From an uncultured Gammaproteobacteria bacterium (GTDB taxonomy: Bacteria; Patescibacteriota; Patescibacteriia; UBA2591; UBA6264): a stretch of DNA of 46,069 nucleotides. Shown here in pieces: positions 1 to 46,069 of the stretch. Below the pieces are notes generated by a model, which was not told where the DNA came from, did not search any database, and saw only the letters and a program-made list of their open reading frames with translations. Numbering within the stretch: position 1 is the first letter of the stretch; each line of letters starts with the position of its first letter. The translations under genes were made by a program, and so were the position numbers. The DNA lies in the NCBI GenBank assembly GCA_964531505.1, contig CAZHDT010000002.1:1-46069 (forward strand), read 5' to 3'.

Positions 1-38
1 AAACATTGTATTTATAATTACAATTATGTTATTAAAAA

Positions 39-132
<94 letters not shown>

Positions 133-259
133 AAAATACGCTAACTCTTCGCTTAATCTATTAAACTTCGCTAAACGAAGAAATTACATGTGATATGGAA
201 GAAGGAATAGAATTATTTCGCAAAAATAAAAAATATTTATTTTCTGTTAATCTAAAAAA

Positions 260-1087
260 ATGTTAAATAATCACGAAAATTTAAAGAATAATTCTTTCTT
301 CAGTAATAGACTTGAAAAAGAAAAAGAACCACGAAAGGTAATTGTTTTTATTAGACATCCAGAACAAGACTTTAAGGTTAAACAATCAATGCGATTAGCC
401 AAAGATGGAGAAGATATAAATACTTATTCCCTAATTACTGCAAATGGATTAAAGCAACTTAGACAACTTTCAGAATATCTAGAAAAAGATTTTCCATGGA
501 AAATCTCAGATAGGGAATATTCAATCTATTCAAGTCCAATAAAAAGAGCTCAAAGAGGAGCTGATATTCTTGAGACAAATATTAGACTTAAGATAGCAGA
601 TGGCATTAAAATTCCTATTCCGGTAAATAATAACAGAAATATACTTGAGTGTTTTTCTGAAATAATATTCGCAACCGACATTGCTACAGACGAAGATATA
701 ATTAGAAGAGCGAAGATGAGAAAAATAAAAGTTGTAGACGCTTGGTTAGATATGGAGGGGGAAAATTTATTACCTAGGTTTCAAAATAAACTTAATGACA
801 TAAGAGAAGGGTTTTTTTATTTAGAACAACAGCCAACAAAACTTGATATTGTTTTGAGTCACGGATTAACGATTGCTACTATCATTTGGACCGCCCAAAA
901 CCCTGAAAAATTTAAAAATATAGAATATAAATTGACAATGAATGATTTAAAAGAAATAGTCAATTATTCAAAGAACATTCCTTGTACATCAATTACTGAG
1001 TTCAGTATTGATGATAATGGTATAAGTTTAGATAAAATCGGAGAAACGCCACACCTAAAGAAGGAAAACAATGAAACAATAATATGA
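260..1087 (+). CDS. Histidine phosphatase superfamily protein (phosphoglycerate-mutase-like branch)
   Basis: 275-aa ORF. Catalytic-type motifs are VIVFIRHPE (RHG-like), SSPIKRAQRGA (SPLxRAxxTA-like) and VLSHGLTIATI (second catalytic His). Its TGA stop overlaps the next ATG (ATGA). Confidence 0.7.
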   Translation: MLNNHENLKNNSFFSNRLEKEKEPRKVIVFIRHPEQDFKVKQSMRLAKDGEDINTYSLITANGLKQLRQLSEYLEKDFPWKISDREYSIYSSPIKRAQRGADILETNIRLKIADGIKIPIPVNNNRNILECFSEIIFATDIATDEDIIRRAKMRKIKVVDAWLDMEGENLLPRFQNKLNDIREGFFYLEQQPTKLDIVLSHGLTIATIIWTAQNPEKFKNIEYKLTMNDLKEIVNYSKNIPCTSITEFSIDDNGISLDKIGETPHLKKENNETII

Positions 1088-1686
1088 ATAAAATAATTTT
1101 AATTGGTGGAGCGCCAACAATAGGAAAGACTTATTTGGCTAATAAACTTTCAAGAGATATCAAATTACCATGGATTTCTACGGATATTATTAGGGGGTTA
1201 ATGCAAAAAGTAGTTAGAAAGGAAGATTATCCAGCTTTATTTTATCCCCCCATGTCAATAGCAAAAGAGTATTTAGAAAAACATACTCCAAAAGAAATCA
1301 TGAATGATCAAAACAAAGAAAGTATTGTAGTTTGGCGAGGGGTTCAAGGAATTTTAGATGATGGATATCCTTGGGAGAGTTATATTGTTGAAGGAGTCGC
1401 GATTCTACCTGGTTTCGTTTATAAAGCTATGGATAAATCGAAATGTATTTTACCAATTTTTCTATACGAAGATAGGGAGGACAGAATTAGAGAAGTAATA
1501 TTTAAAAGAGGTCTTTGGGACGACGCAGATAAATATTCAGATAAATTAAAAGAGAAAGAGGTTTCTTGGGTTGCTTTATTTAATAAATTTATTAAAAGAG
1601 AAACTTCTAAATATGGTCTTCCAATAGTAAGATACAGAGATGATGGGTCTCATTTTAAGGAAATAAAATTATTATGCGGTTTTTAA
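1084..1686 (+). CDS. P-loop kinase-like protein (2-phosphoglycerate-kinase / AAA_33-like)
   Basis: 200-aa ORF with Walker A IILIGGAPTIGKTYLANKL followed by ISTDIIRGLM. As I recall, this resembles the COG2074 2-PGK pattern. It overlaps the upstream gene by 4 nt. Confidence 0.55.
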   Translation: MNKIILIGGAPTIGKTYLANKLSRDIKLPWISTDIIRGLMQKVVRKEDYPALFYPPMSIAKEYLEKHTPKEIMNDQNKESIVVWRGVQGILDDGYPWESYIVEGVAILPGFVYKAMDKSKCILPIFLYEDREDRIREVIFKRGLWDDADKYSDKLKEKEVSWVALFNKFIKRETSKYGLPIVRYRDDGSHFKEIKLLCGF

Positions 1687-1715
1687 TTTAATATTCTTTA
1701 AAACAAACAAACTTT

Positions 1716-1805
1716 GGAGGCGTGGCTGAGCGGTCGAAAGCGACAGTCTTGAAAACTGTTATACCTGAAAAGGTATCAGAGGTTCGAATCCTCTCGCCTC
1801 CGCCA
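1716..1805 (+). tRNA. tRNA-Ser (anticodon UGA), CCA encoded
   Basis: Acceptor GGAGGCG/CGCCTCC; anticodon stem ACAGT/ACTGT with loop CTTGAAA; long variable arm ATACC/GGTAT; T-loop TTCGAAT; G-CCA. 90 nt. Confidence 0.9.
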
Positions 1806-1859
1806 ATGTATTTTAATAAAAAAGATTAAATATATTTAAAAAATTTTTATTAAATTATT

Positions 1860-2363
1860 ATGTCTGATGAAAATTTAAAACACGATTCAGAATACGGAAA
1901 ATTACTTTTAAAATGGAATTTTCCCGAGTATGAATCGCCAGTAAGGAATAAATCGTGGTATTTTGTCAGTAGTATAGTTTTTATTATTATTCTGATTTAT
2001 TCTTTAGTTACCCGGAATTTTATTTTTACTATTTTCTTAATTCTTTTTGGTTTGATAATTTTTCTTCATTTAAAAAATTCTCCTTTAGAAGTAGAATTTA
2101 AAATTTATGAAGACGGTCTAGTTTTGGGAAATCGTTTTTATGAATGGACTGAATTAAAGAGTTTCCGCCTAGTTTATAAACCACCTTATGTTAAAAGACT
2201 TTATTTTGATACGAAAAATAATTTAACCCCGGAAGTTTCTATAAATTTAGAAAAGCAAAATCCTTTGGAAATAAGGAAAATATTAAAAAATTATTTAAAA
2301 GAAGATTTAGATAAAGAAGAAGAGATTTTATTTGATAAAATAAACCGCTGGTTAAAGATTTAA
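1860..2363 (+). CDS. Hypothetical membrane protein (two predicted TM helices plus a C-terminal soluble domain)
   Basis: 167-aa ORF. Hydrophobic stretch WYFVSSIVFIIILIYSLVTRNFIFTIFLILFGLIIFL. No motif I recognise. Occupies an otherwise empty interval between two tRNAs. Confidence 0.6.
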   Translation: MSDENLKHDSEYGKLLLKWNFPEYESPVRNKSWYFVSSIVFIIILIYSLVTRNFIFTIFLILFGLIIFLHLKNSPLEVEFKIYEDGLVLGNRFYEWTELKSFRLVYKPPYVKRLYFDTKNNLTPEVSINLEKQNPLEIRKILKNYLKEDLDKEEEILFDKINRWLKI

Positions 2364-2365
2364 GA

Positions 2366-2437
2366 GCTCCCATAGCTCAAAGGATAGAGTACCGGCTTGC
2401 GGAGCCTGTGATGGAGGTTCGATTCCTCCTGGGAGCA
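2366..2437 (+). tRNA. tRNA, probably Arg (anticodon read as GCG), no encoded CCA
   Basis: Acceptor GCTCCCA/TGGGAGC; D-stem GCTC/GAGT; anticodon stem CCGGC/GCCTG (one C-U mismatch) with loop TTGCGGA; 4-nt variable region TGAT; T-arm GGAGG-TTCGATT-CCTCC. The isotype should be confirmed with tRNAscan-SE. Confidence 0.75.
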
Positions 2438-2441
2438 TTTT

Positions 2442-2466
2442 AAAAAGGGGACTGTCCCCTTTTTTC
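2442..2466 (+). terminator. Rho-independent terminator after tRNA-Arg
   Basis: AAAAAGGGGA-CTG-TCCCCTTTTT hairpin followed by a T-run. Confidence 0.75.
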
Positions 2467-2552
2467 TCTTCTCGTTTGCCCGCTCCCAGCCTAAGTTTTT
2501 GAGCTAATTTTTCAAAATTAGTCGAATATAGACTAGTTTTTAATTAAAATAT

Positions 2553-2577
2553 AAAAACCCTACAAACAGGGTTTTTT
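2553..2577. terminator. Bidirectional hairpin terminator-like element
   Basis: AAAAACCCT-ACAAAC-AGGGTTTTT. A 9-bp stem flanked by an A-run and a T-run, so it could function on either strand. It lies downstream of the minus-strand ImmA gene. Confidence 0.55.
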
Positions 2578-2719
2578 GAATTGAATTTTTGAAAAGAATG
2601 GCGGGGTTTACGGGACGATTTCAGAACTATGGATTGGGAGGAAGTGACAATAAATCTTAGCGTATTTAAAATAAAATAATATTTGGATATATTTGAAGTG
2701 ATTTTTAAAAATTGAATAA

Positions 2720-3328
2720 TTATTTTTTATTCTCAAGTTTTTCTAATGCTATAAACATAGCCATTTGAGAAACGCCAAAAATAATTGATAACTGCGAAGC
2801 CAATAATTGCTTCAATGTTTCTTTTGATATAGATTTTATTTTAGATAATAATTTTGTATCAAATGATTCTAATATTTGATTTTTTTCCAACTTCAATCTG
2901 TCTTCTGGTATAAGAAGGTATCCTGCAAAAATATCAGCTTGCTTGTCAATTCTTCTAATATTTTCCCTATAAGGTTTTTTTTCTTGAATTTCGCGAAAAT
3001 CATCCCAGTTTTTTATTCCAAAATTTTTATAAATATTTTTATGTAAAACAAAGTGTCCAATTTCGTGAGCGTAAGAAAATCTTAATCTATTTTTTTGAGT
3101 ATCATCAGAATAAATTTTTTCATCCACATAGATAGATTTAAAATTAGACATTATTATCATATCTATTCCGCGAAGATATTTTAGTCCTGGTGATAAGGCG
3201 ATAGTCATTTTTAGTTTCAGTTCTATAATGTCTTCCATTTCTACGGGAATGGAATTGTCTGAATATTTGGTTCTGAAATTATTCGCTATATTTTTAATTT
3301 TTTCGTTACTGAGATACAGAATTTCCAT
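2720..3328 (-). CDS. ImmA/IrrE-family zinc metallopeptidase (DUF955-like)
   Basis: 202-aa ORF with HEXXH motif in FSYAHEIGHFVLH. Immediately follows the XRE gene with a 0-nt gap, the classic ImmR/ImmA-type pairing. Confidence 0.8.
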   Translation of the reverse strand: MEILYLSNEKIKNIANNFRTKYSDNSIPVEMEDIIELKLKMTIALSPGLKYLRGIDMIIMSNFKSIYVDEKIYSDDTQKNRLRFSYAHEIGHFVLHKNIYKNFGIKNWDDFREIQEKKPYRENIRRIDKQADIFAGYLLIPEDRLKLEKNQILESFDTKLLSKIKSISKETLKQLLASQLSIIFGVSQMAMFIALEKLENKK

Positions 3329-3706
3329 TTAACTTTTTTTTATTAATTTTATTAATTCTTCTATATCTTTTTTGGTCATCTTTTCTTTTTTTATTGATCT
3401 AAAAAATGCCGGAAGATAGTTTGTAATATTTTCTTCTTTCATAATATCGGATGGGATTAAGCCCTGCGCTACTTGCGCATCGCTTATAAAATTTTTAATT
3501 TCTATAGCATTTGTTAATCCTAACGCTTCAGCCCATTTGTTTAATATTTTATTATTAGATGGGGGAGAGATTCTGCCTCTTTCTATTTTACTCCAATTAC
3601 TGGGGTCGTAATCAACCCTTTTACACATTTTTCTAAGAGTTAAACCTTTATTAATTCGCAATTCTTTTAATTTTTGACCAAATTTTTGTAAATTTTTATT
3701 CGCCAT
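3329..3706 (-). CDS. XRE-family helix-turn-helix transcriptional regulator
   Basis: HTH signature LKELRINKGLTLRKMCKRVDYDPSNWSKIERGRISP. I place the start at ATG 3706 (MANKNLQKF...) rather than the track's GTG at 3760, because a promoter and operator occupy 3743-3778. Confidence 0.8.
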   Translation of the reverse strand: MANKNLQKFGQKLKELRINKGLTLRKMCKRVDYDPSNWSKIERGRISPPSNNKILNKWAEALGLTNAIEIKNFISDAQVAQGLIPSDIMKEENITNYLPAFFRSIKKEKMTKKDIEELIKLIKKS

Positions 3707-3742
3707 AGTTCTTTTTTTATTTTTATTAATATATTGACCTCT

Positions 3743-3778
3743 GTGGTATAATAATACCACAAAGACAAGAAATTACAA
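3743..3778 (-). promoter_or_regulatory. Candidate promoter plus palindromic operator of the XRE-ImmA operon
   Basis: Minus strand reads TTGTAA (3778-3773), a 16-nt spacer, then TATTAT (3756-3751). The perfect inverted repeat GTGGTAT-AATA-ATACCAC (3743-3760) overlaps the -10. Confidence 0.5.
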
Positions 3779-3804
3779 CGTTTAACCTGTGTATAACTTT
3801 TGAT

Positions 3805-3844
3805 GAAAAAATAAACAAAAAAATAGAGTGAATAACTCTATTTT
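3805..3844 (-). terminator. Rho-independent terminator downstream of tRNA-Asp
   Basis: 10-bp stem AAAATAGAGT / ACTCTATTTT (3820-3829 / 3835-3844), followed on the minus strand by a U-rich tract. Confidence 0.7.
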
Positions 3845-3851
3845 AGGATAG

Positions 3852-3928
3852 TGGCGGTCCGGACGGGACTCGAACCCGCAACCTTCTGCGTGACAGGCAG
3901 ATGATCTAACCAATTGATCTACCGAACC
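3852..3928 (-). tRNA. tRNA-Asp (anticodon GUC), CCA encoded
   Basis: The reverse complement folds as follows: acceptor GGTTCGG/CCGGACC; D-stem GATC/GATC; anticodon stem TCTGC/GCAGA with loop CTGTCAC; T-arm GCGGG-TTCGAGT-CCCGT; G-CCA. 77 nt. Confidence 0.9.
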
Positions 3929-4263
3929 TTTTCGATAATTTGAGAGAATATTTGAGGATGATTTTCCGCTAATTGAGCTAAAATTTTTCTATCAATTTCG
4001 ATATGATTAGTTTTCAAAGCAGCAATGAATTTTGAATAGGATAAATCATGATTATGACAAGCAGCATTTATTTTAATTTGCCAAAGAGCCCTAAATACTC
4101 TTTTTTTATTTCTTCGGTCACGATAAGCATAAACACCAGCTTTTCTAACAGCTGTTTTGGCCAGTTTGATTTTGCTTTTTCTTCCCCCGCGATATCCTTT
4201 TGTCAGTTTGAGTAGATTTGTCCTTTTTTTTAAGTGACCCTTTCCCCTTTTTACTCTTGGCAT
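3919..4263 (-). CDS. rplT: 50S ribosomal protein L20
   Basis: MPRVKRGKGHLKKRTNLLKLTKGYRGGRKS... is a typical L20 N-terminus, and the gene follows rpmI and infC. The last 10 nt, including the TAG stop, overlap the 5' end of tRNA-Asp. Confidence 0.92.
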   Translation of the reverse strand: MPRVKRGKGHLKKRTNLLKLTKGYRGGRKSKIKLAKTAVRKAGVYAYRDRRNKKRVFRALWQIKINAACHNHDLSYSKFIAALKTNHIEIDRKILAQLAENHPQIFSQIIEKVR

Positions 4264-4329
4264 ATTTTTAATTTAAATAATTTATTGGTTAAAATTAGAT
4301 TTTTTTTGATTATAATTATTTTTTTAAGA

Positions 4330-4515
4330 CTAACCCAAATATTGCCGAACAGTTTTTCTTAAACTTTTGGATAAAGTCTTTAACTGGCGTTTATTTTTGG
4401 TAGTGGCGCCGGATTCACTGCTATTATAATGGTTTTGGCCGCAAGTTCGGTGTAAAATTTTTCCGTTTTTTGTCATAGTGAGCCTTTTGGTGATTAATTT
4501 TCGATTTTTCAACAT
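4330..4515 (-). CDS. rpmI: 50S ribosomal protein L35
   Basis: 61-aa basic protein sitting between infC and rplT, the conserved infC-rpmI-rplT order. Confidence 0.85.
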   Translation of the reverse strand: MLKNRKLITKRLTMTKNGKILHRTCGQNHYNSSESGATTKNKRQLKTLSKSLRKTVRQYLG

Positions 4516-4519
4516 ATAA

Positions 4520-5020
4520 TTAAAAAGAAATAATAGTAATTAAAGAATTTCCTTGCCTGGTTGAATTTTGTTCTATTTTTATTTTTTTTCCAAGGGTTTC
4601 AATGAATTTATTCATTTTTTGTTCTGCCAAATCAAAGTGAGCTTTTTCTCTTCCCTTAAGAATCATTTCAATTTTGACTTTATATCCCTTAGTTAAAAAA
4701 TCTTCCGCCTTTTTAGCTCGAAGCATTAAATCATGTTCGCTTATTCTTGGCGTTAAACGAATGCCTTTAAGACTAGTACTTTTTTGTTGCTTTTTTTGTT
4801 GTCGGTCTTTCTTTTTTAAATCGTATTTAAATTGGCCAAAATTAATAATTTTAGCTACCGGCGGATTAGCCTTCGGCCCGATTTCAACTAAATCCAAGCC
4901 CTTTTCTCTAGCAAGCGCCAAAGCTTTTTCTGTTTCAATATCTCCTATGTGTTTGTTTTCTTCATCAATTAGACAAACTTTAGGACAAATAATTTTGTTA
5001 TTAAGGCGATAATATTTCAC
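4520..5020 (-). CDS. infC: Translation initiation factor IF-3
   Basis: Matches IF-3 N and C domains: CPKVCLIDEENKHIGDIETEKALALAREKGLDLVEIGPKANPPVAKIINFGQFKYD. The track start is a GTG at 5020. The exact (non-ATG) start is uncertain, as is usual for infC. Confidence 0.9.
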   Translation of the reverse strand: MKYYRLNNKIICPKVCLIDEENKHIGDIETEKALALAREKGLDLVEIGPKANPPVAKIINFGQFKYDLKKKDRQQKKQQKSTSLKGIRLTPRISEHDLMLRAKKAEDFLTKGYKVKIEMILKGREKAHFDLAEQKMNKFIETLGKKIKIEQNSTRQGNSLITIISF

Positions 5021-5157
5021 TAAAAATATTTATTTTTTTTATTAAATTTTAATAGAGTAGGAGTTTTCTTTGCGCTGATAAAATCTTAGAACACCTTTTA
5101 TTCTTGTTTATTTGTCTGTAAATCTATCACTCCAAAATTTTTGGCTCGGGATAATGA

Positions 5158-5502
5158 TGGTGGAGGTGGGGAGAATCGAACTCCCGTCTAAAAAGTATTA
5201 TTAAAAGTTTCTACTCTTGTAGTTTAGTTTGGTGTCGGGTTTATGATAAAAACTAAACAAAAATGCTTAAACCCCTATCCCCATTTTTCTAAGCTTTTAA
5301 CTTGGGCGGTTAAATGCCGATCCTGCTGATTTGACGCCAAATTTCGGATAGCAGGAATCTCTGAATTTGACGGCAATAGGTTATTACGCTACTGCTAAAG
5401 CTAAATTTTCGTTGACAATTATTTTTTTGAGAAATTTTTTGTCTTTCTCAAGACAAAGAGCCGCTTTTAATATTTGACTTTTCATCGAATCCAATCACCC
5501 CC
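5158..5502 (-). ncRNA. ssrA: tmRNA (SsrA), about 345 nt
   Basis: 5' end GGGGGTGATTGGATTCGA and 3' end GACGGGAGTTCGATTCTCCCCACCTCCACCA form a tRNA-Ala-like acceptor with a G3-U pair. The internal tag frame GTC AAC GAA AAT TTA GCT TTA GCA GTA GCG TAA TAA (5416..5381) encodes ...NENLALAVA. Confidence 0.9.
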
Positions 5503-5533
5503 GGCAATTGGCGTATTTTATAAAATCGTTATT

Positions 5534-7624
5534 TTATTTTTTTCCATTTTCCCCCACGATTTTTTCCTGGATACTTTGGGGAACTTGTCCATAATGAGAA
5601 AATTCCATATTTGAATTTCCTCGTCCTTCAGTTAAAGATCTAAGGTTGGTGGTATAGCCGAACATTTCAGACAAAGGAGATAAAGCTTTGACTACTTTAA
5701 TTTGTCCGCGAGTTTCTGTTTCTTGAATTTGCGACCTTCGAGAACTTAGATCGCCGATTACATCTCCTAAAAACTTTTCTGCCACCATAACTTCTACTTT
5801 CATAATTGGTTCCAAGATAATCGGTTTAGCTCTTTGGACTCCTTCTCTTACTGCTCGGTTAGCAGCCATTTTAAAAGCCGCTTCTGAAGAATCAACTTCA
5901 TGAAATGACCCGTCGTAAACCGCAACTCTCATATCAATTACGGGGTATCCAGCTAAGACACCGCTATCCATGGTCTCAATTACGCCCTTTTTAATAGCTG
6001 GGATATATTCTCTTGGAATAACACCGCCTTTTACTTCATCCACGAATTCAAATCCTTTATTTCTTTCCATAGGTTCTAATCTTAACCAGCAATGGCCATA
6101 TTGGCCACGGCCTCCGGATTGATGAATATATTTCCCTTCGCTTTCTATTGTAGCGGTAATTGTTTCTTTATAAGCGACTCGCGGTTGTCCTACATTGGCT
6201 TCAACATTAAATTCCCTTTTCATACGGTCAACAATAATTTCCAAATGAAGTTCTCCCATTCCAGAAATAATTGTTTGACCCGTTTCTTCATCGGTTTTAA
6301 CTTTAAAAGTGGGGTCTTCTTCTGCCAGTTTTGCGATCGCCAGCCCCATTTTTTCTTGGTCTGGTTTGCTTTTTGGCTCAATAGCGATAGAAATAACAGG
6401 TTCCGGAAAATCAATTGATTCAAGACGAATTGGCTTATTGGGGTCGCAAAGAGTATCTCCTGTTGTGGTATTCTTTAAACCAACAATAGCGGCAATATCT
6501 CCTGCAAAAACATCTTTAATTTCTTTTCTTTGGTTAGCGTGCATTTGAACAATTCTTCCTACCCGTTCTTTATTATTGGTACTAGCATTTAAAATATATG
6601 AACCAGCTGTTAAAGAACCGGAATAAACTCTAAAATAGCATAGCCGGCCGACAAAAGGGTCGGTGGCGATTTTGAAAGCCAAGGCGGCAAAGGGTTCCTT
6701 TTCGTTGGTTTTTCTAGTTTCTTTTTCTCCAGATAAATTATTTCCCTCTATAGGGGGAACGTCTAAAGGAGATGGTAAATAATCACAAACAGCATTGATT
6801 AAAAATTGAACCCCTTTATTTTTTAAAGCAGACCCACAAAAAACAGGCATAATTTTATTTGTTATTACAGCTTGTCTTAAAGTGGCTTTTAATTCCTCCA
6901 ATTTTATTTCTTCTTCGGCTAAATATTTTTCCATTAATTTTTCATCATTTTCTACAATTGCTTCAATTAATTCATGACGGTATTCTTTAGTCTTTTCTTT
7001 CAAATCATTGGGAATATCTTCTTCCTTCATTTCTTTTCCCATTTCATCTTGATAAATAGTGGCTTTTTGAGTTAATAAATCAACAAAGCCTTTAAAATTT
7101 GCTTCAGTGCCAATAGGAAGCTGCATGGCATAAGCGCGAGGAGTAAGACGATCTCTAATTGATTTTAAATCGGCATAAAAATCAGCGCCGGTGCGGTCTA
7201 ATTTATTAACAAAAGCGATTAAAGGAATTTTAAATTTTTCTGCTTGGTGGTAAACCGTTTCTGATTGTGGTTCTACTCCGGCTACGCCGTCAAAAACAAC
7301 CACCCCGCCGTCTAAAACTCTTAAAGACCTTTGAACTTCAGCGGTAAAATCAATGTGCCCCGGAGTATCAATAAGGTTTATTCTTATTTCTTCTCCTTGG
7401 GGAGGGGTCCAAAAAACTGTAGTAGCGGCGGAAGTAATAGTAACGCCTCGTTCTTTTTCTTGTTCCATCCAATCCATTTCTGCTTGACCCTCATGAACTT
7501 CTCCAATTTTATGTTTTTTGCCGGTATAAAATAGAATCCTTTCACTCACAGTTGTTTTTCCGGCATCAATGTGAGCAATGATACCAATATTTCTAGTTTT
7601 TTTTAAGGAAAATTCAGAATTCAT
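5534..7624 (-). CDS. fusA: Elongation factor G
   Basis: 696 aa. G-domain motifs [14 protein letters not shown] and NKLD. Follows rpsL-rpsG. Confidence 0.97.
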
Positions 7625-7635
7625 AATTTTAAAGA

Positions 7636-8106
7636 TTAATATCTCGCAAAATGGGCAAAGGCCTTATTTGCTTCTGCCATTCTATGCGCGTCATCGCGTT
7701 TTCTAATTGCGGTGCCTTGTTTTTCCATTGCATCTAAAAATTCTTGAGCAATTTTTTCTGCCATAGATTTTCCTTTTCTTGCCTTAGCTGCTTCAATAAT
7801 CCAACGAGAAGCTAAAACGAATCGACGGTTTTCATTAGTTGGAAAAGGGATTTGATAATTTGTTCCGCCAATGCGTCGCGACCGAACTTCAATTAAAGGG
7901 GCAATATTTTCCATCGCTTCTTGAAAAACATCAAGAGGATTTTTTTTGGTTTTTTCTTTAATAATATCAAAAGACTGATAAATTATTTTAGTAGCAGCAT
8001 TCTTTTTTCCCCGACGCATAATGTAATTAATAAATTTACTTAATTGCAGGGATTGATATTTTGGATCAGGTTTAATTTTTCTTTTAGGGGCTTGTTTTCC
8101 TCTCAT
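7636..8106 (-). CDS. rpsG: 30S ribosomal protein S7
   Basis: 156 aa. Typical S7 sequence (PDPKYQS..., ...[14 protein letters not shown]-like C-terminus) and str-operon position. Confidence 0.95.
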
Positions 8107-8123
8107 AATAGTTTTTTATTTTA

Positions 8124-8552
8124 TTATTTTTTTGTTTCTTTTGGTTTTTTAGTTCCATAAAGACTTCGGCCTTGTTTCCTTCCCTCTACGCCACTTGTAT
8201 CATAAACCCCTCGGACAATGTGGTAACGAACACCTGGTAAATCTTTGACTCGCCCCCCTCTTAAAAGAACGACAGAATGTTCTTGAAGGTTATGGCCGAT
8301 TCCTGGAATATAAGCGGTTACTTCCATTCCATTAGAAAGTCTTACTCTGGCGATTTTTCGCAAAGCAGAGTTAGGTTTTTTAGGGGTTTGGGTAGTAACT
8401 TTTAAGCAAACGCCTCTTAAAAAGGGATGACCCTTAGGCATTTCCTTTTTTCTTCTTTTTAAAGTATTAAAACTAATCTGCAAAGCGGGAGTTTTTGATT
8501 TTCTTTTTGATTTTTTTCTTCCTTGATGGACTAATTGATTAATTGTGGGCAT
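8124..8552 (-). CDS. rpsL: 30S ribosomal protein S12
   Basis: MPTINQLV...[11 protein letters not shown]...[30 protein letters not shown]. It is the long form with an N-terminal insertion, similar to S12 of Firmicutes. Confidence 0.97.
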
Positions 8553-8607
8553 AAGAATATTAGTAATTAATTAAGAATTAATTTTATAACTTTATTTTAG
8601 TTTTAGT

Positions 8608-8636
8608 ATTTTACTTTATTTTTTAAAAACTGTCAA
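8608..8636 (-). promoter_or_regulatory. Candidate sigma70-type promoter of rpsL-rpsG-fusA
   Basis: Minus strand reads TTGACA (8636-8631), a 17-nt spacer, then TAAAAT (8613-8608). It lies about 55 nt upstream of the rpsL ATG. Confidence 0.55.
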
Positions 8637-8665
8637 GTTTTTCGAATAATAAAATTAAGAATTTT

Positions 8666-9274
8666 TTAAAAAAGAAAACTTTGACCAATAATTAAATTAA
8701 ATAAAAAATTAGCTAAAGGTGAAAGAAAAAAATAAGCAATAAAAAAGGCGAGGAAAATGCCGATTGGGCCCAATTGAGCTAAATAATTCCATTGGCGGGG
8801 AAATAGGCTAGCAAATATTTTAGAACCGTCCAATGGTGGAAATGGAATAAGGTTAAATAAGGCTAAAAAAATATTGACATAAACAACCAACCCGATAAAT
8901 CCTGGTAAGGAAGCATTATACTTTATTATCCAAACAGAAAAAAATCTTAGAATCAATCCCAAGAAAAGAGCGATTAAAATATTGACTCCCGGACCAGCTG
9001 CTGCCACTTTTAATGTGCCATATTTTTTATCTTTTAGATTGTAAGGATTATAGGGGACGGGCTTTGCCCAGCCAAAAAAAGCGCCGGAAGTAAATAAAAG
9101 TAATAAGGGAATTATTACTGTTCCAAATAAATCCAAATGAGCAAAAGGATTTAAAGTTAATCGCCCCTGATCTTTAGCAGTAGAATCTCCCAGTTGATAA
9201 GCCGCCCAACCATGGGCATATTCGTGGAAAACGGCAGAAAGGACAATTACGAGATAGAGAAATATTTTTGTCAT
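8666..9274 (-). CDS. Site-2 protease (M50) family membrane metalloprotease
   Basis: 202 aa, polytopic. HExxH in VFHEYAHGWAAYQLGD. LIPFPPLDGSKI is the typical second M50 motif. Confidence 0.8.
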   Translation of the reverse strand: MTKIFLYLVIVLSAVFHEYAHGWAAYQLGDSTAKDQGRLTLNPFAHLDLFGTVIIPLLLLFTSGAFFGWAKPVPYNPYNLKDKKYGTLKVAAAGPGVNILIALFLGLILRFFSVWIIKYNASLPGFIGLVVYVNIFLALFNLIPFPPLDGSKIFASLFPRQWNYLAQLGPIGIFLAFFIAYFFLSPLANFLFNLIIGQSFLF

Positions 9275-9381
9275 AAATATATTTTAGCAGTTTTTTAAAA
9301 AATAAAAAAGGATTGTCTTTAATTGATAAATTTGTTAGTATATTGATACTGAATTTATGTTAATTTGTTTAAAGATTTTTT

Positions 9382-9606
9382 ATGGCAAAACGTTGTGATT
9401 TATGCGGTCGGGGTCCGCAAACAAGCATTTCTCGTTCTCATTCAAATGTGGCGACTAAAAGGCGACAATATATTAATTTACAGACAAAAAATATATCTGG
9501 TAATAAAATAAAGATTTGTACTCGTTGCTTGAAGTCTTTGAAGAGAAACTTAAGTGTGGAAACAGAAAAAGTAATTTCTACTAAAAAACCGAATAAGAAA
9601 AAATAA
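9382..9606 (+). CDS. rpmB: 50S ribosomal protein L28
   Basis: MAKRCDLCGRGPQTSISRSHSNVATKRRQYINLQ is a typical L28 N-terminus. Confidence 0.9.
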   Translation: MAKRCDLCGRGPQTSISRSHSNVATKRRQYINLQTKNISGNKIKICTRCLKSLKRNLSVETEKVISTKKPNKKK

Positions 9607-9633
9607 ATATCAATTTGATATTTATTTTATTAC

Positions 9634-9708
9634 CGGGGTGTCGTATAAAGGCTATTATGCACGCATGGGGTGCGTGTGATCCGGGTTCAATTCCCGGCAC
9701 CCCGACCA
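9634..9708 (+). tRNA. tRNA-Pro (anticodon GGG), CCA encoded
   Basis: Acceptor CGGGGTG/CACCCCG; anticodon stem CACGC/GCGTG with loop ATGGGGT; 4-nt variable region; T-arm CCGGG-TTCAATT-CCCGG; A-CCA. Confidence 0.85.
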
Positions 9709-9709
9709 G

Positions 9710-9737
9710 AAATATGCTTCAGGCATATTTTATTTTT
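9710..9737 (+). terminator. Rho-independent terminator after tRNA-Pro
   Basis: AAATATGC-TTCAG-GCATATTT followed by TATTTTT. Confidence 0.65.
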
Positions 9738-9808
9738 GGTTGTTTGATTTCTTCAAATTTGGTATTATTATAATTTATAATATTGTAATTATCATCGAGT
9801 TATAAAAA

Positions 9809-11512
9809 ATGAATAAAAAATTTTATATCACAATCAACCGTAAAAAGATTTTGGCCTCACAAAGTGAAACTATTTTGAAAATTGCTCAAAAAAACGGTTT
9901 TGAAATTCCCAGTTTATGTTACCATTCTGATTTAACTCCAAAACAAAGTTGTGGCTTGTGTTTAGTAAAGATAAAAGGGATTAAGGATTTACAAAAGGCT
10001 TGTGTTACAGAGGTAAAGCCGGATATGGAAATTACAACGGATTCGTTGGCGATAAAAAAAGCGCGGCAAAAAAATTTGGAAAAAATATTTAATAGTCATG
10101 CTGAAGAATGTTATGATTGTGTTTGGAATTATCATTGCCAGCTTTTGGAATTGGTTAAAAAAATAGGCAAGAAAAAAGAAGGATTTATTAAAAAAGAAAA
10201 AAAACAACCGGTTTATCAATTTGGTCCAGCGCTTATTTATGACTCTCAAAAATGTTTTGGATGCGAAAATTGTGTTGAGGTTTGCGAAAATCAAAGCATT
10301 GGTTTTTTAGAAAAAAAGGTAGAAAAAGATAAAATTAAAATAGTCCCCAGTCAGGATCCCCGAAAACAATGTGTTTATTGCGGTCAGTGTTTAATCCATT
10401 GTCCAGCTGGCGCTTTTGAAGGAGTGGGGGAATTTGAAGATGTTGAAAAACCCTTGAGTCAAAAAAATAAAATAGTGGTCTTTCAAATCGCGCCTGCTGT
10501 TAGAACCGCTTTGGGGGAAGAATTTGATTTGCCTTTGGGAATTTCCGTTTTAGATAAGATAGTAGACGGTCTTAAAAAATTAGGCGCAGATAAAGTTTTT
10601 GATGTGAGCGTTGGCGCTGATTTTACTACCCTTGAAGCAGAAAATGATTTAAATAAAAAATTAAAGGACAGTCAAAATTTTTGTATTTTTAGTTCTTGTT
10701 GTCCTTCTTGGGTAAGGTTTGTGGAATTATATTTTCCTGAATATATTTCAAATTTAGCTCAAATTCGTTCCCCGCAAATAATTTTAGGCGGGTTGATTAA
10801 AACTTATTGGGCAAAAAAGCAAAAAATAAATTCTAAAGATATTTTTGTGGTTTCGGTTATGCCCTGCGTGGCTAAAAAATATGAAATTACTAGACCAGAA
10901 ATAATGGTTAATGGTTTTAAACCAGTAGATTATGTTTTAACTACTAGAGGATTAGCGCAACTTTTTAAAAAAAATAAAATTGATTTAAAAAATCTTAAAG
11001 GAGAAGAATTGGACAATCCCTTTAATGCGCCATCTGGAGCAGGAATTATTTATGGTATTAGCGGTGGAGTGACTGAAGCAATGGTTAGAATAAACACTCA
11101 TTTAAAGGGAGAAAAAAAAGATTTTTTAAAAATAAAAAAAATAAATTCCCATCGGAAGGAAATTGAATTTAATGTTAACAAACGAATTTTGAAAATGGCA
11201 ATCATTGACGGTTTGGGAGAAGCAAGAAAGGTTTTACAAGAAATGAAAAAAGAACCAGGGAAATATCAATGTTTAGAAGTAATGGCTTGTTCAGGAGGTT
11301 GTTTGGGGGGAGGTGGACAACCGCTGCCAACTAACGAATTAGTTAGAGAAAAAAGGAAAAAGGGTCTTTTGGGAATTGACCGACGAAGTAATAATAAAAA
11401 AGCAACTCAAAATAAGATAGTAAAAATTATTAATCAAGAATTTTTAAAAAATTTAAATCTTAGAAAAAAAGTTTTTAGGGTTGATTATTTTTCTAAAAGA
11501 AAAAATAAATAA
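9809..11512 (+). CDS. hydA: [FeFe]-hydrogenase catalytic subunit, clostridial M3-type domain layout
   Basis: N-terminal 2Fe-2S pattern CYHSDLTPKQSCGLCLV; His-ligated cluster HAEECYDCVWNYHC; two 4Fe-4S motifs CFGCENCVEVC and CVYCGQCLIHCP. H-cluster motifs are SSCCPSW, MPCVAKKYE and EVMACSGGCLGGGGQP. Confidence 0.88.
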   Translation: MNKKFYITINRKKILASQSETILKIAQKNGFEIPSLCYHSDLTPKQSCGLCLVKIKGIKDLQKACVTEVKPDMEITTDSLAIKKARQKNLEKIFNSHAEECYDCVWNYHCQLLELVKKIGKKKEGFIKKEKKQPVYQFGPALIYDSQKCFGCENCVEVCENQSIGFLEKKVEKDKIKIVPSQDPRKQCVYCGQCLIHCPAGAFEGVGEFEDVEKPLSQKNKIVVFQIAPAVRTALGEEFDLPLGISVLDKIVDGLKKLGADKVFDVSVGADFTTLEAENDLNKKLKDSQNFCIFSSCCPSWVRFVELYFPEYISNLAQIRSPQIILGGLIKTYWAKKQKINSKDIFVVSVMPCVAKKYEITRPEIMVNGFKPVDYVLTTRGLAQLFKKNKIDLKNLKGEELDNPFNAPSGAGIIYGISGGVTEAMVRINTHLKGEKKDFLKIKKINSHRKEIEFNVNKRILKMAIIDGLGEARKVLQEMKKEPGKYQCLEVMACSGGCLGGGGQPLPTNELVREKRKKGLLGIDRRSNNKKATQNKIVKIINQEFLKNLNLRKKVFRVDYFSKRKNK

Positions 11513-11515
11513 TAT

Positions 11516-11555
11516 TTCAACAAGAATTAAAAATTATTTTTTAATTCTTGTTGAA
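11516..11555. terminator. Perfect 18-bp inverted repeat (bidirectional terminator-like) at the hydA/smpB convergence
   Basis: TTCAACAAGAATTAAAAA-TTAT-TTTTTAATTCTTGTTGAA. The left arm overlaps the smpB stop codon and the right arm lies inside the last smpB codons. Confidence 0.6.
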
Positions 11556-11979
11556 TCTTTTTTTTAATATCCTTTTGCTTAATATCTTCGCGCTTATCCC
11601 ATTTCTTTTTTCCCTTAGCTAAACCGATTTCTAGCTTTATTATTCTATTTTTTATATAAACTTTTAAAGGAATTAAAGAAAAGCCCTTTACTTTAAGTTT
11701 ACCAATCAAAAAATTTATTTCCTTTTTATTAAGGAGTAGTTTTCTATTTTGAGTCGGATTGTAATCTTTTTGAACTTGACTGGCTAGTGGATATGGGCTT
11801 ACATGAACATTAATTAGCTGGGGGTTTTTCCTGGCGTTTATACTAACATAACCGCCTTTTAAGTTAATTCGGCCATTTTTTATTGATTTAACTTCCGGAC
11901 CAGAGAGAACAATTCCCGCTTCAATGGTTTCTATGATTTCATAATCAAAAAAAGCTTTTTTATTAGTGGTGATTATCAT
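11527..11979 (-). CDS. smpB: SsrA-binding protein SmpB
   Basis: KKAFFDYEIIETIEAGIVLSGPEVKSIKNGRINLKGGYV is typical of SmpB. 150 aa. Confidence 0.93.
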   Translation of the reverse strand: MIITTNKKAFFDYEIIETIEAGIVLSGPEVKSIKNGRINLKGGYVSINARKNPQLINVHVSPYPLASQVQKDYNPTQNRKLLLNKKEINFLIGKLKVKGFSLIPLKVYIKNRIIKLEIGLAKGKKKWDKREDIKQKDIKKKIQQELKNNF

Positions 11980-12112
11980 ATTTTATATTATAGCACAATA
12001 AAGTTTATTTTATAGATATTAACCCAAAACGTGTTCTTGCCAATTGTTTTTATATTTGTTATTATTACAATATAGCAATAGGAAATAAAGACATAATCTA
12101 TTTTATTTTTAT

Positions 12113-13285
12113 ATGAAAATAGGTATTGATTGTCGGACAATTTTAAATCCGGAAAAGGGAGAAGCGGCTGGAATTGGCCATTATACTTACCAACTTGTAA
12201 GGCATCTTTTAGAAATAGACAAAAAAAATCATTATTATCTTTTTTTTGACCGTTCGGTGGATAAAAAAAGGTTGGCAAAATTTAGCCAAAATAATGTTTT
12301 TATCAGATTTTTTCCTTTTAACCAATATAAAAAGTTAATATCTTCCCGTTACCAAAATTTTTTAGTAAACGCGATTATTGCAAAAGAAAATTTAGACGTG
12401 ATTCATTTTCCAAGTATTACTTTTTCTAGTTCTTACCAAGGTCCTAGCGTAGTAACGGTTCACGATTTAACTTTTTATAAATTTTCTGAATTAATTCCCT
12501 CAAAAGACGCTCAATTATTAAAGAAAATTATTCCAGAAACTTTAAAAAATTCTAGAAAAATTATTGCGGTTTCCAAATCAACCGCGCAAGACATTAGAAA
12601 AATCTTTACTTTAAAAGAAGATAAAATAGAAGTGGTTTATCACGGATTTGATAAAAGGTTTTTTACAAAAAGAACAAAAAAAGAAATAGAAGTAATTAAA
12701 AGAAAATTTAAAATCAGGAAAAAATATTTTCTTTTTTTAGGAACATTAGACCGAAGAAAAAATATTATTAGATTAGTTGAATCTTATGAACGCTTAAGAC
12801 AAGGAATTAGCTTGGGAAAGGGAAAAATTGATTATAGAAAATTTCAGTTGGTTTTGGCTGGCGCGCCCGGCCAAAGTTTCAGTAGAATAAAAAATAAAAT
12901 TTTAAAATCAGAATATAAAGAAGATATTATTATTCCCGGATATATTAAAGCAGACGACCTTGGCTTGTTATTTAGCGGGGCAAGTTTATTTGTTTTTCCT
13001 TCTCTTTATGAAGGATTCGGATCGCCGATTCTTGAAGCAATGGCAAAAAATGTTCCGGTTATTACCAGTAACCACTCTTCTATGGCTGAAATTTCTTCTA
13101 AAGCGGCATTATTAGTTAATCCTTATGATGTCGGCGATATTTCTCGGGCAATAGACTCTTTATTAAAGGATAAGGGTTTGGCAAAAGAAAATAAAATAAA
13201 AGGAAACAGGGTCGCTCGAAATTTTTCTTGGGAAAAGTGCGCCAAAAAGACTTTAGTTGTTTACAAAAAGGCGGCAAAGAAGTAA
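12113..13285 (+). CDS. Glycosyltransferase family 4 (GT-B, GT1-type C-domain)
   Basis: 390 aa. C-terminal FPSLYEGFGSPILEAMAKNVPVITS motif (EX7E region). Confidence 0.85.
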   Translation: MKIGIDCRTILNPEKGEAAGIGHYTYQLVRHLLEIDKKNHYYLFFDRSVDKKRLAKFSQNNVFIRFFPFNQYKKLISSRYQNFLVNAIIAKENLDVIHFPSITFSSSYQGPSVVTVHDLTFYKFSELIPSKDAQLLKKIIPETLKNSRKIIAVSKSTAQDIRKIFTLKEDKIEVVYHGFDKRFFTKRTKKEIEVIKRKFKIRKKYFLFLGTLDRRKNIIRLVESYERLRQGISLGKGKIDYRKFQLVLAGAPGQSFSRIKNKILKSEYKEDIIIPGYIKADDLGLLFSGASLFVFPSLYEGFGSPILEAMAKNVPVITSNHSSMAEISSKAALLVNPYDVGDISRAIDSLLKDKGLAKENKIKGNRVARNFSWEKCAKKTLVVYKKAAKK

Positions 13286-13341
13286 AATATACATTATAAT
13301 TTTTATTTTTACTAATAAATATCAATTTAATTAATTAATCT

Positions 13342-13761
13342 ATGGAAAACAAAGAAAGTATGAACAATGGAAAAAGGGGTTTAACCCTGCTAATTTTTAG
13401 CATCATCATTTTAGTTGCGATTATTGTCTTTCTCATTTTCACTATTTTTGTTTCGCCGGTGAAAGGGAGCGACATGTACGCGGTTTTTTTGAGTAATGGT
13501 CGCAGTTATTTTGGCCAAATTGCCAAGCAAAATTCTCAAACGGTTGTTTTAAGGAATGTGTTTTATCTTCAGGTACAACAGATTCCCGCGACTGAAGAAA
13601 ATGCGGAGCCTCAACCACAACTTTCTTTAATTAATGTAAGTGACGAAATTCATGGACCGGAGAGTGAAATGCAAATTAGTCGTAATCATATCCTATTCTT
13701 ACAAAAGTTAAGGAAAGATTCTCAAGTTTTAAAAAGTATTGAAGAACAAGCTGGAGAATAG
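13342..13761 (+). CDS. Hypothetical N-terminally membrane-anchored protein
   Basis: 139 aa with a single TM (LTLLIFSIIILVAIIVFLIFTIFV). No recognisable motif. Confidence 0.55.
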   Translation: MENKESMNNGKRGLTLLIFSIIILVAIIVFLIFTIFVSPVKGSDMYAVFLSNGRSYFGQIAKQNSQTVVLRNVFYLQVQQIPATEENAEPQPQLSLINVSDEIHGPESEMQISRNHILFLQKLRKDSQVLKSIEEQAGE

Positions 13762-13779
13762 TTCTAAAAAATAAAAGGT

Positions 13780-15633
13780 ATGAATAAATTTCAGCCAAAA
13801 AGCAAAAAAGGCGGTTTTTGGGGCGCAATTTTTGTTTTAGTGGTTTTATTTGGTTTGAGTTTATTCAGCCTTTTTTATTTTAATCAGGATTCATTGGAAA
13901 ATGATGGTCGAGAAGTAAAATTTTGGCTTTATCGGAGGGAAAATCAGTTAATTGGACAAGAAGGAACCTTTTTTATTTTTATCAAAAATCAGGAAACGGC
14001 TGACCTTAAAGATGTGGAAATAACAATAAATTTCCCAGAGTCTTTTCAAATGACTTATAGTTTTCCTGAATGCCGTGAAAAACTTGTTCAAGGGGGTATT
14101 TGGGAATTTGAAAAGATAAAAAGAAACCAATTGCAGGAAATAGAAATAAAGGGAAAGTTTTTGGGAGCGGCTGATCAGATCCAAAATTTTGTCGGTCGGG
14201 CAGACTTTCTTTTAACTGGATTTTCTTCACTTTTCCAAAAGAATTTTTCTTCCGCCGTAGTTTTAGATCCAGCCTTATCATTAATTTGGGAGGCCCCAGA
14301 GCAGTCTTATTTTGGGCAAGTAATTAAATCTTTTATCTCTTTAGAAAATGTCAGTGATGATTTAATCATTGATTCGGAGGTGATTCTAAATTATCCCCAA
14401 GAATTCGTTATCGAATCAGCTGAATTAACGGATTCAATCGAGGGGGTGGAAATCAATTCAAGCCAAAGTCAGGTAAAATGGAGAATAAAAAATTTAAATT
14501 CTAAAGAAAAAAGGAAGATTGAATTTACTGGTTTTGTTCAAGATTCTAATATTTCTGAAATAAATTTTGATTTAAAAACGGGAATTTTATATCAAGGGAA
14601 TTTTTATCTACAAGAAAAAAAAGAAAAAAAAGTTTTTTATGAAAAAGTAAATTTTCCTTTAACTTTAGAAATTAATAATTCTGTTCGCCAAAATCAAAGC
14701 GCTGATTGGGGAGATAATGTTTTTGCGACATTTTCTTATAAGAATGAAACAAACGAGATAATTAAAGATTTTTCTTTAAAATTTAAAACTGAAGGAGATG
14801 AATATCTTGACATTAATAAGCTTTATCAAACGGATTGGCGTTATTACAAAACCTCATCAATCACAAGCCAACCAGCTTATATCTTTGGCAAACTTACTTC
14901 GGAATTAATTACCCGGGGCTGGTCAGCTGATTTAATTCCAGAATTTAATGAAATTATGCCCCAGGAACAAGGAACAATTGTTTTTGAAATACCAATTAAA
15001 CAAGCGTTTCAATTTGATAACAAGGGTTTAATTTCTCCTAAAATTACCTTTAATTTAGTTGCGCTTGGGAAATTGGGACAGCAAGAGATTAATTGGGAGA
15101 TTTCAGCAAATAAAATATATCTTTTTTTAAACACAGAAGCTATTTTAAAAGCAGATGCCCGTTATTATAATGATGAAAAAATTCCTTTAGGTAGCGGACC
15201 ATTACCATTAGAAAAAGATAAAGAAACTTTTTTATGGATTTTTTGGGAAATTAAAAATACCAATAATCCCATTAAAAATGTTTTAGTGACAAGCAAGCTT
15301 CCTATAGGAATAGAATGGACCGGAAAAACCAAAGCTAGCCAAGGAATCATTCTTTATCAAACCGATAAAAATGAAGTTAATTGGAAAATTGATGAATTGG
15401 AGGCTTATCAAGGGGGACCATATTCTTTAGTTGAAGGAGCTTTTGAAGTGAAAATTAAGCCAAATCAAGAACAATTAAAGTCATTTGTTCCATTAACTGA
15501 GGAAATATTTTTTACTGCGCAAGATAAAACTACCAATAATCCAATTTTTCAAAATATTCAACCTTTGGATTCGTCTCTAAAAGATGATTCCTGGTTTCAA
15601 GAAATTAATTCAAATAACAAAACCGATAAATAG
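13780..15633 (+). CDS. Hypothetical large membrane-anchored extracytoplasmic protein
   Basis: 617 aa. N-terminal TM (GFWGAIFVLVVLFGLSLFSLFYF) followed by a long beta-rich-looking region. It contains recurrent ...W.I.NL...E...IEF... segments (VKWRIKNLNSKEKRKIEF, VNWKIDELEAYQGG) reminiscent of DUF11/CARDB-type repeats. This is a recollection, not a search result. Confidence 0.55.
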   Translation: MNKFQPKSKKGGFWGAIFVLVVLFGLSLFSLFYFNQDSLENDGREVKFWLYRRENQLIGQEGTFFIFIKNQETADLKDVEITINFPESFQMTYSFPECREKLVQGGIWEFEKIKRNQLQEIEIKGKFLGAADQIQNFVGRADFLLTGFSSLFQKNFSSAVVLDPALSLIWEAPEQSYFGQVIKSFISLENVSDDLIIDSEVILNYPQEFVIESAELTDSIEGVEINSSQSQVKWRIKNLNSKEKRKIEFTGFVQDSNISEINFDLKTGILYQGNFYLQEKKEKKVFYEKVNFPLTLEINNSVRQNQSADWGDNVFATFSYKNETNEIIKDFSLKFKTEGDEYLDINKLYQTDWRYYKTSSITSQPAYIFGKLTSELITRGWSADLIPEFNEIMPQEQGTIVFEIPIKQAFQFDNKGLISPKITFNLVALGKLGQQEINWEISANKIYLFLNTEAILKADARYYNDEKIPLGSGPLPLEKDKETFLWIFWEIKNTNNPIKNVLVTSKLPIGIEWTGKTKASQGIILYQTDKNEVNWKIDELEAYQGGPYSLVEGAFEVKIKPNQEQLKSFVPLTEEIFFTAQDKTTNNPIFQNIQPLDSSLKDDSWFQEINSNNKTDK

Positions 15634-15639
15634 ATTATT

Positions 15640-16365
15640 ATGAGCGCAACAAATCGTTTATTGGGAATTGTTTTAAATAAAATCAATTATTTGGAGAACG
15701 ACCAGATAATTGATTTTTATACATTGGAGAGGGGGAAAGTGGAGATTTTAGTGAGGGGAGCTAGAAAAATTAATTCCAAATTAGCGCCGATTATTTCCGA
15801 ACCCTTTACTTTATTGATTTTAACCGTGGCGGATGGCAAAAATTATTTTCATTTAATCGGTGGAGAAAAAAAACAGAGATTTTTAGGAATTTTAAAAAGA
15901 AAATCACAAAGTTTTAAATTGTACTCTTTATTTAAAAAAATCGATCAGTTAATAAAATCAGAGCCGGACAAAAAAGTTTTTTCTTTAATAATAAGGTTTT
16001 TAGAAACTATTGATGAATCTCCTGAAATGAACTTTTTGGCTGTATATAACGCTTTTTTAATTAAATTTCTTTCTTTTTTGGGTTATCGGCCAGAAATAAG
16101 AAAATGTCTTATTTGTCAAAAGGAAATTAAACAGGATAAAATGTTTTTTAATTTTAAAAAAGGAGGGATAGTCTGCTCGCATCATCCTTTTGAAAAAGAT
16201 TTTGAAAAAGCAGAAGTAATTATTATAAATCAGGCGCTTTTAACCGTTTTACAAAAACTTCTTTATCAAAATTTTAATTTTATTATTAAGGGCGGTTTTC
16301 AAGAAACGGATTTGAAAAAATCCGGCAATTTAATTAAAAAATTTTTTCTTTGGCATTTAAATTAA
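15640..16365 (+). CDS. recO: DNA repair protein RecO
   Basis: N-terminal OB-fold pattern GIVLNKINYLENDQIIDFYTLERGKVEILVRGARK and a Cys-rich CLICQKE...CSHH zinc motif. 241 aa. Confidence 0.8.
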   Translation: MSATNRLLGIVLNKINYLENDQIIDFYTLERGKVEILVRGARKINSKLAPIISEPFTLLILTVADGKNYFHLIGGEKKQRFLGILKRKSQSFKLYSLFKKIDQLIKSEPDKKVFSLIIRFLETIDESPEMNFLAVYNAFLIKFLSFLGYRPEIRKCLICQKEIKQDKMFFNFKKGGIVCSHHPFEKDFEKAEVIIINQALLTVLQKLLYQNFNFIIKGGFQETDLKKSGNLIKKFFLWHLN

Positions 16366-16372
16366 AATTCAA

Positions 16373-17467
16373 ATGTTTAAAATAATAAAAAAATCAAAAA
16401 TATCCCAAGCGAGATTGGGAAAGATTGTTACTAAAAGAGGAGCATTATTAACACCGTTTTTTATGCCGATTGCCACGCGTGGCACAGTTAAAAATTTATC
16501 ACCCCAGGATTTAGAAGATTTAAATACGGAAATTATTTTATCAAATACTTATCATTTATTTTTAAAACCTGGACTTAAAGTTATAAAACATTCAGGCGGA
16601 TTAAATAATTTTATTGGTTGGAATAAGCCGATTTTAACTGACAGTGGCGGTTATCAAGTTTTTTCTTTAGCTAGAAAAAGAAAAATTAAAGAAAATGGTG
16701 TGGAATTCCAATCAGAAATAAATGGAGAAAGAATATTTTTAACACCTGAAAAAGCAATCAAAATCCAGCGAATTATTGATTCTGATTTAATGATGGTTTT
16801 AGACGAGTGTTTAGGATACCCAACTGATTATAAAAAAGCGGCGGTCAGTGTGAGGAGAACGACAAAATGGGCAATTAAAAGTCAAAAAGAATATTTAAAG
16901 AAAAAGAATAATCAGTTGCTTTTCGGGATTGTTCAGGGGTCTATTTATCTTGATTTAAGAATAAAAAGTGCTCAAGATCTGATTAGACAAAATTTTGATG
17001 GTTATGCTATTGGCGGAATTTTTTTAGGAGAACCAATAAGAAAAAGTTATGCCATCATAAAAAAAACCGCCGAAATATTGCCTTTTAAAAAACCTCGTTA
17101 TTTAATGGGCGCTGGTAAACCGGAGCAAATTTTGAAAGCGGTTAAATTGGGGGTTGATATGTTTGATTGCGTTATTCCCACCAGAAATGCTCGCCACGGC
17201 CTTTTATATACGAATTTAAGTTTAAATAATTCAAAACTTTCGTATAAAAAAGTTCATATTACCAACGCAAAATATAAAAATAACATTTCTCCTTTGGATA
17301 AAAAATGCAATTGTTATACTTGTCGAAATTTTTCTCAATCATATTTGAGACACCTTTTTATTGTTAATGAAAATTTTGGTCAACGATTGGCTACAATTCA
17401 TAATTTGGCTTTTTATTTTAACTTAATAAGAGAAATTAGAAATCAGATTAAAATAGGGAAATTATAA
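16373..17467 (+). CDS. tgt: tRNA-guanine (queuine) transglycosylase
   Basis: TPFFMPIATRGTVK, LSNTYHL, TDSGGYQVFSL, and the C-terminal zinc motif CNCYTCRNFSQSYLRHL. Confidence 0.93.
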   Translation: MFKIIKKSKISQARLGKIVTKRGALLTPFFMPIATRGTVKNLSPQDLEDLNTEIILSNTYHLFLKPGLKVIKHSGGLNNFIGWNKPILTDSGGYQVFSLARKRKIKENGVEFQSEINGERIFLTPEKAIKIQRIIDSDLMMVLDECLGYPTDYKKAAVSVRRTTKWAIKSQKEYLKKKNNQLLFGIVQGSIYLDLRIKSAQDLIRQNFDGYAIGGIFLGEPIRKSYAIIKKTAEILPFKKPRYLMGAGKPEQILKAVKLGVDMFDCVIPTRNARHGLLYTNLSLNNSKLSYKKVHITNAKYKNNISPLDKKCNCYTCRNFSQSYLRHLFIVNENFGQRLATIHNLAFYFNLIREIRNQIKIGKL

Positions 17468-17521
17468 AATTTTAAGTTAAGGATTTGTTTTTTAAATTAA
17501 ATCTGTTAATATTTAACCAAT

Positions 17522-18868
17522 ATGATTAAATCAATGGAAAAAATAATTTCTTTGGCAAAGCGCCGCGGTTTTATTTTTCCTTCTTCGGAAATTTACGGTG
17601 GCCTATCTTCTTGTTATGATTACGGTCCTTTGGGGGTGGAATTAAAAAATAATATTAAAAGAGCCTGGTGGAAGAAAATAGTTCAAGAAAATGAAAAAGT
17701 GGTTGGCTTGGACGCTTCAATTTTAATGAATCCAAAAGTTTGGGAAGCATCTGGTCATTTAAAGGGTTTTGTTGATCCGTTAGTGGAATGTAAAAAATGT
17801 CATAAACGTTTTCGTCAAGACGATTTAAAAGAAAATAAATGCCCTGATTGTGGCGGAGAATTAACGGAAAAGAAAAATTTTAATCTTCTTTTTAAAACTT
17901 TTATGGGGCCGACTGAGGACCAGTCCTCAGAAATCTATCTTCGGCCGGAAACAGCGCAGGGCATTTTTGTTAATTTTAAAAATGTGGTCCAATCAAGCAG
18001 AATGAAAATTCCTTTTGGAATTGCTCAAATTGGCAAATCTTTTCGTAATGAAATTACCCCTGGCAATTTCATTTTTCGAACTAGAGAGTTTGAACAAATG
18101 GAATTGGAATTTTTTACTTATCCCAAGGAAGCAGAAAAATGGTATCAATATTGGAAAGAACAAAGGTTTAATTGGTATTTGGATTTAGGAATCAAAAAAG
18201 AGAATTTGCGTTTAAGAGAGCATAAAAGCAATGAATTAGCACATTACGCCAAAGGCTGTTCTGATATTGAATATTCTTTTCCATTTTCCACCAAATCAGG
18301 AGAAAAAGAGGATAAAATTTGGTCAGAATTGGAAGGAATTGCTTATCGAGGCGATTTTGATTTGATTCAACATCAAACTTTTTCTCATGAAGAGTTGGCT
18401 ATTTTAGATGAAAATGGTGAAAAATTTATTCCCCATGTGATTGAACCTTCTGCCGGAGTAGAGAGGCCGTTGTTGGCTTTTCTAATTGATGCTTATGAAG
18501 AAGTGGAGGGAGGAAGAAGTATCACTACGGAATCCAATAAAAGTGAAGAGGTAGTTTTACGTTTACATAAAGATTTAGCCCCAATTAAAGTAGCAATTTT
18601 ACCATTATCTAAAAAAGAGCCGTTAATTGAATTAGCAAGGTCAATTGAAACTGATTTAAGAAAATATTGGATGGTCCAATATGATGAAATTTCCTCTATT
18701 GGTCGTCGATATCGTCGTCAGGATGAAATTGGAACTTTATATTGTTTAACTGTTGATTTTGAAAGTTTAGATGATAAAAAAATAACCATTAGGGATAGGG
18801 ATACAATGAAACAAGAAAGAATTTCCATTATGGAAATAGTGCCTTATTTAAAAGAAAAATTAGATTAA
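17522..18868 (+). CDS. glyQS: Glycine--tRNA ligase (dimeric class II type)
   Basis: LAKRRGFIFPSSEIYGGLSSCYDYGPLGVELKNNIKRAWW, a CxxC...CxxC insertion, and LRPETAQG. Confidence 0.95.
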   Translation: MIKSMEKIISLAKRRGFIFPSSEIYGGLSSCYDYGPLGVELKNNIKRAWWKKIVQENEKVVGLDASILMNPKVWEASGHLKGFVDPLVECKKCHKRFRQDDLKENKCPDCGGELTEKKNFNLLFKTFMGPTEDQSSEIYLRPETAQGIFVNFKNVVQSSRMKIPFGIAQIGKSFRNEITPGNFIFRTREFEQMELEFFTYPKEAEKWYQYWKEQRFNWYLDLGIKKENLRLREHKSNELAHYAKGCSDIEYSFPFSTKSGEKEDKIWSELEGIAYRGDFDLIQHQTFSHEELAILDENGEKFIPHVIEPSAGVERPLLAFLIDAYEEVEGGRSITTESNKSEEVVLRLHKDLAPIKVAILPLSKKEPLIELARSIETDLRKYWMVQYDEISSIGRRYRRQDEIGTLYCLTVDFESLDDKKITIRDRDTMKQERISIMEIVPYLKEKLD

Positions 18869-18880
18869 TTGGATTTTAAG

Positions 18881-20155
18881 ATGTATTTTCAAACGACTTT
18901 ATCAAATAAAATTAAATTAGTTACCGTTCCGATTAAAAACATTGATACAGCAACGGTTTTATTTTTATTTCCCATTGGTTCGCGTCATGAAAGCCAAAAT
19001 TTACATGGAGGGTCTCATTTTATTGAGCATATGATGTTTAAGGGAACTAAAAAAAGGCCGAATAGTTTGGCTATTAGTAAAGAATTGGATAAAATCGGCG
19101 CCTATTTTAACGCTTTTACTGGAAAGGACCACACGGGATATTTTATTAAAACAGTTAATAAAAAAATAGAATTGGCAATAGATGTTTTAAGCGATATGGT
19201 TTTTAATTCAATTTTTGAAAAGCAGGAGTTTGAAAGGGAAAAAGGGGTTATTATTGAAGAAATAAAAATGGACCAAGAAAATCCTCTTCTTTTTTCCGAC
19301 GATTTTTTTGAACAGAATCTTTATCAAAATCATTCTTTGGGGGATTTGATTATTGGAAATATTAGTAGTATTAAAAAAATGAATAGAATGGATTTAATAG
19401 ATTACCGAGATAGGTTTTATCAATCTGGACAAATGATTATTGCGGTTGCCGGAGGAGTTAAAACACAGGAAATTATAAAAAATATAGAAAAATGTCTTAA
19501 ATTAAAAAACAGTAAAAAAATAGAAAATAAAATAGAAAGATTTTCTTTAAAAGAAAAGAAATTAAATCATCAGGTAAATATTTCGTTTAAAAAATTATCT
19601 CAAGCGCATGTTGTTTTAGGCGGGTTTGGCTTTTCTTACGGTCATCCGAAATTAAACGCATTAAAAATATTATCTGTTATTTTAGGCGGAAACATGAGTT
19701 CTCGTTTATTTTTGGAAATCAGGGAAAAAAGAGGTTTAGCTTACTCTGTTAATATGCAAAATCATTCATATCAAGATATCGGCCATTATTTGATTTCTGC
19801 CGGAGTGGATAAAAGTAAAGCCGTGGAAACAGTAAAAGTAATTATTAACGAATTATTTAAAATAAAAGAAAAAGGGATTACTTTAAGTGAACTTAAAATG
19901 GCTAAAGATTATTTAATTGGTTCAACTAAATTAGGGCTAGAAGATTCCTTTAAATATGCTTATGGTTATGGAAAACAACTTTTATTAACCGGGAAAATTG
20001 AGAGTTTTGATCAACGGTTAGCTAATTTAAAAAAAGTGACCAAAAAAGAAGTCAATTCTTTAGCTAATGAAGTTTTTAATAATTTTAGCCTTTCCTTAAT
20101 TGGTCCCTTTAAAGATAAAGCGGTATTCTTGCGGATTTTAAAAAATGTAATATAA
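18881..20155 (+). CDS. M16-family (pitrilysin-like) zinc peptidase
   Basis: Inverted zinc motif HxxEH in GGSHFIEHMMFKGT. ATG at 18881 is preferred over the track's TTG at 18869, which directly abuts the glyQS stop. Confidence 0.85.
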   Translation: MYFQTTLSNKIKLVTVPIKNIDTATVLFLFPIGSRHESQNLHGGSHFIEHMMFKGTKKRPNSLAISKELDKIGAYFNAFTGKDHTGYFIKTVNKKIELAIDVLSDMVFNSIFEKQEFEREKGVIIEEIKMDQENPLLFSDDFFEQNLYQNHSLGDLIIGNISSIKKMNRMDLIDYRDRFYQSGQMIIAVAGGVKTQEIIKNIEKCLKLKNSKKIENKIERFSLKEKKLNHQVNISFKKLSQAHVVLGGFGFSYGHPKLNALKILSVILGGNMSSRLFLEIREKRGLAYSVNMQNHSYQDIGHYLISAGVDKSKAVETVKVIINELFKIKEKGITLSELKMAKDYLIGSTKLGLEDSFKYAYGYGKQLLLTGKIESFDQRLANLKKVTKKEVNSLANEVFNNFSLSLIGPFKDKAVFLRILKNVI

Positions 20156-20196
20156 TAAAAAGATAATATAGTTTATTAATATTTTAATGAATAATT

Positions 20197-21246
20197 ATGG
20201 AAAATGATAACCATAATCATAAAGAAAACATCACTTTGATTAAATTAGATATTTGGTCAATTCTAAAAATAGTTTTAATAATGCTTGGTTTATGGATCTT
20301 ATATTTTTTAAGAGATGTTATTTTAATTGTTTTAATTGCTGGTCTATTAGCGGCAATTATTAATCCGATTGTCAATTTCTTTGAAAAGAAAAAAATTCCC
20401 CGTTTATTAGGAGCAGCTTTTGTTTATTTGGGCGTTTTATCGATTTTAATTTTGGTTGCTTTAGCTATTATTCCGGCCGTAGCAGAACAGGGGCAGCTTT
20501 TCGTTGACCAAATACCAAATCTTTTGAAGACAATTTTTAATAAAGTGGAACCTGGTCTTCAAGCTAATTCCGGAAAAGAATTTTCAGATTTACTTACCAA
20601 TTGGTTTGAGCTTTCTTCTTTTAATACAAGTTCTTTTTTATCAGTGGTAGGGGGAGTAGCTGGACAAGTTGTTTCATTCTTTATGGTTTTTATTTTAGCT
20701 TTTTATATGTCAGTAAGAAAAAAGTGTTTGACCGGCTTTGTTGAATCAATTACTCCTCAAAAGTATAAGGATTTTTTAAAAAATTTTATGGAATCAGTCC
20801 AAAGCGAAATCGGCGCTTGGGCAAGAGGGCTTTTACTTCTTTGTCTTTTTGTTGGCAGTTTAGCTTATTTGGGATTGTTGATTCTGGGAGTAAAATTTTC
20901 TTTGACTTTAGCAATGATTGCCGGCTTAACAGAAGTAATTCCCTATCTTGGTCCTTGGTTAGGAGCAATTCCCGCGGTTTTAATCGCTTTTACTCAATCA
21001 CCCACTTTGGGTTTATTAACTATGCTTTTATATTTGATTATTCAACAAGTGGAAAATGCTTTTATTTCTCCTTATGTTATGCATCGCGCGGTAGGACTTG
21101 ATCCTTTAGTTATTGTTTTAGCCTTAATTGTTGGCGGGAAAATTGCTGGTCCAATTGGTATGATTTTAGCCGTTCCAGCCGCTACAATTATAAGTATTTT
21201 AAATAGGTATTATTGTAAGTATAAACAAAAAGTGGTGGTAAATTAA
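20197..21246 (+). CDS. AI-2E / PerM (UPF0118) family transporter
   Basis: 349 aa, polytopic, with the characteristic ...GLTEVIPYLGPWLGAIPAVLIAF... segment. Confidence 0.8.
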   Translation: MENDNHNHKENITLIKLDIWSILKIVLIMLGLWILYFLRDVILIVLIAGLLAAIINPIVNFFEKKKIPRLLGAAFVYLGVLSILILVALAIIPAVAEQGQLFVDQIPNLLKTIFNKVEPGLQANSGKEFSDLLTNWFELSSFNTSSFLSVVGGVAGQVVSFFMVFILAFYMSVRKKCLTGFVESITPQKYKDFLKNFMESVQSEIGAWARGLLLLCLFVGSLAYLGLLILGVKFSLTLAMIAGLTEVIPYLGPWLGAIPAVLIAFTQSPTLGLLTMLLYLIIQQVENAFISPYVMHRAVGLDPLVIVLALIVGGKIAGPIGMILAVPAATIISILNRYYCKYKQKVVVN

Positions 21247-21275
21247 TTGAAAGTTTTTAAAGAAATTTATTTATT

Positions 21276-22283
21276 ATGTTTACAAAAAAAATTGGAATTG
21301 ATTTGGGAACAACCAATATTTTAGTTTATTTGCCAGATAAAGGGATTGTTACTAATGAGCCTTCAGTAGTAGCGATTTCCACTATTGATAAAAGTATTTT
21401 AGCAGTCGGAGATGAGGCAAAAGAAATGATTGGACGGACCCCGGATACGATTATTGCTCGTCGGCCATTAAAAGACGGCGTAATTGCTGATTATAAAACC
21501 ACAGAGGCAATGTTAAAATATTTTATTGGCAAAGTAGTTGGCCGTTTTAATATTTTTCGTCCAGAAGTAATGGTCGCGGTTCCAGGCGGGATAACTTCTT
21601 CAGAAAGAAGGGCGGTTGTTGATGCCACGATGAGGTCGGGAGCTAAGGCGGCTTATATTATTAAAGAACCAATTGCGGCGGCCATCGGTTCCAACATTCC
21701 CATCGGTTCGGCTTCTGGCCACATGATTATTGATATTGGAGGAGGAACAACTGAAGCAGCGGTAATTTCATTGGGAGGAATTGTTACTTGCACTTCTGTT
21801 CGGGTGGCGGGAAATAAATTTGACGCCGCGATCGCTAATTTTATTAAAAAAAAATATAATTTAGCAGTTGGAGAGAGAACTGCCGAAGAAATAAAAATTA
21901 AAATCGGCTCAGCCCTGCCCTTGGAAAAGAAATTAACTTTAGATATTAAGGGAAGAGATATGATTTTGGGTCTTCCGCGAATAATAAATATTAATTCAGA
22001 TGATGTTACAGAGGCAATTCAAGAAGAATTAAAAGCGATTGTTTTGGCGGTTAAATCGGTTCTTTATGAAACTCCTCCGGAACTTTCCGCTGATGTTATG
22101 GAAAAAGGAATGGTGTTGTCAGGAGGAAGCTCTTTATTAAGAAATTTAGATAAATTATTAACTAATGCAATCGGTGTTCCAGCTTATTTAGCCGACGAAC
22201 CATTGCTTTCTGTAGCGCGGGGAACCGGAATGGCTTTAGATAATTTGGAATCTTATAAGAGAAGCATCTTGGCCATGAAATAG
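21276..22283 (+). CDS. mreB: Rod-shape-determining actin homologue MreB (copy 1)
   Basis: IGIDLGTTNILVY...NEPSVVAI...DIGGGTTE...VLSGGSSLLRNLDKLL. Confidence 0.93.
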   Translation: MFTKKIGIDLGTTNILVYLPDKGIVTNEPSVVAISTIDKSILAVGDEAKEMIGRTPDTIIARRPLKDGVIADYKTTEAMLKYFIGKVVGRFNIFRPEVMVAVPGGITSSERRAVVDATMRSGAKAAYIIKEPIAAAIGSNIPIGSASGHMIIDIGGGTTEAAVISLGGIVTCTSVRVAGNKFDAAIANFIKKKYNLAVGERTAEEIKIKIGSALPLEKKLTLDIKGRDMILGLPRIININSDDVTEAIQEELKAIVLAVKSVLYETPPELSADVMEKGMVLSGGSSLLRNLDKLLTNAIGVPAYLADEPLLSVARGTGMALDNLESYKRSILAMK

Positions 22284-22351
22284 AAATTATTAACGTCAAA
22301 AGGCCGGATTAATAAGAAAACATTTTTGGCGGATAGATTAATTTTTAATAA

Positions 22352-23461
22352 ATGATTATTGGCATTGACGCCTCTCAAGCAAATAAGAATAAAAAAACTG
22401 GAGTTGAATGGTGTTCTTATTATCTTATTCAAGAATTAAAAAAAATTCCCCTTAAATCGGGGGATAAATTTGTTTTATATTCCCAAGACAGTTTGTCAAA
22501 AGATTTAAATCAATTACCTGATAATTGGAAAAGTAGGGTTTTAAAATGGCCGAAAGGTTTTTTTTGGACCCAGATACGGTTATTTTGGGAATTAAAAAAT
22601 AACCCCCCAGATATCTTTTTTACTCCGGGTTATTATCCACCCCTTTTAAATCGAACTAAAAGTGTTTTTATAATCCACGACTTAGGTTTAATTTTTTTTA
22701 AAAAAAAGCATTCTTTAAAAGAAAAATGGATTGATATTTTATTGCAAAAGAGAGCAATTAAAAAAGCGGCAAAAATTATTGTTCCTTCTTATTTTGTTAA
22801 GAAAACTATTTTAGAAAATTTTTCTATTTCAAAAGAAAAGATTAAAGTGATTTTTGAAGGTTATGACCAGCAGAGATTTAATTTAGAAAAAGACTCTAAA
22901 AATATAGAAAATATTTTGCAAAAATATCAAATTAAAAAGCCTTATTTCCTTTTTGTTGGACGGTTAACAAAAAGAAAAAATTTGGTAAATTTGATAAAAG
23001 CCCACAGTCTTTTAAATAAAATAAATTCTAAAAAACCAGATTTGCTTTTAGTTGGAAAACCCGGTTATGGTTATCAAGAAATTAAAAAGGAAATTTTAAA
23101 GAATAAAGGAATAAAAGAAATTGGTTATATTCCCGAATTAGAGTTAAAAACCATTTATCAAGAAGCCTTGGCTTTCATTTTCCCTTCTCTTTATGAAGGA
23201 TTTGGTTTGCCGATTTTTGAAGCAATGGCTTGTGGTGTTCCGGTTCTTGCCAGTAAAATAGAACCTTTTATTGAGATAGGAGAAAAAGAAATTTTATTTT
23301 TTAACCAAAATAAAATTCAGGAAATTACTGAAAAAATGGATTTAATCATTCAAGACAAAGAATTAAGATTTCATTTAATTAAAGCGGGTTTAAAAAGGAT
23401 AAAATATTTTTCTTGGCAAAAAACAGCGGAACAATTAATGGATATATTTTTAAATCTCTAA
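22352..23461 (+). CDS. Glycosyltransferase family 4 (paralogue of 12113..13285)
   Basis: FPSLYEGFGLPIFEAMACGVPVLAS. The nucleotide stretch around 23185 is near-identical to that around 13000 (ccttctctttatgaaggatt.gg...ccgatt.ttgaagcaatggc). Confidence 0.85.
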   Translation: MIIGIDASQANKNKKTGVEWCSYYLIQELKKIPLKSGDKFVLYSQDSLSKDLNQLPDNWKSRVLKWPKGFFWTQIRLFWELKNNPPDIFFTPGYYPPLLNRTKSVFIIHDLGLIFFKKKHSLKEKWIDILLQKRAIKKAAKIIVPSYFVKKTILENFSISKEKIKVIFEGYDQQRFNLEKDSKNIENILQKYQIKKPYFLFVGRLTKRKNLVNLIKAHSLLNKINSKKPDLLLVGKPGYGYQEIKKEILKNKGIKEIGYIPELELKTIYQEALAFIFPSLYEGFGLPIFEAMACGVPVLASKIEPFIEIGEKEILFFNQNKIQEITEKMDLIIQDKELRFHLIKAGLKRIKYFSWQKTAEQLMDIFLNL

Positions 23462-23486
23462 TAATTTTTGTTTAATTATCCAAATT

Positions 23487-24455
23487 ATGGAAATTATCGG
23501 TCATCAAAAAAATATTGATTTTTTAAACAAAAGTTTAATTAACGAAAAGATTGCCCATGCTTATCTTTTTTATGGTCCGGAGAAAATAGGGAAGACTAAG
23601 GTGGCGGAATATTTTATTACTAAGTTATTCTGTTCTGGAAAAAAAGATTTAAATTCTGAACCATGTGGCCGTTGTGACCATTGTCGCCAGATTTCAAAAC
23701 ACATTCATCCAGATATTTTTTGGTTATCAACCGAACCAGGGGAGACAATTGGAGTGGAACAGGGGAGAATAATCAAAGAATTTATTTTTTCAACACCCTT
23801 TTCTGCAACTCACAAAGCTGTTATAATAGAAAAGGCTGATTGTCTTACTTTAGCGGCGGCTAATTCTCTTTTAAAGTTTTTAGAAGAACCGCCCTTGGAT
23901 TCAGTAATTATTTTAATTAATAGAGATTTTAATCATTTGCCCCCAACAATTAGATCAAGGTGTCAAATTTTGAGATTTACCGCACCCTTTAAGAAAGAAA
24001 TTGAAAATTTCTTTAAAAATAATTTTAGTTTAAAGGGCAATCAATTAGAAGAAATTCTAGATCTTTCTCATAATTTGCCGGGATTGGCAATTGAGTTTGC
24101 AAAAAATCTGGAGAAATTGGAGCAAAAAAGAAAAATGATTGAAGAAATAATTTTTCTTTTAGCAAAAAAAGATTTAGAAAGTAAATTAAAATTAGCCAGT
24201 TTAATGTTAGAAATAGAAACTAATCCGGAAAAAAATCTTGATTGTTTATTAATCGTTCTTAGGGAACTAATTTTGTTTAAAAATGGCCTTAATTTTCAAA
24301 GAAAAACATTTAATTTTTTGGAAAAAACTAAAGAAATATATTCTTTAATTGATTTAGAAAACTTCATTAATCAAATTTTTAAAACAAAAGTTTTAATTAG
24401 AGCCAATGTTAATAAAAAAATGGCTTTAGAAAATTTATTCATTAATTTAAATTAA
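23487..24455 (+). CDS. holB: DNA polymerase III delta-prime subunit
   Basis: HAYLFYGPEKIGKT, zinc module CGRCDHCRQI, SRC motif in PPTIRSRCQILRF. Confidence 0.85.
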   Translation: MEIIGHQKNIDFLNKSLINEKIAHAYLFYGPEKIGKTKVAEYFITKLFCSGKKDLNSEPCGRCDHCRQISKHIHPDIFWLSTEPGETIGVEQGRIIKEFIFSTPFSATHKAVIIEKADCLTLAAANSLLKFLEEPPLDSVIILINRDFNHLPPTIRSRCQILRFTAPFKKEIENFFKNNFSLKGNQLEEILDLSHNLPGLAIEFAKNLEKLEQKRKMIEEIIFLLAKKDLESKLKLASLMLEIETNPEKNLDCLLIVLRELILFKNGLNFQRKTFNFLEKTKEIYSLIDLENFINQIFKTKVLIRANVNKKMALENLFINLN

Positions 24456-24468
24456 ATTTAGAAGAATT

Positions 24469-25521
24469 ATGAGAAAAAAAATAAGTATTTTAATTGTTTT
24501 TGTATTAATTGTTATTTTAACTAGCGGGTGTCTTAGGGTAAATCGCGAAGTTTATCAGGGAGGCATTTATAAATCAATTACTAAGGCGGATTCCTGGGAA
24601 CAAAAAGTTGCTTTACTTGGTTTACCTGGTCAAATGAATTTTATTGACAATCTTGAAGTTAACATCTTAGTTTTTGATCCTCAGGATAGCAACACAATTT
24701 ATTTAGGGACAAAAGATAACGGTTTATTTGTTACTTATAATACTGGGGACGCTTGGCAAAAAATTACTAGACTTAATCAAAACAAAATTAATGCGGTAGC
24801 GATTGACCCGAGAGCTAAACATATTGTTTATGTTGCGACTGCTAATCAGATTTTTAAAACTAGAGACGCCAATCGAACTTGGCAGGGAGTTTATCTTGAC
24901 GCTGTTCCAGGAGTGGAAATAATGTCTTTGGCAATCAGTCCGTTCTTGTCAAATTTGATTTTCGCTGGCACTTCAGATGGGCGTTTTATTATGAGCGAGG
25001 ATGGAGGAATTAGTTGGAAAAATATTCAAAATTTTGACGGAAAAATAAAAGAAATTCTTATTAATCCCAATAATTCGAAAATAATTTATTTAAATATAGA
25101 ATCTAAAGGAATTTATTATTCTGAGAATCAAGGAGAAGATTGGATTTCTTTGAAAGAAGATTGTCAGGGTTTTTCTAATCCCAGCAATATTGATCAGATA
25201 ATCTTTGACCCGAATTTCCCAGATACTTTATTTAGTGTTTGTCAGGGAGATATTTTTAAAACTCAGAATCAGGGGAAAACTTGGCAACAATATCAGCTTT
25301 TAGTTTCTAATAATAAGTTAAAAATAAATAATTTAGCGATTAACCCCCAGGATTCAAATTTTATATATTATCTTACCAATAAAGCTTTATATAAATCAGT
25401 TGATGGGGGGGAAAATTGGATTACCAAGCCATTACCAACAAGAAGAATCCCGGCTAAAATAATTATTGATCCAGTTAATCCAGATATTGTCTATTTGGGA
25501 GTCGGCGGAATAATAAAATAA
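24469..25521 (+). CDS. Secreted/lipoprotein beta-propeller protein with BNR/Asp-box repeats
   Basis: Signal peptide ending LTSGC (possible lipobox). Repeated SxDxGxxW-type boxes: NTGDAWQK, EDGGISWKN, ENQGEDWIS, QNQGKTWQQ, VDGGENWIT. Confidence 0.7.
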   Translation: MRKKISILIVFVLIVILTSGCLRVNREVYQGGIYKSITKADSWEQKVALLGLPGQMNFIDNLEVNILVFDPQDSNTIYLGTKDNGLFVTYNTGDAWQKITRLNQNKINAVAIDPRAKHIVYVATANQIFKTRDANRTWQGVYLDAVPGVEIMSLAISPFLSNLIFAGTSDGRFIMSEDGGISWKNIQNFDGKIKEILINPNNSKIIYLNIESKGIYYSENQGEDWISLKEDCQGFSNPSNIDQIIFDPNFPDTLFSVCQGDIFKTQNQGKTWQQYQLLVSNNKLKINNLAINPQDSNFIYYLTNKALYKSVDGGENWITKPLPTRRIPAKIIIDPVNPDIVYLGVGGIIK

Positions 25522-25569
25522 ATATTTTTAATTGATTAAATTTTTAATTAAAAAATAACAAATTTTTTT

Positions 25570-26124
25570 ATGGAACAAATTATTAGCGATCATCAGGAAG
25601 ATTTTGAACACGCGATAGAATTTTTTAAAAAAGACATCCAGAGTTTAAGGACCAATCGAGCTAATCCGGAATTAGTTGCCCATATTTTAATTGAAGTTTA
25701 TGGAACAAAAACTCCTTTGGAACAATTAGCAACATTAAATAATCCTGAACCAAGAACGATTGTTATTCAGCCCTGGGATAAGAGTATTTTAAAACAGATA
25801 GAACAAGCTTTAAATAAAATTGATTTGGGAGCTAGCCCGGTTATTAATGAAGGATTAATCCGTTTATCCTTCCCGACTTTAAACGAAGAAAGAAGGAAGA
25901 GTTTAATTAAGGTTTTACACGAAAAAATGGAAAATGCTAAAAAATCATTAAGAATTGTAAGAGATAAAATTAGAGATGAAATTGTTAAAGCAGAAAGAGG
26001 AAAAGAAATTTCCGAAGATGAGAAATATCGCCTTTTTAGTGAATTGGATAAAATTGCTGTTGAATTTCAAGAAAAAATAAAAATGGTTGGAGAAAAAAAA
26101 GAGCAGGAAATATCTGTTATTTAA
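25570..26124 (+). CDS. frr: Ribosome recycling factor
   Basis: 184 aa. FKKDIQSLRTNRANPELVAHILIEVYGTKTPLEQLA and SFPTLNEERRKSL are typical of RRF. Confidence 0.93.
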   Translation: MEQIISDHQEDFEHAIEFFKKDIQSLRTNRANPELVAHILIEVYGTKTPLEQLATLNNPEPRTIVIQPWDKSILKQIEQALNKIDLGASPVINEGLIRLSFPTLNEERRKSLIKVLHEKMENAKKSLRIVRDKIRDEIVKAERGKEISEDEKYRLFSELDKIAVEFQEKIKMVGEKKEQEISVI

Positions 26125-26148
26125 ATGATTGTTTAAAATTATTTTTTT

Positions 26149-27297
26149 ATGTTTGTTATTTTTGCTATTATTGGATTGAGTATTTTGATTTTTTTTCACG
26201 AATTTGGACATTTTATCACCGCTAAGATTTTTAAAATAAAAGTAGAAGAATTCGGTTTAGGTTACCCCCCCCGTTTAGGCGGTTTTATTTTTAAAAAATC
26301 GCTGATGAAATTAAAATTCTTTTTCGGGAGAAATCAACCCAGGGATTTGGAAAATCAAACAATTTATTCTTTAAATTGGATTCCTTTTGGCGGTTTTAAT
26401 AGATTAAAAGGGGAAATGGGTGATGAAGATAATTCTCCCGATAGTTTTTTTGCTCAAATTTGGTGGAAAAAAGCAATTGTCGCTTTAGGAGGGGCGGGTA
26501 TGAATATTATTTTAGCTTTTTTAATCTTTGTTTTATGTTATACGGTCGGTTTGCCCCAGGAAATTGATGATTTAAGAAATGGAAAGATTTTAGAACCAAT
26601 TGGCATCCAAATTGGGATGATCTACCCGAATTCTCCAGCGGAGATAAATGGGCTTAAAATAGGAGATATTATTATCGCCTTGAATGGAGAAGAAGCAAAA
26701 TCAGTTGAACAGGTTCAAGCAAAAATAAAAGAAAATTGGAATGCCAAATTGATGTTTAAAATTAAGAGACAAGAAAAAATAATGGAAAAAGAGATTGAAG
26801 TAATTTCCGCTCAAGATATTTTTTCCGATTGGCCGGTTTCCGAACAAGGAGCAATCGGTATTGCTTTATCAGAAGTGGCTTTAATTTCATATCCTTTCCC
26901 CCAAGCGATTAAATTGGGTTTTAAAACAACAGTTTCTTTAATGTCGCAAATTACTTCCGGTTTGGGTTTAATTTTTAAAAATCTTTTTTTTCACGGAAAA
27001 ATGGTAGGTAAATTTTTAGGACCAGTGGGTATTACTAATATGGCAGCTCAAATGGCCCAAGTAGGAATTATTTATTTACTCCAATTTGTTGGATTGCTTT
27101 CAGTAGCCATTGGTATTTTCCAAATAATTCCTTTTCCAGCTTTGGATGGATCAAGGGTTTTATTGTCTTTAATAGAGGGAATAAGGGGAAAGTCTTTAAA
27201 AAGAAAAACAGAAAATATTTTATTTAGCCTCGGATTTTATTTGCTTTTATTACTTCTAATATTTATTACTTTAAAGGAAGTATTCAATTTATTTTAA
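26149..27297 (+). CDS. rseP: RIP metalloprotease RseP (M50 with PDZ domain)
   Basis: HEFGHFITAK near the N-terminus, PDZ-like segment PNSPAEINGLKIGDIIIALNGE, and C-terminal IPFPALDGSRV. Confidence 0.88.
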   Translation: MFVIFAIIGLSILIFFHEFGHFITAKIFKIKVEEFGLGYPPRLGGFIFKKSLMKLKFFFGRNQPRDLENQTIYSLNWIPFGGFNRLKGEMGDEDNSPDSFFAQIWWKKAIVALGGAGMNIILAFLIFVLCYTVGLPQEIDDLRNGKILEPIGIQIGMIYPNSPAEINGLKIGDIIIALNGEEAKSVEQVQAKIKENWNAKLMFKIKRQEKIMEKEIEVISAQDIFSDWPVSEQGAIGIALSEVALISYPFPQAIKLGFKTTVSLMSQITSGLGLIFKNLFFHGKMVGKFLGPVGITNMAAQMAQVGIIYLLQFVGLLSVAIGIFQIIPFPALDGSRVLLSLIEGIRGKSLKRKTENILFSLGFYLLLLLLIFITLKEVFNLF

Positions 27298-27303
27298 AGT
27301 TAT

Positions 27304-28764
27304 ATGAATGAAAAAAAATTTTTTGCTAAAAAAAATTTAACTAAAAAAACGGAAAATATTTCTCAATGGTATAATGAAATTGTTTATTTAGCGGAATTTG
27401 CTGGTAAAACAGAAGTTAAAGGATGTATGGTTATTAGAGAAAATGGCTACGCCCTTTGGGAAAAAGTCCAGAAAATTCTTGATCAAAAATTTAAACAGGA
27501 TGGAGTTAAGAATTATTATTTTCCTTTATTAATTCCTTATCATCTTCTGGAAAAAGAAAAAGAACATTTAAAGGGATTTTCTCCTGAATTGGCAGTAGTT
27601 ACCCATGCTGGCGGAGAGAAACTTTCCGAGTCTTATGTTTTAAGGCCAACTTCAGAAACAATTATGTATAAAACATTTGTTGATTGGATTCATAGTTATC
27701 GAGATTTGCCATTAAAAATAAATCAATGGTGTAATGTAATCCGTTGGGAAAAAAGAACTTATCCTTTTCTTCGCACGACCGAATTTTTATGGCAAGAAGG
27801 TCATACGGTCCACGAAACCGAAAATGAGGCGGTAGAAATGGCCTTAAAGGCTTTAAAGTGGTATCAAGATTTTTATCAGGATTATTTTGCCATTTCTCCT
27901 TATCTTGGAATTAAAAGTGAACAGGAAAAATTTGCTGGAGCAAAAACTACTTATTCTGTGGAATTGGTTATTCCCAATGGTAAATCGCTTCAAGCCGCGA
28001 CTTCTCATAATTTGAGTGATAATTTTTCTAAGGTTTTTGAAATTACTTTTTTAAACAACCAAAAAGAAAAATGTTATCCCTACCAAACTTCTTGGGGGTT
28101 ATCGACTCGATCAATCGGCGGTTTGATTTTAATTCATGGCGATGATTCAGGATTAATTGTGCCACCCAAAGTAGCTGATCCGCAAATTATTATTTTAATC
28201 GCGCCAATAAAAGAAGAAAATAAAAAGGAATTAATTTTAAAATATGCGAATAAAATAAAAGAAGATTTAATTCAAAATGGTTTTAGAGTTGTTTTAGATA
28301 TAGATTTAAAATCTTCATTGGGTTATCGAATCAATGAATGGGAAATTAAGGGGGTACCATTAAGAATCGAGATTGGAGAGAGGGAATTTGAAGAAAACAA
28401 AGTTAAATTCGCGCGACGCGATAATTTTGAAAAAGGCTTTTTTAAAACGGAAGATTTGATTTCAGCTACTGATGATTTATTAAATAAAGTCCAGAATAAT
28501 TTATTGGAAAAATCAATTAAAATAAAAAATGATTTAACCATAGAAGTGAATGATTATCAAGAATTTAAAAAACAAAGCCGGGAAAAGAAATTTATTCGCG
28601 CTTTCTGGTGTGAGAATAAAGAATGTGAAGAAAAAATAAAAAATGAGACTAAATTAAGCACCCGAGTATTAGAAATTGAGAGATTGGAAGAAAAATGTCA
28701 AGGAAAATGTGTTTGTTGTGGTAAACCAGCTTTCCGGAAATGGCTTTTTGCTCAAAGTTATTAA
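27304..28764 (+). CDS. proS: Proline--tRNA ligase, archaeal/eukaryote-like type
   Basis: ISQWYNEIV...GCMVIRENGYALWE, LRPTSET, RWEKRTYPFLRTTEFLWQEGHT. C-terminal Cys-rich domain ending ...FAQSY (terminal Tyr). Confidence 0.92.
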   Translation: MNEKKFFAKKNLTKKTENISQWYNEIVYLAEFAGKTEVKGCMVIRENGYALWEKVQKILDQKFKQDGVKNYYFPLLIPYHLLEKEKEHLKGFSPELAVVTHAGGEKLSESYVLRPTSETIMYKTFVDWIHSYRDLPLKINQWCNVIRWEKRTYPFLRTTEFLWQEGHTVHETENEAVEMALKALKWYQDFYQDYFAISPYLGIKSEQEKFAGAKTTYSVELVIPNGKSLQAATSHNLSDNFSKVFEITFLNNQKEKCYPYQTSWGLSTRSIGGLILIHGDDSGLIVPPKVADPQIIILIAPIKEENKKELILKYANKIKEDLIQNGFRVVLDIDLKSSLGYRINEWEIKGVPLRIEIGEREFEENKVKFARRDNFEKGFFKTEDLISATDDLLNKVQNNLLEKSIKIKNDLTIEVNDYQEFKKQSREKKFIRAFWCENKECEEKIKNETKLSTRVLEIERLEEKCQGKCVCCGKPAFRKWLFAQSY

Positions 28765-28904
28765 AACGTATTTTATTTGTAAATAATAAATAATAAATCT
28801 TAAATTTCAAACAAAACTCAATAACTAAAATTAAAGATTTTAAAATCTTGAATTTATTTATTGTTTGGTTCTTGTATTTTGGGATTTAGAAAGAGGTAAA
28901 TATT

Positions 28905-29942
28905 ATGTTCAAAAACTTTTTTGGTTTATTTTCGAAAGATATTGGATTGGATCTGGGAACAACTAATGTAAGGGTTTATGTAAGGGGAAAGGGATTAGTA
29001 ATTGATGAACCATCAGTTGTGGCAATCAATATGAGAAATGAACAAATTATTGCTATTGGTACGAATGCTTTGAAAATGATCGGTAAATCCCCTAGTCATA
29101 TTTCTGTAATTAGACCACTTGTCCATGGAATAATTTCTGATTTTGAGGTAACGGAAAAGATGTTGAAGTCAATTTTTGATAAAGTTCATCGTGATACTTT
29201 TACTCTAATTCCCAGACCAAGAGTGGTTGCTTCTATTCCTCTTGAGCTTACAGAAGTAGAAAAAAAATCTTTAGAAGATGCTGTTTTACAGGCAGGAGCG
29301 AGAGAGGTTTTTTTAGTAGAAAGACCGATGGCGGCGGCAATTGGCGTTCGACTTCCCATTCAAGATTCAATTGGTAATTTAATTGTGGAATTAGGAGGTG
29401 GACTTTCCGAAGTGGCAGTAATTTCTTTAAATGGGATTGTTTCTAAAAAATCAATGAAAATTGGTGGAGAGACATTAAATAAAAATATTATCAATTATGC
29501 TCGAGAAAAATTTGGTATTCTTTTGGGGGAACAAACTAGCGAGGAGATTAAATTAAAAATTGGTTCGGCTTTTAACAGTAAAAATCAGGAAATAAAAGCA
29601 AAGGGAAGAGATTTAGCCAAAGGATTGCCGAAGGAGATTAGCATTAATGAAGAACAGATTAGGGAGTCAATTATGCCGCTTCTTAAAACGATTATAGATG
29701 GAATCCACGAAACTATTGAAGCTACCCCCCCTGAATTAGTGGCGGATATTTACGAACGAGGAATTATTTTATCTGGTGGAGGAGCCCAATTAAGAGGATT
29801 TGATAAATTACTTCAAAAAAGAATTAATATTCCTATTATTGTTACTGATGACTCCGCTACGGCGGTTATCAGGGGAACCGGTTTAATTTTAGAAGATTTC
29901 AATAATTTAAAGCAAGTTTTTATTCCTTCTGCTAGAGATTAA
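28905..29942 (+). CDS. mreB: MreB/Mbl-family actin homologue (copy 2)
   Basis: IGLDLGTTNVRVYVRGKGLVIDEPSVVAI...ELGGGLSE...ILSGGGAQLRGFDKLL. An AGAGG Shine-Dalgarno-like sequence lies 8 nt upstream. Confidence 0.9.
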   Translation: MFKNFFGLFSKDIGLDLGTTNVRVYVRGKGLVIDEPSVVAINMRNEQIIAIGTNALKMIGKSPSHISVIRPLVHGIISDFEVTEKMLKSIFDKVHRDTFTLIPRPRVVASIPLELTEVEKKSLEDAVLQAGAREVFLVERPMAAAIGVRLPIQDSIGNLIVELGGGLSEVAVISLNGIVSKKSMKIGGETLNKNIINYAREKFGILLGEQTSEEIKLKIGSAFNSKNQEIKAKGRDLAKGLPKEISINEEQIRESIMPLLKTIIDGIHETIEATPPELVADIYERGIILSGGGAQLRGFDKLLQKRINIPIIVTDDSATAVIRGTGLILEDFNNLKQVFIPSARD

Positions 29943-29956
29943 AAGAAGTTATATTT

Positions 29957-29993
29957 AAAAAAGACTTTGTTATTATATTGCAAAGTCTTTTTT
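29957..29993. terminator. Bidirectional rho-independent terminator between mreB copy 2 and smc
   Basis: AAAAAAGACTTTG-(loop)-CAAAGTCTTTTTT. Confidence 0.75.
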
Positions 29994-30011
29994 AAATGAT
30001 GTAAATAAGAT

Positions 30012-32204
30012 TTATTTTGCTAATTTTAAAGAAACTAATTTTGAAATTCCTTCTCCTCCCATAGTAATACCATATAAAATATCAGCTGTTTCCACTGTTT
30101 CTTGATTGTGAGTTATAACGATAAATTGCGAATTTTTTCTTAATTCTGAAAGAATTTTGGCAAACCGATAAGAATTTTCTTGATCTAAAGCGGCATCTAC
30201 TTCATCTAAAACAACAAATGGAGGTCGGTTGATGGATATAATGGCGCAAATAAGGGCTAAGGAAGTTAAAGCTTTTTCTCCGCCAGAGAGCATTTCAATG
30301 TTTTTTATTTTTTTACCCGGTGGCGTGGCTAAAATTTCTATTTCTTCAGAAAAAACATCTTCAATTTCTTGTTTTTCTTGAAGAGATACTTTAGCATTCC
30401 CTCCCCCAAAAATAATTTTAAAATAACGGTCAAACTCTTGATTTATTTGATAAAAATTATTTTTAAATTGATTTTTTACTTTATCTTCTAATTCTTTTAT
30501 TATTTTATTAAGTGATTTTAGTCCCAAAATTAAGTCATTGCTTTGAGAATTTAAAAATTCGTGTCTTTGATGAACAATTGGATATTCTTTAATAATCTCC
30601 GGATCAATACCGCCGATTAATTCAAGTTGATATTTTAATTTTCTAATTATTTCAACATCCTGATCATATTCAATTTTATTTTCAAATTCATAGTTTGATA
30701 GATTTAGTATTTCATCACTTTTTGATTTTAACTCCTCTTTTATCTCCTTTTCTAAAATTTCTTTTTTTGTTTCTACTCTTGCCAAATTAATTCGAATTTC
30801 ATTTATTTGATAATTAATTTCATTGAAATTTGATTGTTCTCTTTGGATTTCTTTTTGCGCGTCAAGCATTTTTTCCCTTTTTTTCTGTTCTTGGTTATTT
30901 GATTGATTTATTTCTTCATTTATTTGATTTAATTTAAAGTCAGATTCTTTAATTTTCTCTTCTAATTCTTTTTTTGATTTTTCCAATTTTTTAATCAATT
31001 CAAGTGAAAAAACGTTTGTTTCTACTTTCTCTTGAATGATATGAAAATTATTTAGACAATTTTTTATCCTTTTTAGAATGTTTTCAGCAATTTGTTTAAT
31101 TTTTTCTAAATTTTGTAAACGAGAAAAATCATTAATTTGTTTTAATAAAATTTCTTGTTCTTGAGAAATTGTTTTTAATTCTAAAAAAATTTTTTCTGGA
31201 TTTTCAACATTTATTTCAGGTTTTTCTTTTTCTTTTTGTTCTTTTTCTTTTTCTAAGATTATCTTGCTTTCTAAAACCGATTTTTCCGTAAAATAACGGT
31301 TTTTTTGTAATAAAATTTGTTGTAAATCATTTTGAAATTTTTGATATTGATTGTCAATTTTTTCATAAGCGATTGTTTCCGATTCTTTCTGGTTTTTTTC
31401 AAGCTTTTCTTTAATTATTTTTTTCTTTTCTTCTTCTTTAATTATTTTTTTTTGATAATGAGAAAATTGTTCTTTTAAATCTTGCCAAGATTGAGAATAA
31501 TATCTTTTTTGTTTTTGATAAAGTTCATTTTCTATCTCTTGCCTTTTTTCCAATTTATTAATTTGCTTAGTTAGCGAACTAAGTCGAGGAGTTATTTCTG
31601 ATAAGGCAATTTTGATTTGATTAAGATTTTCTTCGCTTTTATCAATTTTTCTAATTGCTTCTTCTTTTTTTATTTGATATTGGCGAATTCCGGTTGCTTC
31701 ATCAAAAAATTTTTTTCTTTCTAAAGGGGAGGATTGGAGAATTTGATCCACTAATCCTTGACTCACAATACTATAGCTTTTTTGTCCAAAGTTGCACTTA
31801 GCTAAAAGAATTAAAATATCTTGAAGACGGACCTTACTTTTATTAATTAAATAGTCGCTTTCCCCATTTCTAAATATTCGGCGAGTGATAATAAATTCTT
31901 TATAATCAATTGCGGCCGAGCAGTCTTCGTTATTAAAAAGTAAGCTTACTTCGGCTAAATTTAAACGGGTTTTTTGAAATGATCCTGAGAAAATAATATC
32001 TTGCGCCTTTTTCCCACGAAGAGATTTAACGCTTTGTTCACCCAATGCCCAACGAATTGCTTCTACTAAATTTGATTTTCCAGAGCCATTTGGTCCAACA
32101 ATTGAAGTAATGCTAAAATCTCCCTTTTCCGGTTTTGGAAATTCTAAAATCGTCCGAGAAGCAAATGATTTAAAGCCGATTATTTCTAGTCTTTTTAAAT
32201 ACAT
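30012..32204 (-). CDS. smc: SMC-type chromosome condensation ATPase, unusually short (730 aa)
   Basis: N-terminal head LEIIGFKSF...IVGPNGSGKSN. C-terminal head LSGGEKALTSLALICAI...VLDEVDAALD...ITHN. The rnc-smc synteny is conserved. The middle 425 aa is K/E-rich coiled coil only. Confidence 0.85.
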   Translation of the reverse strand: MYLKRLEIIGFKSFASRTILEFPKPEKGDFSITSIVGPNGSGKSNLVEAIRWALGEQSVKSLRGKKAQDIIFSGSFQKTRLNLAEVSLLFNNEDCSAAIDYKEFIITRRIFRNGESDYLINKSKVRLQDILILLAKCNFGQKSYSIVSQGLVDQILQSSPLERKKFFDEATGIRQYQIKKEEAIRKIDKSEENLNQIKIALSEITPRLSSLTKQINKLEKRQEIENELYQKQKRYYSQSWQDLKEQFSHYQKKIIKEEEKKKIIKEKLEKNQKESETIAYEKIDNQYQKFQNDLQQILLQKNRYFTEKSVLESKIILEKEKEQKEKEKPEINVENPEKIFLELKTISQEQEILLKQINDFSRLQNLEKIKQIAENILKRIKNCLNNFHIIQEKVETNVFSLELIKKLEKSKKELEEKIKESDFKLNQINEEINQSNNQEQKKREKMLDAQKEIQREQSNFNEINYQINEIRINLARVETKKEILEKEIKEELKSKSDEILNLSNYEFENKIEYDQDVEIIRKLKYQLELIGGIDPEIIKEYPIVHQRHEFLNSQSNDLILGLKSLNKIIKELEDKVKNQFKNNFYQINQEFDRYFKIIFGGGNAKVSLQEKQEIEDVFSEEIEILATPPGKKIKNIEMLSGGEKALTSLALICAIISINRPPFVVLDEVDAALDQENSYRFAKILSELRKNSQFIVITHNQETVETADILYGITMGGEGISKLVSLKLAK

Positions 32205-32247
32205 ATTAAATAAAAAAAAGGGTCTTGTAATATTAAAATCCTGATAA

Positions 32248-32940
32248 TTAAAAAGATTTTTTATTTAGCGCTTTTTCTGCCGCTTGAATTTCCGCATCAT
32301 GTTTACTTTTTCCCCTTCCCTGAGTAATTAATTTTTTATTTAAAAAAAGCCCGACCACAAAAATTTTAGCATGATCGGGTCCAGATTCTTTAATAATATC
32401 ATAATGGGGAGTAATTTTGAATTTATCTTGGACAAATTCTTGAAATCCGCTTTTCGGATCTTTATAAGTTTTATTTTTTAAAATATTTTTTAATTCAGGT
32501 ATTAAATTTTTTTTGATAAATTCTTCCGCTTTTTTAAATCCTTGGTCAAAATAAATTGCTCCAATTAAAGCTTCAAAAGTGTTAGCTAAAATAGCTTCCC
32601 GCGCTCGGCCAAGAGACTTTATTTCCCCTTTGCTAAGAAAAAGATAGTCGTCTATTTTTATTTTTTTAGCAATTTTAGCTAAGGTTTTTGTATTAACTAA
32701 ACTGGAACGAAAAGAGGTTAAGTCTCCCTCTGGATTTTCAAAATTATAATATAAAAATTTAGTGATAATTAATTCTATCACGGCGTCACCTAGAAATTCC
32801 AGCCGTTCATTGTGGTTTAAATTGAACTCGGGGTGTTCATTAAGATAAGAGCGATGAACCAAAGATTGTTTAAAAATATCTTTATCTTTGAATTTTAGGC
32901 CAAGATTTTTTTCAAATAATGGTAACTTATTTTTTTTCAT
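32248..32940 (-). CDS. rnc: Ribonuclease III
   Basis: NERLEFLGDAV signature plus a C-terminal dsRBD. The start overlaps the nusB stop (ATGA). Confidence 0.93.
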   Translation of the reverse strand: MKKNKLPLFEKNLGLKFKDKDIFKQSLVHRSYLNEHPEFNLNHNERLEFLGDAVIELIITKFLYYNFENPEGDLTSFRSSLVNTKTLAKIAKKIKIDDYLFLSKGEIKSLGRAREAILANTFEALIGAIYFDQGFKKAEEFIKKNLIPELKNILKNKTYKDPKSGFQEFVQDKFKITPHYDIIKESGPDHAKIFVVGLFLNKKLITQGRGKSKHDAEIQAAEKALNKKSF

Positions 32941-33380
32941 TTTTCAGTTTCTTTTTTTAGATCTTCGTAAATAGCTCCTAAGACCCCATTAACAAAGCGG
33001 CCGGAAGTTTGTCCCCCAAAAGATTTAGCAATTTCAATTGCTTCATTAATTGCCACTTTTGGTGGAGTTTTTTTTAAAAAGACTAATTCTAGAATTCCCA
33101 AGCGAATAATATTTCTATCAATTAAGGTAATTTGTTCTAAAGGCCACTGAGGAGCGTATTTTTTTATATAATCATTTATCTCGGATAGATTTTTTTCCAC
33201 TCCATTGGCAAGTTCTTGGGTAAATTCCCGACCCTCGAAATCATTTGGAGTTAATTTTGAAAGATAGCGAATAATAACTTCTTTTAAGTTAGAGCTCTTT
33301 TTAGCGGGAATAGATTTATTAAAATCCCATTCAGTAAGAGATTGTAAAGCAATGGTTCGTGATAAATGTCTTTGAGACAT
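32937..33380 (-). CDS. nusB: Transcription antitermination factor NusB
   Basis: 147 aa. RTIALQSLTEWDF..., ...INEAIEIAKSFGGQTSGRFVNGVLG is typical of NusB. Confidence 0.85.
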   Translation of the reverse strand: MSQRHLSRTIALQSLTEWDFNKSIPAKKSSNLKEVIIRYLSKLTPNDFEGREFTQELANGVEKNLSEINDYIKKYAPQWPLEQITLIDRNIIRLGILELVFLKKTPPKVAINEAIEIAKSFGGQTSGRFVNGVLGAIYEDLKKETEK

Positions 33381-33429
33381 AAAAAATAATTAAAAAAAAC
33401 GGATTAGACCTATATTTTTTAATTTTATT

Positions 33430-33657
33430 TTAAACAGTTTCTTGTTTTTTGCCATCTTTTGCTTTTTCTTGTTTTTTAGCTCCTTTTGTTTTAATAACTT
33501 CTCTTCCCTTATAAGTTCCGCAAAATGAACAAACGTGATGAGAGCGGATTGGTTTTTTACATTGAGGGCAAATAGATAAAAAAATATTTTTTAAACGATT
33601 TTTATATTGTCTTTTCCTAGTTTTACTTTTTGGAGTTTTTTGTTTTGGTACAGACAT
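33430..33657 (-). CDS. rpmF: 50S ribosomal protein L32
   Basis: MSVPKQKTPKSKTRKRQ... with zinc ribbon CPQCKK...CSFCG. Confidence 0.88.
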   Translation of the reverse strand: MSVPKQKTPKSKTRKRQYKNRLKNIFLSICPQCKKPIRSHHVCSFCGTYKGREVIKTKGAKKQEKAKDGKKQETV

Positions 33658-33894
33658 ATTAATGAATTTTTATTATAATTATATTTATGCTATAATTATA
33701 GCAAATATTTGTTAAAAGGCAAGATTATATTTAAAAATAGAATAAAAGATTATTAACATTTTTTCCCCACGTTATTAACTAAAATAATTTTGTTTTTTCC
33801 GAAAAGATTGGTATGATGTATTCAAGATTAATTGATTATATTAAAACTGTAAATCTTAATTTAATAAAAGTTAATAATATTTTTTGATAAATTT

Positions 33895-35265
33895 ATGACT
33901 GAAATGGATAAAAAAGAACTTTGGAATGTTGTTTTATCAGAGTTAGAGCTTTCTATTTCAAAAGCCAATTTTAGAACTTGGTTTCAAAATACCTCTATTA
34001 TTGATCTTCAGGATGATGATGAAACGGTCCTTGTGGGAGTCCCAAATAACTTTTCTAAAAGTTGGTTGGAGAAAAAATATCATCGTTCTATTCTTGAAGC
34101 CCTGCAAAGGGCCAGTGATAATAAAGTAAAAAAGATTTTTTATAAAGTTGACTCATCTCCGGTTCAGACAAAATCACTTCAACCTATAAAAATTAATTTG
34201 GATAATCTATTAATAAAAGAAAAACCAGTTTCAACAAATTGCCAAGGTTTAAATAATAATTATACCTTTGAAAATTTTGTCGTTGGGAAAGGATCGGAAT
34301 TGGCTCATGCCGCTTGTCAAGCGGTTGTTAAACAACCTGGAGAAAAATATAATCCTTTGTTTATTTATGGCGGAGTGGGTTTAGGTAAAACTCATTTATT
34401 GCAGGCAGTGGGTCATGCAGTTTTAAAGAAAAAACCAAAAGCCAAGGTCCTTTGTACTAATGCAGAAAAATTTACTAATGAATTCATTAGGGCAATTGGC
34501 GACGGAACAATTGATAAGTTTAAAAAATTTTATCGAGGAGTGGATTTACTTTTAATCGATGATATTCAGTTTATGGCCGGAAAAGAACGGACCCAAGAGG
34601 AATTTTTTCATACTTTTAATAGTCTTTATCAAGAAGAAAGACAAATTATTATTACATCTGATCGAACCCCCAAAGATATTCCAGCTTTAGAAGATCGGTT
34701 GATTTCTCGCTTGGAGTGGGGGTTAATTGTTGATATTAATCCTCCTGATTTAGAAACCAGAATGGCGATATTAAAAGCTAAATGTGAAAAAAGGAAAGTG
34801 GTTTTTAATCAAGAAGTTATTCGATATTTGGCCACTCATATTCAAAGAAATATTAGAGAATTAGAAGGAGCGCTTAATAAATTAATCGCTTATCAGGAAC
34901 TTCATCAAGTTGATTTAAATATTGATTTGGTTAAAACCATTTTAGTTAGTTTAGAATCAAGTGAAAAAAAGAGTTTGGTTCAGCCAAAAGAATTAATTGA
35001 AATTGTAGCTAATTTTTATGGCGTACCTGTTAGAGATATGATAAGCGCTTCAAGAAAAAGAGAATTAGTGGTACCCAGGCAAGTAATGATGTATTTAATG
35101 AGAGAAGAAATTAATGCGTCGTTTCCTTTAATTGGTAAAGAATCAGGGGGGAGAGACCACACTACGGCGATGCATGCTTATGAAAAAATTAAAAATGAGT
35201 TGGAAAAAAATAGTAGAATTAAACAAGAAATTGATTTAATTAGGCAAAGATTGTATAACAAATAA
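33895..35265 (+). CDS. dnaA: Chromosomal replication initiator DnaA
   Basis: LWNVVLSELELSISKANFRTWF, Walker A GGVGLGKTHLLQA, LLIDDIQF, and C-terminal DNA-binding GGRDHTTAMHA. Confidence 0.96.
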   Translation: MTEMDKKELWNVVLSELELSISKANFRTWFQNTSIIDLQDDDETVLVGVPNNFSKSWLEKKYHRSILEALQRASDNKVKKIFYKVDSSPVQTKSLQPIKINLDNLLIKEKPVSTNCQGLNNNYTFENFVVGKGSELAHAACQAVVKQPGEKYNPLFIYGGVGLGKTHLLQAVGHAVLKKKPKAKVLCTNAEKFTNEFIRAIGDGTIDKFKKFYRGVDLLLIDDIQFMAGKERTQEEFFHTFNSLYQEERQIIITSDRTPKDIPALEDRLISRLEWGLIVDINPPDLETRMAILKAKCEKRKVVFNQEVIRYLATHIQRNIRELEGALNKLIAYQELHQVDLNIDLVKTILVSLESSEKKSLVQPKELIEIVANFYGVPVRDMISASRKRELVVPRQVMMYLMREEINASFPLIGKESGGRDHTTAMHAYEKIKNELEKNSRIKQEIDLIRQRLYNK

Positions 35266-35269
35266 TAAA

Positions 35270-36136
35270 ATGGATATTATTAAAAATTCGGGTAAAAGGG
35301 TTAAGTTTAATCCAATTAAAGTGAAACAGACCTGTTTAAGGGCTGGTGCCAGCCAAATTTTATCTGATGAAATTGTGGAAGAAGTAAGTCGTCGAGTCTA
35401 TTCTGGAATGAAAACCTATGACATACTAAAACTGATTATTAATCTTTTAAATAGAAAGAATCCGGCAGTCGCTGCTCGATATAGTTTAAAAAAGGCGATG
35501 ATGGATTTGGGTCCGGCTGGTTTTATTTTTGAAGAATTTATTAAACGTTTATTAAAATCTTATCATTGCCAGGCTTATTTCCCCCCCTTAATTCAAGGAG
35601 AGTGTGTTAAACACGAGGTGGATATTATTGCCAAATTACCAAAAGAAGACAATCGGTTAACCAGAATACCTCTTAGTCAAGGGAAACTATATATGATAGA
35701 ATGCAAATATCATAACACCCCTGGTTTGAGAAGTAATTTAAAAGAGACGCTTTACGTTTGGGCAAGATTTCTTGATTTAAAGGAAGTTTATAAATTTAAT
35801 TACCAAGAAAAAATAAATTATCCTTGGCTTATTTCAAATACTAAATTTTCAATTGAAGCAATTAAATATGCTAATTGTAAAAATATGAGACTTTTAGGAT
35901 GGAAATATCCTCGGGAAGCGAGTTTGGAAAATTTAATTGAAGGTCAAAAATTTTATCCAATAACGATTTTAAAATCTTTGGACCAAAATACGAAGGGGAT
36001 ATTTTTTTCAAAAAATATAATATTAGTTCGTGATTTAATTTCCAATTCGGTTAAAACTTTAGAAAAAAGGCTCGGATTGACGGGAGGTAAACTTGAAAAA
36101 TTAATTAGCGAAGCAAAATTGATTATTAATAGTTAA
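35270..36136 (+). CDS. ATP-cone domain fused to a PD-(D/E)xK (Mrr-like) nuclease domain, uncharacterised
   Basis: N-terminal ATP-cone-like IIKNSGKRVKFNPIKVKQTCLRAG...VAARYSLKK. Central GFIFEEFIKRLL...HEVDIIA...YMIECKYH (D...ExK). C-terminal LGLTGGKLEKLI is HhH-like. There is a 4-nt gap after dnaA and a 3-nt gap before pilB. Confidence 0.65.
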   Translation: MDIIKNSGKRVKFNPIKVKQTCLRAGASQILSDEIVEEVSRRVYSGMKTYDILKLIINLLNRKNPAVAARYSLKKAMMDLGPAGFIFEEFIKRLLKSYHCQAYFPPLIQGECVKHEVDIIAKLPKEDNRLTRIPLSQGKLYMIECKYHNTPGLRSNLKETLYVWARFLDLKEVYKFNYQEKINYPWLISNTKFSIEAIKYANCKNMRLLGWKYPREASLENLIEGQKFYPITILKSLDQNTKGIFFSKNIILVRDLISNSVKTLEKRLGLTGGKLEKLISEAKLIINS

Positions 36137-36139
36137 AAT

Positions 36140-37843
36140 ATGTTAGATTTAAACGATTTATTGGATCCAAAAAAGAAAATGCCATCTATTGCTTCTTCAG
36201 AAAATCAAGAAGAATTAAGTTTTAAACTTAACGATATTAAAGTTAAAGAAATAGAAGAAGAAATATCTTATCAAGCAAGACAAATCGGTGTCCCTTATAT
36301 TAATTTATTTGATTTTCCAATTTCTCCAGAAGCTTTAAGTTTAATTTCTCAAGAAGAAGCAAAAAATTATCGTTTAATTTGTTTTTACAGGACTGAACGT
36401 GAAGCAAAATTGGCTTCACCTAACGTAGAAAATCCCGCTTTAGCCGAATACCGGCAACAATTGGAAGGCGCTTATGGGATTAAAACAGAAATATATTTTA
36501 TTTCAGAGCATAGCTTTCAGACAGTTTTAAAACGTTATGCTTTTTTACCCAAAATAAGCAAAGTTACTAAGGGAGTTGAAATTTCATCGCAAGATTTAGA
36601 AGATTTTCAAAAAAAGATTAAAAATTTTCATGATTTAAATCAAGAAATTCAAAATACCAAGGTTTCCGATTTAATTATTTTAATTATGGCCAGTGCGGTT
36701 CAATCACGAGCTTCCGATATTCATATTGAAGCAGAAGAGGAAGGCATCAAAGTGAGGTTTAGAATAGACGGAGTTTTAATTGATGTTGCAGAAATAAATA
36801 AAAAATATTGGTCACAAATTGTTTCCCGAATAAAATTGATATCAAATTTAAAAATAAACATAGTAGATCAACCTCAAGATGGGAGATTTACCATTTATAT
36901 AGAGAAAGATAAAACAGATGTTAGAGTTTCCTGTTTACCTACAAGTTATGGAGAAAGTGTGGTAATGAGACTTTTACGGTCTTCTACAGCCAGTTTAAGT
37001 TTTGAAGAATTAGGATTAAGAAAAGAGCCTTTTGAAGTTTTAAAAAGGCAGATAGAAAGGCCAAACGGCATGGTTATCACCACCGGGCCAACTGGTTCAG
37101 GGAAAACCACCACTCTTTATGCAATTTTAAATAAATTAAATACCCAAGAGACTAAAATTATTACTTTAGAAAATCCAATAGAATATCGTTTAAAAGGAAT
37201 TAATCAAAGTCAGGTTGATAAGGCAAAAGAATATACTTTTGCTACCGGGCTTCGTTCAATTCTTCGCCAAGATCCGGATGTGGTAATGGTTGGAGAAATT
37301 AGAGATTTAGAAACTTCTGAAATTGCGATTCAGGCTGCTTTAACAGGACATTTAGTGATTTCTACTTTACACACCAATGACGCGGCTGGCGCTTTACCAA
37401 GATTTCTTTCTATGGGAGTAAAACCGTTTTTGTTGGCCCCGGCGATTAATGCGGTAGTTGGCCAACGTTTGGTAAGAAAAGTTTGTCCTGATTGTAAAAA
37501 GGAAATAAATATTGAAAATTCTAAAATGGAGAGAGTTAGAACACTTTTATTAGATTTGCCAGAGAAATCAGAAATAAAAGTTGATTTTAATAATCTTAAA
37601 TTTTATCAAGGAGGAGGCTGTGAATCTTGTCATGGGTTAGGATATAAAGGAAGAATCGGTATTTATGAAGTTTTTACCATTGATTCTGAAATAGAAAGAG
37701 AAATTCAGGCTGGTAATTTATCAGAATACACAATGCGAGATTTAACTAAAAAACAAGGAATGACGACCATGGCTCAAGATGGAGTTTTAAAAGCTTTGGA
37801 CGGAATAACAACAATTGATGAGGTTTTTCGCGTTGCGGAGTAG
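36140..37843 (+). CDS. pilB: GspE/PilB-family type IV pilus / type II secretion ATPase
   Basis: Walker A GPTGSGKTTTLYA, Asp box/Walker B RQDPDVVMVGEIRD, His box TGHLVISTLHTND, tetracysteine CPDCKK...CESCHGLGYKGRIGIYE. Confidence 0.9.
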   Translation: MLDLNDLLDPKKKMPSIASSENQEELSFKLNDIKVKEIEEEISYQARQIGVPYINLFDFPISPEALSLISQEEAKNYRLICFYRTEREAKLASPNVENPALAEYRQQLEGAYGIKTEIYFISEHSFQTVLKRYAFLPKISKVTKGVEISSQDLEDFQKKIKNFHDLNQEIQNTKVSDLIILIMASAVQSRASDIHIEAEEEGIKVRFRIDGVLIDVAEINKKYWSQIVSRIKLISNLKINIVDQPQDGRFTIYIEKDKTDVRVSCLPTSYGESVVMRLLRSSTASLSFEELGLRKEPFEVLKRQIERPNGMVITTGPTGSGKTTTLYAILNKLNTQETKIITLENPIEYRLKGINQSQVDKAKEYTFATGLRSILRQDPDVVMVGEIRDLETSEIAIQAALTGHLVISTLHTNDAAGALPRFLSMGVKPFLLAPAINAVVGQRLVRKVCPDCKKEINIENSKMERVRTLLLDLPEKSEIKVDFNNLKFYQGGGCESCHGLGYKGRIGIYEVFTIDSEIEREIQAGNLSEYTMRDLTKKQGMTTMAQDGVLKALDGITTIDEVFRVAE

Positions 37844-37857
37844 TTAAATTATAAAAT

Positions 37858-37893
37858 AAAAACTTGGAAGCTGAGCTTCCAAGTTTTTATTTT
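37858..37893 (+). terminator. Strong rho-independent terminator after pilB
   Basis: AAAAACTTGGAAGC-TGA-GCTTCCAAGTTTTT followed by ATTTT. 14-bp stem. Confidence 0.85.
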
Positions 37894-37923
37894 AAAATAT
37901 GGGCTTATTTTGCCAGCATCAAT

Positions 37924-37952
37924 TTGACAAAAGTCAGATTTTTTGCTATCCT
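37924..37952 (+). promoter_or_regulatory. Candidate sigma70-type promoter for ORF 38015
   Basis: TTGACA (37924-37929), a 17-nt spacer, then TATCCT (37947-37952). Confidence 0.5.
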
Positions 37953-38014
37953 ATAAACACGAAAGAATAATATTAATATTGAAATTAGCAATATAATCAA
38001 TTAATTTATTTTTT

Positions 38015-38491
38015 ATGGAACTTAAAAAAGACGTTTTTCAATCAGGAAATGACCAAGAAAAAAAGCCAGTGTTCTTAGAAAAAGAAGGAGTTAGTAAAAT
38101 AGAATCTCAAAACGGTTTTTTTACTGGTTTAGAAAATCAGTTAACACAAATTTCTAATTTAGAAGAGAAAGAACAAATTATGGGCTTTATTAAAGAGTTG
38201 AAAGCGCAATGTTTTGATTATCTCAAAATTCTTGAAGAATATCGTTTAGCGGAAAAAAATTTTGATGACGCGCGCGTGGGAGATTTAGATGATAAAGAAA
38301 ATGCCCGCCTTGCCTTAAATGCGAGAACTCAAGATAGAATAAGTAAGAAAAGTGTTATTTTAGATAATATGAATATTGTAAATCGTCTCTTTACCAGTTA
38401 TGGATTGGAATGTTCTTGGTACCGCGGATTTGAAAATGAAGAACAGTTTGAAGGCTGGGTGATTAAAAATGTTCAGGAATTAGAAAATTAA
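38015..38491 (+). CDS. Hypothetical protein (acidic, helical-looking, no signal peptide)
   Basis: 158-aa ORF with its own promoter-like element. No motif I recognise. Its 3' end overlaps the 3' end of valS by 12 nt (convergent). Confidence 0.5.
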   Translation: MELKKDVFQSGNDQEKKPVFLEKEGVSKIESQNGFFTGLENQLTQISNLEEKEQIMGFIKELKAQCFDYLKILEEYRLAEKNFDDARVGDLDDKENARLALNARTQDRISKKSVILDNMNIVNRLFTSYGLECSWYRGFENEEQFEGWVIKNVQELEN

Positions 38492-40822
38492 GTTTATTTT
38501 CAATAAATTTTCAACTAAATCCTTGCTTTCTTGAGAAGCAAGGATTTTTTTATCATTTTCTTTATATAATTGATAATCAATAATTTCTTTCATGGAAATT
38601 TTTTGTTCAATTTTCCAGTTTCTGGCTTCAATAATAATTTGTTTTAATTCTTCAAGACTATTTTCCGTTTCTAAGTCAATAAATTTTTTTTCTAATTTTG
38701 GCCATTCAGCAATCATAAGCATATTTTTCGGGTTGAAATTCTGATAAATTTTTTCTGTTACAAAAGGGATAAAGGGGTGAAGAATTTTTAAGATATTATT
38801 TAAGCTGTATTTTAAAATATTTAAAGTATTTTCTTTTAAATTTTCCTGATTGACTTGGGATTTGGCAATTTCTAAATACCAATCGGCAAATTCATGCCAA
38901 ACAAATTCATAACATTCTTTTGTCGCTTCTCCAAATTCATAATTTTTAATTTTTTCTTCAGTAGATTTAAAAAGGCGGTTAATTTTCGAAATAAGCCATT
39001 TATCAGCCAATGTTTTAGGAATAATTTCTTCGTTCACTGTATTATTTTCTATTTGCATTTCAATAAAACGGCTGATATTCCATAATTTATTAATAAAATT
39101 TCGTGCGGATAAAATATTTCTTTCATCAAAGCGAACGGCTTGTTGATCGCGACTTGTTTGATAAATTAAACCAAATCTCATTGCATCCGCGCCATGTTCA
39201 TCAATTATTTTTAAAGGATTTACCCCTGTTCCCAAAGATTTACTCATTCTTTTTCCATCCAGAGTGAGAATAGTGGCGTGGATATAAACATTATTAAAGG
39301 GAATTTTTTTGATAAATTCCATTCCTGAAAAAACCATTCTGGCAACCCAAAGATAAAGAATATCCCCGGCCGTGGAGAGTAAAGATGTGGGGTAGAAATT
39401 TTTTAAATCATCGGTTTTTTTAGGCCAACCCAAAGTGGCAAATGGCCAAAGAGCGGAAGAAAACCAAGTGTCTAAAACATCTTCTGATTGTTTCATTTCG
39501 CATTTTTGACAAAAGGGGCAAACAGCCGGTTTTATTTCCGCGACTTCATATTTTTCCTCATTGTTCTTACAAAACCAAACTGGAAGCCGATGTCCCCACC
39601 AAAGTTGGCGGGAAATGCACCAATCTTCTATATTTTTTAACCAATCTAAATAGATTTTTTCATACTTTTCTGGATAAAATTTTATTTTTTTATTTTCTAC
39701 CGCCTCAATCGCCGGTTTGGCTAATTTATCCATTGTCACAAACCATTGGGTTGAAATTTGCGGTTCGATTGGAGTTCCGCAACGGTCGCAAAGGGATATC
39801 TGGTGAGGATAATCTTCAATTTTCTCCAATAAATTTAATTTTTCAAATTCTTTAATAATTTTTTTTCTAACATCCAAAGTGTCTAAACCAGTATAAAAGC
39901 CGGCTTCAGTGGTCATTTTTCCTTCCGGACCAATCACGTTGATAATATCCAAATTATTCTCTTTGCCAATTTGCCAATCATTTTTATCGTGGGCTGGAGT
40001 AATTTTAACTGCGCCGGTGCCGAATTTAGGGTCAACCAAATGGTGGCTGACTAAAGGGATTTCTCGATTAACAATCGGCAAAACCAATTTTTGGCCGATT
40101 AAGTTTTTATATCTCTCGTCCTTTGGATTAACCGCTATACCCGTGTCTCCCAACATGGTTTCCGGCCGGGTTGTGGCAACCACGATATATTTTTCAGGGT
40201 TATCTTTAAAAGGATATTTAAGATACCATAATTTTCCAATTTCCTCCCGGTATTTAATTTCAATATCTGAAATGGCAGTGGTGCAGCGCGGACACCAATT
40301 AACAATTCTTGGCCCGCGATAAATAAATCCTTTTTTATGATAATTGATAAATGCTTTTAAAACCGCGTTAACATAATCGTCGTCTAAAGTAAATCTGGTT
40401 CTTGACCAATCACAGGAACAGCCAAGTTTTTTTAATTGTTCTAAAATTATATTTCCGTATTTTTCTTTCCATTCCCACACTTTTTTAACAAATTCTTCGC
40501 GTCCGAGCTGATGGCGGGTTATATTTTCTTTGGCAAGATTTTTTTCTACCACGTTTTGGGTAGCGATTCCGGCATGGTCAATTCCTGGTAGCCAAAGAGT
40601 TTTTTTACCTTTCATCCGGTAAAAACGAATTAAAATATCCTGAATGGTATTATTTAAAGCGTGTCCGATATGAAGCGAGCCAGTGATATTGGGAGGGGGA
40701 ATAACAATGGAGTAATTATCTTTTCTTTCCCCCGGCAGATTATCGGGATTAAAAAATCCGCTCTTTTCCCAGAGCTGATAAATTTCTTGTTCGTATTTTT
40801 CAGGTTGATATTGTTTTTCCAT
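38480..40822 (-). CDS. valS: Valine--tRNA ligase (short form, 780 aa)
   Basis: HIGH motif PPPNITGSLHIGHAL, editing-domain TTRPETMLGDTGIAVNP, KMSKS motif GKRMSKSLG. Confidence 0.95.
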   Translation of the reverse strand: MEKQYQPEKYEQEIYQLWEKSGFFNPDNLPGERKDNYSIVIPPPNITGSLHIGHALNNTIQDILIRFYRMKGKKTLWLPGIDHAGIATQNVVEKNLAKENITRHQLGREEFVKKVWEWKEKYGNIILEQLKKLGCSCDWSRTRFTLDDDYVNAVLKAFINYHKKGFIYRGPRIVNWCPRCTTAISDIEIKYREEIGKLWYLKYPFKDNPEKYIVVATTRPETMLGDTGIAVNPKDERYKNLIGQKLVLPIVNREIPLVSHHLVDPKFGTGAVKITPAHDKNDWQIGKENNLDIINVIGPEGKMTTEAGFYTGLDTLDVRKKIIKEFEKLNLLEKIEDYPHQISLCDRCGTPIEPQISTQWFVTMDKLAKPAIEAVENKKIKFYPEKYEKIYLDWLKNIEDWCISRQLWWGHRLPVWFCKNNEEKYEVAEIKPAVCPFCQKCEMKQSEDVLDTWFSSALWPFATLGWPKKTDDLKNFYPTSLLSTAGDILYLWVARMVFSGMEFIKKIPFNNVYIHATILTLDGKRMSKSLGTGVNPLKIIDEHGADAMRFGLIYQTSRDQQAVRFDERNILSARNFINKLWNISRFIEMQIENNTVNEEIIPKTLADKWLISKINRLFKSTEEKIKNYEFGEATKECYEFVWHEFADWYLEIAKSQVNQENLKENTLNILKYSLNNILKILHPFIPFVTEKIYQNFNPKNMLMIAEWPKLEKKFIDLETENSLEELKQIIIEARNWKIEQKISMKEIIDYQLYKENDKKILASQESKDLVENLLKINLIF

Positions 40823-40839
40823 AAATTTCTCTCAAAGTT

Positions 40840-41274
40840 TTAAGATGTTTTATTAATGTTAAATATTCTTTCATTTTCTTTTTTGCCGATTTTTATTTTA
40901 ACAAAAATTGTTTCAGTTGGCAAAATATCAATTACCTGGTCCGCCCATTCAATTATAGTGATGGCGTTGTCTTTTTCTAAGTAATCTTCAATTCCGATAT
41001 TAATCAGTTCTTGTCCCGAGGTAAGGCGATAAGCGTCTACATGACAGAGTTTTTTAATTCGGTTTAAATTTGTCTGATAAGGCTTCATTAAAACAAAAGT
41101 CGGGCTGGTAATAATATTTTTTATTTTTAAACCATTGGCAAGTCCTTTGATAAAAGCAGTTTTGCCTGCGCCCAATTCGCCGATTAGGCCGATAACTTCT
41201 CCACCCAAAAGGTTTTTGGCAAACTTTTTGCCAAGATTGAAAGTTTGTTTTTCCGAATTAGTGACAATATTCAT
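40840..41274 (-). CDS. tsaE: tRNA t6A37 biosynthesis ATPase TsaE
   Basis: 144 aa. GLIGELGAGKTAFIKGLA Walker A and ...HVDAYRL... are typical of TsaE/YjeE. Confidence 0.85.
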   Translation of the reverse strand: MNIVTNSEKQTFNLGKKFAKNLLGGEVIGLIGELGAGKTAFIKGLANGLKIKNIITSPTFVLMKPYQTNLNRIKKLCHVDAYRLTSGQELINIGIEDYLEKDNAITIIEWADQVIDILPTETIFVKIKIGKKENERIFNINKTS

Positions 41275-41310
41275 AATTTAACGGATTTTAGAATTTATAG
41301 AAACTCATTG

Positions 41311-41338
41311 TTGCTAGAATAAAAATTTGTTTTATAAT
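41311..41338 (+). promoter_or_regulatory. Candidate sigma70-type promoter at the head of a long leader
   Basis: TTGCTA (41311-41316), a 16-nt spacer, then TATAAT (41333-41338). It lies about 315 nt upstream of the next CDS. Confidence 0.45.
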
Positions 41339-41606
41339 AATAAGAGAGCTTGATTATTAAATTATAATATAAGTTAACATAATACGCAATAAAAATTGAT
41401 ATATAAAAATATTACATTTATCAAATGATTGAGGATTTTATCCTAGTAAAAAGTTTTTACTAAATAGAAATAATCTCCAAAATAGTTTCCCGCGAGTCTC
41501 ATAAAAAGGGGATATTAGAGCGATTTTAAAAAAAGCAGTAGAAATAGCTTTAAATTTAAAAAATTGTTCTATAACCCAGATTAGGAGCGAGTTCACAAAA
41601 GGATAA

Positions 41607-41628
41607 AAAGGGGACAGCCCCTTATTTT
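41607..41628 (+). terminator. Hairpin plus T-tract immediately upstream of the amidohydrolase start (attenuator-like)
   Basis: AAGGGG-ACAG-CCCCTT followed by ATTTT. It ends about 25 nt before the ATG at 41654. Confidence 0.5.
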
Positions 41629-41653
41629 AAGGGATTAAAATAAATAATAAATT

Positions 41654-42457
41654 ATGATAATTGACAGCCATTTACATATATCATATTCAGAAGGAGAGAA
41701 AAAAAGTCTTTTTGAAGCCAGAAACGAGCTCCTAGAATCAATGAAAAAGTTTGACATTAATTATTCAATTATCATTCCCGATAATGTGCCAAATCCGAAA
41801 TGCGCTGACATGGAAACGATGTTTAAGCTTATCAAAAATGAAAAAAGGTTTTTTTCAATGGGAACCATAAATATTTTTCATAACATAGGAAAACAAATAT
41901 TTAATTTAAAAACTTTAATAATTGCCAAAAAGATTTGTGCAATTAAATTGTTTCCCGGACATGATCCATTTTATCCGACTGATAAACGATGCCATTTTGT
42001 TTATGACTTAGGCATTATGTATGATATTCCTGTCGTTTTTCACACCGGTGCTAATCCGAATAATTATGATTGTGCGAAGTATAATAGCCCTAAACACATT
42101 ATTGAAATCGCAAAAAGATTTAAAAAATTAAAAATTGTTATTTCCCATTTTTTTTGGCCAAAAATGGAATATTGTTACGAACTAACTAAAAATTTTAAAA
42201 ATATTTATTACGATACCTCCGCTATGGCTGATCCCGAAGTTGTGGAAGCTACTGGCGGTTGGAAAAAGATTGTTCAAATATTAAAAAAGACCGTTAAGAT
42301 AAAACCAAATAGCGTTATCTTCGGTACAGACTGGCCAATGTGTTCTGTTGATAAACACATCCAATTAATTAAAGATTTAAAATTGGATAAAAAAAGAGAA
42401 GAAAATATATTTTTTCATAACGCGGTTAATTTATATAAACTTAATGTTTCGCGATAA
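41654..42457 (+). CDS. Metal-dependent amidohydrolase (Amidohydro_2 / TIM-barrel hydrolase family)
   Basis: N-terminal IIDSHLHI, internal VVFHTG, C-terminal FGTDWPM. These are typical metal-ligand motifs of this fold. Confidence 0.75.
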   Translation: MIIDSHLHISYSEGEKKSLFEARNELLESMKKFDINYSIIIPDNVPNPKCADMETMFKLIKNEKRFFSMGTINIFHNIGKQIFNLKTLIIAKKICAIKLFPGHDPFYPTDKRCHFVYDLGIMYDIPVVFHTGANPNNYDCAKYNSPKHIIEIAKRFKKLKIVISHFFWPKMEYCYELTKNFKNIYYDTSAMADPEVVEATGGWKKIVQILKKTVKIKPNSVIFGTDWPMCSVDKHIQLIKDLKLDKKREENIFFHNAVNLYKLNVSR

Positions 42458-42573
42458 AAATTATATTAATAATAATTTAAAAAAATATCCTTTTGATAAA
42501 GTATTAGAAAAAAAGCAAATTAAAAGCCGTTATATTTTTGGTAAAAAATTATGTGATAATTAAAAAAATATTT

Positions 42574-42882
42574 ATGGAATTTAAAAAGTTACAAAATAAG
42601 ATTATCGAAAATGCCGTTAATTACGGCAAAAAGTATAATGTGCAAATTGATGAAGATTTTGCTCTTCTTAAATTGTACGAAGAAGTTGGAGAATTTGCTC
42701 AAGCGGTTTTAATTCATCGAAAAAAAAGCCGGCCGGAAAAATATGTCTCAGCAGAAACTTCTAAAAAAGAATTGGCAAAAGAATTAGCAGACATCATCGG
42801 CATAACCATAGTAAATGCTCATCTATTAGAAATAGATTTGGAAGAAGCGATTAATAAAAAGTGGATTAATAAAGAAAAATAA
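42574..42882 (+). CDS. MazG-like all-alpha nucleotide pyrophosphohydrolase (small single-domain form)
   Basis: LYEEVGEFAQAV and ELAKELADIIGITIVNAHLLEIDLEEAI (EExxE/D-type metal-binding helices). ATG 42574 is preferred over the track's TTG at 42538. Confidence 0.7.
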   Translation: MEFKKLQNKIIENAVNYGKKYNVQIDEDFALLKLYEEVGEFAQAVLIHRKKSRPEKYVSAETSKKELAKELADIIGITIVNAHLLEIDLEEAINKKWINKEK

Positions 42883-42887
42883 AAAAA

Positions 42888-43898
42888 ATGTATCAATCAA
42901 AATTAAATTTAATTGAAACCGAATTCGGCATCAAGTTAATTAAGGATATTTTTGAAAAAAATCTTGCAAAAAAGCTTTCCTTACAAAGGGTTTCCGCTCC
43001 CAGGTTTCTTATAAAAGGCACTGGACTACAGGACGATCTTGCTGGTACTCAAATTCCTATTAGTTTTAAAACAAAATTTTCGGATATAGCTATGGAAATA
43101 GTTCACAGCCTTGCGAAATGGAAAAGGTATGCTCTAAAGAAATACGGGTTTAAATATGGAAAGGGTTTATATACGGATATGGACGCTATAAGAAAGGATG
43201 AAAATGTCGATGATATTCATAGTATTTATGTTGATCAGTGGGATTGGGAATCCATAATTTCTAAGAAACAGAGAACAATACCTTTTCTAAAAGAAATTGT
43301 AAGGAAAATTTATAAAGCGATTATAGAGACAGAAGAAACGGTTAATGAAACGTTTCCCAAGTTAAAAAAGAGACTTCCTCAAAAAATAAAATTTATTCAC
43401 TCTGAAAAACTTGAAGATATGTATCCGCAATTGTCCCCAAAAAAAAGAGAAGATAAGATTGCTGAAAAATATGGAGCAGTTTTTATTATAGGAATCGGTT
43501 ATCCTTTAAAATCTGGTGAGCCCCATGATCTAAGAGCGGCTGATTACGATGATTGGTCAACTATTACGAGTAATGAAACTAGAGGATTAAACGGAGACAT
43601 AATTATTTGGGATAATCTCAGAAAATCCGCTTTTGAAATTTCTTCAATGGGAATAAGAGTTGATAGGATTGCCTTGTTAAGACAACTTGAATTTATGGGA
43701 CTCAATAATAGAAAAAAACTTGAATTCCATAAAGGAATTATTAAAGAAGAATTTCCATTATCTATCGGCGGCGGTATCGGTCAATCAAGATTATGTATGT
43801 TTTTTTTACAGAAAATCCATATCGGTGAAGTTCAATCAAGTGTTTGGCCCCAAAAGATGGTTAGGGATTGTGATAAAAAAGGAATTAGATTGTTATAA
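42888..43898 (+). CDS. asnA: Aspartate--ammonia ligase (asparagine synthetase A)
   Basis: Collinear with E. coli AsnA as I recall it: VHSLAKWKR, SIYVDQWDWE, LNGDIIIWDN, SSMGIRVD, IGGGIGQSRLCMFFL, IGEVQSSVWP. Confidence 0.92.
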   Translation: MYQSKLNLIETEFGIKLIKDIFEKNLAKKLSLQRVSAPRFLIKGTGLQDDLAGTQIPISFKTKFSDIAMEIVHSLAKWKRYALKKYGFKYGKGLYTDMDAIRKDENVDDIHSIYVDQWDWESIISKKQRTIPFLKEIVRKIYKAIIETEETVNETFPKLKKRLPQKIKFIHSEKLEDMYPQLSPKKREDKIAEKYGAVFIIGIGYPLKSGEPHDLRAADYDDWSTITSNETRGLNGDIIIWDNLRKSAFEISSMGIRVDRIALLRQLEFMGLNNRKKLEFHKGIIKEEFPLSIGGGIGQSRLCMFFLQKIHIGEVQSSVWPQKMVRDCDKKGIRLL

Positions 43899-43910
43899 TT
43901 TTATTTATAT

Positions 43911-43977
43911 TAGGATTATAAAAAATGGAAGAAAAATTTATAGGATTATAGGATAAGTTTTTTATTTTGAATAGGAC
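43911..43977 (+). repeat. Four TAGGA(T/C) direct repeats upstream of the amidase gene
   Basis: TAGGATTATA at 43911 and 43941 (30-bp spacing), TAGGAT at 43949, TAGGAC at 43972. All lie in the 115-bp asnA-amidase spacer. Confidence 0.6.
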
Positions 43978-44013
43978 TGTTACTAATTTAAAAAAAGCTA
44001 ATTGTTTTGCTCT

Positions 44014-44739
44014 ATGGAGTTTCAGAAAACGTATAAACACATCAATCCTTATTTATATTTTGAAATATTTAAAAATCCGCAGTGGTATCTTAAATTAGAG
44101 CATGAATTAAGCGAGTTTTTTTATAATTACAACGGTAATAAAGAAGAAAAATCGGAACAATGGTTTGAAAAAAGAAAAGAATTTATTGAAATGGTTGCCG
44201 AACTTTTAAAAAATAATGAAATTGTTTTGGCAAAATCGGGAAAGAATTGGGACGAAGAACGCTTGCCCGTTGATACAATCGTAATTCACCACACCAGCTC
44301 TCCCCCTGACAAAACTATTGATTTTATCAATGCTCTCGGATTCATCCGTCTTTATTCTTCAGTTTATGGTAATGGAAAATCAGACCAATACGGCAAACCG
44401 ATATGGTCAAATCATTTTTATCAAGAAAAACAAATTTTTATAGCTTATCATTATTTAATAAAACCAGACGGGTCATTTGAAAATATTTTACAGAACAGTC
44501 AAATCGGCTGGCATTGCGGAGATTGGGAATATAATCGCCGAAGTATTGCTATTTGTTTTTTTGATGATTTAAAAGAAAAAGGTCCGACGGAAAATGCCCT
44601 TCAAACAGCGAGAGAAATCATTAAAAAATATCCTAATTGTCATATTTTAGGCCATCGAGAAATTAAGGATTCCACTTTTTGTCCGGGCAATTTGTTTTTA
44701 GGGGATACGGGATGGAAAAATAAATTATTAATTGTTTAA
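44014..44739 (+). CDS. N-acetylmuramoyl-L-alanine amidase (Amidase_2 / PGRP fold) with an N-terminal extension of about 85 aa and no signal peptide
   Basis: IVIHHTSSPPD, IAYHYLIKPDG, GWHCG, NRRSIAICF, GHREI...CPG are the zinc and substrate motifs of the Amidase_2 family. ATG 44014 is preferred over the TTG at 44002. Confidence 0.8.
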   Translation: MEFQKTYKHINPYLYFEIFKNPQWYLKLEHELSEFFYNYNGNKEEKSEQWFEKRKEFIEMVAELLKNNEIVLAKSGKNWDEERLPVDTIVIHHTSSPPDKTIDFINALGFIRLYSSVYGNGKSDQYGKPIWSNHFYQEKQIFIAYHYLIKPDGSFENILQNSQIGWHCGDWEYNRRSIAICFFDDLKEKGPTENALQTAREIIKKYPNCHILGHREIKDSTFCPGNLFLGDTGWKNKLLIV

Positions 44740-44773
44740 ATTGTTTAAGTTTAAAATAAAAAATTATTTTTTT

Positions 44774-44810
44774 AAAAAAAATCCCATTAATTGGGACTTT
44801 TTATTTTTAT
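44774..44810. terminator. Short bidirectional hairpin between the amidase gene and tsaD
   Basis: A-run, then TCCCA-TTAAT-TGGGA, then a T-run. Confidence 0.45.
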
Positions 44811-44819
44811 CATAAACAA

Positions 44820-45899
44820 TTAAATACTCAAATTGGGCTCAGCTTTTATTTTTTTCCAATTTTCCTTCAATTTTTTCCTTTGGTTTAAATTTAAATTTTG
44901 ATATTTTAGACACCCAGTAATAGCAACCATAACAGCATTATCAGTACAAAGAATTTTATTTGGGACAAAAAATTTTATTTGAGGTATTTGATGAGTCGCT
45001 AGTTCCAATTGTTCTCTTAATGATTGATTAGCCGCTACGCCACCGCTCAATAAGATTGATTTAACCTTATATTGTTTTGCCGCCTTTAATGTTTTTTTTA
45101 TTAAAACATCAATAATTGCTTGTTGAGATTCAGCGCAAATATTTTGAACAAAAAAACGATTTTTTAACATTTTTTTGTTTTTTTTTGCCAAATAAAGGAC
45201 AGCTGTTTTTAAACCAGAAAAACTAAAATCAAAATCACGGGAATTAGCCATAGGTCTCGGCAAGTGAATTTTGAAATCAAAATCTGCATTTCGTGATTTC
45301 CATTGTTGAGCGCACTCGGCAATAATTGGTCCGCCTGGATAACCCAGATTAAGCAATTTGGCAATTTTATCAAAACATTCTCCGGCTGCGTCGTCTCTTG
45401 TTTGTCCAATTTTTTGATAATGTCCTTGTTTTTTAATTAAACCAAGCTCGGTATGGCCACCAGAAACAATTAAACTTATAGTTGGAAATGGGATTTTATC
45501 AGTTTCTAGAAAATTTGCGTTTAAATGGCCTTGTAAATGATTAATAGCGATTAAGGGTTTTTTCCAAAGGTACGATAAGGTTTTTGCCGTTTCCACTCCC
45601 ACCAATAAAGAAGTTACTAAACCCGGACCATAGGTGGCGGCAATCAAATCAATTTTTTTTTCAGGATGCAATAAATTTTTATTTTTAATGCCTTTCAATG
45701 CGGTTTTTATTACGGGTACGATATTTTTAATATGAGCGCGCGCCGCCAATTCAGGAATGATTCCGCCATATTTTCGGTGAATGGAAATTTGTGAGGAAAT
45801 TACATTGGAAAGTATTTCAAAATGGCGATTTAAATAATTGTATTCTAAAATCGCTGCCGCAGTTTCATCGCATGATGTTTCAATACCTAAAATAATCAT
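44820..45899 (-). CDS. tsaD: tRNA N6-adenosine threonylcarbamoyltransferase TsaD
   Basis: ILGIETSCDETAAAI, HLQGHL, VSGGHTEL, LSGGVAAN. Confidence 0.95.
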   Translation of the reverse strand: MIILGIETSCDETAAAILEYNYLNRHFEILSNVISSQISIHRKYGGIIPELAARAHIKNIVPVIKTALKGIKNKNLLHPEKKIDLIAATYGPGLVTSLLVGVETAKTLSYLWKKPLIAINHLQGHLNANFLETDKIPFPTISLIVSGGHTELGLIKKQGHYQKIGQTRDDAAGECFDKIAKLLNLGYPGGPIIAECAQQWKSRNADFDFKIHLPRPMANSRDFDFSFSGLKTAVLYLAKKNKKMLKNRFFVQNICAESQQAIIDVLIKKTLKAAKQYKVKSILLSGGVAANQSLREQLELATHQIPQIKFFVPNKILCTDNAVMVAITGCLKYQNLNLNQRKKLKENWKKIKAEPNLSI

Positions 45900-45926
45900 A
45901 GGGATATTTTAACAGAATAAAAATCT

Positions 45927-45954
45927 TTGACAAATTTATTATTTTTGTTATCAT
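45927..45954 (+). promoter_or_regulatory. Candidate promoter for the downstream tRNA
   Basis: TTGACA (45927-45932), a 16-nt spacer, then TATCAT (45949-45954). Confidence 0.5.
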
Positions 45955-46038
45955 TTCTAAAAAGATAATAAGAATAATCTTTATTAGAGAAAGGAATTGC
46001 TTAATAAAATAGGATTTAATTTAAAATAAGATTTATAT

Positions 46039-46069
46039 GGCCCCGTCGTCTAGTGGTTAGGACACCAGG
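46039..46069 (+). tRNA. 5' part of a tRNA truncated by the window end (Glu-like D-arm)
   Basis: GGCCCCG-TC-GTCT-AGTGGTTA-GGAC-A-CCAGG matches the GUCU...GGAC D-arm typical of tRNA-Glu. The anticodon is not in the window. Confidence 0.6.

Follow-up and report, generated by a model that had tools for sequence, protein, structure and literature searches.

An ATP-cone/AF1548-type nuclease encoded between dnaA and pilB: a widespread protein family with a possible role in nucleic-acid turnover and nucleotide salvage

The window analysed here, the whole stretch of 46,069 nucleotides (46 kb) of contig CAZHDT010000002.1, contains an ORF, hereafter X, that lies between dnaA and a gene for a PilB/GspE-family ATPase (Table 1). 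The three genes are co-directional and tightly packed, X starting 4 nt after the dnaA stop codon and ending 3 nt before the pilB start codon, and a single terminator follows them; this is exactly the arrangement given in the original prediction, as are the limits of the 288-aa ORF. When the terminator-like hairpin was folded directly, 0 of 200 shuffled sequences folded as well; a consensus terminator scan missed it, the T-run being taken up into its A/T-extended stem. The downstream ATPase scored under the NCBIfam equivalog cut-offs of both PilB and GspE. It is the sole pilus gene found in the window, and dnaN is missing from the 46 kb, both as first noted: the scanned ORFs included no PilC, PilM-Q, pilin or Com family member, and no prepilin motif of the G-F-T-L-I-E type was detected in any of the six frames. 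In a scan for an oriC signature, one-mismatch DnaA boxes of the E. coli type numbered 17 against 12.7 expected and did not cluster at dnaA. X has neither a signal peptide nor a membrane segment, and is most likely a cytoplasmic, stand-alone member of its family.

Table 1. Features of X and its immediate locus (positions are those of the window)
Feature	Coordinates	Strand	Evidence
dnaA, 456 aa, upstream of X	33895..35265	+	TIGR00362 536 bits (cut-off 344); Bac_DnaA E 1.1e-69
X, ATP-cone / AF1548-type PD-(D/E)xK nuclease / AF1548-like C-terminal domain protein	35270..36136	+	ATG start, 288 aa
ATP-cone module of X, residues 1-73	35270..35488	+	PF03477 33.4 bits (gathering cut-off 25.8)
PD-(D/E)xK (Mrr/AF1548-type) core of X, residues ~80-228	35507..35953	+	1Y88, phmmer E 1.6e-32
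Codon of the helix-1 glutamate E88	35531-35533
Predicted catalytic codon D118	35621-35623
Predicted catalytic codon E144	35699-35701
Predicted catalytic codon K146	35705-35707
AF1548-like C-terminal helical (HhH/SAM-like) domain of X, residues 229-286	35954..36127	+	PF22357 E 5.7e-11
PilB/GspE-family T2SSE ATPase, 567 aa, downstream of X	36140..37843	+	PF00437 E 5.5e-125, MshEN domain
Intrinsic terminator-like hairpin + T-run after dnaA-X-pilB	37858..37893	+	-24.6 kcal/mol, z = -9.0

The N-terminal module had been described as an ATP-cone, which was confirmed both by profile and by structure. The PF03477 match is above the gathering cut-off and spans positions 1–81 of the 88 in the profile, while an AlphaFold2 model of X (pLDDT 91, pTM 0.88; pLDDT >90 across residues 1–80) shows the beta-hairpin and four helices that define the cone fold. 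From its pTM, the cone is predicted to meet the nuclease part through a fixed interface. In Foldseek comparisons the model recovered the cones of NrdR and of ribonucleotide reductases (RNRs) with a probability of 1.00 and an rmsd of 1.9–2.0 Å over 79–80 residues; by profile alignment, the best sequence match was the cone of Aquifex aeolicus NrdA. In an alignment of 86 sequences K5 was conserved in 83, G8 in 85, K17 in 84, T/S49 in 85 and Y71 in 83, with K74 likewise conserved across the family. The K-R-x-G motif, the helix-1 Lys and the helix-3 Thr are taken here, from RNR structures, to be nucleotide contacts; the position of the canonical K-R-x-G Arg is occupied by Asn in X and by Ala in 51 of the 86 relatives. 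Since this second basic residue is missing, the identity of the ligand, and even nucleotide binding by the cone, is only putative on the sequence evidence.

The rest of X resembles AF1548 of Archaeoglobus fulgidus (PDB 1Y88). Residues 89–287 were aligned with it by phmmer (Table 1), and Foldseek recovered it with the model of X, the two being 33% identical when aligned by structure (target-normalised TM 0.83). The D...ExK motif previously read in this region stood up well: D118, E144 and K146 line up with D38, E51 and K53 of AF1548, residues predicted to be catalytic in 2007 (PMC1821046), and the helix-1 glutamate, E88, is in register. By this alignment the catalytic motif is intact, and both modules of X appear to be under purifying selection; E88, E116, D118, E144, K146, R166, D169 and N190 were found in 86/86 relatives. 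That the PD-(D/E)xK positions are invariant argues for retained catalysis, and thus against X being a catalytically silent, nucleotide-responsive DNA-binding regulator similar to NrdR. Although the combination of an ATP-cone with a DNA-binding module follows the logic of NrdR, and at one locus X adjoins NrdR and RNR, such a role appears very improbable indeed.

Of the Mrr/type IV-like core that had been proposed, the PD-(D/E)xK assignment holds through 1Y88, but X itself did not match the Mrr_cat profile (PF04471), even at E≤1. Since relatives within the same family do match PF04471, this miss is a limit of sensitivity and not an exclusion of X from the superfamily. Likewise, the tail described as HhH-like is indeed a C-terminal module, but an AF1548-like helical domain and not a canonical HhH motif: PF22357 was matched over its full length (positions 1–56 of 56), the model shows four helices there, and the glycines of 'LGLTGGK' are not kept across the family. 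This domain probably binds DNA. Nearly all homologues of residues 86–288 bear the cone too, only a few proteins of ~200–220 aa being without it, and no other sensor domain was found on the AF1548 core among them; the cone is the regular partner of this type of nuclease core. A Cys/His metal site (C22, C112, C145, H148, C203), hinted at by an alignment of 32 sequences, was rejected with the 86-sequence alignment, in which most sequences have Leu at C22 and 20 have Ala at C145.

Conservation of the linkage to dnaA and pilB was analysed by tblastn, searching for the DnaA and PilB of the window within 8 kb of X at 80 genomic loci. Neither gene was near X at 77 of them, and both were present only in the two closest relatives. 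A family-wide linkage was rejected on this count: the expected conservation among homologues fails at the family level, and the dnaA-X-pilB arrangement is confined to one clade of Patescibacteria. The relationship was also followed from the PilB side in a sample of 18 metagenomic relatives of 39–61% identity, three of them truncated fragments. Those at ≤53% identity had neither X nor DnaA in the flanks examined, and a PilB-centred linkage to X was rejected as well. Within the clade, all the members examined keep dnaA-X-pilB, with X identity down to 48% and X-pilB gaps of 2 to 52 nt. It could be argued from this, and from the 4-nt and 3-nt gaps and single terminator of the window, that the three genes form a dedicated unit in which X processes DNA brought in by a competence pilus, or couples initiation at the origin to the dNTP supply. 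However, it is a whole 12-kb block that is syntenic across the clade (MreB, SMC, RNase III, NusB and L32, followed by DnaA-X-PilB and then by an aaRS and TsaE), including the divergently transcribed SMC, RNase III, NusB and L32 genes and the downstream aaRS and TsaE; the triad is thus not singled out by its conservation. Moreover, the dnaA-X gap ranges from 4 to 190 nt, both genes are missing from the great majority of X loci, X and DnaA are not found near the more distant PilB relatives, the window contains no further pilus or competence gene, and X lacks a signal peptide or membrane segment. With these results there is no evidence for a dedicated dnaA-X-pilB system, and we consider one decidedly unlikely. 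The suggestion that X acts in replication control keeps the clade-specific adjacency to dnaA, but nothing beyond that adjacency. The position of X between dnaA and pilB would be incidental, a result of the lineage-specific syntenic block, and should not count as functional evidence in annotation.

The fusion of an ATP-cone to a nuclease is not restricted to this locus but defines a large family present in at least 597 species genomes, which belong to Patescibacteria, DPANN and other archaea, Bacteroidota, Actinomycetota and Chlamydiota. Its members are already named in databases, as 'ATP cone domain-containing protein' or 'restriction endonuclease', and some bear the JGI label 'Holliday junction resolvase'. 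A literature search on the fusion under several names rendered no functional characterisation, and only the 2007 prediction for AF1548; the family is thus annotated yet uncharacterised, in agreement with the earlier view that it is not a characterised system. In the family tree the clades are taxon-coherent. Genes of the family were found in 2 of 72,556 plasmids and in 0 of 50,697 GenBank phages, no relatives were present in IMG/VR, and the PHROG matches corresponded to RNR cones only. This distribution suggests that the family behaves in a housekeeping-like manner.

These data bear on defence, one of the roles first put forward. In such a role X would be a type IV-like (Mrr-type) nuclease that acts alone in restriction or abortive infection, and its cone would sense the disturbance that a phage causes in the nucleotide pool and unleash DNA cleavage. 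The core of X does belong to the Mrr/restriction-endonuclease superfamily, its relatives match PF04471 and are named 'restriction endonuclease', the fold comparison gave weaker matches to MspJI and, among ligand-gated nucleases, to VC1899 and Cdn1, and there is no cognate methyltransferase near X, as would be predicted for a type IV enzyme. Nevertheless, the defence models of PADLOC-DB v2 gave 0 families matching X at E≤1, the ~90 X loci inspected have no defence-island neighbours, and X is devoid of a modified-DNA reader domain of the Mrr_N type. In addition, the taxon-coherent clades, the stable housekeeping synteny, the near absence from plasmids and the absence from phages and IMG/VR contrast with the patchy, mobile spread typical of defence genes. 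With no PADLOC match, methyltransferase, defence island or phage copy, the proposal is left unsupported, and a defence role appears unlikely. A function as a structure-specific nuclease in DNA repair or recombination (XPF/Hef- or Holliday-junction-resolvase-like), tuned by the cone to the availability of dNTPs, would agree with the C-terminal helical domain of DNA-binding type placed after a restriction-endonuclease-fold core, with the JGI name of some members, and with the family-4 UDG-like gene that adjoins X at nine Patescibacteria loci (from translations read by eye) and the dnaA gene that adjoins it here. It is nonetheless improbable, since XPF, Hjc and NucS structures are not among the top 50 fold matches of X, the link to UDG and that to dnaA each occur in a single lineage, and no recurrent linkage of X to recombination or repair genes was observed.

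At most of the 80 loci, X has unrelated, lineage-specific housekeeping neighbours (MnmA, MltG, UDG, ABC transporters, MsrA). Genes of nucleotide metabolism were found beside it at perhaps 10–15 of ~90 loci, in four to five lineages, by raw count. The most compact of these neighbourhoods is a cassette of four genes that overlap or abut, namely X, a beta-CASP/MBL nuclease, an AMP-phosphorylase-like phosphorylase (TIGR02645) and a PRPP-synthetase-like ribose-phosphate diphosphokinase (PRK07199). It is carried by Cyclobacterium lianum and by plasmids of Pontibacter actiniarum and Criblamydia sequanensis, and its first gene is an orthologue-level relative of the X of the window (33–36% identity). 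The Criblamydia cassette is flanked by genes for phosphoketolase, GlgP, acetate kinase and a P-type ATPase, and rearranged versions of the cassette occur at six further Bacteroidota loci. An MBL/PRPP-synthetase/TP-family triad is induced by microoxia in Bradyrhizobium (PMC6515984). At a Bathyarchaeia locus (L023), genes for ribose-1,5-bisphosphate (R15P) isomerase (TIGR00511, 397 > 314) and AMP phosphorylase (TIGR03327, 610 > 535) are followed by X on the same strand, and at two Patescibacteria loci (L012 and L021) X directly adjoins a LOG-type protein (TIGR00730). The option of nucleotide salvage, which formed part of the original prediction, thus gains independent support from conserved neighbourhoods in other phyla. 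The window itself contains none of the cassette partner genes in its 46 kb and no nucleotide-catabolic gene in the neighbourhood of X, which has dnaA upstream and pilB downstream, and a scan of all X loci for RuBisCO motifs gave no match. In DPANN loci X lies beside thioredoxin reductase and thioredoxins, and once beside NrdR, a class II RNR and glutaredoxin; as a general trait of the family this linkage was rejected, being limited to one DPANN clade (L016, L109–L112).

Taken with the domain composition, these neighbourhoods lead us to infer, tentatively and at somewhat less than an even chance, that X is a nuclease gated by adenine nucleotides and connected with nucleic-acid turnover and nucleotide salvage. 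Adenine (deoxy)nucleotides would bind to the cone, binding would alter the oligomeric or conformational state of X, as it does in RNR and NrdR, and the altered state would turn nucleic-acid cleavage on or off. As a gated first step, the nuclease would then supply the NMP-cleaving enzymes downstream of it, and through them nucleotide catabolism or salvage; in the clade of the window, with its tight coupling to pilB, X may handle DNA that has been taken up. From an endonuclease that carries an HhH-like domain one would expect a dsDNA substrate and oligonucleotide products rather than NMPs, which counts against salvage. The substrate could be RNA, because the beta-CASP partner resembles RNases (aCPSF1/Cas14-like). 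The cassette could also represent a shared low-energy stress regulon rather than a pathway. A more specific proposal, which we regard as rather unlikely, is that a salvage route from nucleic acids to nucleotides and pentoses lacks a known entry nuclease under allosteric control, and that the X family provides it. An ATP/dATP switch similar to that of RNR would time the cutting of cellular or imported nucleic acid, and the products would feed AMP phosphorylase and R15P isomerase, LOG-type nucleosidases, or the beta-CASP/TP/PRPP-synthetase module. CPR bacteria and DPANN archaea would use the route, as would Bacteroidota and Chlamydiota when under energy stress; in the clade of the window, X would be coupled to DNA uptake driven by PilB.

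Several known systems share part of this architecture. AF1548 has the D...ExK residues and the C-terminal helical domain in common with X but no ATP-cone, and is a structural-genomics protein whose nuclease role is a prediction (PMC1821046). NrdR also joins a cone to a module that interacts with nucleic acids, and the cone of X superposes on 7p37 and 9gex (~2 Å over ~80 residues); however, the cone of X is N-terminal, no match to Zn_ribbon_NrdR was found, and its effector has a nuclease fold while that of NrdR is a repressor domain. Like X, class I, II and III RNRs contain PF03477, and the Lys, Gly, Lys and Thr positions of their cones are retained in X; the differences are that the K-R-x-G Arg is replaced, and that X is predicted to degrade nucleic acid while RNR makes dNTPs. 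X belongs to the same catalytic superfamily as Mrr-type (type IV) enzymes, and many of its relatives match PF04471, but it starts with an ATP-cone and not with Mrr_N, and it has housekeeping neighbours and no defence context. The Card1/Can2-like protein VC1899 (1XMX) and Cdn1 (9U49) combine, as X would, a nucleotide sensor with a nuclease of the restriction-endonuclease fold; the similarity is weak and at the level of fold only (E ~1e-2), and by analogy these proteins might be a useful model for how X works. In CRISPR and CBASS effectors the sensor is a CARF or SAVED domain, whereas X has an ATP-cone and no signalling-synthase partner. As for the AMP-phosphorylase/R15P-isomerase/RuBisCO pathway, we know of no nuclease assigned to it to date. 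X directly follows genes of this pathway in one Bathyarchaeia genome, and in Bacteroidota and Chlamydiota its neighbours include an AMP-phosphorylase-like gene; the window holds no gene of the pathway. CPR and DPANN are documented carriers of the pathway (PMC5113843; PMC6389311), and its reported range overlaps that of X (CPR, DPANN and other archaea).

The family is concentrated in the CPR and DPANN lineages, which have reduced genomes. Scavenged nucleotides are thought to sustain these organisms, and the family may bear on how they control the scavenging. To our knowledge, ATP-cones control only ribonucleotide reductases and the repressor NrdR; if gating of a nuclease by a cone were confirmed, this allosteric logic would extend from the synthesis of deoxynucleotides to the degradation of nucleic acids. 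The question is experimentally tractable because X heads the compact four-gene cassette in cultured carriers, namely Cyclobacterium lianum, Pontibacter actiniarum and Criblamydia sequanensis.

The 288-aa protein combines an ATP-cone (residues 1–73, 33.4 bits against a Pfam cut-off of 25.8) with a nuclease half (residues 89–287) that matches PDB 1Y88 (E = 1.6e-32), i.e. AF1548, a protein of unknown function from Archaeoglobus fulgidus; Pfam also recognises an AF1548-like C-terminal domain (residues 229–286, E = 5.7e-11). An AlphaFold2 model derived from 32 homologues was confident (pLDDT 91, pTM 0.88). Its top Foldseek match was again 1Y88 (TM 0.83 on the target), followed by a long run of RNR and NrdR ATP-cones (7p37 and 9gex at ∼2 Å over ∼80 residues) and, more weakly, by the ligand-gated or type IV nucleases VC1899, Cdn1 and MspJI. 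The D...ExK motif of the original prediction was borne out, D118, E144 and K146 aligning with AF1548 D38, E51 and K53, which are predicted to be catalytic (Yooseph et al. 2007, PMC1821046). Among 86 family sequences from many phyla, E88, E116, D118, E144, K146, R166, D169 and N190 are invariant, and a silent regulator is a highly improbable reading of such a protein. Cone positions K5, G8, K17, T/S49, Y71 and K/R74 are nearly invariant in the same set. The cone aligns best with that of Aquifex aeolicus NrdA; in contrast to the canonical K-R-x-G, the Arg is replaced by Asn here and by Ala in most relatives. No signal peptide or membrane segment was found in the protein. Two details differ from the original prediction: Pfam Mrr_cat is reached by relatives but not by the window protein itself, and the supposed HhH-like LGLTGGK has glycines that are not conserved in the family. 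At the domain level, the assignment is secure: the protein joins an ATP-cone to a nuclease of AF1548/Mrr type whose catalytic motif is intact. Because both modules are strongly conserved, and by analogy with RNR and NrdR, the cone is inferred to gate the nuclease; an ATP-cone-controlled nuclease would be an uncharacterised variant of both ATP-cone allostery and ligand-gated PD-(D/E)xK nucleases.

Many other proteins share this architecture, and databases already recognise them as a sequence family. Of the 566 clusters obtained in a word-indexed protein search, essentially all are 265–300 aa long and have the same three domains; HMMER, run exhaustively against 1.84 billion representatives, gave 358 clusters (50% identity) at E ≤ 1e-30 and 728 at E ≤ 1e-10. 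At least 597 loci encode the family in GTDB species-representative genomes, the hosts being Patescibacteria, DPANN, Hadarchaeota, Bathyarchaeia, Altiarchaeota, Bacteroidota, Actinomycetota, Dependentiae and others. When the nuclease half alone was used as query, the ATP-cone was its near-constant partner, no other sensor domain was found on it, and a cone-less, AF1548-like minority of ∼200–220 aa appeared among the matches. No description of the fusion was found in the literature searched; cultured, tractable carriers of the family are now identified. In an NJ tree without support values, the Bacteroidota and Actinomycetota sequences each form a coherent clade, and the window clade (the window gene, L001, L002 and L081–L090) lies among archaeal sequences of Aenigmatarchaeota/Archaeoglobaceae type, apart from the main Saccharibacteria/Paceibacteria cluster. 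These placements suggest that the family may have been inherited mainly vertically with occasional inter-domain transfer, and that the window clade may have acquired its gene by such a transfer.

Relatives are named 'ATP cone domain-containing protein', 'restriction endonuclease' or 'Holliday junction resolvase' in databases. The last name would fit a structure-specific repair nuclease, a role that seems unlikely. The second, like the type IV nuclease folds, would fit a restriction or abortive-infection nuclease triggered by nucleotides, which is equally doubtful: the protein matched no PADLOC model, its neighbours include no recurrent methyltransferase or defence gene, and the family was absent from IMG/VR (pattern search) and from 50,697 GenBank phages. 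It was present in only 2 of 72,556 plasmids, and viral structures matched its separate domains only.

The position and spacing of the gene had been predicted exactly: the preceding gene, a bona fide dnaA (TIGR00362, 536 bits), stops 4 nt short of the nuclease start, and a gene for a 567-aa PilB/GspE-family ATPase (PF00437, E = 5.5e-125) begins 3 nt beyond the nuclease end. The same order occurs in six metagenomic relatives (nuclease 48–60% identical) and two GTDB genomes, all of the window clade, and they have the entire surrounding block in common too: MreB, SMC, RNase III, NusB and L32 on the dnaA side, a class I aaRS and TsaE beyond pilB. Gaps there are 4–190 nt (dnaA side) and 2–52 nt (pilB side), and the nuclease is less conserved than DnaA (59–73%) or PilB (62–74%). 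A clade-specific dnaA–nuclease–pilB unit would suit this arrangement, and is rather improbable. DnaA and PilB were both missing within 8 kb at 77 of 80 family loci (at least 2 kb of flank was covered upstream in 65 and downstream in 69), and 15 loci of PilB relatives (39–53% identity) had neither the nuclease nor DnaA nearby. The emphasis placed on dnaA and pilB was not upheld: the association disappears outside the window clade and, by the prediction's own measure of conserved linkage, is lineage-specific synteny. The 46-kb window contains no dnaN, no prepilin motif and no pilus gene beyond the ATPase. One clade member, L001 (CAZMJP010000012.1), is labelled 'uncultured Gammaproteobacteria' but carries the Patescibacteria-type block (DnaA and PilB 66–67% identical) and is almost identical to L084; this contig is probably mis-binned or mislabelled.

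No neighbour is shared family-wide, but nucleotide-metabolism genes lie beside the nuclease in several independent lineages (Table). In two Patescibacteria loci it is abutted by a TIGR00730 LOG-type protein, from a family that includes nucleotide 5′-monophosphate nucleosidases. One DPANN clade has it flanked by DJ-1/DUF498 and by thioredoxin reductase with thioredoxins; at L112, on a DPANN-type contig, NrdR, a class II RNR and glutaredoxin follow immediately downstream of the nuclease and a second ATP-cone RNR lies at the end of the locus, so that 7 kb hold three distinct proteins with an ATP-cone. In Cyclobacterium lianum a beta-CASP/MBL nuclease gene starts within the stop of the cone–nuclease gene; next come a 'putative thymidine phosphorylase' (above the TIGR02645 cut-off, narrowly missing that for AMP phosphorylase), a ribose-phosphate diphosphokinase of the PRK07199 family and a P-type ATPase. 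The order of the four cassette genes is identical in Pontibacter actiniarum and Criblamydia sequanensis, the latter with P-type ATPase, phosphoketolase, glycogen phosphorylase (GlgP) and acetate kinase as flanks, and shuffled cassettes occur at six further Bacteroidota loci. The cassette resembles a module, not described before, for nucleic-acid/pentose catabolism or for energy stress; energy stress is hinted at because in Bradyrhizobium diazoefficiens the MBL-fold, PRPP-synthetase and TP-family triad is part of the core proteome induced by microoxia (PMC6515984). The Bathyarchaeia isomerase and AMP phosphorylase score above NCBIfam equivalog cut-offs (TIGR00511, 397 > 314; TIGR03327, 610 > 535) and catalyse the first two steps of NMP degradation in archaea, a pathway reported also in CPR and DPANN (PMC5113843; PMC6389311). 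The likeliest role, tentatively proposed from gene associations in four or five lineages, would be regulated nucleic-acid turnover supplying nucleotide catabolism or salvage; the genes around the nuclease in the window do not support it.

Coordinates of features in the window and at loci of relatives
Feature	Sequence	Positions	Strand	Details
Cone–nuclease gene	window	35270..36136	+	288 aa
Strong hairpin and T-run, 3′ of PilB/GspE-family gene	window	37858-37893		−24.6 kcal/mol, z = −9.0
ORF without Pfam family	window	38015-38491	+	158 aa
Spacer 5′ of dnaA	window	33658-33894		237 bp, AT-rich
MreB, first paralogue	window	21276-22283	+	full-length
MreB, second paralogue	window	28905-29942	+	full-length
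[FeFe]-hydrogenase large-subunit-like	window	9809-11512	+	567 aa; Fe_hyd_lg_C, 2Fe-2S, 4Fe-4S domains
HTH (XRE-type) protein and IrrE/ImmA-like M78 peptidase	window	2720-3760	−	adjacent pair
Cassette	L030	8001-15451		Cyclobacterium lianum chromosome
Cassette	L113	1972-6597		Pontibacter actiniarum plasmid
Cassette	L114	1137-13886		Criblamydia sequanensis plasmid
Ribose-1,5-bisphosphate isomerase, AMP phosphorylase, cone–nuclease	L023	88-3500	one strand	Bathyarchaeia MAG
Cone–nuclease, then NrdR, class II RNR, glutaredoxin	L112	6001-10463		DPANN-type contig

The remainder of the window is the ordinary housekeeping chromosome of a small-genome bacterium (EF-G, L20, RecO, Tgt, aminoacyl-tRNA synthetases, SMC, RNase III, NusB, HolB, RRF, TsaD, TsaE and others), including two MreB paralogues 6.6 kb apart, the second adjoining SMC within the clade-conserved block. 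DnaA boxes of E. coli type do not cluster in the spacer upstream of dnaA (17 one-mismatch matches across the whole window against 12.7 expected); an origin, if sited there, uses diverged boxes. Directly past the terminator, the 158-aa ORF overlaps a convergent aaRS gene by 12 nt at its 3′ end and has counterparts of 28–34% identity at the equivalent position in several clade relatives (L001, L083–L085). The HTH–peptidase pairing is typical of prophage/ICE derepression modules or stress switches, and the region around the hydrogenase-like gene is otherwise a minimal housekeeping one.
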